Shown: positions 1 to 64,000 of the stretch, piece by piece
Layout: each line of letters opens with the position of its first letter
Numbering within the stretch: the stretch's first letter is position 1
NCBI RefSeq assembly: GCF_000143415.4
Contig: NW_003314301.1
Coordinates: 464,745-528,744, forward strand
Direction of reading: 5' to 3'
DNA from: Selaginella moellendorffii
Lineage: Eukaryota; Plantae; Lycopodiophyta
Length of the DNA: 64,000 bases
Position numbers and translations under genes: made by a program
Notes under the pieces: model-generated
Database searches by the model: none
Told to the model about the DNA's origin: nothing
The model's input: only the letters and a program-made list of their open reading frames with translations

Positions 1-108
1 ACTCTTTAAGTATAGCCCCACTTCTAGGACCATCACATGTCAATATCAAATAGTGATATACTTGACTGCTATTAAGAGTTGAACTAAAGAATAACTCTGA
101 TACCAAAT

Positions 109-941
109 TGTAAGCGATTACTTTTTCCATTTTACTTTAGTCACTTAACTACACTTTTGACCATTTAGAGGAGTCTCACACACAACCTCTATAAGTCTTA
201 TTACCGACTTGGGGAGTTGCTAACCCCATGATTGTCCTTTATACCACTTTACCTTTGCACTTGGTCCAAATGCTTTATGTATCCAATCCCACAACAGATA
301 TTCAAAGATACCACTAACATATCAACTTATTACACTAAGGTTATATCCATTCATCTTTATCCCATTGGTAGTTCAAGACCACTTGACCACAGTTCTGTTT
401 CTCAAAGATTGGGCCATCCATCCATGAGTGGTCATTTTATAACCACATTTTAGCATCTTTAAGATGCCCAAAGATATAGGGAACACCTATCTTTAATATC
501 CCTTTTTCAGTCCCTACCAAGTCTTTTTCCATCTATGGTTATGCTCACCAACACCACTATTGGGTTATGGCTTGAAGGCTTAACCACTAAGTCCTATTGA
601 CCTCTAAAACTTCCTTACCATGTGACTATATTTTTGGTCACTGCATAAGAGGATTACTCCTCTTCCTTTTCACAATCCAGGATTTTGGGATAACATTTCA
701 ATCTTGACACTTCCACATGTCATCACACTTCCATGTGTCAAACTTTACATCCCTTTTTAGAGACTCATTCATCAATTGTTTCATGCTCATTCTTCAACCC
801 CTTTTTGGGAGTTCCACTCCCACTTTTGACTTTCTAGGTCAGAACTTTTAATCCAAAACATATTACATTCATTGGACTCCTACTTTGATCACTGAGCACA
901 CTTTTGGGTTCACTTTAGGGCTTAGTGATTTAGGTTTCACA
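109..941 (-). mobile_element. Degenerate LTR (family A), 5' LTR of a minus-strand element whose internal region runs off the left edge
   Basis: TG...CA termini (tgtaagcga...tttcaca), homologous to the LTRs at 16682, 22495 and 34755. Immediately preceded by ctctgatacca (95-105), the reverse complement of the tRNA-iMet PBS TGGTATCAGAG. Lacks the central tandem-repeat block. Confidence 0.8.
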
Positions 942-1839
942 AGATGCTTGAGATTGACACTATTATTGCCTATGTTTAAAGACAAGGGTGAGGACATGAT
1001 CATGGCTATGATGTTCACTACTAAGCATGTGATGAGGTTAGCTATATGTATCAGTGTTGTCAATATTTCCTAAATTGGCATCTTTCATTTTCTAGGTGGA
1101 GGCCATAATGTTAATAATGTCTTATTGTTGCTGCTATGGTGGAAGGTTTTGATATAAAAATTCTTCAAGGAAATGAGGAATTATATAAGTAATGGAGGGT
1201 CTTTATTTGAATAAATCAATGACTCCTTTATTCTTTTTTTAGGAGTATTATCAAGGGGTGCACTTAGCACTAGCTCATATAGTTTAGTTTACTTTCCAAA
1301 ATTGTTTTTATAAAAAGAGATCCCTTTTTATGTTGGTGGATATGAGTTTGAATGTATCTTTTATTGCTCAATATATTGCCATATACTGTTATCTACAATT
1401 GTATCATGCAACAGAGCCAATCGTTATTCTTTATGGCAATAGTTGTGCATAAGCATTCGCACTAGATAAGACAAACATAACTATATATGTAAATGATCTC
1501 AAGCTTGAACTTCAAGTGTTGCAACTAGTGCTAAGTTAAACTTTTAACATAATCATTAGTTATAGTGTATGTGACTTTGAGACTTCTCCCGTTTATTTAT
1601 ACTCCTTTATATTTCTTTCATTCCTTTTACTTTTATTCCATTTCATTTACCTTTACCTTCATCACTTTTGTGTTCTTATTATTACTTTATTCCCTTCTTA
1701 TTCTTTATTCTTCTATTTCCTCTTTAGATCCTTCACATAGTTTTTATGTTGTGGTAGTTGATCGACTCAAGTAGGAGTATGTTGATTTTTTTTACTTTGG
1801 CTTATCATTTGGGGCCAAGATTGCAACCTATCATCCTAA

Positions 1840-2335
1840 TCCAACTAAAGATGTTCATCTGATCAAGGTTCTTATTTAGTATCAAAGGAAATTAAAATTT
1901 TATGTGCAAATGTTAAAAAGATGTTGGAGAAGGGTTCATCTGTTAAATGATATAAAGATTTCAAATGTGTACTTACTTTCTTATATAGTTGATTTTCTAA
2001 ATTATTTGGGGTGCAACCGTTAGTTTACCAAGTTAGATACTATTTCTAGGTACTAGCAAGTGTTGATTGCTAAGGAGAAGACTACTTTCTATATATTATT
2101 TTATTTATATAGGTCTTTGGTGATGCTATTTAATTTGAATAATGCTTTAGTTACTTTTCAACAAATAATAGACAAGATTCTTTATGATATACTAGAGGTG
2201 ATTACCAATTTCATTGATAATGTCTCAATCCACTCATATAGGACATAGAAGCACATTCATGATATCCATAATGTGTTGAATTGACTATATAAAAATTAAA
2301 GTTATTAAAGTGCATGTTTGGATTCAAGTATAAAC
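1840..2335 (+). pseudogene. Ty3/gypsy reverse transcriptase remnant
   Basis: ORF 2060-2248 KEKTTF..LYRSLVMLFNLNNALVTFQQIIDKIL..FIDNVSIHS aligns by eye to the gypsy RT pattern KTAF..MPFGLTNAPATFQRLM..YxDD. Heavily AT-decayed. Confidence 0.7.
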
Positions 2336-2339
2336 AACT

Positions 2340-3270
2340 AAAGTTTCTAATCTACTTTAGTCACTTAACCACATATTAGACCATTTGGAGGAATCTTACT
2401 CACAACCTTTATATGTCTTATTCCTAAATTAGGACTTGTTAGCCTTGTGAATGGCATTTATGCCACTCTACCTTTTGCACTTTGTCCAAGTGCTCCATAT
2501 GTCCAATCTTACAATAAATACCCAAATGTACCACTAATATATTAGTTTATTATGCTAATGCTATATCTATTCAATTTTATCTCATTGGTAGTTTAAAACC
2601 ACCCATACTATAGTCCTGTCTCTCAAAGACTGAACCATCCATCCATGAGTAGTCATCTTATAACCACACATTAGCATATTTAAAATGCCCAAAAACATAA
2701 GGAATACCTCCTCAAATATCCCTTCTTTGGTCCCTACCAAATCCCTCTCTCTCTATAGCAATACTCACTAACACCACCATTAGGTTAAGGCTTAAAAGCC
2801 CAACCATTAAGTCTTATTGACATCTAAGACTTCCTCATCATATGACTATACCCTTAGTCACTACATAAAAGGATTTTTTCTCTTCCTTTCCACAGTCTGA
2901 GGTTTTAGGATGACATTTCAAAACACCATAGCCCTACACAATTCTCATGGATACTTCTCCTATCTTCTGCATCTGGTGCTCTAGTCAAGTGGCTAGAGCA
3001 AAGTTCCAATAAGCCATGCTAGGTATCCAAGTACATAGTGTTACCCACACTTGGATTGGGAGCATTGATCATCTGATCTCCTAAGGGAGCTAAAATTATC
3101 TCTTAAATATTTCACCAAGTTACTTTATTTGTCCATTTATATTCACTCTAGCCTTAAACTCCATAATAGTTATATTTTCAAGGTATACCCTTCCTAAGCC
3201 AACCTTTCTTATCCAACTGATTTAAATGAAGTTCAACTTTCCCTACTATACTTTTGGAACCACATTGCCA
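2340..3270 (-). mobile_element. Truncated, degenerate family-A LTR fragment
   Basis: ctactttagtcacttaaccac... through ccctactatacttttgga is collinear with the first ~950 nt of the LTR at 22495. Confidence 0.75.
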
Positions 3271-3449
3271 AGTAAATGATGTTTTAGAGTTATGGTTTAT
3301 GGTTAGTATGCTTGATATAGAAACTCAACACATCTAATTTATAAGATAATAAAAACACCTAATTTCAATTGCCATGGACACTTGGCCAGAAGGGCTAGGT
3401 TGGGGGGTCATGGTCATACTCAAAAGTTGAACAATATTGATGACCATGT

Positions 3450-4560
3450 TAAGGTACATGGTCTCATGATGCTGCTTGAGGGGACATGCTTGCCTAATGC
3501 TCAAATTCTCGTAGCTACATTCAAGAAAAGTTATGGCCTTAGAGAAAGGAATGGCTCTTCTTTGGACATGAGACTGGACTCCAAAGTGTTCATGACAAGA
3601 TCTTTGATAGATCTGTACATGAAGTGTGGCACTATGGATGGAAAGTTTTCGAGAAGACACCAGGGCGGGATATGGTTTTATGGAGCTTGTCTACGTCTCA
3701 AATGGTGAAGAAGAGGGAGCTCTAGAGCTCATCAAGTTTGTGGAGGTGGATGATGATGTGATCGGTTGACCATTCCCTCCGGACTCAATCTCTGTGCATG
3801 CTTGGGACCCAGAGGAAAATGGAGAGAGGCATGGCATTCCACTTTCAAGCTTACCATGCCGGCTGGAATGACTACGAGGTGGCTCGCGGCCTTGTGGTGA
3901 TGTACGTGAAGTGTGGGAGCATGGGGGATGCTCGCCGAGAGAGATGATGTCACAGCATGGAACTCGATGGTCTTGGGCTATGCCGAGAACAAGCAAGCAG
4001 TGCTGTTCTTGGAGCTCTTTCGAGAGATTCCTCCTCAAGTTTTGGACGCTCACAGATTGGCTGCTGCTCTCGAGGCTTGTGGAAGCCTGGCGTCTGTGGA
4101 ACCGGGCAAAGCCACTCATGCTCTAGCTTGCCGCTTGGGGATGGAAGTATCTCTCATCGTTGGGACTAGTTTGGTTGACTTCTATGGCAAGTGTGGAAGC
4201 ATGGTGGACACTCGACTGATTTTTTATGGGATCTTTCCCAAGAAGCTAGCGGCCTGGACGGCTTCCATGGAAGGCTATGGCCGTCAAGGAAGCTCCAAGC
4301 TTGTGATGGAGCTTCTTTGTGGAATGGAAGAGGAGGGCTTTCGACCGGACGCTAAAACTCTGGCTAGCGTTATCAGCAGATGTGATTCCTTCCCAGGATT
4401 ATTCCCTGCGCATGGTGGAGCCAATGAATTACATGCCGCAGTAGACATGGTTAGCTCGATGGAAAGTGTTAGCAACGCTATGTTGGTGAGAATTATCCTA
4501 GATGCTTGTAAGGTGGAAGAATCTTCAGGTGGCATTCAAGCGTTTGATGGATTTGGATGA
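3450..4560 (+). pseudogene. PLS-class pentatricopeptide repeat (PPR) gene relic
   Basis: PPR motifs SLIDLYMKCG, AWNSMVLGYAEN, GTSLVDFYGKCGSMVDTRLIF and EGFRPDAKT are split over ORFs 3382-3708 and 3913-4560 with frameshifts. Confidence 0.75.
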
Positions 4561-4655
4561 GTTTGATTCAGTGGCTTATGTACTATTTGCATCCAGCTAT
4601 GATTAAGTGCAAATAATTCACTTAGTTATTCTTTCTTCGTAAGAACGTGTCTGCT

Positions 4656-5588
4656 CTAAATGGAGCGAGCGGCAAAGGTTAGAGCTCCAAGACCAATGGT
4701 GATAGCAATGGGGCCTCCATACTTGGTGCCAAACTCTGCCATATTCACGCAAGAGTCGAGCATGGAGTAGAGTAGAGTGTGCTTCTGGCGATGTTGTAAA
4801 GAGCACGAACTGGGGCGAGCAGTGACTGGTATGCATATGGGAGGTATTCGCTTGCACCAAGAGCATTGAACAGAGAATCTAAGAACCATTCGCTGTGAAC
4901 AGAGGCCACTACAAGAATGTCGCCCGAGAGTGTCAAGGGGTTGTAGAGTCCCAGCTTGTCAACCTTTGAGATCTCTGCGTATATCAAGATTGTGTTATTA
5001 CAGAACATTAGGATGTGTGGTTTTTTGTACCTGTGATTGGTGAGGCTCCAGAGATTGTGGACAGGCTATCTCCAACTTTGAGATCAGCAGCTCGCTTGTA
5101 AATTGTCTCTCCTTTCGTATTAACTGGGACAAAATGACCGGCTGTAAGCTCCAAGGTGTTGGCTTTGGTCTTGACTTGCACGAATTCAGAAACAACATCT
5201 AGATCCTTGTGACCAAATGCGTAGATATCCGAAAATGAGTTATTTCCAACAGCAACCTGTAGAAACTTATTAATCATATGAAGCAAAGTGGATTACTAGC
5301 TAGGATCTTGCCTTATCTCCAATCTTAAGTTCCTTCATGGTCTTCATTTCCCCACTGTACATTGAACCAAGATAGATATTGCATGTACTTAGCACGGTGT
5401 AATTTGTAGAGGATAACTTTATTACCTGGAAAGCAATCACTACATATTCCATTGTTACATGTGAGTGCAACTAGCCCCTGAGCTGTGCAATCAGCACTAG
5501 TGTTGCACTTCACTATATTAATAGCAAACACGGTGGAAAACAATCCAAGAAGAGAGATCACAGCAAACACAGCAGCTGGAGAAGCCAT
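4656..5588 (-). pseudogene. Secreted Hedgehog-type Hint (Hog) domain gene with apparent lesions
   Basis: Signal peptide, a small 4-Cys domain, then CFP, MKELKIGDKV, LELTAGHFV, RAADLKVGD, GLYNPLTLSG and VASVHS (Hog/Hint blocks), followed by an SRR-like helix and a hydrophobic tail. Exons approx 5588-5426, ~5378-5312, 5256-5031, 4974-4656. Frameshifts near 5362 and ~4780; acceptor degenerate near 5379. Confidence 0.8.
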
Positions 5589-5823
5589 TGACTTTCAAGT
5601 ATACTTAACGAAACACTAAAATCATTGGCCATGCACTGCTTAAATAGGATGAACTTAAACGCAATTACACCCAAGTTCAACAATGAAAAACATAATGGTG
5701 AGTAAAAATTCATTGAAAGCATACAAAGTAAATTATAGGTTTTTTACTATGATAGAAATCACAACATTTAGAGAGAATTTTAGTCCTCGGTAGCCCTTCT
5801 AGAAGAGAAATGCTTGACGAACT

Positions 5824-8800
5824 TCACTGGTTCCCTCTACCACCCCTGCCTCTGCCGCCCTTGTTAGTTTTCGGTGCTCGGACAACCCGGTTCCTCAGTG
5901 TTTCTGGGGACGAAGGAGACGCAGCACTCCGCTTTCTCTCCTTAGCTCTTTCCCGGGCCCTCTCGTTCAAGTTTATAGTGGTGCTTGTCACTGCTGGTGC
6001 TGGTGGTGTTCCTCCTCCTGTTGGTGGTGTTGTTACTCCTCCTGTTACTGCTCCTGGATTTGGCCTTTCAGCTTCAGCCATCCCGGCAGCCTCTCCTTGC
6101 TCGAAAGAAGTCTCGGCCGCCATCTCGGTGGAAGTCGTCTCCTGCGGGGTGTCACCTGCGTCTTTGCCAAGCTCTTCCTGCTCTTTGACGTCTTCCATCT
6201 CAAACTCTCCTTCTGTTCCAGCCTCCTCCACAGTTCCAAGTGAAATCTCGCCGTCTTCCACGTCTAGACTCATCCCGTTGTCGGTCTCGTTAGTCGTCGC
6301 TTCTCCTACCTCTGTTGCCTCCTTTTGCTCCGGTTCCACGTCCACTTGGAACTCGAACATTACAGGCGACTTCGGCTCAGAGATCTCAATGACTGGCTCG
6401 TCCGCTGTCCCGGAAGAACTTCCCTGCGCTAGCTGCGGCTCTGGCGACTTCTCCTTGAGCTTGCTGCCACTTCCATCAAAGTCATCTAGCAAAGACTCCG
6501 GACGAGAGAAACGGACCCGCCTCTGAGGAGCGGCAATGTCTGCGGCAAGATCAGCGCCCTCCAGCGACGGTAACTCCTGCTGCTCTTCATCAAGTTCCTG
6601 GAGCTTTGGTTCCTCCACTGCAGTCGTAGTAGCAGCGTCCACTTCTGGCTCTGTGGCTGGCTCGTCGTTCCTGGCCTTCTTTAAAGGTGGCAAGACTTCG
6701 CTTCTAGAGTCTTGCTGCTGTATGGTCTCGGTGTCCAAGCTCTCTGACGACGTTCTCTTGTGACCAGCAGGCACCGCAATCTCCATAGGTATTGCCACTA
6801 GTGCGTTCATGTCATTCTCGACCACCGCGTCAGGAACTCGAGCAGTCTCGCCCTCGGCCTCGGAAGTCCCTTCGCCAGCCGCGTCCAACGAGGATTCCAC
6901 AGCTTCCGCTCCAGACTCGGATTGGCTGGAAGTCTCCATCCTAGGCCGGATTATACGCCTCCCAGAGCGACGAGTTTGGGTTTGGAATTTCTGGAACACA
7001 CAGACGCAATTGAGAATGCCTTCCTTCAACTTAAAAATAATGTGTACCTCTTTCTCGATGATACTGGCGCGAAGCGCTTGCATTGCCCTCAACTTATCAT
7101 CCAGAATAGGTGCTGATGGCGGCCGTTGTACAGCTCTTGGGAACGGAACCGACGGCCTCACTATGCTTAGATGCATGGGAACTGGAGGAGTCGGAGTCGG
7201 AGTTGGAGCCGGAGCTGGAGCCGAAGCCGGAGCTAGCACAGCCGGAGGAGGCACGTTGACAACTGGTGGTGTTGTAGAAGTTTCGTGCTCAGGGGCTGCG
7301 ACAACTGGTGCTGGAGTAAGCTCGGCAGCCATATCATTCAGCTGTTCAACTGTCGCAGAAAAAGTTTTAGAGCTCGCCTCCGCGTTTATGATGGTGGTGC
7401 TAGTCTCAGCTCCTTGGATTTGCTGCAACTGTACCACGGCATTCACGAGACCTGGATAAGTAAGAAAAATTACCTGTCGTAGTTGCTCGTTTTCTTGTTT
7501 CACTGCCTGCAGGTCTTCGAGAAATCGTTGTTTTTCCTGAAAACCACTATGAGCGTTCAGCTGTGGAGAAAAGCAGCTTACCGTGGTTGCTTTTTGCAGC
7601 AGCTCCATCAAAGCCGTCCTGTCTTTATCGATTTTAGATTTCGATTTATCCCTTTCTTTCTCCAAGGTTTTCTCGAGCGTCTAGACAAGAAAAATGTTAA
7701 AACACAACAGTAGGAAAAGGAAAGTAACCCACTTGAATTCTTGAGTCTTTCTCGATCGCCTCTCGTTGAGCTAGCTCGTAACGTGCAACGTTTTCTCTTT
7801 GAGCTTGTTCTAACCGCAATGCAGACTCCCTTTGGCATGCCTCGAGTGCTTCTTGATGCACCGGCAACTTGCCGGACTTGAGTTCTTCAATTTCTTTTTG
7901 CATCACTTCTCTGTCCTTCTCATATTTCCGCTGTTTCATCAAGACTTGGGTTAAAGAAATCAGGCAAGGTGAGCCTCACCTTTGTTTGGGTCAAGATCTT
8001 CCTGTTTCTCTCGACTTCGGCTCTCAGAGACGCCTGAAGAAACATATCAGTTAACGCCAACCACATGACTTTCAAATCACTCACCTCTAATTTTACAGCA
8101 TCTTGAAACCTTCGCTCTAATTCTGCTTGAGTCTCGGTTCTTAGAGCAAGCTCCTGTTCATACTTTGCGATGGTTTCGCGCCACATCGACGTCTCTGAGC
8201 CAATTCGTTCCTGCTTTTGACCATGTAAAGCCAGTTTGATGTAAAGTACGAAGTTATACCTGTGTCTGTACCAGCAAAGCCTTCACTCTTTCATAATCAT
8301 CGACATCTAGAGACTTGTACTTCTCCAACATCTGTACCCCCACATCAATCGTAGTTTAAAAAAAGCGCAAGTACTAACCTGAGTACATCTTTGTTCCCAG
8401 CGACGAGTTTCGGCTTTTGAGACTTCCACTTCTTGTGCACGGGCGTGAAGTTCGAGTTGCAATTCCGTTACAGTTCTTTTAAGGGATTCATTCTCCTCTT
8501 CAAGTTTTTGAAACCTCCCTTGCAATTCCTGAAAATACAGAAGTAAAAAAGGAGCCTGCAACATTGATAGCTCTACCTTATTCTCATCAAGGACTCTCTT
8601 AATTTCCTCCTGAAGCTGCCCATTGTTGCCGCGCAAGATATTCGTCTCCATAACCTGTGAACTAACGTTTAGTGTAGCAAGCGTAGCTTGAGCCAATACC
8701 TGTGCCTGAAGCGCCCGAAATTCCTCATCAGTATACACACTAGCACGAAGATTTTCATGATGTTGACGTAGTTTCGTTTGAGCTTCTTCCGCAGAACGGG

Positions 8801-11800
8801 ATGCTGCCTCAAACTAAAATAAATAATAGTGAATTACCAAGAAGGAAAGTATGACAGCAATACCTGTTTACATAGACGAACTCGTTCTTGTTTAAGTAAA
8901 GAAATCTCCGTATCCGCCTGCAAAACAGATCACAATAAAATATATAGAAGTCACGACCGCGAACGCTTACCGCTTCTTTTGCTCTTCGCAAATACTGCAC
9001 TACACGCTGCAGCTCGGGCTCCTCATGATTTTCGTCACCCACATCAGCACTCGTCGAGGCCCTGCGGTCCTTCTCGGCTGAGGTTATATGCTTCGCTTCC
9101 AAGCGATCCAAAAGAAAACGATTCTGCAAAACGAAGTTGTTAAGACGCAAAACTACTTTTCGGGGTTTATACCTGTTCATCGAGCTCCTGCAAACGTTTT
9201 TCCATATCAGCTTTATGCGCCTCTAGCGAAGCCTTCTCCATGAAGAAAGTTACTTTCACAGATTCCTGTATAGTAGAAAGATGAGCGGTTTCTGGCCATA
9301 ACTCTTGCGTAGCCTACCAGTTCTGCTTCTGCTCTTTCGGCCTTTTCACAATACTTGTTCTCCTGCTGTTCGAGGTTCGCTAGTTTCTCATTCACCGCAC
9401 TCAGCTCGCGAATAGTATCCGCTTGCAACAAAACCTGCACAAGGACTATATTGGAAACAAATAGCTGCGACTGATATTTAACCTGTCTTTCGTAATTATT
9501 CTGGGCTTCCCGCCATCGTTGATGCTCTTTTCTTAGATCCTCTTTCAAAACTTTAATTCGCTCTTCCGCTTGCTGTATCGCGCCTCTGAACGCCATCAAC
9601 CGTCACAAAACCAGTTACGAAAAGCGAGACACCTACTCTTTTAGCGCCTCCGCGTTCTTTAGAGAAGCCACTTCTTTCAAAGCGTTTCGAAGTTCCGCTT
9701 CTCTATTAGCATTAAGCTGCCCATCTTCTCTTTCCTTTTCCAGGGAATGCGACTCCACCTCAGAAAGATGCTTCTGCAGTATCTTCAATTCTGAGTCCAC
9801 AATGTCCTTTGATTTCGTGGCCTGCAAAACCACAATTAGCTGCATAAATCACAAGAATAAGTGCTCACCTCCTCTTTGAACTTCGAATGTGCCTCCTCCA
9901 TCTTCTTTAACGCCTCTTCATTAGCTTGCGCAATATTTTTATACTAACAAGAGATACACCAGTAATTTAAAGAATTCAAACAACTTGTATGAGATCAAAC
10001 CTGCTCAACGTGGGTTCTTGAGGCAAGTAACTCCTCCCTAAGCGTTTCTAGTTCTTCACGAGTATGTTGAAGGGTGGCCAGTACCTGAACACGTGAAATG
10101 TTAGAAAAATAAACAACAGAGAGAAAGAGAGAAAGCCTTACGTTGTTCTCCATATCTTCCGATCCAGAAATTTGCTTTCCACCGGCAACGACAGCCATAA
10201 TCTAAGAATAATATTTCCTGGTGAGTAACAGACAAGAGAGCATCTCTATACCTTCTCATCTGCCCTTCTGAGGTTGGCCTCAAGTTCCAGACTGCGAACC
10301 TGGGAATAAAAGAAAACTCAGAGCAAGAGATGAAGAATAGCTAACCAACCTCGGCAACCTTCGCACGTGTTTCTGATGCTGACAACGCTGCAAGTGCTTC
10401 TTTGAGTTCTAGACCCAATGCCTCTCTGCGCTCCATGGCCTTGTCCCGTTCAGAGGTAATGCTACGTGCATAATTACGCTCAAGTTCTAGTTTATGCTTC
10501 GCATCGACCCATTCCCTCTGGAATTATATGTTAGTTGAAGCACAAATAACGGAAGTACACGCCTGCATTCGATTCACGTCATCCTCCAGTTTTTTCTTTT
10601 CCGCTGTCCAGGCTCCCTAGAAATAGATAAATGATCAGTTTTAACACAAAACTAACACGAGGAGGTACCTCGCGAACTTCATTTGTAGTTTCAATGGTAT
10701 CTAGTGTTGCCTGAAAGTTATAAAGACTGTAAGAACATGTCCAGGACGCAAACCATGTAAACCTGCAAACGATGTACTCGATCAGACAACTGCGATACTT
10801 CCTGAGAAGCCCGTTTTTCGGCAGATTCCAGCAGAGCTTTCTCGCGCTCAAGAACAGAAACCTGAAATAGAAATGCACAGTACAGGGACAGCAGCCTGAA
10901 TTTCTATTACCTCTATCGAGAGTCTTCTTGCTTCATCTTCGGCTCTTTTGACGTTTTGAGTGCTTTCTCTGAGCCTACGCTGGTAATCAGTTACAGATTG
11001 TGAAAGCTCCACGTTTCTCTCGAGTATTGAGTTCGTTTGTAATCGCTGTAATTCGCATTGTCTATGACAGCAACACACGATATCACTGTCTTACCTGACT
11101 TTCAGACTCTCGCGTCATCGACGCCAGCTTTTCCTTTGCAAAGGTTGCCTCCGCCTCGAATCGAGCGCATTCAACACGAGCCGAAGTAAGACTATGCCTG
11201 TGGAAAAAAGATGAGAATGATCCCACGACAATAGTCACCTGACCTGGTTTGGCTCAACTCCCCTTCGACTGTTTTCATCTGCTCCAGAGCAGCATTGAGC
11301 TGCCTACGACATTCATCCTATAAGAGAAGGAGTGCTCGTAAATTAACGAACCATTTGAAAGAAAACATCGAATTACATGTGACGTTTCCATTAGGCTCCT
11401 TACATCCCGTCCATCACCATCTTAAACAAGGAACGAGAAACATAAGAACAAAACTACAGAAAAGAAAACGAACCTAAAGAACGTGCTCCAGGTGTTACTG
11501 CGAATGTAGAACGAATCCCTCGCTCCTCTTCATAGAGTCTTTTATACATCCCAACCTGGGTAGAAAATCTGTATAGACCTCTCGAGACAAAAAGCACAAA
11601 CTTACAGTTCCCTGAAGCGATTCAATAATTTGAGCCTGCTCCTCAGCCCTTTTCAGCACAATGGCTACTTTCTCAGATGCTTCGTCTATTCGACCTTTGA
11701 GGCGAGACTCAAATTCTTCCTAAAACGAAACCATCAGCAAACCACATCTTGAGCTCTAGTCATTTACTCTTAGTTCTTGCTCCTTCTTTTCATTTTGTTC

Positions 11801-14344
11801 CGCCAGAACACGTGCAAGGGCACGAAGCTTGGTGTTGTGCTCCACCAAGCCATGGATATCCTTGAACGTCAACTGTAGGAAAAAAGAATCCTACTATGCA
11901 ATAAACGTACAAATAAGAATGTGTTACCAGTTTATCCGATATAACAGCATCCGAAGAACTTTTATCCGGTACAAGAGCACCCGCCGTTGAAGCCTCGTCC
12001 ATATTTGAATCATCACCTCCAACTCCAAAACGTTTCTGGATATCTAGACACTCCTTAAGAAGAACCGCAACCTGAATGAATCCAACGAAAGTATTAAATA
12101 CAATATTTTCCTTCTGACAGCGAAGACGGACCTGAGACTGAAGATCAGAAACGTCTTTTGTGGCGCCCTTCAAGTCTCGTTCTTTCCTCCGCAGCTCAGC
12201 CTATAAAAAAAATATTAGTTCAAGTACCACGGAAGAAAGCCAGCCACGGACTTTCAACTCCCTGACGGAATTTTCCAAAGCCGCTTGGTCGGACATAGAC
12301 AATTTCAGTTTCTCCTCCATAATTCCGTATGCATCAAGCATTCTGGTATACTCCGCTGCATAATTGCATATATAATAACCCAATAAAAATGGTCAAACTT
12401 GTAAAACAAACCTCTTTCTCCAAGAATCAATGCAGCTTTCTCCTCAATCTCATGAAGAACCTTCACAGATATAAAGTTATAGCTCAACCTACAGGGCACT
12501 AGAAAATTACCCGATCCAATAAAGCTTGGCAACGGTTTCTTTCATGTCGTTCGTGTCGCCAGGCGTCTGTAGCTTCCTGATATTTGCTGTAAACAGTCCC
12601 AAGCTATTCCGGGATACTTACAGTTAGATACTTCAAGGGATGGAGATTAGGAACATACCGTCCATCCATCCCGGAGAAGTGTGGCCGCAAGAGCCGTTCC
12701 AGACACTCCATGAAACTCGGACGAATCATTGTGATGCCTAACAATTAGCAAGTTAGTTTACAACACGGTGTAAATTTTTAATAAACATCATACGTACCGT
12801 AAGAGAAGCTGGCCGGCATCCGCATCCAGGTCCAGAAAACCTTTATCAATACTTTTTACTTGCTGTAATTCAAGTATCCTCTTTTCAAAGTTTTCTTTCG
12901 CAGTGGATAGTTCCTGTCAAAGTTTGGATGGCTGAATAGTCAACGCAAAGGATGCATTCAAACCTTTTCAGAAGCCTCTCGAGCAGTCACCTCCTTTTGA
13001 ATTTGCTCTTCAAGCTCCTCTTTAGTTTGATTCAAATGCGCCTGTAATAAAGCATATGATAAAAGGCAAAATAAAATTACAAGTACCTCCAACGCTTTAA
13101 TAACTCCTTCAAAATCGTTTGCTTTCTTAGACCACTCCTCGGAACTTTGTTTATAAAGTTCGGCCAGCTTTGATGCCTGTTAGATAGGAAATTCTGTCAG
13201 TAGAAAAGCAAAACAAGAAAATACGGATCTTACAGTGGTAACTTCAATTGATAAATGTTCTTCTTTAACAGCAGCATCCTCTTTGACAAATCGCAATTCC
13301 TGACATTGCAGGTCATTATACAACGATCTTACATCAGATAACTTACTTCAATTAATCCATGTTTTTCCGTTTCCAGATCTTTCACACGAGCTTGACTTCG
13401 TACCAGAGCGTCTTCTTTCTCCTTGGCAGCCCTTTCAAACTACAATATCCAAGTCATCAATCCAACAGCCAGCAGCAAGGAAGTCTACCTCCATATTCTT
13501 GGCTTGCAACTCAGCCTCCGATTGTGCATTTCGGTTTCGCTCTTCCAGCAAGTTGGCAGACCTCGTTGTGAGCTCTTCAGCAAGCCAGGAATTATGCTCA
13601 GCAAAAATATCCTTTTCCTGCTCAAGAAACAAAGATGAAAAGAAAAAGAAAGGCTTAGCAATCTAAACATTTTGATAGTTTACCTGTGTTACTCGAGCTT
13701 CTTGTGCCCGTGATCGGGTGAGCTCGGCCATAAGTTCGTGAACTCTGCTCTCTAGCCCACTCTTCTCTTGGGTGAGAGCAAGCTAACAGGACGGAAAAAA
13801 AAAGTATGTTAACGTCACCTAAGAGGGAGAGACTTACCACTTTCTCAAGCAATTGATTTGAGGATTCGTTCTTCTCATCCAACTCCAAGTTCTTCTTCTC
13901 GACAACGTCCAGTATTGTTTTCCGCGACTTGTGAAGCTCACTAATCTCCAACTTCCTAGTCTCGAGATCGCTGTCTCGTTTCATCTACGAGCAGCAACGA
14001 TCGATCACGAAAATGCCAATGGAAAAAAATCCACTCACCAGCTCGAGCTCCAACTGATGCACTCTCGCCTGGGCTGCAGCATGCTCGGACGATTTATTCT
14101 CCAGCGCCAGGCGGAGCTGCGCCTTCTCGCTCTCCAGCCTAGCCACCTGATCCATAAGCGCCACATACTTCTGCTCCACCAGCGCGCACGTCTGCTCGGC
14201 ATTGATTCTGGCCGCGTCCGCCCGAGCCTTCTCTGTCTCAAGCTGGACCTGCTGATTGCGGAAGACATCGTCCGCCTTGCGGCACAGCGCCGCTACATCG
14301 CCTCCGAGCTGCTCCAGCTCCTCGTCGGTGATGAAGAGCGGCAT
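5824..14344 (-). CDS. NUA: Nuclear pore anchor (TPR/Mlp1 homolog), multi-exon coiled-coil protein
   Basis: N-terminus MPLFITDEELEQLGGD..KARADAARINAEQTCALVEQKY is characteristic of plant NUA. Internal HQRWREAQNNYERQV motif. Acidic low-complexity C-terminal exon ending INLNERARERA..GRGRGGRG. Dozens of ~45-60 nt introns. Confidence 0.93.
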
Positions 14345-14707
14345 TGCTTGCGCGCTCCCCCTACAAAGAACCCTAGTAGTAGAACCCTAAAACCTCATGA
14401 AAGAGTCACTGATTAAGGCCTACACTTCTGGTTTAAGACCTTTTACCCACAAAAACTTAACCTATTTCACTCATCATACATTATCGAAGGGTGAGATACA
14501 AAAGCTTTGAGATGCAGCAAAGTTAAGGTCGAAGAGAGCTTTCCTGTGATGAGTGGTGGCTTTTCTCTTCTTGTGTTTGATCCTCAGGTAGTTCACGCTG
14601 ATTTATTCTATCTTTAGAAATTTGTCAAGGTCATTGTTCCTTCAGACGGAAAAACACATGGATATCCAGGTGAATGTTTACATAGTGGTGTGACATAGTT
14701 TATATGA

Positions 14708-15735
14708 TTTTTGGTTTGCTTAAGCAAAATCAGGATAATAATGGATATATTTAGAATATATTTGGATATTCTAAGATATTCTACTAAGAATCCTATCCTT
14801 TACACCCTAAACCTAAAGAAGCAATCACTTAATTGTAAAGCCCTTTCTTTCTGTTATTATCCTAACCTGATGCCTAACAATCCTCCCCTTGTCAAAGAAT
14901 GATTGTCCGCAATCATACTTAGGCCATCCTCTAGTCATGGTCCTTCTCTTAAGGGTCTACTAAACTTTGGTTCTACCATGTTAAATATTCCTTCAGAATA
15001 TTCTTACCCTACTTGTTAGCCATGAGAATTGAACTAGGATCTACCATCTAACGATTGTTACTTATTTAGATTAATTTTGTATTTATAATTTATAATGTTA
15101 CTATTCTACCATTTAATCAATAAGATTAATCTTGATTTATAAATTATAAATATGTTTATAATTATTTGATAAATTGGATTATTCAATGACACTACTATTA
15201 AGCAAACCAAACATTATTATATGCAATGTGCAGCAAATTATTAATAATATTGTTCTAGAGCGGTGACACTTTTGTCAAGGGGCTGACTGCATTTACATAT
15301 AAGTGACATGTTTTTGTTGTTGTCTTGTGTGTGTGTGTGTTCTTATTGTTTCTACTTGTTTCTGTGCTGAAAGCTTGTCTTCAAGAGAATTGGATGGATA
15401 AGTCTTGTGACTATAGCAAGGCTTGAACCAAAAAACCTCATCCAATAGAACATCAATGCCTAAACTTATGAGTTGCGTGTTTAAAAGATTAGTTAGAAGC
15501 ATGTTTGTAATTTATAAACACAAGATTAATCTTATTGCATATCAATCATTAGATGATAGAATAAAAAAGAATATATTAGAAAGGGTTTTAAAAAGTTTAT
15601 AAATTATAATCCTGTTTATAAATTTATAAATATAAGATTAATCTAAATGAATAACAAATGTTAGATGGTAGAATATCCTAAAATATTCAAGCATATTTTA
15701 AGTATATTCACTACCGTACATAAGCAAACCAAAAA
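14708..15735. mobile_element. Two ~250-bp AT-rich MITE-like copies in inverted orientation (14708-15215 and ~15495-15735)
   Basis: tttttggtttgctta (14708) / taagcaaaccaaaaa (15721) is a perfect 15-bp inverted repeat. Internal blocks ctaccatctaac..tttagattaat..ttataa match in reverse complement. An extra terminal motif taagcaaaccaaaca lies at 15199. Confidence 0.65.
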
Positions 15736-15779
15736 GAATATTAGTCATTAGTACAAATTAAAACTTCAATATTTATATA

Positions 15780-16050
15780 TCTATTATAATAAGGAGAGAG
15801 TGCTAAACTTTTTGGGCCGCTAGATCCAACCAATCGCAATCGTCCAATGGGGTTCTTTAACCAGTTCTTAATGAATAATCATGTTAATATTTGCTCTTAG
15901 CCAATGGGAGGCAGCCAAGTTGTGTGGGGCGAGAGAAGAGGGTGCTATGACACAGACACATGCAAATGTGTTGACCGTGACTATGCTTGTCACTTGTCGA
16001 GCAAATTGGTTGTATCAACACTGCTAGAATGAGCCACCTCCTGGTATTAT
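15780..16050 (+). mobile_element. Possible Helitron 5' terminus
   Basis: A^TCTATTATAATAAGGAGAG resembles plant Helitron 5' ends (TC start after A). No matching 3' hairpin-CTRR was identified. Confidence 0.3.
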
Positions 16051-16681
16051 TTGTGTCAAGATCTAATCGATTTATCCACGCTTTCTTCTAATGTCTTTCA
16101 TTTTACTTTTTTTTATTTTTTCTCAAATGTTTTAACTCTTGGCATCTTTTGTTGCGAATATGACTTCCGGTATCAAAAGTTACCTATTGGCTAGTCCTTT
16201 TGGATATTTTTTCCTTATTGCCACGACGGTAGGAAGTTAATATTGTTGAACCCTTTATCATTCCCTTTTGTGCTTGTGAAGTTAATTGGGCATTTCAAGT
16301 GTACTTAAACTGGATGAGCATAAAGATGGAATTTCTACATATTATTAGCTAAATATATTTAGCCTGGTAAGGAGTTAGATATTAACTCTTGATACTAAGG
16401 GAGGCTTGGGATGAAAGCCCAAAGCATGTGTTCCTCAGGGTGGGGTGGGGGGGGTGGGGGGAGGGGGTTCTAAATGTATAGTAGGGATAGTGTGTAGGTC
16501 CGGTATGGCTGACCAACTTAAAGCATAATCTAGCTCCCATTTGCTTGCCTATCCTTGTTCTGTGTCCGGCTTGAGTTTAAGCCCAAGCTCCATACCATGC
16601 TAGTTGGTAAAGTACCCATATCTTCGCGTTAGGCCACCAGTATGCTAAAATAGCGCTAGACTCTGTTTAGCTCAATTTTGT

Positions 16682-18387
16682 TGTAAACGATTAAAGTTTC
16701 TATTCTACTTTAGTCACTTAATCACACCTCCAACCATTTGGAGGAATCTCACTCACAACCTCCATAAGTTCTATTTCGGACTTGGGGACTTGCTAGCCCC
16801 AAGAATGGCATCCATGCCACTCAACCGTTGCACTTAGCCCAAGTGCTCCACGTGTTTGGTCCCATGACCGACACCCCAAGGTACCACCGACATATTAGCC
16901 CGTTACGCTAAGGCCGTGCCCCTTTACCTTGGTCACACCGGTGGTCTAACATCACCTACATCACAATCCTATCTCTCAAAGATTGGGCCATTCATCCATG
17001 AGTGATCATCTCAGATTCACTCCTTAGCATCCTTAGGATGCCTACAAGCATGGGGAATAACCTTCCTCAATATCCCCTTTCCAGTCCTCACCAAAACCCT
17101 TTCTATCCATGGCTGTGTTCGCTATTACTACCACTAGATCAAGGCCCATAGACCCAGCCACTAAGTCTCACAGTCCTTTGGGACTTCCTCCTCCCACGAC
17201 TGTATCCTTGGTCTCTACACCAAAAGACTGCTCCTCTTCCTTTTCCTAGTCTGGAACTTTGGGACAACATTTCGGAACACCATGGTCTTACGCAAGCCTC
17301 ATGGGTACTTTTCCTGCCTTTCGCCTTTGGGTGCTCTAGCCATGGGCTTAGAGCGAGGTTCCATTGAGCCACGCCAGGTATCTAAGTAGGTAGTGCCACC
17401 CACACTTGGACTGGGAGCATCGACCATTCAATCTCCTGGGGGAATTAAAGTCGGCTCTTGAATACTTCACCAAGCTACCCCGTTTGTCGGTCCGTATTCA
17501 CTCTAGCCTTGGACTTCCCAGTGGTTATCCCCTCACCCAACACCTGAGTATAGCCTTCCTGGGCCAAACTGGCTCCACTGGGGTCCTCCCCCTACTATAC
17601 TTTTGGAGCTCACCAAACCCCTAGGGTCTAGGAGACAAACGCTTTGGGCTTTCACCCTCTCAGACTCGAACTCGGACTCAGACTTGGACTCGGACTCAGG
17701 CTTGGGCTTGGTCTCGGCCTCGGCCTCGGTCTTGATCTCGGTCTCAGTCTCGATCTCGCTCTCAGTCTCGACTTTGGACTCCATCTCGGGTCCTTCTCAG
17801 ACTCCATCTCGGATTCCATCTCGGGTCCATCTCGGACTCTATCTCGGGTCCATGTTGAACTCCATCTCGGGTCCATCTCGGACTCCATCTCGGACTCTAT
17901 CTCGGGTCCATGTTGAACTCCATCTCGGGTCCATCTCGGACTCCATCTCGGACTCTATCTCGGGTCCATGTTGAACTCCATCTCGGGTCCATCTCGGACT
18001 CCATCTCGGACTCCATCTCGGGTCCATCTGGGGTCCATCTCGGACTCCATCTGGGGTCTATCTTGGGTTCATCTCGGACTCCATCTCGGACTCCATCTCA
18101 GGTCCATCTTGAGTCCATCTCGAACTGCATCTCAGACTCCATCTCAAGTCCATCTTAGACTCCTCCACATGTCATGTGTTGGTCCTCTTGTGTCCCTTTT
18201 CTAGAGACTCACTTATGGCTCACTTCATGCTCATTTCTTGAGCACTCCGTTGGGAGTTCCACTCCCGCTCTCAACCTTTCAAGTCGGAGCTTTTAGTCCA
18301 AACGTGTTATGCTCGTTTGGCTTTCGTTTTGGCACCATATGGCACCCTTTCGGCTCCACTTTGAGGCTTAGGGATTTGTGTCTCACA
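16682..18387 (-). mobile_element. Solo LTR (family A) inserted in the 5' LTR of element B
   Basis: tgtaaac...tctcaca termini with flanks TTTGT/TTTGC. The uninterrupted family-B LTR near 39695 has a single tttgc at the equivalent site. Confidence 0.88.
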
Positions 18388-19499
18388 TTTGCATGCTGGT
18401 CTTGGCATTAAGATGTTAAATGCTCGAGGACTATTCCAAGTTGCTCCATGCTTCTGTCCCTTTGCTCCTTAGGTTGTATGCTTGGGAGTTGCTCCATGGT
18501 TTAGTTCCATTGCTCCTTGGCTCTATATTTGGGAGTTTGGCTCCGTTTCTTCATTCAGTGGCCTAAGGCCCTAGAACTCGAGTTCCACACCACTATCCTT
18601 TGGACACATGGCATATAACATATGGCATATGGAGGGTTTAGGTTCCGCTTCATGGTTTATCCTATGGTAAATCACCATAGGATAAAGGGTAAAAACCATA
18701 TGATCTACATTTGGTATAAGAGGATGAGTCTTAGTGAGTATTATATAATAAGATTGGGCAACTAGTTTTATTGCATACACAAAGATGAAAATGATGATCC
18801 GAGTGGGTACACATTTGGGTGCAATGGCTTCGCAATTGTTCCTTGAGTATAAATTTGGTTACCTTGTTGTACCATATTATACGAGCTTGCTTTTGGGCTC
18901 ATAGGATGGACTGAGTTATTCCATTTGCACAAATTTGCGCTTAGGCTCGTGAGTGAGGCACATTAGCAACTCAAGGTTACACTTTGAGTTGGTAGGATTA
19001 ATGTTAGCCTATCAGTGGTTCCATGAGTTATTCTATATATTATGGGTAAAAGTAAACCTCCTTGGGATTGCTATGAGTGGCAAATAGGCTAGTCTATAGC
19101 TATTTAGCATGGCACTAGTGAATCCTTCCTAAGCATAATTATAAGTGAATCAATCAAGACTGTGGGGATTAGTCTATTAGTTCAAGTAGTCATTGTCATG
19201 CTCTCTCATAAACTTTTCTTAGATTGGACTGAAAGCAGTGCGAAAGCAAGCTTGAGGTTTGATCAAAGTAAAGACCAAAAAGAGAGTCGTCAGGGACGAA
19301 GGATCAAACACATAAATCATCTTCTCTTCTTAGAGAGATGATTTGCAATGAAGTGTGACTCATTACCCGTGTTCACATTATGCAATCAAGAGTCCCTATT
19401 TTGATGCATGTTGGAAATGATGGTTTTGTAAGTGGTGAGTTGTGGGATGGATAGTGGTAGAGTGCTAAACCATTTTGTCTAAGTTTGCTATTTGAAGGC

Positions 19500-21150
19500 T
19501 TTGGTTACAATACTCAATTCTTTTCTGGGGAACCTTGCTATTGCTCCTTGAGTAGTTTGGTGTTGGATTAATTTTGAATTTAGTCAGAAAGAGAGTGGAT
19601 AAACTTGTCCATGTTGTGAACAAAAGTTAGTGGTGTTGGGTGTCGTAAATCTCTAACGATGAAGTGTGGCATTTATGTTGCATTTTATAATATCGAGTTG
19701 GCACTTGATATTCATATAACCTTTGTAGTAGTGATATGGGCATTGCTCATGGTGTTGCTCAATTGATGATCAAGTCATTGTGATTTTATATATTATATCC
19801 ATGTGATAATGAGTAATGTGTTGACAGTTGTTTGGTTAAATGATGATCAACCCCAAAGTGGTTCATGGTGAAACTAGTTTACTTGCACATAGTAGCATTG
19901 AAGTAGCTTTGATTGGATTCTCAATGATGATCCATTATGCTAAATTTTGAGTTAGTACCTTGTTTCCTGAGAGTTTACCTATTGAAGTGTTGGAAAAGGG
20001 TTGTAGCATTCATTTGCTATAGATTGTTGATTTATCCATTAGCACTTGGAGTAAATTGTTGAATAGAGAAAATGTGTAGTTAAGGCATTGACATCGCTAG
20101 CACTTGTGTTAGTGGAAGTAGCATTGTTTCGAGTAATGAGGACTTTTCCTTAGAACTTAATTTTCTATATCATTTTTCTAGTTAGTGTTTTGGCTTCACA
20201 TTGGATTTTAAAGGTGGTTAAAGAAGAGTGTTAGTGCAATATAGATATCTAAAGATATGGTTTTCATGATTAAGTTTTGGATGTTCATTTTGCATTTTAC
20301 ATATATCAATGTTGGATGTTGAAAAAATGGGGAAAGATGTTCAATGCTTAGACATATTGTTAGGTTATGAAAATTTGTGTTGAAGTGAACCTATATGAAG
20401 TTGTTGGTAAGAAGAAGTTAGTTGAGTCTTGAAAGTTTGCATTTTTGGATTGAGAGCCATTCTTTCTCTAGGATGGAAAAATTTCCACAAATTTTCTTAG
20501 GCTTTTCCGATGGCTAAATTGTTGATTATTTTGCTTGAAAACCATTTCGTTTTCATAAGCCAATACAAACTAGTGAAGATGTTGGAGTTGTCTTTGGTTA
20601 GCTTAAACCTTAATAAGTAGTTTGTATGATGCGACCCGAAAGGGATGCTAACTCTTAGAGTTAAGGCAATTGAGTTGGATAGAGTTTGGAGTTGGTGTAG
20701 AAAAGTGGCTATTGCATTTTTTTAGAAAGGTGACCCTTGTGCCTTTTTTCTGTAGCATTATGCTTGATGGCAGATTGCACCTTGCATTTCATTAAACTCT
20801 ATGAAAGTAGTGAGCTTTCACTAATCTTGACTTGGTCTTGGTAGCCTTGTGCTTTAGCGAAGGATGGTGATGTCCAATTTAATTGTTTAAAATTGAGATG
20901 TTGGTACCTGTACTATAGCTTTGTCTATAAGAAAGTTGTATATCAATATGAGTCCATCTCTTGGTCTTCACTTTAGTTTCAACTAAGTGTTGATCAATCA
21001 AAGCTAGCCTTTTTAAGGCATGCTTAGAGCTATTGGCTAGACGTATTAGTGAGCTTATTGCAATTGAGTTGGATTCGAATGATCATTTAGTTTGTGCTTG
21101 TTTATGAACTTTTATCTTGTACTTGGGGTATTACATTCATATTAGACAAG
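19500..21150 (-). pseudogene. Highly decayed non-LTR (LINE-like) reverse transcriptase region
   Basis: Minus-strand remnants AQGSPF (~20730) and VLAYENEMV (~20560) are spaced like the LINE RT motifs QGxPLS and LAYADD. The same G+T-skewed debris continues at 22323-22494 and 36543-38370. Confidence 0.35.
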
Positions 21151-21163
21151 TATATAACTCGAT

Positions 21164-22322
21164 TGTCGTGAATGCGACTTCGGGTATCGAAAGTTACCTA
21201 TCGGCCAGTCCTTACAGACACTCTTTCCTTACTACCATAACGGCAAGAGGTCGATATTGCTGGACTTATTATCAGTCTCTGCCTCAGCTAGTTGAGAAAC
21301 TGGTCATCACATATGCACTTAGACCAGAAGGGCACTAAGGAAGGAAATCCTATGTTGTCATTTAGTCAAATATACTTGGCATGGTGACGAGAAACTCATG
21401 TTGTTGACTTGCACTTGCTAGTGTTGGGAACTCTTGTAATATTGAGCTTGGTCCCTCAATATTGCTAGATGATAGCTTACCGTGTCTGCCAAACACTCTC
21501 GCCATCATGCTCTTTGTGTTAGTCTCATTTCGGTCCCAAATGCTATTTATGGAAAGTGTCTAGATTTGCTCATTTGGCATATCTATGGAATGTAGAGATT
21601 GGCATGAACACAATGGTATTTGTCCCGTGTCCAAATTCGCAATCTAGCGTCATTCCATATTTAGTAAGTTTCAAGCTTGTCCCAAAGACTAACTCCTGAT
21701 ACTAAGGGAAGTTTGGGGTGAAAGCCCAAAGCGTGTGTCCTCGGGGGGGGGGGGGGGGGGGGGGGGGGGCTATGGGGTTCTCCAAATGTATAGCAAGGAT
21801 AGTGGGTAGGTCAGGTATGGCCGACCAACCTGAGGCATAGTATAGCTCTTGCTTGTGCGCCTGTCCTTGTTCTGCATCTGGCTTGGGTCTAAGCCCAAGC
21901 TCCACACCATGCTAGTTGGTGGAGTACCCATGTCCTCACGTTAGGCCACCGGTATACTGAAATAGTGCTAGATTTCGTTTGGCTTCGTTTTATATGCTAG
22001 TCCTGGCATTGGGATGTTGGATACTTTAGCACTATTCCAAGTCGTTCCGTGCCTCTATCCCTTCGCTCCTTGGGCTGTACGCTCGGGAGTTGCTCTATGG
22101 TTCAATTCTGTCACTCCTTGGCTCCATGCTTAGGAATTTGGCACCATTCCTTCGTTTAGTGGCCTAAGACCCTTAAACTCGAGTTCCACACCATTGTCCT
22201 TTAGACACATGGTATGTGACATGTGGCATCTGTCACGTGGCATAAAGAGGGTTAGGTTCCACTTCGTGGTTATCCTATGGTAAATCACCATAAAATAAAG
22301 GGTCAAAACCACGTGCGTTACA
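21164..22322 (+). mobile_element. Solo LTR (family B)
   Basis: tgtcgtgaat...gcgttaca is collinear with 38902-39987. CGAT directly flanks both ends. No PBS or PPT adjacent. Confidence 0.8.
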
Positions 22323-23489
22323 CGATGACATGAATTTAGTGTTTGGGTCTTATGAAGTCAAGTTGATGAGTGATTGTTGGTTGCTCTGTAACTAGTGATT
22401 GCTTATAGACTTCGTCGAGGACTGTTTGACACTTGCTTCACTTGATGATGATTTAACAATGATGGGCTTGCTTTACCAGATGGTGTTATGGAGGTGTAAG
22501 TAACTAAATTTTCCATTCTACTTTAGTCACTTAACCACACCTCTGACCACTTGGAGGAGTCTCATTCACAACCTCCATAAGTCCAATTCAGGACTTGGGA
22601 CTTGCTAGCCCCGAGAATGGCATCCATGCCACTTAACATTTGCACTTGGTCCAAGTGCTCCACGTGTCCGATCCCATGACCGACACTCAAAGGTACCACC
22701 GACATGGCAGCTTGTTACGCTAAGGCCATGCCCAATCACCTTTGCCACACTGGTAGTCCAATACCACTTGCATCACAGTCTTGGCTCTCCAAGACTAGGC
22801 AAACCATCCGTGAGTGGTCATCTCAGATCCACTCCTTAGCATCCTTAGGATGCCCATTGACAAGGGGAATAGCCTTCCCCAATATCCCTCTGTCAGTCCC
22901 CACTAAGTCCCTTTCTGCCCTTGGCCGTGTTTGCCAACACTGCCACTGGATCGAGGCCTACAGGCCTGACCACTAAGTCCCACGGTCCTCTAGGACTTCC
23001 TCACCACACGACTGCATCCTTGGTCACTGCCCCAGAGGACTACTCCTCTTCCTTTCCACAGTCTGGGCCTTTGGGACAACATTTCGGAACACCGTGGCCT
23101 TACGCGAGCCACCCGGGTACTCTCCCCGCCTTCCGCCCTTGGGTGCTCTAGCCATGGGCTTAGAGCGAGGTTCCATTGAGCCACGCCTGGTATCCAAGTA
23201 GGTAGTGCCACCCACACTTGGACTGGGAGCATCGGCCAGTCGATCTCCCGGGGGAACTAGAGCTGGCTCTTGAACACTTCACCAAGCTACCCCGCTTGTC
23301 GGTCCGTGTTCACTCTAGTCTTGGACTTCCCAGTGGGCAGCTCATCACCCAACACTGGGTCCGGCCTTCCTGGGCCAAACTGGCCTTTCCTGGCCAAACT
23401 GGCTCCACTACAGTCCTCCCCCTACTATACTTTTGGAGCTCACCAAACCCCCTAGGGTCTGGGAGACGAACGCTTTGGGCTTTCACCCT

Positions 23490-24070
23490 CTCAGACTCGA
23501 ACTCGGACTCAGACTCGAACTCGGACTCGGAATCGGACTCGGACTCGGACTCGGACTCGGACTCGGGCTCGGTCTCAGCCTCGGCCTCGGTCTTGGTCTC
23601 AGTCCCGATCTCGGTCTCGGTCTCGGTCCCGGTCTTGGTCCCGGTCTCAGTCTCGACTTCGGACTCCATCTCAGGTCCCTCTCGGACTCCATCTCAGACT
23701 CCATCTCGGGTCCATCTCGGACTCCATCTCGGGTCCATCTCGGACTCCATCTCGGACTCCATCTCGGGTCCATCTCAGACTCCATCTCGGGTCCATCTTG
23801 GACTCCATCTCGGGTCCATCTCGGACTCCATCTCGGGTCCATCTCGGGTCCATCTTGGGTCCATCTCGGACTCCATCTCGGGTCCATCTCGGACTCCATC
23901 TCGGGTCCATCTCGGACTCCATCTCGGGTCCATCTCAGACTCCATCTCGGTCCATCTCGGACTCCATCTCGGACTCCATATCGGACTCCATCTCGGACTC
24001 CATCTCGGACTCCATATCGGACTCCACTTCGGGTCCATCTCGGACTCCATCTCGGACTCCATCTCGGACA
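23490..24070. repeat. VNTR inside family-A LTRs: ggactc/ggtctc hexamers then ggactccatctc (12-mer) and gggtccatctc (11-mer) units
   Basis: Directly visible. Variable-length copies at ~17650-18165 and ~35752-36305. Confidence 0.95.
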
Positions 24071-27000
24071 CTTCCGCGTGTCATGTGTTGGTCCTTTTTG
24101 GGTCCCTTTTTGGAGCCTTGCTTATTGCTCGCTTCGTGCTCGCTCCTTGAGCACTTTGTTGGGAGTTCCACTCCCGTTCTCGACCTTTCAAGTTGGAGCT
24201 TTTAGTCCAAACGTGTTACGCTCGTTTAGCTTTCGCTTCGGCCACTACCACGTGGCACCCTTCCGGCTCCACTTTGGGGCCTAGGGATTTTGTGTCTCAC
24301 AACTCCACCACCCATAGACGAAGTTCGATGTCCTCATCGAACGGTAAACCCTTTCATAAAGTCACACCCGCATGTGTTACCATTTCTATCCTTGGCACCC
24401 AGCCAATATCTGTCTATGGTTTGACACCAAAGGCTCACCATGCCTTGTCCATCTTCTAAGGAGCATAGCCTCTCCAACTTAGAGGCTCATTTGACCACTT
24501 GTGGTGGTTCTCTCTTTTTATTGGTTTAGTTCTCACTAAACCTATTAGAGACACCTTCTCTAACTCGATCCCACTACTCGTTCTCAAGTGGTCTCACTTT
24601 CCATCGATATAACCCTTGCACTTTGGAACTTTTAATTCTGACTTCTCGAAGTCAATTTCCTAGGTGTCTCCGACACCTTGCATTGCACATATTGTGCAAC
24701 TCCACTTCCTCATTCTAGGAAGTTCTCCACTTGAGGGCGCCATCATCCTCTGTTCGATTTCATGCCACCTTTGGCACTGGGTTCCAGTTATCATATTTTG
24801 TGCTAGGGCTGTCTACGGCTCTATCTTTTGGCTACTTTGCCGTTCCCTCACTTGGGGATTTTACTTCGCCAAATTGGAGCACTTAGGGATCCATCCTTGG
24901 AAGTCCACTTCCTTTCCAACAAGCCATTAGCATCAAATACATTAGTGTTCCTTGGCTAACTTTGCCATGTGGATCCCTTCCATTCAATTCCATGGCCCAA
25001 ACTTGGCCACTAGTCTTTTGCTCCTATCCTTGATTGTTGCACCCAGCAACATAGGATCGCTACCTCCATTTTCGAGGTATCCTTTTGGTTCCATAGCAAA
25101 GACTCTCCTTTGCCAAGTCTAGAGGGTGTTCACCCCTAGTACGTCTCTTTAGCATTTTCTGCTGTGGGCTCTATCCACGGCCCAACTCTGTGACCCTCCC
25201 ATGGGTCTTTTATAGAGACTATTTTCCTTGGACTCCCTATGTCATTGCATTGACATATCTCATTTCCCTAAGGTGTCCTTCTCACTTGGTCACCTTGACC
25301 AAGCCACACCATTATCAATAGTTCCAATCAACACTTTGTACTTGGAACTTTATCCCTTAACCTCACAAGGACCTTGTCCTTGCTTTTGGCCATAAGATCA
25401 CCTAGTGATCTAACCTTGGCACTTTAACAGGTTTGCCAATAGGTACTAGGTCTTCTAGACCTTCAAGTTGTTGACCATGACCCCGGGGGCATCCCCCACA
25501 CTTGGCAGTGCACCCAAGCCAGCCCTTCCGGCCAAGGGTCCATAGCAACTGAGATTAGGTGTCCCCATCTCACTCACCACGTCCTTGGTGCCACTTGCAC
25601 CAAAGCGTTCAAGTTAGATATGCCGAGCTTTCACACTAAGCAATCTAACCGTGCATCACGACTCCGAGGCATCCCTCACTTGGCTGTGTGCCCAAACTAG
25701 TCTCCCCACTGAGAGTCCATGACCACCGAAATATGAGTGTCCTCATATTCAAAACCATCACCACGCCCTAGTGATTTGGGACTCGAACCCAAGCACTAGA
25801 GGGTCGGGACTCAAACCCAACCTCCGTATATGCATCTACGGACGGCATCTCACCAGATGCCTGGCGTGACTCCCCACGCCGGTGCACCAATTTATACTTA
25901 AAGCGCGCTACAGATCATAGCTTAGGAACCTGGTTCCTCCACACTGCCAAGTCCCCTCACTTGACAAGTCTGTGATCATGCATGGACTCCTCCATGCTTG
26001 GCCCCACGGCCCACCCTTTTTGAAGTTATCACCTTCAACTAGGGTATTTGTTCCCCTGACTTGCCAATCTCGCTTGGCAAGTCCTTCGACCACCGTCACA
26101 TGGTTCATGCATAAGCGTGAAAGTCCTCAATCATTGACTTTCGTTCAAAGCCCTCTCTTTGAACACTCAGGAACTACTTCCCCAACCTTGATAGCCTCGC
26201 CTCATGGCAAGCTACAAGACTGCACTTCTACTACGCCACTCCGATTTCGCGCGTTCTATGAACCATTTACACTTGGCTTTCTAGGTATCTAGCTACCTAG
26301 AATTGTCTTTGGGAACTTTTCGAAGGAATTCTGTCCCTTCAGCTTGCTAAAGCCTCTCCTTTCGCAAGCTTTCCAATTGCCATATAGTCTAATATGGACA
26401 ATCCCATGTTTTTAATTCTCCATGGCATCTTAGTCATTAGTAACAACATACTTGAGCACCCACTTGATTCTCCACTCCCAACTTGCATAACCACTCTTGG
26501 TCATGCCTGTCAATTCCCATGGTTCGGTTCTATCCCTTTACTACTTGCCTTTTGGCCTCACACATTTCCTTTGGTCATCCTCCTCCAAACTAGGAGGATA
26601 GCTTTGCACTTTCTACCATGCCTTGGCAAGTATTCATAGGGATGAACCTACCCAACAGCCTAGGGAGTGATTCTTCAATCCGGGTTTGCTCACCTCGTGA
26701 CCCCACACACTGGGATTACCGTTGATACTTATGGGCTTTTATATGCCCATCACTAGCGTTGCCAAAATCCCTTTTTTTTTTTGGCTTTGTCCAATTTGGG
26801 CAGATGGACTTGTCTTGTCTCCGCAACTTTGGACATTTGGATAACACCCCCTATCCATCATTCGCTAGAGACTTTGTCCCTTGGGCATTATCCATTGCCC
26901 TTGCAACACTAAACACCACCTTTTAGTGTTCTAGAGTGTTTAGGTGTCCCAATGATGGTCTTTCTGACAATGAGCATTCCTTTTTCGACATTGACTTACT

Positions 27001-28312
27001 ATATCGCAACATAAGCAAGTTATCCCTTATAAAGGTATATCTAACTCCCTTATCCCAATAAGAAGTCTTAGGTAGTTGCCTTCTACCAGTTTAACAAATT
27101 ATTTTGCTTAGTTACCTCATAATTGTCAAGTCCTACAACTCATTGCTGGTGCTTCCACACCTCCATCATTATTTGGGTCACCACACTCTAACCGCATGCC
27201 TTCTAACTTAGGCTATACCATTCCCATTTCCATTGGGATTCCTTTGGATAGGGTTTTTATGAACCCGCCAACTTGACCTCAAGGCAGCATGCCTTGGCAC
27301 CTTTGGTGTCTCCACACCCTCGGCTCCACGAGCCTACCTTTATGACACTCCTTACTTGTGTCTAGGTCTTTTTGCCAAGACCAATATGGTTGTCTCTTGT
27401 GCCAATTATCCATTAGCACCGCACCATAGAGTTTATGCACAACTTTGTGTCAAAGTTGTTTTCCTCCAGGAAACTCTTTCCCACGACTTTAGCATGGCAC
27501 CTTCTGCCATCAATGAGATACCTACTATTCTCATACTTGGATCTTAAGATCCTACCCATCCTTCATGGGGAACCACACACCTCAGTCCAAATGTTTCCAT
27601 CAATCCCTTTGGATTATTCTTTGACTCTATTGGAGTCATTTAACTTTTTGGACTTTGCTAATCCGATGACTGATGAGGTCCTACTTTTGAGGTGCTAGCT
27701 CACTAGAATACAACTCCTTGTATTCATGTCCTACTCACAAGGACCATCTTTGCAAGTGTTACTCTGACACTTGATTTGTTCTCTAGGGGCAACATTTTAC
27801 CCCTTAGGACCACCTGTCCATGTGATGAGAATACCAACTCATCCACTTAGTACACCCCAAACTCCTTGGGTTGTTCCAGCATTTATTAGAGGTAGCCCCA
27901 GCTACCATTTCAAAGACTCGTGTCCTCATCCATACTTGACCTCTCACAGTCATCCATTCCGGTCTCACCTTCATAAGCACCAGCCTCAACTATGTGAGGA
28001 TAGTCTTGTGACTCTTTTATTGTTTTCGGAGTCTCTATCTTCCCCGTGATCCCAACTATAGTTGTTTAAAGCTCTATTTCGTTAAAGTGGGATTTATTCA
28101 GTAAAATGGGACTAGGTACAAATTTTCAAGTATTTGAAAATGATCTGAAATTATATGTTTTTTGTCCAGGGGCTAGACATTTCTGGGGCATGGTGACTAG
28201 TGCGATGACTTTGTGTCCAGACTGAGTCCATTTGGTTGTATAATAAATCTCATTGTCAAGGTGAACAAGCCGAATCTGAAGCTAAAGAAGAGCGATGGCA
28301 TGCGCGCACACA

Positions 28313-29727
28313 CTATTTGTTAACACTTTGCAGAGACCTTAAGTGTTTTGCTAGGGACGCAATCATCATGTTTGCACCCCCGCCACCCCATAGAGGTACA
28401 AAGAAGTTCCCATAGTTCTGGGCACCATGCCCATGAGCGATTATGCCAAACAGAGACACATGCAGCTGCATGGATGAAGAGATTGCCTTGGGGGCAGGAT
28501 TGAGTCGAGGTAAGCACATCTTTTTCTGGTCCATTTTGTCGTGGATGATGCAGAGGTAAGAGTCAGGTCTCTCCATGGAGAGAATCCTGTTATGATAATA
28601 TGCAGTCCTGTAGCTTCTCTGCTCGATGTTGTGGTCGAGCCGCCTTCTAACCAACGTCTCTTGCTCTTGAGCGATGCAAGAATTCTTCGACAAAGCCATT
28701 TTGATAGCAGTGCACTCGTCACACTTTGAAAAGCTGGAGTACTTTCCTATACTCACATCCCTGAACCTGTTGCTCCACAATCTACTAAATCTAAATTGGC
28801 TCAGCTTTCTATAGCCATTACTCTGGAGTTTCCGATTCATATCTTCCAATATGGCCCCCTTGGTATACATGGAAGGGAGAACTCGTTGGGTGTCTCGTGT
28901 TCCATCTTCCAAGAGGTGGGTTTTATGTGGTTGCTGCTCGCTACATGTCTTGACAAACCTCTTGAAGATTGCCTCTCCATATACAACATGACCCTTGGTT
29001 TTGTGAGTACCGTCGTTCCCATGGACTGCCTGTTGAACCCTTTGTTCCTCGAACTCAGTTTTGATTCTGTAGAATGTGGTTCGAGGGACTCCATAAATGA
29101 TTCTCCATGCCTTCATGCTGACCAAACCCCTCTGGAAGACCATGCCCCCCACCTGATGTTCTGAAGCATCAACAGATGACCGTAATGCTTCATACACAAA
29201 ATTGCGAGCTGCCTTCCAGGACAATGTCTGTATCTTGCTCTCTCCTCTTCAATAGCATCCCAATCAGCATGTTGACAGCACCTCCTCTTGCAACAAGCAA
29301 CTGTCGAGACCATTCGAACCTCCATCGCCATTTTTTGCCTTTTCGGTTCGTTGCTCAGATCCCTTTGGCTGTGCTTTAGGAAGGTGTACTTTCTTTTCCC
29401 ATGAAGAGATGTTCTGTCATCAGTTGTAGTGGTGTTTGATTGTGAATCCTTCACATTCTCAAACACTAAGTGCCTCAATTTCCACCGCACAATGTTTCCA
29501 ATAGTCAGATTGTTTTCTTCTATGTCAACAACCTCTAAAATCGCAACTCCAATATCATCCCAGCCCAATTCTTGATTAGCAACCGCATCTCTTGGATCGA
29601 CAACTGTGGCTAAGCCCTCAGCTACCACCTCCCCCTCGGGGTTGTTTAGAAACACCTTTGCCTGAATCCATGTAGCACGGTTCTTAAGATCCACGGAGGA
29701 AACATGTGTCGCACTTGCGGAGGCCAT
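28313..29727 (-). pseudogene. Transposase (Sola-like DDE/D), frameshifted and C-terminally truncated
   Basis: N-terminal VVAEG..DP..LG domain and CCKRRCC, frameshift near 29220, then VPRTTFYR..VHGN, LPSMYTK, FSRLWS, FSKCDEC, H..Q...R..Y, LCIIHDKMDQKKMCLP and GANMMI. Later catalytic residues are not seen. Confidence 0.72.
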
Positions 29728-32148
29728 TCTGAAAGTGCAGAAAAGAAGTTAAGACCATACAAAAAATGATTGGAGAATGGCCTAAATCATAACATACCAA
29801 ACAACCTCAATAGCATGAGGCCACATGCCATTATTCAAACATGCTATTGACACCCACATGAAATTTCACATTCACAAAATTGGTATGAGCCCTCATGCCA
29901 TCTTGATAAACACACAGCTACAGGCAGGTAAAGAAACTATTGGCAATATGCTAGTGATGAACTTGCAAGCCCCAAGATGGCATGAGCCCTCATACCATTA
30001 GTGGTACCATAGCGCCGCTCGCACCACCGCAACTGCTCGTAGCGCCGCTCGCACAAACTGCCACTCGCATAAACTGCCGCTTGCAATGGCGCTCGCAATG
30101 CCGCAACCGCTCGTACACGCATAAACCACAGCTCACAACGCCGCTTACACAAGCAGCGCTCACTGCGCTCAGCGGAACCAAGAACACGGCGCACAAAAAT
30201 GATAGACCTAGGAATGAGTTCGAGAATTCAAAAATAACACACGCTTGAACGTCACATCAAATCCTCTGACAAACTAGATCTTATAATTCCTCTGACAAAT
30301 TTCAAACTAAGTAGCTTCTAGACTTTGCTGTCAGACGTTGAACTTTGTCACATCATTTCCTTGCCTCGATCCAGCTGTGCCATGTCAGTGATTCAAACTT
30401 TGCCATGCCATGTCAGCAATCTGCGCCAAGATTATTCGCCGTGTAAAGGAATAATTATGCTGTGTAAGTACGTCCATTTATGGCAATATAAGGCCACACG
30501 CCATTCAAAGAATAATGCTAGTCGAGCATTTTTTGGTGCATTTTTGGGTTCAAAATTGCATGAGCCCACACACTATAAAGTTTACCTGTACCAAAAATAG
30601 AAACAGCTTTATTTACTTGGGAATTTAAGTGGTTGAGGCATTTTTAAACTTACAAACACATGCCCTACTTACATTCCTTTTGTTGCTTAAAATTCAAAAA
30701 TATTATAAACCTTTCTTTTTGCATTTTCAATATTTTCAATTATGGTTTTTTATTTTCGCAGGACCAGCCTAGTAATCTATTTGCATCCCGTCATGTTTAT
30801 AGCTAGCTTTCATTTGTCCCCTTCACTAGCTTGAGATACATCTGCTCGGCATCTGCCTCTTACAGCATTTGCCCAAAAAGGGCATCTTTCTTCACACAGC
30901 ATTTGCCACATATTTAGGGAGGGTTTAGGGTTTAGCAATTCAGTAGCTTGATAAACATGCAAATACAGAACTTGATGCAAAATCCTTTGATATGTCACAA
31001 TGCCCCTAGGACCATAAACACATTTCAATAGAAAGGGTCCTTTCGTTTCATAACTCCTTACGTAGATCTTGGTGAAACCAGAGTTAGTGAAGTTGGTTTC
31101 TTGTGATCTCGCATCTGATTGTGATGTCCCTTTGTAGTGTCGATGGAAAGGTCAATGCACACCAAACTGTAGAATCTTGGAGCAAAATAACAGTCGGATC
31201 TATGGCAAATGCCCCTGAAACATTGTAAGGCTCGTGTGGTCTCATGTGGTGTCCGATCGAGATGCTTCTTTGCAGGGTCATCAAGAAGGACATTGTATAC
31301 CATTCTTTATTTAGTTGAACATCTGGCATTTTTGGAAATACAAGATGCTTTGGAATATCCAATCATGCATGGTATAAATATAGCGAGGGTATTAAATGAT
31401 ATCCCAATCATGATCTTTCTTTTATGCAGTCCGAGGAATGATGACGTTGCGGATTTCTTTTGGATTTCACGTGCATGCATGCGCGCGGCAATCCAGAAAT
31501 TAATGGTGGCGTGACATTTCGCGCGTGTGAGGTTAGGTTTTGCATTTTGCTTCGTACTCGCGCTCGCACACTCGCGCTTGCATCGCGCTCCCACTCGCGA
31601 TCACGCTCACATTCGCGCTCATCTACCTTCTCTACAGGTTTCTCGTGTGCATTGGCGTCCACTCGCGCTTGCATCACACTCGCGCTCACATTGCGCTCGC
31701 ATCGCACTCATGTGCATCGGCGTCCACTTCAAGACACACCCAGTTTGTAACTTCGCCGCCAACTCCGCCGCCCACTCCGCCACCCACACGCAGCCCATTT
31801 GGCATCCCGGGAGATTTCAGCGCCACTCTCCAACTGTAAGTGGCAGAGTAGCCTTGCTGCTACGATCCGCTGCACACACAGTGCACATTTGCCAGCGAGT
31901 CCGGCCTCGATTGTCACGCCTCCATTCGGCTTCAAATGGTATGAGGCCACATGCCATTCAGTAGCAACATTGGCAGGCACCGATTGGGCTCTCGAGTGCA
32001 GTCTGGTTACAGATAGCGTGTAGCCTCACGCCATCTTAGGATGCAGCCTCAAGACATCTGATGCAGTGGTGAATGGCGTGTGGCCTCACGTTATTTCCAG
32101 CTATTAGCTTTTCATCTGTCAGCTCTAATTGTTGTGCATTTCTGAACA

Positions 32149-34156
32149 GGCGAGGAATTGCGTTCTTCTTCCAGCCACTGTCAATGTGGATGCAGAGAAG
32201 GGGGAAGAGCTCACCAGTTGGACTTTCGGGATGGAAGGCGAGGATCTGAGGCTGTACAACACAGATGGTGGGAGAAAAGAATGCATAGGGATCCTCATCC
32301 AAGTGACAGACACTCCTTGCAGTTCCATGCAAGAATATGGACTGGCACTTGTGGTAGAGACAGCGTCCGCCTTCAAGATCCACCTTGCACATCCTAGCGG
32401 CTTCCCGGAGGGGGGCAGCGGCTATGAGGAATTCCTAGAGGGAGCTAGGGAGAGGTTGTCCAGGAGGCCCACAATTTCAAAGACGCTGCGGGTCTATGAA
32501 GATCACATGGAATCCACGGACCTCACCTACGGCGATGTTCAAAAACTATATTCCAACATTGAGCCGTTGAGAGTGCCTCCAGTTCGCGAAGCGAAGGGGA
32601 AAAGGGTCGATCTGGAAACTACCCCGAAGCAGAAAAGGGTGGTCAAGCTCAAGCCGACATCCGACTCTCCTGCTCCAAAAAAGAAGCTACTCGGTGATGC
32701 CATTGCCTCGGGTTCGAACACTACACCCACCAAAAAGAAGAGCCGCAAAGAGCAGAAAGAGCAAGGAGAGGCAGCAAAAATTGTCGCAGATAATAGTACT
32801 TGTTACTATTCCAACAAAGTATATACAATCGACGTGAGCCGTATCGACATCCAAAGCAAATACAACCACAGGCTAGTATCTGATGAGTGGGTGGAGAAAC
32901 TGAAGTAGAAGATGCTGGCAAGTCCAGTAACACCCGACATCGCAGACATGATCCCGTACTACTGAACAATGAAGGGCGAGACAAGGTTTCCAGACTTGAT
33001 CAATAGGAAGGTGTTGGACGATCAGAACATCCGGTTCTATGCCGTCTCCGGGCAGCATTCTAGCTTGGCGATGCAAGAGGTAGTTGTGGATATTATGGTG
33101 GGCGAGGAGGTGAAGAAAGTCTTCAAGACAAGAGTTGTCCGCCTGATAAAAGGCAACTCGCCCCTCCGATCTATCATATACATCTCCCATGCGCAGAATG
33201 TCAAGCAAGAAATGTGCTACAAATCGGGTCTGCACGAGACATTGGCACGAACACGGAAGCTGTAGGTTCAACTGAAGAAGCTACAAAAACCAGGACAAGG
33301 ACGTGCACTAGCAACTAGCGCCTGGCAGATAAGCCTCGTTGCATGTGGCATAGCATGTGGCCTCACGCCATTTCCATTGCAGGAATTCTCGAGTCTTCTC
33401 TCGAAAACACTGGGGGTCAATGACACACTCAGCATCCATAACATTCTACTCGCGACAAAAGTTGTTTTTGACAAATGGGTAGATGTGCTGAGGAGGTACC
33501 ATGACGGGGAGTTGCTAAACTCAATGGGTGTGGAGGACGGCCGGAAGCCCAATGATTTGAAGCTCAACGCCTTGCGTTTCTCGCGGTCTCTAGACGACGA
33601 CGACCTTCTGACAGTGGCTAATGCTCTTCTACGTGGTGAGGTAGTCTTCAACAAGACCAAAATGACTCCCGACCATATTGTGACATACGAGGACTTGTGC
33701 ACGACTCTGAGAGCTCGTGCGCTATTGAAGGATTGGATCTTCGAGCAAGTGGCTGTGGAGAGGGTCAGCATCAACACCACGCAAGAGATGATGGAAGAGC
33801 TGGAGTTGTCAAATGAAGACATCGACGAGTATGTGAAGGGGGCCCCCAAGTTCATCGATCTGCTGCGGGATGCCACGAAAAGTAAAGCTGAGAAGTTGGA
33901 TCAGTATCCAAATTTCATTAAGAGGGATGTCGACTGCCGGCTTCAAAAACAGCTCGACCCCACAGTAGAGGCCTATCGAGAACCTTACCGGGTATACGTG
34001 AATTCGGATGAGGATCAAAGGTGGAAGAGCATTGTTTCCCGTGGAGATGAGCATGGGGTTCCATGCCATTGTATTAATATTAAAAGACAATTCTTTGAGA
34101 GGATTTGCATTATACTAGAAGTGTTACAGCATGTTATTGGAAGTCTACGAAGTTGA
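32149..34156 (+). pseudogene. Transposon cargo gene with ParB/Sulfiredoxin-like domain
   Basis: ORFs 32129-32908 and 32969-33265 are in one frame separated by TAG and TGA. IDVSRID..HRLVSDEWVEKLK..FYAVSGQHSSLAM..ISHAQN follows the ParB/Srx N-domain pattern. A Lys-rich NLS-like stretch precedes it. It continues via a 54-nt intron (33329-33382, donor AT instead of GT) into ORF 33377-34156. Confidence 0.6.
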
Positions 34157-37100
34157 TTTATTAATAAGGGGAAAGTAAAGATTGAATGGGGACTTGGGCT
34201 CCACCTAGACTCAGAGCAACTGAGCCAATATTAAAAGGATGGAAAGAAATTGGATAACAATGACAAAGAGAAGAGAGAGGTGAAGCAGTGGCAGGGGGAG
34301 GAGAAGTGATTGAGTAGACATTTCTTTGTTTAAAATAAAATGGCATGTGCCTCAATGCAGTTGAATTTTGTTATATTTATATACTATATAAAGGTTTGGA
34401 AACCTTATTTTACAAGTGAGATAATAACAATTCCCACTTTAACGAAATAGAGCTTTTTACCACAACTACATTAGTCAATTTGCTGAGTCAAACGCTCATC
34501 TGGATCACCACCTCAACTAAATGAGGAAAACTTTGCACTGTTCCCAAGATCCCAAAGTCGTTCCATTATTAGCCCTTTTCTATCCACCACCTTGTCTACA
34601 AGTTCACACATGAACTATAATGGAGAGCCATGTCTTCCCGACCTGCTACTCTTCAAGGATAGGCCCACTCCTCGAACCTTCCGTTGCCAACACTAGTGGT
34701 GATATACTTGAGCACCAATAAAAGTCGGACTAAGGAACAGCTCTAATACCAAGTTGTAAGCGACTAAATTTTCCATTCTACTTTAGTCACTTAACCACAC
34801 CTCCAACCACTTGGAGGAGTCTCATTCACAACCTCCATAAGTCCAATTCAGGACTTGGGACTTGCTAGCCCCGAGAATGGCATCCATGCCACTCAACATT
34901 TGCACTTGGTCCAAGTGCTCCACGTGTCCGATCCCATGACCGACACTCAAAGGTACCACTGACATGGCAGCTTGTTACGCTAAGGCCATGCCCAATCACC
35001 TTTGCCACACTGGTAGTCCAATACCACTTGCATCACAGTCTTGGCTCTCCAAGACTAGGCAAACCATCCGTGAGTGGTCATCTCAGATCCACTCCTTAGC
35101 ATCCTTAGGATGCCCATTGACAAGGGGAATAGCCTTCCCCAATATCCCTCTGTCAGTCCCCACTAAGTCCCTTTCTGCCCTTGGCCGTGTTTGCCAACAC
35201 TGCCACTGGATCGAGGCCTACAGGCCTGACCACTAAGTCCCACGGTCCTCTAGGACTTCCTCACCACACGACTGCATCCTTGGTCACTGCCCCAGAGGAC
35301 TACTCCTCTTCCTTTCCACAGTCTGGGCCTTTGGGACAACATTTCGGAACACCGTGGCCTTACGCGAGCCACCCGGGTACTCTCCCTGCCTTCCGCCCTT
35401 GGGTGCTCTAGCCATGGGCTTAGAGCGAGGTTCCATTGAGCCACGCCTGGTATCCAAGTAGGTAGTGCCACCCACACTTGGACTGGGAGCATCGGCCAGT
35501 CGATCTCCCGGGGGAACTAGAGCCGGCTCTTGAACACTTCACCAAGCTACCCCGCTTGTCGGTCCATGTTCACTCTAGTCTTGGACTTCCCAGTGGGCAG
35601 CTCATCACCCAACACTGGGTCCGGCCTTCCTGGGCCAAACTGGCCTTTCCTGGCCAAACTGGCTCCACTACAGTCCTCCCCCTACTATACTTTTGGAGCT
35701 CACCAAACCCCCCAGGGTCTGGGAGACGAACGCTTTGGGCTTTCACCCTCTCAGACTCGAACTCGGACTCAGACTCGAACTCGGACTCGGAATCAGACTC
35801 GGACTCGGAATCGGACTTGGACTCGGACTCGGACTCGGGCTCGGTCTCAGCCTCGGCCTCGGTCTTGGTCTCAGTCCCGATCTCGGTCTCGGTCTCGGTC
35901 CCGGTCTTGGTCCCGGTCTCAGTCTCGACTTTGGACTCCATCTCGGGTCCCTCTTGGACTCCATCTCGGGTCCATCTCGGACTCCATCTCGGGTCCATCT
36001 CAGACTCCATCTCGGGTCCATCTCGGACTCCATCTCGGGTCCATCTCGGACTCCATCTCGGGTCCATCTCGGACTCCATCTCGGGTCCATCTCGGGTCCA
36101 TCTTGGGTCCATCTCGAACTCCATCTCGGGTCCATCTCGGACTCCATCTCGGGTCCATCTCGGACTCCATCTCGGGTCCATCTCAGACTCCATCTCGGTC
36201 CATCTCGGACTCCATCTCGGACTCCATATCGGACTCCATCTCGGACTCCATCTCGGACTCCATCTCAGACTCCATATCGGACTCCACTTCGGGTCCATCT
36301 CGGACACTTCCGCGTGTCATGTGTTGGTCCTTTTTGGGTCCCTTTTTGGAGCCTTGCTTATTGCTCGCTTCGTGCTCGCTCCTTGAGCACTTTGTTGGGA
36401 GTTCCACTCCCGTTCTCGACCTTTCAAGTTGGAGCTTTTAGTCCAAACATGTTACGCTCGTTTGGCTTTCGCTTCGGCCACTACCACATGGCGCCCTTCC
36501 GGCTCCACTTTGGGGCCTAGGGATTTTGTGTCTCACAGGAGGATTGTGTCATTAAACTTACATGGGTTTTCCATGTTGGTATGTCGACTCTACCTTTGTT
36601 AATATCATTTAGTTATATTTAGTCTGTAGTGTTGGATTTTATTGAGTCTTGGATGTGATGAATCACTCCTTAATGATGTGTTATCTGTACTTGAGTATTA
36701 TTGGAGGATTGGTATCAAATACTGACTAAGGTATTTTCGACTTTGGTTAGCTTGGTTGTTAGAGAATTTTGAGTGGTGATTCACTTTTGCTTTCTTTTAG
36801 CTTTGTTTTGATATTGATGGCATTGAGTGATACTTTGTCGTTAACATTGTTAATATTGAGATTCAAGTGAAATAAGATGTCTCTCCTTAAGGTTGATATT
36901 AAATTTCATTAGTCTTGATGAAAATAGTGTTGATGATTTAGTTATAGCTTTGTGTTATTGGCATTCGTGCATTTGCTTGTTAGCAACTGTATTGACATTT
37001 AAATGAACTGAGTGGCAAGTTGAGTTTGTTGTGTTCTAGACAAGATTGCTTAGTCAAGGTTGAGTTTTGAGCTTTTCCTTAAAAAGTGATTCAGTCATGG

Positions 37101-40100
37101 ACTATACTAACTCTATGAGAGGAAGAGTTAGTGATCGATATTGGAATGATTGAATCCTTGTTGAATTTGAGTTAAGATATATCAATCATTGATAATTCTT
37201 CTTGTGCTTATTATGAAATGAATTTACGTCTTGTTATAGATAGATTCATGGAGGATTGTTTACTGATCACTTGTTGAGTATAGCTTCAATATGCTTAGTT
37301 TTTGGATTGATGCAGACATATTTTTCATTAACTTTAGCATTATTAAGTTTAGCTTATGGATGTGTTAAAGAGGATATTAATGGTTGTACCATGATTTCTT
37401 CTTTAGCATTAAAGTTAGTTTATGTGAGACTCGTGATCATTGTTATGTAAGACTTAGCTATGGACTTTTTCGAACTTTTGATTCTTTGAATTTTATGCTT
37501 ATTATTCCATTTGTTAGAAGTTGTTGAGGAAGGCATTTTTAGCTCATTGGCTTCGATATTGAAGTTAGTATTTGCATATAGTAATCATTGGTGATGATTA
37601 ACTATTATCTAGGATAGTTGATTATTCTTGTCAAAAGGTTTTGCTTGGTTATTGTTAATCTAGAATGATTTGCCATTCTTCAGGATGGTGGATTCTTTCT
37701 TCGATGATAATTATGCATCTCTTCATTGATGGGATGATTAATGATTTTACATGATAGTTAGTTATTTTCTTTGATGATTTATGGCTTTTTACATTATTAT
37801 ATGTTATTTGTGGTTTGCTCTGGATTTGTTTCTTGGGTTTGAGATATCAATAGTATGTTGCTAATGCTTGCTTGAGCAACTTTGGTTCCTTAGTATTATT
37901 GACCAAGATCTATTCAACTTAACTAGCGCAATAATTAGCATGAATGAGTGTTTGTTAGTCTTACCACATTCATTATGTTCTGTTGATTGTTGCTTGAGTT
38001 AGCTTTGATAGATTCGGATGTTATTTTCTTCAGGTAATACATTCGTAAGCATTTTACTTGCCAGTCGATGATACTTTGTGTTCTTTGAGTTATCTTTCAT
38101 AAGTTGTTTAGCATGCTATCTATAATATTGATAGCATAGTCTTATCATTAAGCTTTCTTGATGATACATGGGCTATTGAATATTATTGGATGGTTAATCC
38201 TATGTTTTCCAACTCTAGTGATCTTGGTGGTTTTTGTACTTTAATACTTGTTTATTGGATGATAACTTACTTGGAATACTTTCGTGTTCTAAACTAAGCT
38301 TTATTTATTGATAATTAAGTATTTAAGATATCATTATTTATGACTTTGATATTGTCCATCTATAGATCTTTAAGTTTGGGCCAGTATAAGTAGACTGGCT
38401 TCGGCACGTCATGTGCATGGTGAAATTTTTAGTCATGAGGTAGCTATTGTCGACTGGTCACATCACCTACCTCTTTATCGATATTCCTTATTTCATTCAA
38501 AAGGGTGTGACCGTATAAATAACTCTAACTGCCTGTTTATAGTAGTCTATCTAAACCTTATCAACAGGTTTGGTTTCTTTGCTCATGAGGGTTGGGGCTT
38601 CTGGCTTCTCTCTCTATGCCACCTATGGGTAGGGGTGTATCACACTTTGTAAGCTGGGTGATACCCAGAGTAGCAAGGGTGGCTAACTCCATTGGTTATT
38701 TCCTTATTAGCAATGGCCGAAAGATGTCTGAATTGGTAACACATCCGCATTAGACAAAAAGGTTACCCTAACTCATTTAAGTTTGTGCATTTCTCACATA
38801 GTGTGATCCTCGTGAACTTTTTCTGGAGTTGTTTCCTTGGTGGTGGTCTAGACTAGAGTACACCTCAACAAGGACATCAATCTTCCCTAAGGGGGGAAGA
38901 GTGTTGAGAATATGACTTCGAGTATTGAAAGTTATCTGTCGGCTAGTCTTTTCAAATATTCTTTCTTTACTGCCACAACGGCAAGAGGTCAATATTGCTA
39001 AACCTTTTATCAGTCCCTCTTATGCTAATGGAATTAACTAGGCATTTCAAGTGTAGTTAGACTGAACGAGTATAAAGACGGAATTTCTATGTGTTATTAG
39101 CTAAGCATACTTATCCTGGTAAGGAGTTCCCGTCTCATCATGTCTTGCACTGGCTAGTAACAAGAACCTTGCGTATTGAGACTTGTCCCTCAATATTGCT
39201 AGATGATAGCTTACCGTGTCTGCCAAACACCCTTGCTATCATACCCTTTATGTTAGTCTCATTTCGGTCATAAATGTTATTTATAGAAAGTGTCTAAATT
39301 TGTTCATTTGGCATATTTACGAAATGTAAAGATTATCCTGAACACAATGGTCGTTCCGTGTCCAAATTCGCAATCTAAGGACATTCCATATTTAGTAAGT
39401 ATCAAGCTTGTCCTAAAGACTAATTCCTGATATTAAGGGAGGCTTGGGGTGAAAGCCCAAAGCGTGTGTTCCTCAAAAGGGGGGGCTATAGGGGGTTCCA
39501 AATATATAGTAAGTAGTGGGTAGGTTAGTTAACTAACTTGAGGCATAGTCTAACTCCCACTTATGCCTGTCTTTATTCTACGTCCATCTTGGGTTTAAAC
39601 CCAAGCTCCATACCATGTTAGTTGGTAGAATACCCATATCTTCGCGTTAGACCACTGATATGCTAAAATACCGCTAAACTCTATTTGGCTCCATTTTGCA
39701 TACTGGATGCTCTAGGATTGTTCCAAGTTGCTCCGTACTCCTATCCCTTCACTACTTAAGTTGTACTCTAGAGTTGCTTCGTGGTCCGATTCCATTGCTC
39801 TTTAGCTCTATATTTGGGAGTTTAGCTATGTTCCTTCATTCAGTGGCTCAAGGCCCTAAAACTCAAGTTCTGCACCACTGTCCTTTGGACACATGGCATG
39901 TGACACATGGCACATGGAGGGTTTCACTTCATGGTTATTCTATAGTAAATCACTATAGAATAAAGGGTAAAAATCACATGCACTACATCTTTTCTTACTG
40001 TTTTCATTCTTTTCTTGATTTGATTTTTATGATACTTTATGACCATAAAGAATGCATGTAAATGGCGTGTTTATTATCTATTGACGCATCTGCATTTTCC

Positions 40101-41094
40101 TTGGCCTTACAGATTGCAATGGGGTCATGGATCAAGTTATGTAACTAATCACTCCTTGCATAACCTTTGGACACTTGGCCAAGACTATGGATAACAATCT
40201 AAGATGTAAGCTCTTGAGTTTTCTTCCTTGCTTCTTGCTTTCTTACCAAAGTTTCATTTTCTTAGTGTGCCTGTTTAATGGGCTCTTGTATTGCTTGCTT
40301 TGCACTGCTGGGCTATGTTGTTGCCTCTCTATGCACTACAGAACCAAGCTTTAGGAGAAGGACAAGCCACCTGGATTGTGGATCCAGGATTATATCTCCC
40401 ACTGCTTTTGCTTGCTCATGCAAGAGTTCCAGTAGTAGAAGGTTGAGAGTGTCAAGTCCACCGTGGTTGATCAAAGTTGGGGGAAGCACAAACTCTTTCA
40501 CTGTTCCACCTTCCTCCGGTTGTCGGTAGAGGCTGGGTGCTGGGGTAGAGAATTGTTGGGGCATAAGCCATAGACAATAGGCGACAAAAAATGTTGCCTG
40601 CTATGGGTCTATGGCCCTCCTGCATTGCTTATCAATTATTTTTGGCTCCTGGAAAACTCTTGCAAAGGATTGTGTGGGCACAAGAACAATAGCTCTTGAG
40701 GTTCCTGTAGGGCATGGTTGTTAAGTCTGCTGGTGGTTCTATAGGAGATGTTGCTTAAGTGGCAAAACCATTGGGCCAAGAATATTGTTTCCTAGCTTGG
40801 ATACTATGATTAAAATTCATTTTGACTTAAATTTGGCTCAATCAGTTAGTATAATTAAGATGGCACTTGCCCTATCTTACAATTTTCTTCTTTCTATATA
40901 TGTTTAGTTGATAGATAGAGTCACCCCTAAGTTGTACTGATGTATTGATTGGGCAATTACAACATGCTTAAGGTGTGGGTTAGCTTATTCTTAATACAAA
41001 CACATTGAACACCTTTATAAATCTTATAAACATAGAATATCAGGTTTTGAATTTATAGTTTAAATATTAATAACAATTACATTTTGTATTTCTT

Positions 41095-41660
41095 TTCTTA
41101 GTTTTACTTGGGTCTGGGTAGTAGATTAGTGTTCTTAAAATTTTATTGTTCTATATTCTAAGAAATAGACATGGCAAAGTAATTCTGAGTTTAAGGGTTA
41201 TGTACAATTTTTTAATTTTAGGTTATGTTTGGGTCTGAGTATTATATTAATGTTCTTAAATCTTAGTTATATATTTATTCATATCCCAAGTAAACACATA
41301 ATAATTAAATAATGCTTCCCTAAATTAATGATAATTAATCTTAGTAGTTCTTCTTTACATTTCTATGAGTCTGCGTAGTAATATATTAGTTTTCTGATCG
41401 TTTTAGGATTCTAAATTTGTTTACATCCCAAATAAAAACATACTTTACATGTAACATTTAATTAATAAAATTTATTTTTGGTAATTATTATTTTATTGTT
41501 TTTCTCTGAAAGATTACTAAAAATATTTATTCATATAGCTATAAATAACTCATTCTTAGCAATTTTAATTTTAATTTTTTCTGGGTTGAGTAATAAGTTT
41601 CTTAAAATCTTAGTATTCTAAATATATCCATATTCCTAAGTAATACTGCATATAATATCT
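41095..41660. repeat. Cluster of short degenerate AT-rich MITE-like units
   Basis: Repeated units tgggtctgrgta..attartgttcttaaa..atcccaa.taaac at ~41108, 41228, 41366 and 41581. tattctaaatatatcc (~41613) is the reverse complement of 14743-14758. Confidence 0.45.
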
Positions 41661-41737
41661 TTATCAATAGTATTTACTTAGTAATTCTTTTTTTACACTT
41701 TAGGATATCAGTGTTTTAAATATATAGTCTATGCTAT

Positions 41738-41745
41738 TGTGTGTG

Positions 41746-41807
<62 letters not shown>
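41738..41807. repeat. Compound microsatellite (TG)n-(TA)n
   Basis: Directly visible TG run followed by ~26 TA units. Confidence 0.97.
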
Positions 41808-41810
<3 letters not shown>

Positions 41811-42829
41811 AAAAAAATTGTGTAAAATTACTAATTTTTTTACTCATCCAATTTGCTGGGCAATACTAAGAAGTTGTAGCTAAGGAGGGAAAAACTCTCC
41901 TTTTACTGCAGCCCCTCCTACTTTGCCTTTGTAGCTAAGGAAATTTTCTTTATCACAACTCCTCCTTGACACCAAAGTTTCACTCACTCCAGGTTTCTCT
42001 TCTTTACTATGACTCCTTAGCCTCAAAGTTTGCAGAAGAAGAAGCAATGCCAGGTGCTAGAGATGGAGGCCCAAGAGCTTGCATTGCTCAAGCATAGAGT
42101 TTATGGATGGGTATGTTAAGTGATCGTCCTTTGCAATGTTGGATATATAGAGCTTGGCTCATGCATATGCTATGTGTAGGGTCTTATCCATCCTATTTTT
42201 CTTTAGGGCTAGATTAACAATGGATTGCTATGGCTGGTGCTTATAGAATTGGAGAGTTTGCTTGGATCTGTCATATGCTGCATAAGAATTTTCTGCTCAA
42301 TCTTTGTAGGATGCCCCAGCTAGGAATAGGTAATATCTTTTCGTTCTTGCAAAGGAAATTTTATTTTCAGGTTTTGTGCTGGGTTTCAACATGCGAGAAG
42401 TTGGCTCTCACAATGGTAGCCATACTGCCATGGTTGGGCGAGTGCAATTGCAGGCATTCATTTTATTGGCAGTGGATGACTTTGAACTCTTGATTTTATG
42501 TAAACAACTCTAGGTTGGCTGTGGGATTGATGTTGTCCTAGCCATAGTCACTAATAGTTCCCAGTGAGAAATTCTTTATGTCTCTTTCTACAATTACAAT
42601 TCTTTTATATAAAACACTGGAGGAGAACTAGAGCTATGCTTCAAGCTGTCATAAAACTCTTGGCCAATGTATTTGTCTTTTGGCTCAGATTTAAATTTTT
42701 TTGAGAACTTCACCTTCTCAACTTGCCAGCTTTTTGCTGGGCAATTTGTAGTCAATAATAATAGTGTGGAAAAATAAATGAGTAAAAAACCAAAATAGCA
42801 CAGCAAATTATTCCTCATTGTTTTCTCAT

Positions 42830-43755
42830 TCTCTCCTCTCTTTCTCAACAGGGGTAGTCCCGGTGTAGAATAATACCCAGAGAGAATGTGCTTTCCTTCA
42901 CTTTTGATCCTTGCAAGCAAGTTGGGAACTAGGAACTTTGTATATCTTCAAGCCAAAGAAGGAAAAGAATTTTCTTACTTACAACTGGCGATTTCGAGCT
43001 CTTTCTTCTTCTACAAGGGCTCGTTCCTTGTCGACGGCCAGTTCCCTGAATCGTCTCTTTGTAGCAGTGGAGGATTCCCACTTGTTTTCGGGGTGAAAAG
43101 GCGAGAACTTGTATCGTCTATCAGCCATGAGAAGACCACCTGAGCAACACACCAAAGAACTCTCAGACTTGAACAAAGAGGAAGCGTTTACCAATCACTG
43201 CTAGATTGACGAAAAAGAAACCGGCGAAAACTCCCTTGAGGCCGAATTTGCTGTTCTCGAGTCTGGCAAAGTCGAGAGGTCTTGGAGGAGCTGGAGCTCG
43301 CCTACGTACTGTAACATAGAAGAACTAGCAGCAATTAGCTAGAATTTTTCTCTTTGTCCATCTCTTTTCTTCATACCACTGACGCTCGCAGCTATTTGTG
43401 CTGCTCGCTCCTCCAAGGCCATGGAAGGACCTTCACAGAAAAAAGAAATTCAAACAAAGAGTATGCAAGCTATGAGGAGAGATCGCAGGGAAAGGAGAAG
43501 CAATGCTTGAGAAGAAGTGAAAAACCAATGGGAATCAAGGTCATCGCTTACCGGAGAGATCAGCCACTCGCTTCTCCAAGGCGCTGGGACCTTGACGAAA
43601 AACCGTGAGCAAAACGATCGATCTGGAGTAATGCAGGCATGGATTCGGCAGAAATTTCGATTACCTGGAGGAGGCCCTGGCGCTGGAGTAGTATCTGGCG
43701 CTGGCGCTGGAGTAGCATCTGGCGCTGCCGCATGAGCAGCAGTGCTCTCCACCAT
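42830..43755 (-). CDS. Small multi-exon hypothetical protein with a Pro/Ala-rich N-terminus and one hydrophobic segment
   Basis: ATG at 43755 and GT-AG bounded exons: MVESTAAHAAAPDATPAPAP.., ..KFGLKGVFAGFFFVNLAVI|GGLLMADRRYKF..EEERARNRQL. Head-to-head with NRPB1. Exon joins are partly uncertain. Confidence 0.55.
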
Positions 43756-43947
43756 TTTCGACGAGAAGAGAATAGGGCTTTTGTTAGGGCTCCAGGAAGA
43801 GTTTAGAGAATATGCTGTGTCGTGGAATTGGATATTCTAAGGGCATTGTATAAATTTTCTTTTTGCACACGAAATCACACTCTTCAAGCCCTAGGGGTTT
43901 GCAGCGCCTAGGGTTTGATCAAGCGCCTAGCGCCCAGCGCCATCGTC

Positions 43948-46900
43948 ATGGATCTCCGGTTCCCTTACTCTCCGGCGGAGCTGGCGCGGGTCAAGCGCGT
44001 CCAGTTTGGGCTGATGAGCCCTGACGAAATTGTATGGATTCTCCTCGCCTTTGTAAAAGGGGGGAAAATTTCTGAGACTAATCCGTGCTTGTGGTGTTCT
44101 TGCAGCGGCAAATGTCCGTCTGTAAGATCGAGTCGAGCGAGACTTACGACAGGGGTAAGCCAAAATCTGGCGGCCTCAGCGACCCGAGACTGGGAACGAT
44201 TGACCGACAAACCAAGTGTGAGACTTGTGGCGGGAGTATGGCTGAGTGTCCTGGGCATTTTGGGCATTTAGAGCTGGCCAAGCCCATGTTTCACATCGGA
44301 TTCCTGAAGACAGTGCTGGCCCTCCTCCGCTGTGTGTGCTACAACTGCTCGCATATCCTAGCGCTCGAGGTTTGTCGCGAAACGCTGCTACTTTGCTTTA
44401 TCTTTGGTTTGGTGTGTTGGCAGAACGATCACAAGTTCAAGCTCGCGAAAAAGGCGAAGAATCCCAAGCAGAGGCTCAAAAAGGTCTTGGAGTGCTGTAA
44501 GAACAAGCAGAAATGCGAGGGAAACAACAACGATATGGATGGCGAACAAGATGATCAAGAGGGCGAGCAGAAAGGCCACGGAGGTTGTGGAGCTCAGCAG
44601 CCGAAAATCACCATTGATGGGATGAAGATTATTGCCGAGTTCAAGGTTCCAAAAAAGAAAGGCGACGACCAGGATCAGTATTTGCCAGAGCCTGTCGAAA
44701 GAAAACAGCAACTTACTGCTGAAAGGGTGAGACACTTCTTTGTTAAGTGATGGTTCCAACGTTCTCTTCGTGCAGGTTCTGGGTATACTAAAGAGGATAA
44801 GTGACGAGGAATGCCGCATACTCGGTCTTGATCCTCAGTTTGCTCGTCCAGACTGGATGATTTTACAAGTTTTGCCCATTCCACCTCCACCCGTGAGGCC
44901 TTCTGTGATGATGGACAGCTCGGCCCGCAGTGAAGTAAGTTTACTTTTTTCTTGATCAAGTTTGCGTTTCTTACATTTTATTTCTGCTGTTTTGTTCTTT
45001 TTTAGGACGACTTAACTCACCAACTTGCCATGATAATTCGGCACAATAACAACCTGAAGCGGCAGGAGCAGAATGGTGCGCCGACACATATTATCAATGA
45101 GTTCACCCAGCTCTTGCAATTTCATATTGCAACATATTTCGATAATGATCTTCCTGGCCAGCCAAGGGTACATGAAATGTTTGGCTTGCGTGTTACTTAA
45201 TCAGAATGTGCAGGCAACACAACGCTCTGGTAGACCCATCAAATCCATCTGCCAACGCCTAAAGGCTAAAGAGGGACGGATTCGTGGGAACCTGATGGGC
45301 AAGCGTGTTGATTTTTCTGCTCGAACAGTTATCACCCCGGATCCGAATATCAATATTGACGAGCTAGGAGTGCCATGGAGTATTGCGTTGAACTTGACTT
45401 ATCCAGAAACTGTGACTCCATATAACCTCGAACGGTGAGCAATTCTTTCATTGTGTTTATCTCTGACCTTTTCCTTTTATGAACCAGATTGAAAGAGCTG
45501 GTGGAATATGGGCCGCATCCACCCCCTGGCAAAACAGGTGCAAAGTATATCATTAGAGAAGATGGTCAGCGTCTGGATCTAAGGTATCTCAAAAAGAGCA
45601 GTGATCGGCACTTGGAACTTGGCTACAAGGTAATGGATTTTTTGTCGCTGCAGTCTCTTATTTTTCTTGTTAATGTAGGTTGAGAGACACTTATGCGACG
45701 GCGATTTTGTGCTCTTTAACCGGCAGCCAAGTCTGCATAAAATGTCAATCATGGGACACCGAATACGGATAATGCCTTACTCGACGTTTCGGCTTAATCT
45801 CTCCGTGACGAGTCCATACAATGCTGATTTTGATGGGGACGAGATGAACATGCATGTGCCTCAGTCTTTCGAAACCAGGGCTGAGGTCTCAGAGCTCATG
45901 ATCGTTCCCAAGTGTATAGTGTCTCCGCAGTCGAACAGACCCGTTATTGGAATCGTCCAGGACACACTTCTTGGGTGTCGAAAAGTAACCAAGAGGGATA
46001 CTTTTATTGAAAAGGTAATTTTGTTGTCTTGCTGTCTGAAGCCTGGCATTGATATCTTCTGTCTGCAGGACGTTTTCATGAACATCCTGATGTGGTGGGA
46101 AGATTTTGATGGGAAAGTGCCGACTCCAGCAATTGTCAAACCAAGGCCAATATGGACTGGAAAGCAGATTTTTAGTCTGATTATTCCCAAGCAAATCAAT
46201 ATGGTGCGAACTGCTGCCTGGCATAATGACAGTGAAACGGGCGATAATTCTCCTGGTGACACGATGGTGCGCATCGAGAAGGGCGAACTCCTGACTGGCA
46301 CACTCTGTAAAAAGACATTAGGAACATCGTCTGGTAGTTTGATTCACGTCATATGGTAAGCCTTTCTTTCTGTCTCGGAGTTTCACGTTAACTTTATACA
46401 TTTCAGGGAGGAAGTCGGGCCTGATGCTGCTCGCAAATTTTTGGGTCATACACAGTGGCTTGTCAATTATTGGTTGCTGCAACACGGTTTCAGCATTGGT
46501 ATTGGAGACACAATTGCTGACTCTGCAACCATGGAGAAGATTAATGAGACTATCTTTAAGGCCAAGAACGAAGTGAAAGACCTGATTAAAATGGCGCAAG
46601 AGAAGCAGCTAGAGTCTCAGCCCGGTCGAACAATGATGGAGTCTTTTGAAAACAGAGTCAATCAGGTGAATTTTCTCCTCCTTTTTTATTCTTCTCGTAC
46701 TAACCTATAATTATGCAGGTCCTTAACAGAGCTCGTGATGAAGCCGGAAGCAGTGCTCAGAAAAGCTTGTCTGAGAGCAACAACGTAAAAGCTATGGTGA
46801 CCGCTGGATCGAAGGGCTCGTTCATCAACATATCCCAGATGATTGCTTGTGTGGGACAGCAGAACGTTGAAGGGAAACGAATTCCGTTCGGTTTCATCGA

Positions 46901-49900
46901 CAGAACGCTCCCGCATTTTACAAAGGATGACTACGGCCCCGAGAGTAGGGGGTTCGTCGAAAATTCTTATCTACGGGGTCTCACACCGCAGGAGTTCTAC
47001 TTTCACGCCATGGGAGGTCGAGAGGGTCTTATCGATACAGCAGTGAAGACTTCGGAGACAGGTTACATCCAAAGACGTCTAGTGAAGGCAATGGAAGACG
47101 TGATGGTGAAATACGATGGCACAGTTCGGAATTCGCTGGGGGACGTTATACAGTTCTTATACGGAGAAGATGGCATGGACGCAGTTTGGATTGAATCACA
47201 GCGTCTCGACTCCATCAAAATGAAGAAGAAGGATTTTGATATGACTTACAAGTTCGAGGTGGATAACGAGAACTGGAATCCGGACTACATGGCCAGCGAC
47301 TGTGCAGAAGATATTAAGACCATCCAGGAGATTCGCAACGTGTTTGATGCCGAGGTCCAGAAGCTTGAAGCCGATCGCAAGCAACTCGGTCTGGAGATTG
47401 CGACTTCTGGCGACCCGCAGTGGCCCTTGCCGGTCAATCTGAAGCGTCTCATTTGGAACGCGCAGAAGATTTTCAAGATTGAAATGAAGAAGCCATCGGA
47501 CATGCATCCTATGGAGATTGTGGAAGCAGTGGACAAGCTGCAGGAGAAGCTACTGGTGGTGCCTGGTGACGACCCGATCAGTATCGAAGCTCAGAAGAAT
47601 GCCACCTTGTTCTTCAACTGTCTACTTCGTAGCACGTTTGCCAGCAAGCGTGTTCTCAAGGAGTACAGGTTGACGAAGGAGGCCTTTGAGTGGGTCATTG
47701 GAGAGATCGAGACGCGGTTCTTGCAGTCACTGGTGGCACCCGGGGAGATGATCGGGTGCGTGGCTGCTCAATCCATCGGCGAGCCGGCTACACAGATGAC
47801 GCTGAATACTTTCCACTATGCTGGTGTCAGTGCGAAGAACGTCACTCTCGGTGTTCCCCGGCTGAGGGAGATTATTAACGTGGCCAAGAAGATCAAGACG
47901 CCGTCGCTGTATGTTCACTTGAAGCCTGAAGTAAGCAAGGAGAAGGAGAGGGCCAAGAATGTGCAGTGCGCGCTCGAGTACACGACGCTGAGAAGTGTCA
48001 CGCAGGCGACGGAGATTTGGTATGATCCAGATCCGATGAGCACCATCATTGAGGAGGACGTGGAGTTTGTCAAGTCTTACTACGAGATGCCAGACGAAGA
48101 TGTCACTCCGGACAAGATCTCTCCCTGGCTACTGCGTATTGAGCTCAATCGCGAGATGATGGTTGACAAGAAACTCAGCATGGCAGACATCGCCGAGAAG
48201 ATCAACCTCGAGTTTGTGGACGACTTGACGTGCATCTTCAACGACGACAACGCAGAGAAGCTGATCCTGCGGGTCCGGATCATGAATGACGACGTCAGCA
48301 AGGGTGGCGAAGTAGACCAGTCGGACGACGACGTCTTCCTGAAGAAGATCGAGAGCAACATGCTCACGGAGATGGCGTTGCGAGGGATCCCTGACATCCA
48401 CAAGGTGTTTATCAGGGAGCACAAAAGGCAGAGGTTTGACGAGCATGAGGGCTTCAAGGCCGAGACCGAGTGGATGCTCGACACCGAGGGCGTCAACATG
48501 CTGGCTGTTATGTGCAACGAAGACGTGGACGCGACGAGGACGGTCAGCAACCATCTGATCGAAGTCATTGAGGTGCTGGGCATCGAGGCCGTCAGGCAAG
48601 CTCTCCTCAAGGAGCTCAGGGAAGTCATATCCTTCGACGGCTCCTACGTCAACTACAGGCACCTGGCCATCCTGTGCGACGTCATGACTTACCGGGGCCA
48701 CCTCATGGCGATCACTCGCCACGGTATCAACCGCAACGACACCGGCCCGATGATGCGCTGCTCGTTCGAAGAGACGGTGGACATCCTCCTGGACGCGGCG
48801 GTGTTTGCTGAGGCGGACCATCTCAGGGGCGTCACCGAAAACATCATGCTCGGGCAGCTAGCTCCCATCGGGACGGGCGACTTCGGGCTGCTGCTCAACG
48901 ACAAGATGCTGGAGCACGCGATCGAGCTGCAGCTCCCGAGCTACATGGAGACGGCCGACTTTGGCCTGGGGGGCGTGACTGGAACTCCGCACCACGAAGG
49001 GATGATGTCCCCGAGCTATCTGCTGAGTCCCAACTTGCGAGCCTCGCCAATCACGGACGCACAGTTCTCGCCATATGTTGGTGGCATCACATTCTNNNNN
49101 NNNNNNNNNNNNNNNNNNNNNNNNNNNNNNNNNNNNNNNNNNNNNNNNNNNNNNNNNNNNNNNNNNNNNNNNNNNNNNNNNNNNNNNNNNNNNNNTCGTC
49201 GCCGACTTACAGTCCATCATCGCCAGCTTACAGTCCGGCCTCTCCGGCGTACAGCCCGAGCTCTCCAGGCTACAGCCCGGCATCGCCCGCGTACTCTCCA
49301 ACGAGTCCATCTTACAGCCCGACGTCGCCGAGCTACAGTCCCACTTCTCCGTCCTACTCTCCGACCTCTCCATCGTACTCTCCAACTTCGCCGTCCTACT
49401 CCCCGACCTCTCCATCGTACTCTCCAACCTCGCCATCTTACTCTCCGACGTCTCCTTCCTATTCTCCGACTTCGCCATCTTATTCTCCCACTTCTCCGTC
49501 CTACAGTCCCACCTCTCCCTCGTACTCTCCCACCTCGCCGTCCTACAGCCCGACGTCTCCCTCGTACTCCCCCACCTCGCCATCCTACTCTCCCACTTCG
49601 CCTTCTTACAGTCCGACGTCTCCGAGCTATAGCCCGACGTCCCCGAGCTACAGCCCGACCTCTCCGAGCTACAGCCCCACGTCTCCGTCTTACAGCCCGA
49701 CGTCACCGGCTTACAGCCCGACTTCTCCGTCTTACAGCCCGACGTCGCCTTCTTACAGCCCGACTTCTCCTTCCTACAGCCCGACTTCGCCTGCTTATAG
49801 TCCGACGTCGCCGGCATACAGTCCCTCGTCTCACACTTACAGTCCCAGCAGTCTCAAGTATAGCTCCGCGAGCCCAAGCTACAGGTAAGTTACGAGGATT

Positions 49901-50001
49901 CTTTTTCTTTTCTTCTCTCGATCTTTTTCTTTGTTAATGGTTTTTCTTGTGCTTGTTCCAGCCCGACCTCGCCCTCCTCGACGTACTCGCCTACGAGATG
50001 A
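43948..50001 (+). CDS. NRPB1: DNA-directed RNA polymerase II largest subunit
   Basis: [11 protein letters not shown] start, [18 protein letters not shown] active site, [28 protein letters not shown] and the YSPTSPS CTD. Last exon 49962-50001. A 100-N gap lies at 49096-49195. Confidence 0.99.
49208..50001 (+). repeat. RPB1 CTD heptad array (21-bp unit), at least 33 heptads visible
   Basis: 32 heptads between Tyr codons 49208 and 49880, one spanning the last intron, then a terminal YSPTR*. More are probably hidden in the N gap. Confidence 0.95.
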
Positions 50002-50341
50002 GACGAAGGAATGTAAGAGTTTTTTTATATGAGAGGTTTGTGAGGTTTTGCTCGCGTTTGGTTTGGTTTGACGGATGAGTTGTTCCAGCAGAGGCGATGG
50101 ATGATTAACACACAAGTTTACTGAAGCTGTCCACAACCTGTAGAGCAGCCAGAAAATAAGAAGTTGGAAGAGAATGTAACTATTGCAGCTTATGACAGTT
50201 TTATTTATGATACGCATTGGAGGTCGTCCTTGGTGATGCTAGGGAGCATGCGCGATTTAGAGAGAAAATGCATGACTCTAAGTAAGATGGAATTTTTCTC
50301 TCTTGAGTGAAATGCTTTTAAATCCACTTCGCTTGATCTTA

Positions 50342-53300
50342 TTATTGATTTGATATTCTATAAGTTTCTAAAGAAAATTCAATCATGTCTTGAAGTTCTT
50401 TGTCTGGGTTTTTAAAAAGATCTACTTGCCTTACTTCGTTGTAGGTGATTAATATCATTCGCACTATCTCAAAGTTAAACCTTTTGATGTTTTTAGGTAG
50501 ATCTTTCTGATGACTGATGAAGTAACTTTCATTGAGTTCCTTTTTGGTTTTATTAAGCAAGCTTTGCAAATATATTAATGCATCTGCCTCAGTTGCACCC
50601 GGATGATCTTTCATATAACAAGAAACTCCTTGTGCTTGTTGTCCGAGTTTCATCTCAATCTAAAACGCAAAAATAAAAGATTTTTAGTGCTTAAGAATAC
50701 TATTCTCAGAGAGAGAGAGAGCAAACCTTATATGTTTTCATATCATTGGAAAGCCTAGAGATGATACGATCAAGCTTGAGAGGTTTGCTATCATAAATAG
50801 TATTTAATAACTCTTCTGTTAAAAGCTCACCACAAAAGAATATGCCCATAAGTATGTGGACCCAACTTGAGACACTAACTTCAGCATTTTCCATGTACTC
50901 CTCAAAACTTGGAATATACCCTTGAATTTTCCAACGAGCATCAGCAATGATAGATTTTATGACTTTTATGCACTGAAGATTAATGTAAATAACATGCCAT
51001 AGAAAAAACTGATTTAAAATACTTACAATTCCTAATAAGTATTTGTAAATGAATTCTGGAGATAGATTCTGATGTATTTTGGAAGCTGCCTCAGTCATGA
51101 CAAGAACAATAGTATAAAATTCTTGAAAGAGAATCTTATATTCTAGAGAAAGTTCTTGTGACATAGAGATATCCCACCTGGAAGAACAAAAGAGCAAGCA
51201 TTACTATAACTTGTAAAAGTTTATATATACAACCTTTCAATCACATTTTCGAGATGATCAAGCTCTTTAATGTTTGTTGCGTAGTCCAAAAGATCATCAA
51301 ATAATGTGTTTATGCAACAAGTCTTTATAAAAAAAACTCTCAACTGGCCAAATTCTTCCTCATGGAAAGTTGAACAAATAAGATAGTAAAGATAGGGGAT
51401 CATGTTGATATTGGCTTTCAGTCTAGTAGATGGGATATTTTCAAAACCTGATGAATGCCACCAGCTAAAAAATAAAAACACACTAAGTTAGAACATCAGA
51501 AGACTAAGAAATATTTATTTGCCTACTTGACCAATTCTATCATCTCAGAAGGTTGATATGATTGACACTGTTGAGCATATCGATTTGCAAGCTCCAAAAG
51601 CACTTTGTTATTCACTAGAGGCAACCTTTAACAAAAGAGAGGTAAGAGAAAGTTATAGAATTTTAGAGGTTTAACTATGAATGTCACTTACCGGTAAATA
51701 GTTTTACCAATCCAAGGATCATCCACACCATAGTGCTTAATATAAGCATTATTGTAAATTCTTGGCAAGCAGTCATGAAATGGATTTGCTAGCTCGAATG
51801 CCACCTGTAGAGACAACAAACACATTAGAGTTTCCCAGCTATTCATGAATCTCAGACCTCTCCCATGAGGTTCTTCTTCATTGCCCATTTATCCATGTGA
51901 GAGCTCTCAACATTAAGCAGATAACCATCGGAGTACTTGAAAGTCTTTGTAAGAATCTCTTCATTCGGGAAATCAATCTGGGAAGCCCGATGCAAGTTGA
52001 GCATTTCAGAGACCCCATGAGAGACTTCACCAATAAAGCAGCAAAACTTGTCTCCAGGCAGCCAGAACTGGTTGAATGCATCTGTACGTAATTCAAACTC
52101 ATAGATTAATCCACTACAAAAACTATTTATACCTGAAGATACATTATACCCATGCATCCGAAGGATACGGAATGCCATTGCTGTGTCGTCGATGTCCTTG
52201 ACAAGGCACGTAGATCCCCATCCAATTCCTTCGTTTGTCCAAGAGCTGACCACCATTTAAAGAAGAGCTGCAGAAGTATTAAATGTTCAAAGGCTGTACC
52301 TATACACGTAGTTGAGGACAGCTTTGATCTCATCTCTGAAGAAGACGTCAATGCCCAGGCGCTCAATAGTGTCGACCACCCATAAACTTTCGAAAAGATC
52401 GATGGGGTAATGACACGGAACTGCGAAGTACAGCCGATTAACACAAAGGATTTGAAGAAGATAGCTAGTTTACCAGCATAATTTTGATCTTCCATAGCTT
52501 TTTGCAAGTATTGCAAGGACTTCCTGTCCTTGGTCTTCAAGTAAACACATGCTGTTGACGAGGGCGAGCTCAAAAAGGATCCATCTCTGGACTGAAGCTT
52601 AAGGATCTTTTGCCAGTCCATCTCAAGGCCTTGAAGGCCCTCCAAGGAGTATAGCAACGTCGTGGGAGACGAATGAAGCCTATCTAAGGGAATCCTGGAT
52701 GAACACCAAACGTTTTCAAAGCAGATATTACGCACAGAAAAACTCACTTGGCCAATTTCTTCTTGGTGGAAATCTCTAGCAACCTTGTGAACTCTGTGTC
52801 ATACGGAAGATCAAGGCCCAGCTGCTTTGCTTCTTTGAGCATCATTGGGAACGTCACCTCGAAACCTGACAAGAGATCTCCATCGTCTTGCTTCAGCTTA
52901 ATCATGTTCTCACGCAAAAACTTCGTGCCTGTGAAGAATTAAAAAGAGTCCAAGGTGTAAACAGAGCAAAAGAACGAGAAGCACACCTTGCGTAATGCAG
53001 CTGTGCCCGATGTCCCAGAGCTTGAGCGTGACCAGGCAGGAGAGCGTGGATAACACTCTGTCATAGAGTTGCAAGTGACGATCATAACCCCATGATCCAT
53101 CCGAAAGTTGACTGCTGATGATCCACTCCAAGGCCTCCGGAAACTCGGGAAGAGAGGAGTCGGATTCAGACCCGATTCGAGCCACCCAGGCGGTATCATA
53201 AGCCGAAGGACTGATTTCCCCCTTGCCACTCGCGAGTTTCATGAGCCATCCCTTTACTTCCGCGACAAGCAGTGACGTTTCTCTGTGATCAAGCTCCTCG

Positions 53301-53626
53301 ACGTGATCGGCAGGGACGTGGAGAATGCCTTGGTATGGCTGTTGCTTCTTTTTCTGGTTCTCCTGTAGGAAGAAATCTCCACTCAAGCTTGTGCTTCGAC
53401 TTACTGGAGCCTCAGCTGGCTTCTTGTTATCAAAGCTCAGTGAACAGCAGCTAATTCTAGTTGCGGGAGCTGCATTAACAGGCCAGTGTTAGTGCGAAAC
53501 TTGACAAATTCTCGATTTACTTAAGCTTCCTTTCCGCGCCTGTGCGTTGCTCTTGATGATACCTCTGCTGGACTTGAGGCTTGCACTGGTGCCAGTGTGT
53601 TTAAAGCTGAACAAAACCGATGCCAT
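50342..53626 (-). CDS. Bifunctional class II/class I diterpene synthase, miltiradiene-synthase (MDS)-like
   Basis: Plastid transit-like MASVLFSF.., [19 protein letters not shown], class II DIDDTAM (DxDD), class I FDDLLD (DDxxD) and [12 protein letters not shown] (NSE/DTE). By recall it closely resembles Selaginella MDS. The exons checked splice in frame. Confidence 0.92.
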
Positions 53627-54554
53627 TGCAGAATCTTGCCTCCCTGCCTGCCTGAGACTCTTCTTGTCTACAAGCTTTGCCTGCCATATTTTAAGTAGCA
53701 CTATCTAGTCCCTGTTGCTTCGTTTCTTTCACAGAGAGTTTCACGAGTGGAATATTGTCTCCTGTAAGTACTACAGTAACCAGCTGAAGCACAGAGCGAG
53801 GTTTGAAATTTGACATGATTTGGAGCATGCATACCAATGTCACGATTAAGGAAGAATCTATCAAGACATATGAAGTAAGCAAGGGTTTTTACCTTTATTG
53901 TAGTAGTTAGGCATTTGGGATTATGCTTGGCATTGATTAGGCACTAGGGATTATGCTTGCTCTAGAGTTTTTCATGGAGCAATACAACTTGATCTTGCTT
54001 ATCTAAACTTTAATGGGTTACTTCTCTATTTGGAGGCTCTTGACATATGGGGTATTTATGTTCAGTGTTTGACTTTAAAGGCATTTATATTAGCAGTAGT
54101 GCCTAGCACCTTTCTTCAAGCCAAGGCAAATTCTAATAATTGGTATCTATTTTTTAGTCTTTCTTGTGGCTAGGAGCTTAACACACACTGTTACAGCGTA
54201 AACATTTGTACTGCTATAAAATATACTTTATTGTTGATATTTGAGACTTGCTGGCCAAATGTGGGAGCTTATGAAACTTCTTTGATGCTAGAGATAGTTT
54301 AGAGGATATAACTGAGCCTTTTAGGTGGAGCACCTTGAGATATGACCCACTTTCATGCTGTTATATGGTCACTAAGTTGGGAGCAAACTTAAATGCTCAA
54401 GAGTACATGGAAAATTCAAGGATATATTTGGGCTTGGAGTGGTAGAGATGGCTTGAAAACACCCTCCTTTGTCCACAAGCTGGTGGTTGAGCTGTCATGA
54501 AGCGCTGAGCATTTGAGGTGGGTGACGTCTGCTTTTGACCACAGAGATACACGC

Positions 54555-55462
54555 TCAGGCAGAGAGCCATGACATATTTGGGCCATTTCCATGACAGTGT
54601 ATCAACTCGCCTCCTGCATCATCCCGGATAAACAAGGTTTTCCATGTATCGGACCATAGGCCACCACTAGAGGCAGTAGAGCCTGTCACCTGTTCTTCTT
54701 GGAGAGCGACAGCTTCTTTTCCCGGATCAGGTAGTAGGTCGATGTCCGCAGGCACAGGACTATCCCACGTTATGTGACACATGGGAGGATCTTGGCCAGC
54801 TTTTCGAATGGACTCCAAGATATGGCGCCTAGGGGTACGGAAGTCTTTTTCCCCTTCCAGCTCAGCTATCTTGAGCATGATGGAACACGGCAAATTAGAG
54901 CAATCTACACAAACACGATTTGTCGTGTAGAAACACTCTCCTTTGTCCACAAGCTGGTAGTGCAACGTTTGGAATCAGAAATCGAGTAACAGAAAGTTTA
55001 TACTTCGAAAATGTTTGTCGTTTAAGTTTAACTTAAACGACAAACATTTTCGAAGTATAAACTAACAAAGGAAGAACTTGCTCCGAGGGTGAAGGGCGCT
55101 AAAATCTTCCAAATGTTTTTGACAGACCATGTCGAAGTCCAAAGACAGAAACCTTGTTTCTTGGAGGGCTACGCTCACAGTTTTTGCCAAGAATGAGAAT
55201 TTTCCAAGGAGATGAATGCACGAGAGGCATGTAATCTTCTGGAATGCGATTTCGGCTTACGTCCAAGTCGCGAAAATGGATGAAGTGCAATTCTCATCAT
55301 CTCGCCCTCGCGGAATACGAGCGCCAAGAATTGAGAGAATGCCCCGTTGGACCTTGGAGCCTGGCAAGCATACGCCCAGCACAGATCCGCAAGAATACAT
55401 AATATCATACACTTGACTCCCTCAAATCCCATGAAGTCCATGGGTAGGAAAGTTGGGCTCAA
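54555..55462 (-). pseudogene. Unidentified decayed coding fragment(s)
   Basis: Overlapping minus-strand ORFs 55175-55462, 55099-55290 and 54555-54965 with coding-like GC content. A ~30-bp segment is duplicated at 54457 and 54931. No family recognised. Confidence 0.3.
54995..55063. repeat. Perfect 69-bp palindrome (34-bp arms, 1-nt loop)
   Basis: agtttatacttcgaaaatgtttgtcgtttaagtt-t-aacttaaacgacaaacattttcgaagtataaact. Confidence 0.97.
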
Positions 55463-55554
55463 ATGTCCTTTTAAGCGTTTGATGGGCAGCGATGCCAGGA
55501 TCGATTTAATTTATTAACACTAAACAATTAGTTTGCCATTTCATACTTTTTGGA

Positions 55555-57466
55555 TCACACAAAGGAGAGTTTACCATCCCATCTTTTGACAGTGCCTGCG
55601 TACTTGTCTTTCACGTTATAGCAGTCAATAAAGATCGCCACGACCTTTTTGTTCGCCCGCTGAAATCTTACTCCAACATAAATCACTCCATCATGATCTG
55701 GTCGGGTCTGAATGGCAGGAACGTCCATCAAGAAATCAACAACAAAAACTTGCTTTCCATGCTGCTCATGATTTGGCTTTGCTCTTTGCATGCACTCCGC
55801 CAGCTGCTCCCGTCTACAATTCACCAAAAGCTCAAACCCCTTGGTTCCATCTTTGACGAGTGTATCTAACCGTTTTTGAGATGGCTTTGACGCATCAATC
55901 TTCTCTTTCACTTCCGGAAGGACAAGAAAATCACGCATTGGATAAGCATGCACTAGAACAGCTTTGAGTCGGCACATGAAAGCAAACTGAAGAGCGTATT
56001 CAGCCTGGTTCTGACACTCCTCCATGGTCTGAAGAACTTGCATGATAACCCACTTCCCATTAACAACACCCTGCACAGGTGGATCCTCAACCTCCTCACT
56101 CGTGATCACACATTGCTTGAGCAATTCGGTAAGCAACAAGGGAGAAGAGATCCCCAACGAGTCACCGGATCCTGCCTCTTCACCGCCAAGACGCCTTCAG
56201 CTAGCAAGTCCCGCACGCTCTCCAGTTCTTGGTAGGGCTTCTCCACTGCTTGTACAAATCCCATGACCCGCTCATGCCCCTCCTTGCTTCTTGCCTGCGT
56301 ATTGAAACTGTCCATGATTCGCCAGTACGTGGCTTTGTCGAAAATGTAAGTCCCGAGTTCATACGAACGAACGCTCTGTAGCCAATCCTTGATCATGAAC
56401 AACCAGTCCTTTATGCCCCGAGGTCAGCTCAAACACTGACGCAGCTATTTCCTTGACGTCCTTGACTGCGCCACCATAGTCTTCATTTGCTTGTTCCAGG
56501 AGTGAAACAATGTCGTCCAGATCAAAACCTGACGCTCGAACGTAGTAATCGTGTGGTAAGGGCGATAGCCTCCTCGGCTCCTCGATCAGACTCTTTCTTC
56601 CGTATCTTCCGTCCAGGAGATCTCGCACAGTCTCCACTCCTATCAGCATGCACGACTTGAGGTTGTACAGATCCTTCCTCTGCTTCACATCACGAAGGGT
56701 GGCGAAGAAAACATCCAGGCAGTGATCGGACAAGTTCAGAAGCGAGTCGGCTTCATCCACCACGAGACAGACCGGAACTTTGAGAGTGCTCCTGTGAAAC
56801 AGTGACGAGGAAGCGGCTGCGTCCGACCCCGTTGCAGAACCAAAGTACTTCGGCGATACGAGACGAAATGAAACGAATCAAAGTATCAAACATGGTGGAC
56901 GTGCTCCAACTGGGATTCGCGTCCGCCAGGCCACCCAAGCGAATCGGGTACAGTAAACCACTGTCCCTCATCTGGCGCATAACAGCCATAGCGGCAGTTG
57001 TCTTGCCACTTTACCTCGGCCCCAGCAACGCACAGTACTTGCCGGCTTCCAGATCACTCCTAAGCCCGGCGTAGATCTCTCCAGGCTCCACAAAGTAATT
57101 GGATTCGGGTGTCACAGCGAGGCCAACCCCAAACCCCCGCCTGTAGCACGTCGGGGACGCTCTTGCTCTTGGTCGAAAACTTACGCGATGGCTGAATGCA
57201 TCCAGAAGGACCTTGTGCAGGGCGTAGCGTCCAGGCAGAGTGAGCTGCAACTCATAGGCGCTCGCCTTCTTCAGCACTGCAGTGTTTACAAAGCCAGCAC
57301 GCTAGAGCTTGGACAAATCCTCTTCCGTGAAGGCCGAGAGCTCCTGTTGATCGAGACCGGCTTGGAGCAGCGCCTCCTTCACCACACTGCACTGAGGAGC
57401 CGCCTGGATCATTTTCTTCGATCCATAGCTGCAAGCGCACAGGTGAATGCGTCCTACCATCGCCAT
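55555..57466 (-). pseudogene. Crinkler-like P-loop NTPase + restriction-endonuclease-fold gene, intronless and inactivated
   Basis: Walker A GPR*SGKTT (stop at 57011-57013), Walker B VVDEAD and ELTSGHKGLV, then a C-terminal AEYALQF..VLPEV..KRLDTLV..GFEL..VFVVDF REase-like pattern. Two stops and about three frameshifts. Confidence 0.72.
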
Positions 57467-57523
57467 TAAGCCTTCGCGCTGGAAATTAGGGCTGATATTA
57501 CTTGTCCAGATTTTTTAAAGGCA

Positions 57524-59177
57524 ATGGCGAAGCTGTGGATCGCACTAATGTTCTTGCTCATTTCATTTCCATTGCAAGAATCATCAGCGCAGGAAATCGT
57601 CAACATAACGATCTTGCACAATGCTGTCAAAGAGGGCGCAGGTATTATAATGTTTTTCTATGGTACAAGGATTTTTTCTACAAATCTTTCTATCCAGTGT
57701 GTCTCGATGGAAGCCCACCAGCGTATTACTTGCGGAGAAGAAATTCCCCAAATTGGCTCCTGTTCTTGCGGGTATTTGATGATTATACAAAGAACTTGTT
57801 TCCAATTTTCCATAGGGTGGAGGCGTGTGCTATGGCGACAGCAAAGAAAGGTCCTGCTTGAGCCGCAGCACATCAGAACTTGGATCATCTCAACAGATGA
57901 GTGAGCAAATCAGCCTAAACTTTGGTATTTTCAGCATTTCTAAGAAGAACAATCCAGGTCTTTTTTCTTCTTTTTCTTTTGGTAGTGTAAGGATAAAACT
58001 AACTAGCTTAGAAGCTTGCAGATTTCTGGAACTGGAATCATGTAGTAATCACTTATTGTGATGGTGGAAGCTACCTTGGAGATGTTGAGAAACCTGTCCA
58101 AGTTTTTGATACTGAGACAAACAAAGTAAACAGTATTTGGAAAGTATTTGTACTATCATTTGGTATTGCAGACCCGCTATCTTTACTACAGAGGGCGAAA
58201 AATATGGAATTACACCATCAGAAACCTTCTGCAGAAAGGCATGAAACATGCAAACCAGGTAAGGTAAAAGATAATATTTTCTCTAACTATGATTTTATTT
58301 TATTTTTTCAGGTTCTTCTATCTGGCTGTTCAGTAGGGGCTACTGCCACAGCAGTTTATTGCAACGATTTCAAACAGTTATTACCTCATGCAACAGTAAA
58401 ATGCTTAATGGATGGTGGGCTTTTTGTGAACCTGTAAGTTATTATAGTATATATACTATAATCGTAAGTAGAGGTTTAATTTTATTACAGGCCTGATATT
58501 ACAGGAAACTACTCGTTGCAATCCATTTTTGACATAACAGTGAGGGAACACAATATTACATTGGGCATTGAAAGAAATTATGTTCCAACAAATGCAGCAT
58601 ATAAGGTAAATATTCAATGTTTTATTATTATTATTATGAAAGATATTCTATTTCAGCAACTCTTTCCTCCATATATTTTGCCATCTATTAAGCAACCCAT
58701 GTTTCTTCTTAATTCTGCATACGATACTTGGCAGATTAGAAACATATTACTATACCCAACTGCGGAATGGAGACCATGTGTCTTAAATTCATCTTCTTGC
58801 CATCCCAGGCAGCTCCAAATTTTACAAGGTACAAAAGATATAAACAACACTCATATTCACAGTTTATGTTTTTTCAGGCTTTAGATCAAGTTTCCTAACA
58901 AATATTTCACCTGCTTTTGAGAAAGAAAAATGGGGTTTCTTCATCAATTCATGTTTTCACCATTGTCAAGGTGACGTTTCCACAGTTCGAGTAAATAACC
59001 AGGTAGAATCAATATTTGCTTTTGGAGGTTTTACTATCTAGTTTGTATTGGCAGACAATTCTGGAAGCAATTGGAAATTGGATGTACGAAAGACAAAAGA
59101 AAGTCATCCTAGTGGATTTTCTTTCATGGCCAAATAATCCAACTTGTGTAACATATTTTGAAGATACTTGGCTTTAA
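57524..59177 (+). CDS. Pectin acetylesterase (PAE family)
   Basis: Signal peptide, VCLDGSPPAY, GGGVC, NPDFWNWNHV, YCDG, GCSVG (GCSxG nucleophile), NSAYDTWQ, HCQ and WPNNPTC. About 11 short-intron exons; stop at 59175-59177. Confidence 0.93.
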
Positions 59178-59334
59178 GAGACAAATATATTTTTATAAAA
59201 TTTCAAAACCATTTAGAAAATATTACACGTATAGATATGTTTCCATGGTTTATGCATGGAACCATGCTAAAGTTTCCTACTCAAAAGTGTTATGGCAGTG
59301 CTGGTGTTCTGGAATTTTATAACCGGGGCTTAAT

Positions 59335-62300
59335 TTATATACAACATTGGCGGGAATAACAGCAAACAAATCCCTCTACACTAAAGTGGACGATCTCGTT
59401 CTTGACATGTTTTTTCGTTGTTGATCTCGAGTCCGACCATCCACTGTAGAGTTTTACCACTGCGGCTGGAGTAACAAACTCTATGCTGCTAAGATCCAAG
59501 CATTTCAATCCCGCAGCCAATGACAACGCCTTGGATAATTGCTGGACGACTCCATCCTCTACCTCTCCTTCGTCTTCACTGTCTGCAACAATCTCAGTGC
59601 TGGAAACTTTGGTTGCATCACGGCAATTGCCAGCCAGTCTCAATTCCGCAAGGAAACTGTTACCTGCGAAAGCCATAACAAGAAGTTTAGATATCTGAAC
59701 TTTCTCTCCAGGGTCGTACCTCGCAAAGATTTCAAGAGGCTCACGACACCATTTTGAGACAAGCCACAGTCGCTCAAGTCTAGCTTTCGCAGCACACAAT
59801 TTGGCTTCTTGATTTCCTCCACAATTAATTGGACAGACTAGAAAAGCGAGAACATTAGATCACGATTGTGCTGACATGTTGATTACTTACCTGCGAGCTC
59901 AAATGGTTTCCAGCTAAACTCAAAGTCGCCAGTGCTGGACTGGTGACGAGATGCCTGTACAGACGATCACCAACCTCGGGTAATATTTTACAGCCGGTCA
60001 CGTCTACTGTGGAGAGGTCTGACGAGTTCTCACTGATGGCATTACCAATTCTCTCCCAAAATTCCTGCAAAAGCCATACAAGTTACTCCAAAGCACCAAA
60101 AAGGTGCGACTCACAGGTCTCATTTCAAGCTGCCTCATTAAGAGCTGGGACAAGGTACTCGTTTCCTGGATTAAGTGAACAATGCCTTCCACTCCCGTGG
60201 GGCCACATACCTGTAACCCGGATATATCCAAGGCCTCGAAACTATATCGGACAAAACCGACCAAAAGCATTTCGAAAACCATCGAAAGTATTTCATTTTT
60301 TTGTTACCTTGGAAGTGTTGCCAACTTCTTTAATAAAGCTGTAAGAGCATACCCAGCTATCGGGTTGTTTTTCCCTGAAGAAGCAAGTCAGCATTTTACT
60401 ACAGATTCAACATACTTGCCAATTGATAGCCTTTGCAAGCATGATCCTGATTGCAGCGCATTCGTGAGTTTCTGGCAAGTCAGAGTGGTCAGGCCGCACT
60501 CTTCCACTTTCAGCGTGTGCAATCCTGGTTCAAACTCAGGTTACTCCATACAATAAAAGCGAAGTAAAGACTCACTAGGTGCGTGTTCTAGTATTCGAGC
60601 CAAGTCATGTCCCACACCATCTGTAAGCAAGTTTCCGGATAGAATGATCACTTCTAGGCGCCGCAAGGTGATGGAACATTTGGAAATCTGCTTGGACAAC
60701 CGCAAATATAAAGAAACGTATGCGAAAGTCTAACCTCAGAAAGTGAATTTGCGACCAGGTTGTTGTCGTGCAAGTCGAGCAACAAACCAGTGTCTGAGTT
60801 TTTCGTATCGCCTAGAATTTTCTGAAGACCCGTCAACCTTCCTGAAATCAAAAGCTTAAGGATTTTGGTAGATGCGAAAGTAGTAAAAAATACTTACCCA
60901 ATTGATTGTGAGCAAGTTTTATGGAGAACAGTGAGCCAATATCGTCTAACGCCAGGAGCAAAGGCCAGATAGATACGTCGTCAAGGTCACAGTCGCATGC
61001 GTCTACTTCGCCAATTTTAATCTGCTGTACAACAAAATGTTTCTTAACTTAAAAGAAACATTAAGACAATAAAAAAAAAAACCTTAAGCTTGCTCTGGAG
61101 CTCCAGACTTGGCTTGAATTTATGTTTCTTACACGCTAAATCATATCGTTCGACCAACGGGACCGGTATCCATCCTAAAGCCAACAAAAAACTGTAAGGA
61201 AAACCAACGGAAGTAAATGACCACACCTGTTATAGACACTGCCACCTCGTGTGAATCAACTTTAGCCAGGTCTTTGTAAATGTTACCAGAAGGTAGTAGG
61301 GCACCTCCTATGGATAACTCCCTCAAAATAGGATGAGGACCTACGAGGAAAGCCATGATAAGTTTCTCGCAGACAAAGCAGTAATATCAAGCACCTTCTG
61401 GCTTTGCAGACTTGTAGAGACGTAAAACTTCCTCCAAAAACGTTTCTACAGTTATGAACTCTGGATGCCGAGAAGACAAGGACAAGCATTTGAGATTCAC
61501 ATGAAGAACATGCCCGTCTACGTTGACACGAACCACCTGAGATCAAATGGATAGAAGAAGATTAGTGTCCAAGCCATACCAGAAATACAAAAGAAGCTTA
61601 CGTTGGAGTCGCCATGAAGGTTAGAAACATTGTCGACGTCCATCCGCACGGCTCTATCGGCGCTCGCATCCGAGCTCTCATTCGGAGTGAGAGGTGGAGG
61701 TGTTCTAGCTCTATCGGCGCTAGCACCCGAGCTCTCATTCGGATTACAAGGTGGAGGCGTTCTAGCCAAGCATTACTTGGGAAAGAAAATCACCGTTTTC
61801 GCGGAGCTGGATTTCGTACTTCGCGGATGTGGAAGGCCCACTTCCTGATTACGTTCGCGGTGATCCCAGGGGTAGCCTGGAAACCAGATTCTCCAGCTCT
61901 GCTGGCACTTTCTTGCTCTTCTGTGTCATCATCAGATAGCACGATCCGGTGGCGTTTCCGAGAATTTACCGGTGGGACTTTTTCCGTTTCTTGGTGCTCA
62001 GAATCGCTGTCCGTTTCTAAGCAAACTAGCTCATCTTCAGCAGCAGAATGGCCTGGCCTGATCAGGGATTTTACTTTCGTAATCTTGGACTCCACTTCTC
62101 TGCATGAGAAAAGAAAAATTAAACGTCATTGGAGCACTATTATAAATAGTTAGTCCACCTTGCTCGGTCGAAGTCCTCAAAGCGAATATTATAAGCATAC
62201 TGCATGTTTTCCAGCGCGCTCTTCTGCTGCTCCAGCATCTCTGTTTCTCCTTCAGACACCGCCAATCTATGTCCAAAAGTAAAACTCAAATGACATAGAA

Positions 62301-63941
62301 ACCGTTCCTTACTCGTATGCTTCCTCGTAAGCCTTAAGAGCAGCTTCCCATTCGCCATTAGCGTCCAGAGCATTACCATAGTTGTTCTTAGCAATGGACT
62401 GGCCCTGCAAGTGAAAACATGTCAAGAAACTACAAGTACATCTGCCATTTTGATTTCTTTTCCTCAAACTTACTTCCAAGTTCTTCGATCTTTTGGATAT
62501 CTGAAAGCTTTTCAAGTGCCACTTTTTGGCCTTCTCGAACGATCGCAGATGATAGTATGCTTGTGCCACCATTCCAAAGGCGTCACCTATTTTTCCAGAG
62601 TCTCCAAGACGCTTTGCCGCCCGCTTTTGCTGTTTCGTCAGCTTAAGAAACTGCAAGCATACACTTTCATTCTCGGTCAAGTCTCACAAGTAAAGAAAAG
62701 AAATAAATAGCACTGACTTACCATGTCCCAATTGCACACAGTTTCCGCCTGGCTCACGAGCTTGCCAAGTAGAATGTACTCTTTCTTGACGTTTCTTTTG
62801 TCTCGTTGTAACTTTTGAAGTTTAAGCAGCCCCTTAGATAACTCCTGCATAATCTGTTCCGCGTCTTTCACCACCTGGATATTTTCTCTCACGTTTGCAG
62901 CGAGAGCGTCTTCATCCTGCAGCTTCCCCACAATCGTAAGGGCGCGTTTGTAAATCTTCATCGCGTCCTCATAGTTCTGCGTCTTGAACGAAAGGTCTCC
63001 CAAGTTTATCAGCCCCTTAACTTCGCCTTGCAAGTTCCCAACCACCTTGCAAATCATGATATCGAGCTGCATGTGTTCCTTGGCGTACTGCCAGTTCCTT
63101 CGCTCGGTATAGAGCCTGCCAAGGTTGTGATGGATCCTGGACCGAACCTCGTTGTTCGGAGCAACTTCTTCGTCGTCGCAAATCTTCAGAGCGTGGTACA
63201 AGTACTTCTCAGCCTCTCTGTGGTTTTCGAACACCATCTTCATGAGCCCCAGATTGTTATGGGCGTCGGCGAGCATGCACCCAGCGTTCCCTTCCTGTGG
63301 CATCTGCGCTACCAGATTCAATGCAGTTGTGAAAAACTCTTGGCATTTCCTGATGATGGTCGAGAAAGGAATTCCAGTATCGTCGTCTCTCTCGAAGAGA
63401 TCGAGGTAGCTCCGACCAAGCTGTGTGCTTGCTCGCTGCTGCTCGAGTATATCACCAGTCTCTTTGGCTAGCTGGTAGTGTCTCTCCTATTAGGATGGAG
63501 AAAGGGAACGATCAGCAGAGAAGAGGAGAACAAAGATGGCTGAATAAAACTACAAAGGAAAGAATGATTTTTCTCAAAAAAAGGAAGAGGGCATCGAGAG
63601 AAAAGAGGTTCTCTTTTCTTTGGGGGTGAGAGGAGTACCTGATAGACGAGAGCTTCTTTGTAGTCTTGCATTCTGCTGTAGATTTCTCCCATGGATTGGC
63701 AAGATGGCATCAATCCAGCAGGAGACATGCTCCCAGAAGCCTTTCGACCTGACGCGATCTCATAATCCAGGCGAAACCACTTGAGCGCCTCCACATACTC
63801 GCCCCGATCTTTGAACACATGCCCAATCTGGTTTGCCCATCGCGACTCCTCTTCCCTGTCGCCGATCTGCTTGGCTTCCCTGTAGCTTGCCTTCATCGAT
63901 TCCACGTTGCCACATTGCCCGCCGCTCTTGCGCCTCGCCAT
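59335..63941 (-). CDS. TSK: TONSOKU/BRUSHY1/MGOUN3 (TPR/LGN repeats + LRR)
   Basis: N-terminus YREAKQIGDREEESRWANQIGHVFKDRGEYVEALKWFRLDY, TPR repeats (DAHNNLG, RSRIHHNLGRLY), C-terminal LRRs and a terminal HFSVEG..CC....CC motif. Confidence 0.93.
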
Positions 63942-64000
63942 CGCTCTCGCTCATGGATTGGCAGAAGACCCTAAAGCTCAACAATCCTCCTAGGGTTTTG

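Follow-up and report, generated by a model that had tools for sequence, protein, structure and literature searches.

A probable decaying duplicate of a Hog gene with a four-cysteine mini-cargo in the genome of Selaginella moellendorffii

In animal Hedgehog proteins, Asp46 is the general base that activates the sterol hydroxyl, Thr69 and His72 constitute the TxxH motif of Drosophila HhC, and Cys143, in motif J, is required for the branched thioester. Replacement of Cys143 by either alanine or aspartate (C143A, C143D) abolishes autoprocessing in animal Hedgehog, whereas an engineered D46H Hedgehog still autoprocesses (PMC12054796; PDB 6TYY). Hog domains have been described in plants as well: an article of 2008 presented those of S. 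moellendorffii, S. lepidophylla and Physcomitrella, and remarked that the cysteine of motif J is replaced in them (Burglin 2008, PMC2362128). The first-pass annotation of the DNA studied here had called Hog-domain genes noted in some non-seed plants but little characterised; besides that article, the family is on record in RefSeq, under the names warthog protein 4/6. A literature search for plant Hog function after 2008 found nothing relevant.

The plant sequences of 2008 (pSm, pSl and pPp Hog) resemble the locus described here in species, in Hog type and in motifs J and K, and they differ from it in sharing a longer conserved upstream region (PMC2362128). A term search of the available text of the same article did not find the subfamily with a four-Cys mini-cargo that concerns us here. 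Compared with animal HhC (1AT0, 6TYY), the Selaginella proteins have in common the Gly-Cys-Phe junction, the TxxH motif, the Hint fold, the helical region with AP.R and a signal peptide. They differ in carrying His in place of Asp46 and Val in place of Cys143, and in possessing an extra C-terminal hydrophobic tail; moreover, where animal Hedgehog has a Hedge domain of 19 kDa, they have a cargo of about 30 residues.

We analysed a stretch of 64,000 nucleotides of S. moellendorffii DNA, referred to as the window, on whose minus strand a Hog relic of four exons extends from 5588 to 4656, with its ATG at 5588 and its stop codon at 4658-4656. With a probability of roughly 0.9, we take this relic to be a decaying and unannotated duplicate (a pseudogene) of an S. 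moellendorffii mini Hog gene with a four-Cys cargo, copied along with half of a PPR gene from the locus that holds the tandem genes L002A and L002B.

An exhaustive HMMER search with exon 3, together with word searches using the proteins P0001 and P0151, returned as close relatives only proteins of Selaginella moellendorffii, which bear the RefSeq names given above and are called SELMODRAFT_* by JGI. The nearest protein is P0001 (96% identical; SELMODRAFT_427238), from scaffold GL377654.1, which we denote L001. The nearest intact protein is P0151, a warthog protein 6 of 265 amino acids from scaffold GL377597.1, which we denote L002. This second scaffold contains the two tandem Hog genes, L002A and L002B, followed tail to tail by a gene for a PPR protein of 848 amino acids. 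The coding sequence of L002B is that of P0151, and its tandem neighbour is located at L002 3928-5015.

The gene structure was set by a four-way alignment in which the window was compared with L001 and both L002 genes; when its exons are joined, L002B encodes precisely the protein P0151. The exons of the window were searched singly, while the profile and structure work was performed on the natural intact paralog, P0151. In the relic, the parts follow one another in the order signal peptide, 29-residue four-Cys peptide, CFP nucleophile, Hint module, SRR-like helices and hydrophobic tail. After the signal peptide comes INIVKCNTSADCTAQGLVALTCNNGICSD, and then CFP, so that the signal peptide, the four-Cys peptide and CFP are indeed read on the minus strand from the ATG as first annotated; the LTAGH and GLYNPLT blocks and the hydrophobic C-terminal tail, named in the same annotation, are all found as well. 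The cysteines of the peptide are spaced C-x5-C-x9-C-x4-C. The blocks of the relic are spread over three reading frames, with the hydrophobic C-terminal tail in a separate frame (Table 1).

Table 1. Coordinates of the Hog relic and the adjoining PPR fragment, in window positions.
Feature	Position	Strand	Evidence or comment
PPR gene fragment, frameshifted	3466..4603	+	tail to tail with the Hog relic; tblastn with the 848-aa L002 PPR protein
TATA-like box TATTTAAG	5639..5646	-	in the ~90-nt upstream stretch common to intact paralogs (four-way alignment)
Exon 1	5426..5588	-	start codon, signal peptide, four-Cys peptide, D-CFP-G; alignment
Nucleophile Cys codon	5435-5433	-	Cys-Phe-Pro = 5435-5427
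Intron 1	5368..5425	-	GT donor 5425-5424; acceptor AG changed to TG, mutated base 5369
Exon 2 remnant (..MYSGEMKTMKELKIGDK)	5312..5367	-	four-way alignment
Intron 2	5257..5311	-	GC-AG in 4/4 copies aligned
Exon 3, Hint core	5031..5256	-	75-residue block, Pfam Hint, HhC alignment; 96% identical to P0001
AFGH, His at the Hedgehog Asp46 position	5211-5209	-	alignment to HhC
LTAGH (TxxH)	Thr 5145-5143, His 5136-5134	-	alignment to HhC
Intron 3	4975..5030	-	GT-AG; joint 4974/5031 (CT..AC on the + strand) in a paralog RNA contig
Exon 4	4656..4974	-	GLYNPLT, VASVHS strand, SRR-like motif K (LAPVR), out-of-frame tail

Two exons of the relic match the Pfam Hint profile: exon 3 with E 3.2e-4 over model positions 47-93, and exon 4, collinear with it, with E 0.011 over positions 132-162. 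Because these exons are fragments, their scores lie below the cut-off of 29.7 bits; the intact P0151 gives 93.3 bits and E 2.1e-26 against the same profile (PF01079). The DNA of the relic is 85-88% identical to two intact, annotated Hint genes, which places the match far beyond chance. The original proposal that this plant DNA contains a precursor gene of the Hedgehog-type Hint/Hog kind is supported. A search by tblastn with the exon pieces returned only the locus itself, and so the window contains no second Hog copy.

Intron 2 has a GC donor (AAG/GCAAGA) in all four gene copies, and is seen spliced in an RNA contig of a paralog; it is a conserved GC-AG intron.

The relic departs from its intact relatives at several places, beginning with the splice site at the 3' end of intron 1. 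The acceptor AG of the intact copies reads TG in the window, so that the acceptor was rightly called degenerate. We checked every AG in the intron-1 region, and no canonical in-frame acceptor remains among them. For example, a splice model that uses the acceptor GCTAAG at 5393-5388 together with a one-base repair fails, since splicing there loses the reading frame and soon meets a stop codon. The one-base repair itself, which had been proposed to yield CFPVSILVQMYSGEMK (CFPVSILVQ...), must also be abandoned: VSILVQ is a translation of the last bases of intron 1, and the intact exon 2 begins with GDAMVH. The true start of the intact Hint domain reads CFPGDAMVHMYSGE. As for the gap-free alignment with Hedgehog that was claimed for the repaired text, this is coincidental for that text, whereas the corresponding CFPGDAMVHMYSGEMKTMKELKIGDKV of the intact paralog does align gap-free with Shh.

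Several deletions accompany the loss of the acceptor. At the start of exon 2, the window lacks 12 nt in frame, which turns GDAMVH into G-S (DAMVH into S) and shortens the first Hint strand. In exon 1, an in-frame deletion of 6-9 nt is found at about 5440, and the residue preceding the nucleophile Cys is Asp (5438-5436), where the intact copies have Gly. A further in-frame deletion, of 9 nt at 4910/4911, removes VNN from the strand ILVNNVVASVH; it is shared with L001, and the strand that it shortens carries the position equivalent to Cys143. This is the deletion that had been annotated as some four residues before VASVHS; it is real, and amounts to three residues. Finally, 7 nt are missing within 4777-4764, between CTACT repeats, which shifts the frame and produces a premature stop (TGA 4747-4745) while leaving the hydrophobic tail out of frame; in its original frame, exon 4 ends with that tail and the stop TAG at 4658-4656. 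A reading of this last lesion as a 5-bp tandem duplication (CTCTA) is ruled out by the alignment, which shows the 7-nt deletion. Thus, where two frameshifts had been counted, the one before the tail stands, and the first lesion is instead a splice-site loss with an in-frame deletion. The 5' leader also shows a deletion of 10 nt that is private to the window, at about 5620.

Compared with P0151, the window copy lacks the intron-1 acceptor, 12, 9 and 6-9 nt of coding sequence whose loss preserves the frame, and 7 nt whose loss shifts it; it also has Asp before the Cys. As neither the 12-nt nor the 9-nt deletion disturbs the frame, they would not, alone, prove loss of function. The acceptor loss and the 7-nt deletion leave the window copy with no uninterrupted, spliceable reading frame. 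Considering that intron 1 is unspliceable in frame, that two Hint strands are shortened, that Asp precedes the Cys and that the tail is out of frame, we conclude that the window copy probably makes no functional Hog protein. The degeneracy of this copy, first noticed from its own letters, is borne out by comparison with the intact paralogs in its acceptor, in its frame and in the Gly before the Cys.

The origin of the relic can be read from its surroundings. Window positions 5669-3527 correspond to L002 5910-8245 at 85% identity, and this alignment begins about 90 nt upstream of the ATG, runs through the Hog gene and continues into the PPR gene, in its 3' half; the other tandem copy of L002 is 88.5% identical to the window. 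The PPR fragment of the window represents residues ~405-848 of the 848-aa protein. P0151 and its tandem neighbour have their exons and introns arranged as in the relic, with a GC-AG intron 2, and agree with it in signal peptide, four-Cys spacing, Hint domain, SRR-like region and tail; in L002, as in the window, PPR sequence is found tail to tail with Hog sequence. The two genes differ from the relic in being intact, annotated and transcribed. Together with the frameshifts of the PPR part, the alignment of the window to L002 indicates the duplication of a block, comprising the Hog gene and half of the PPR gene, which is now in decay. In the proposed sequence of events, the Hog gene would have been copied as one block with its ~90 nt of upstream DNA and with the neighbouring 3' half of a PPR gene from the present L002A/L002B locus, and the copy would then have lost its function.

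The scaffold L001 offers a second version of the same locus. Its order matches that of the window for 8.6 kb, and in the large gene next to the relic the two are about 99% identical when substitutions alone are counted. Judging from this collinearity, L001 is most likely the allele of the locus on the other haplotype, the alternative being a very recent segmental duplicate. Its Hog gene (5700-6900) is broken too. It has the 9-nt deletion and the Gly-to-Asp change in common with the window, and bears private lesions of its own: the ATG has become ATA, the peptide has a 10-nt deletion and two lost Cys, the tail contains two 1-nt indels and the stop is lost. L001 retains the intron-1 acceptor and the start of exon 2. 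By our alignment, the annotated 165-aa model of L001 (P0001) is an artefact of annotating a pseudogene, in which exon 1 starts in the wrong frame and exon 2 is skipped. The L001 version is independently confirmed by a contig of the public run X1, which over 4980-5577 differs from the window at 13 letters and 31 gap positions, where 14 and 31 are predicted from the alignment of the window with L001.

Ka/Ks between the window and L001 is 0.90. Between either relic and either intact gene it is 0.39-0.47, and between the intact L002A and L002B it is 0.52; the counts behind these ratios are small, amounting to about 30 differences. From their lesions, both alleles appear to be dead.

Whether any copy is transcribed can be judged from public runs. 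In the runs X6 and X11, which are guessed to be RNA, the listed contigs over 4730-5562 are only 93-96% alike to the window, and at positions such as 4862, 4867, 4928 and 5134 they read as the L002 genes do. Over 4815-5297, the X11 contig exceeds the window by 9 letters, and a 9-nt insertion relative to the window is present at 4910 in the DNA run X3. The RNA contigs of the paralog are spliced at introns 2 and 3, with the joint 5255/5311 having a slack of 3; intron 1 has been removed as well, since the contig beyond 5362 reads CFPGDAMVH joined to MYSGE. Thus an intact paralog is transcribed, and it is spliced as modelled. Among the RNA contigs listed, none has the window's own letters, although contigs drop rare variants, and the window copy is apparently silent.

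The contigs of run X3 break at GATC with GATCGATC-like ends (loose ends at 4224, 4414 and 4970), and their depth is very uneven. Owing to these Hi-C-like breaks and to the unevenness, the depth of X3 is unusable as a measure of copy number.

The transcripts bear directly on the possibility that the window holds a stand-alone peptide gene, in which exon 1 is read on into intron 1 (an 87-aa ORF, 5588..5325) and the product is secreted without any Hint domain. The start codon, the signal peptide, the four Cys and the TATA-like box are all intact in the window, as such a gene would require. Against this, no listed RNA contig carries the window letters, and the sole listed RNA contig over exon 1 (record 18 of X6) differs at 7 of 122 letters, as expected for a paralog. 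Furthermore, the start codon and two of the Cys are destroyed in L001, a point against the peptide being under selection here. We therefore regard a stand-alone peptide gene as very unlikely.

A working Hog gene would require that the lesions be assembly or sequencing errors, or that unusual splicing bypass them. The window version is found in no listed public run (its share of sampled words is at most 0.25); what the runs contain is the other allele (X1) or the paralogs (X3, X6 and X11). The lesions of the window therefore rest on the assembly and on those shared with L001. Moreover, splicing at the TG acceptor would give a product still in frame, CFPG-S-MYSGE. Nevertheless, the lesions are multi-base indels, unlike sequencing slips: five separate changes (of 7, 9, 9/6, 10 and 12 nt) are accompanied by point changes, and are not homopolymer slips. 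Two of the lesions are common to L001, which was both assembled and re-sequenced independently. There is no splice route round the 7-nt deletion, the Ka/Ks of the allele pair is about 0.9, and the PPR fragment next to the relic is likewise broken. We consider a working gene highly improbable, and retain the decaying duplicate as the explanation of the locus.

Intact paralogs of the same build, which the first-pass annotation had anticipated, do exist: P0151, its tandem neighbour in L002 and P0005, annotated and transcribed. We retrieved with exon 3 a set of 65 Hog-like proteins (A1), for which the organisms checked are Selaginella and one Coccomyxa. An AlphaFold2 model of P0151 built on the A1 alignment has a mean pLDDT of 85.7, with values above 95 in the Hint core. 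In this model, the Cys peptide forms a small helix and a hairpin (pLDDT about 70-76), six helices follow the Hint domain (190-264), and there is a terminal hydrophobic helix; over helices 190-245, pLDDT is 84-91 to about residue 230 and 67-79 beyond. The best matches among solved structures are the Drosophila HhC entries 6TYY and 1AT0, with a TM score by target of 0.86 and an rmsd of 2.1-2.2 over 145 residues; by E-value they rank above BIL domains and inteins. BIL domains reach a TM score of about 0.7, and the gp41-1 intein a similar score by target, with a far weaker E-value and 16% identity. The intact paralog thus models as a Hedgehog-type Hint. We discard as next to impossible a generic Hint of the intein, BIL or Vint type, because the weak secondary Pfam matches of P0151 to Vint, Intein_splicing and Hint_2 and the absence of the Hedgehog Cys143 stand against a score of 93 bits for PF01079 compared with at most 16 for these, a TM score of 0.86 to Hedgehog HhC compared with about 0.7 to BIL domains, a helical region after the Hint domain whose AP.R motif K aligns to the Shh SRR, the lack of a C-extein and of a terminal Asn, and the grouping of the plant sequences with Hog domains by Burglin (2008; PMC2362128).

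The positions that matter for Hedgehog chemistry are in part kept and in part replaced. At the nucleophile, the intact paralogs have Gly-Cys-Phe-Pro-Gly, while the window and L001 have Asp-Cys-Phe-Pro. The TxxH motif is kept (LTAGH in the window), with H120 invariant across A1 (n=65). Where Hedgehog has Asp46, the window, every Selaginella paralog and 65/65 of the A1 sequences have His (H95, in F-x-H-K). The position of Cys143, in motif J, is Val in the window and in P0151 (ASVHS), Thr, Ala or Ser in other paralogs, and mostly Thr in A1. Motif K (AP.R) is kept in the window as LAPVR; R214 is nearly invariant in A1, and there is a weak alignment to Shh 340-394. By this motif and alignment, the helical region that follows the Hint domain is SRR-like.

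Given His at the Asp46 position and Val at that of Cys143, sterol transfer by the intact paralogs is only a possibility. As D46H Hedgehog is active but C143A and C143D are not, the intact plant proteins may follow a simpler cleavage route, may perform hydrolysis only, or may not cleave at all. If they do cleave, we would expect the signal peptide to direct the precursor into the ER, where the Hint domain would carry out an N-to-S acyl shift at Gly53-Cys54. The thioester would then be resolved by water, or possibly by a sterol that the SRR-like region holds and His95 activates. The product set free would be a peptide of about 31 residues containing two disulfides, and the hydrophobic tail would keep the Hint-SRR part at the membrane. 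As far as the sequences can tell, self-release of the mini-peptide by intact family members is plausible, and the released peptide is possibly lipidated.

The cargo varies within the family. A four-Cys peptide is found in P0151, its tandem neighbour, P0005 and the window relic; P0002, P0154 and P0164 have a proline-rich cargo; and P0153, P0155 and P0156 have a vestigial cargo of 5-6 residues. Exon 1 of the window matches Pfam Nodulin_late (PF07127) with 25.1 bits and E 2.2e-5, not reaching the cut-off of 30.4. Residues 1-55 of P0151 give 23.7 bits, and the mature part alone gives 16-17 bits with E of about 0.01. Legume NCR peptides are comparable in that they consist of a signal peptide and a short peptide, with a Cys-rich part that aligns to Nodulin_late 27-54; their genes differ from the Selaginella Hog genes in being without a Hint domain. 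We treat the Nodulin_late match as a resemblance in Cys spacing, and not as a sign of kinship. A look-up of the N-terminal 56 residues in the ESM Atlas gave one match at 0.75, under the chance level.

A bolder reading of the intact paralogs (P0151, its neighbour and P0005) would make them the smallest-cargo Hog precursors known. These would release an NCR-like disulfide peptide of ~30 residues with a C-terminal phytosterol, by a two-step reaction that uses the His as base and proceeds without a Cys143 intermediate, and the rapid birth and death of copies, exemplified by the pseudogene pair described here, would represent turnover of the defence or signalling type. We think this reading unlikely; if it were true, the two-step chemistry would be simpler than that of animals.

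As an apparently dead copy, the locus itself carries little weight; it shows the Selaginella Hog family gaining and losing members. The relic also offers a natural catalogue of changes that become tolerable only when selection has ended, namely the change of the Gly before the nucleophile (Gly-1) to Asp and the shortened Hint strands. For the family, the question is whether Hedgehog-type chemistry serves a land plant in the release, and perhaps in the lipidation, of tiny Cys-rich peptides. With His for Asp46 and Val for Cys143, the intact paralogs constitute an informative natural variant for the study of the Hedgehog autoprocessing mechanism.

Elsewhere in the window, positions 49096-49195 are an assembly gap of 100 N. 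The neighbouring large gene (window 5700-7700; its product in L001 has 2058 amino acids) shows in-frame indels between samples in its repeat-rich part, for example of 9 nt at 6012, 18 nt at 7204 and 9 nt at 6145, and these are seen in DNA and RNA contigs alike.
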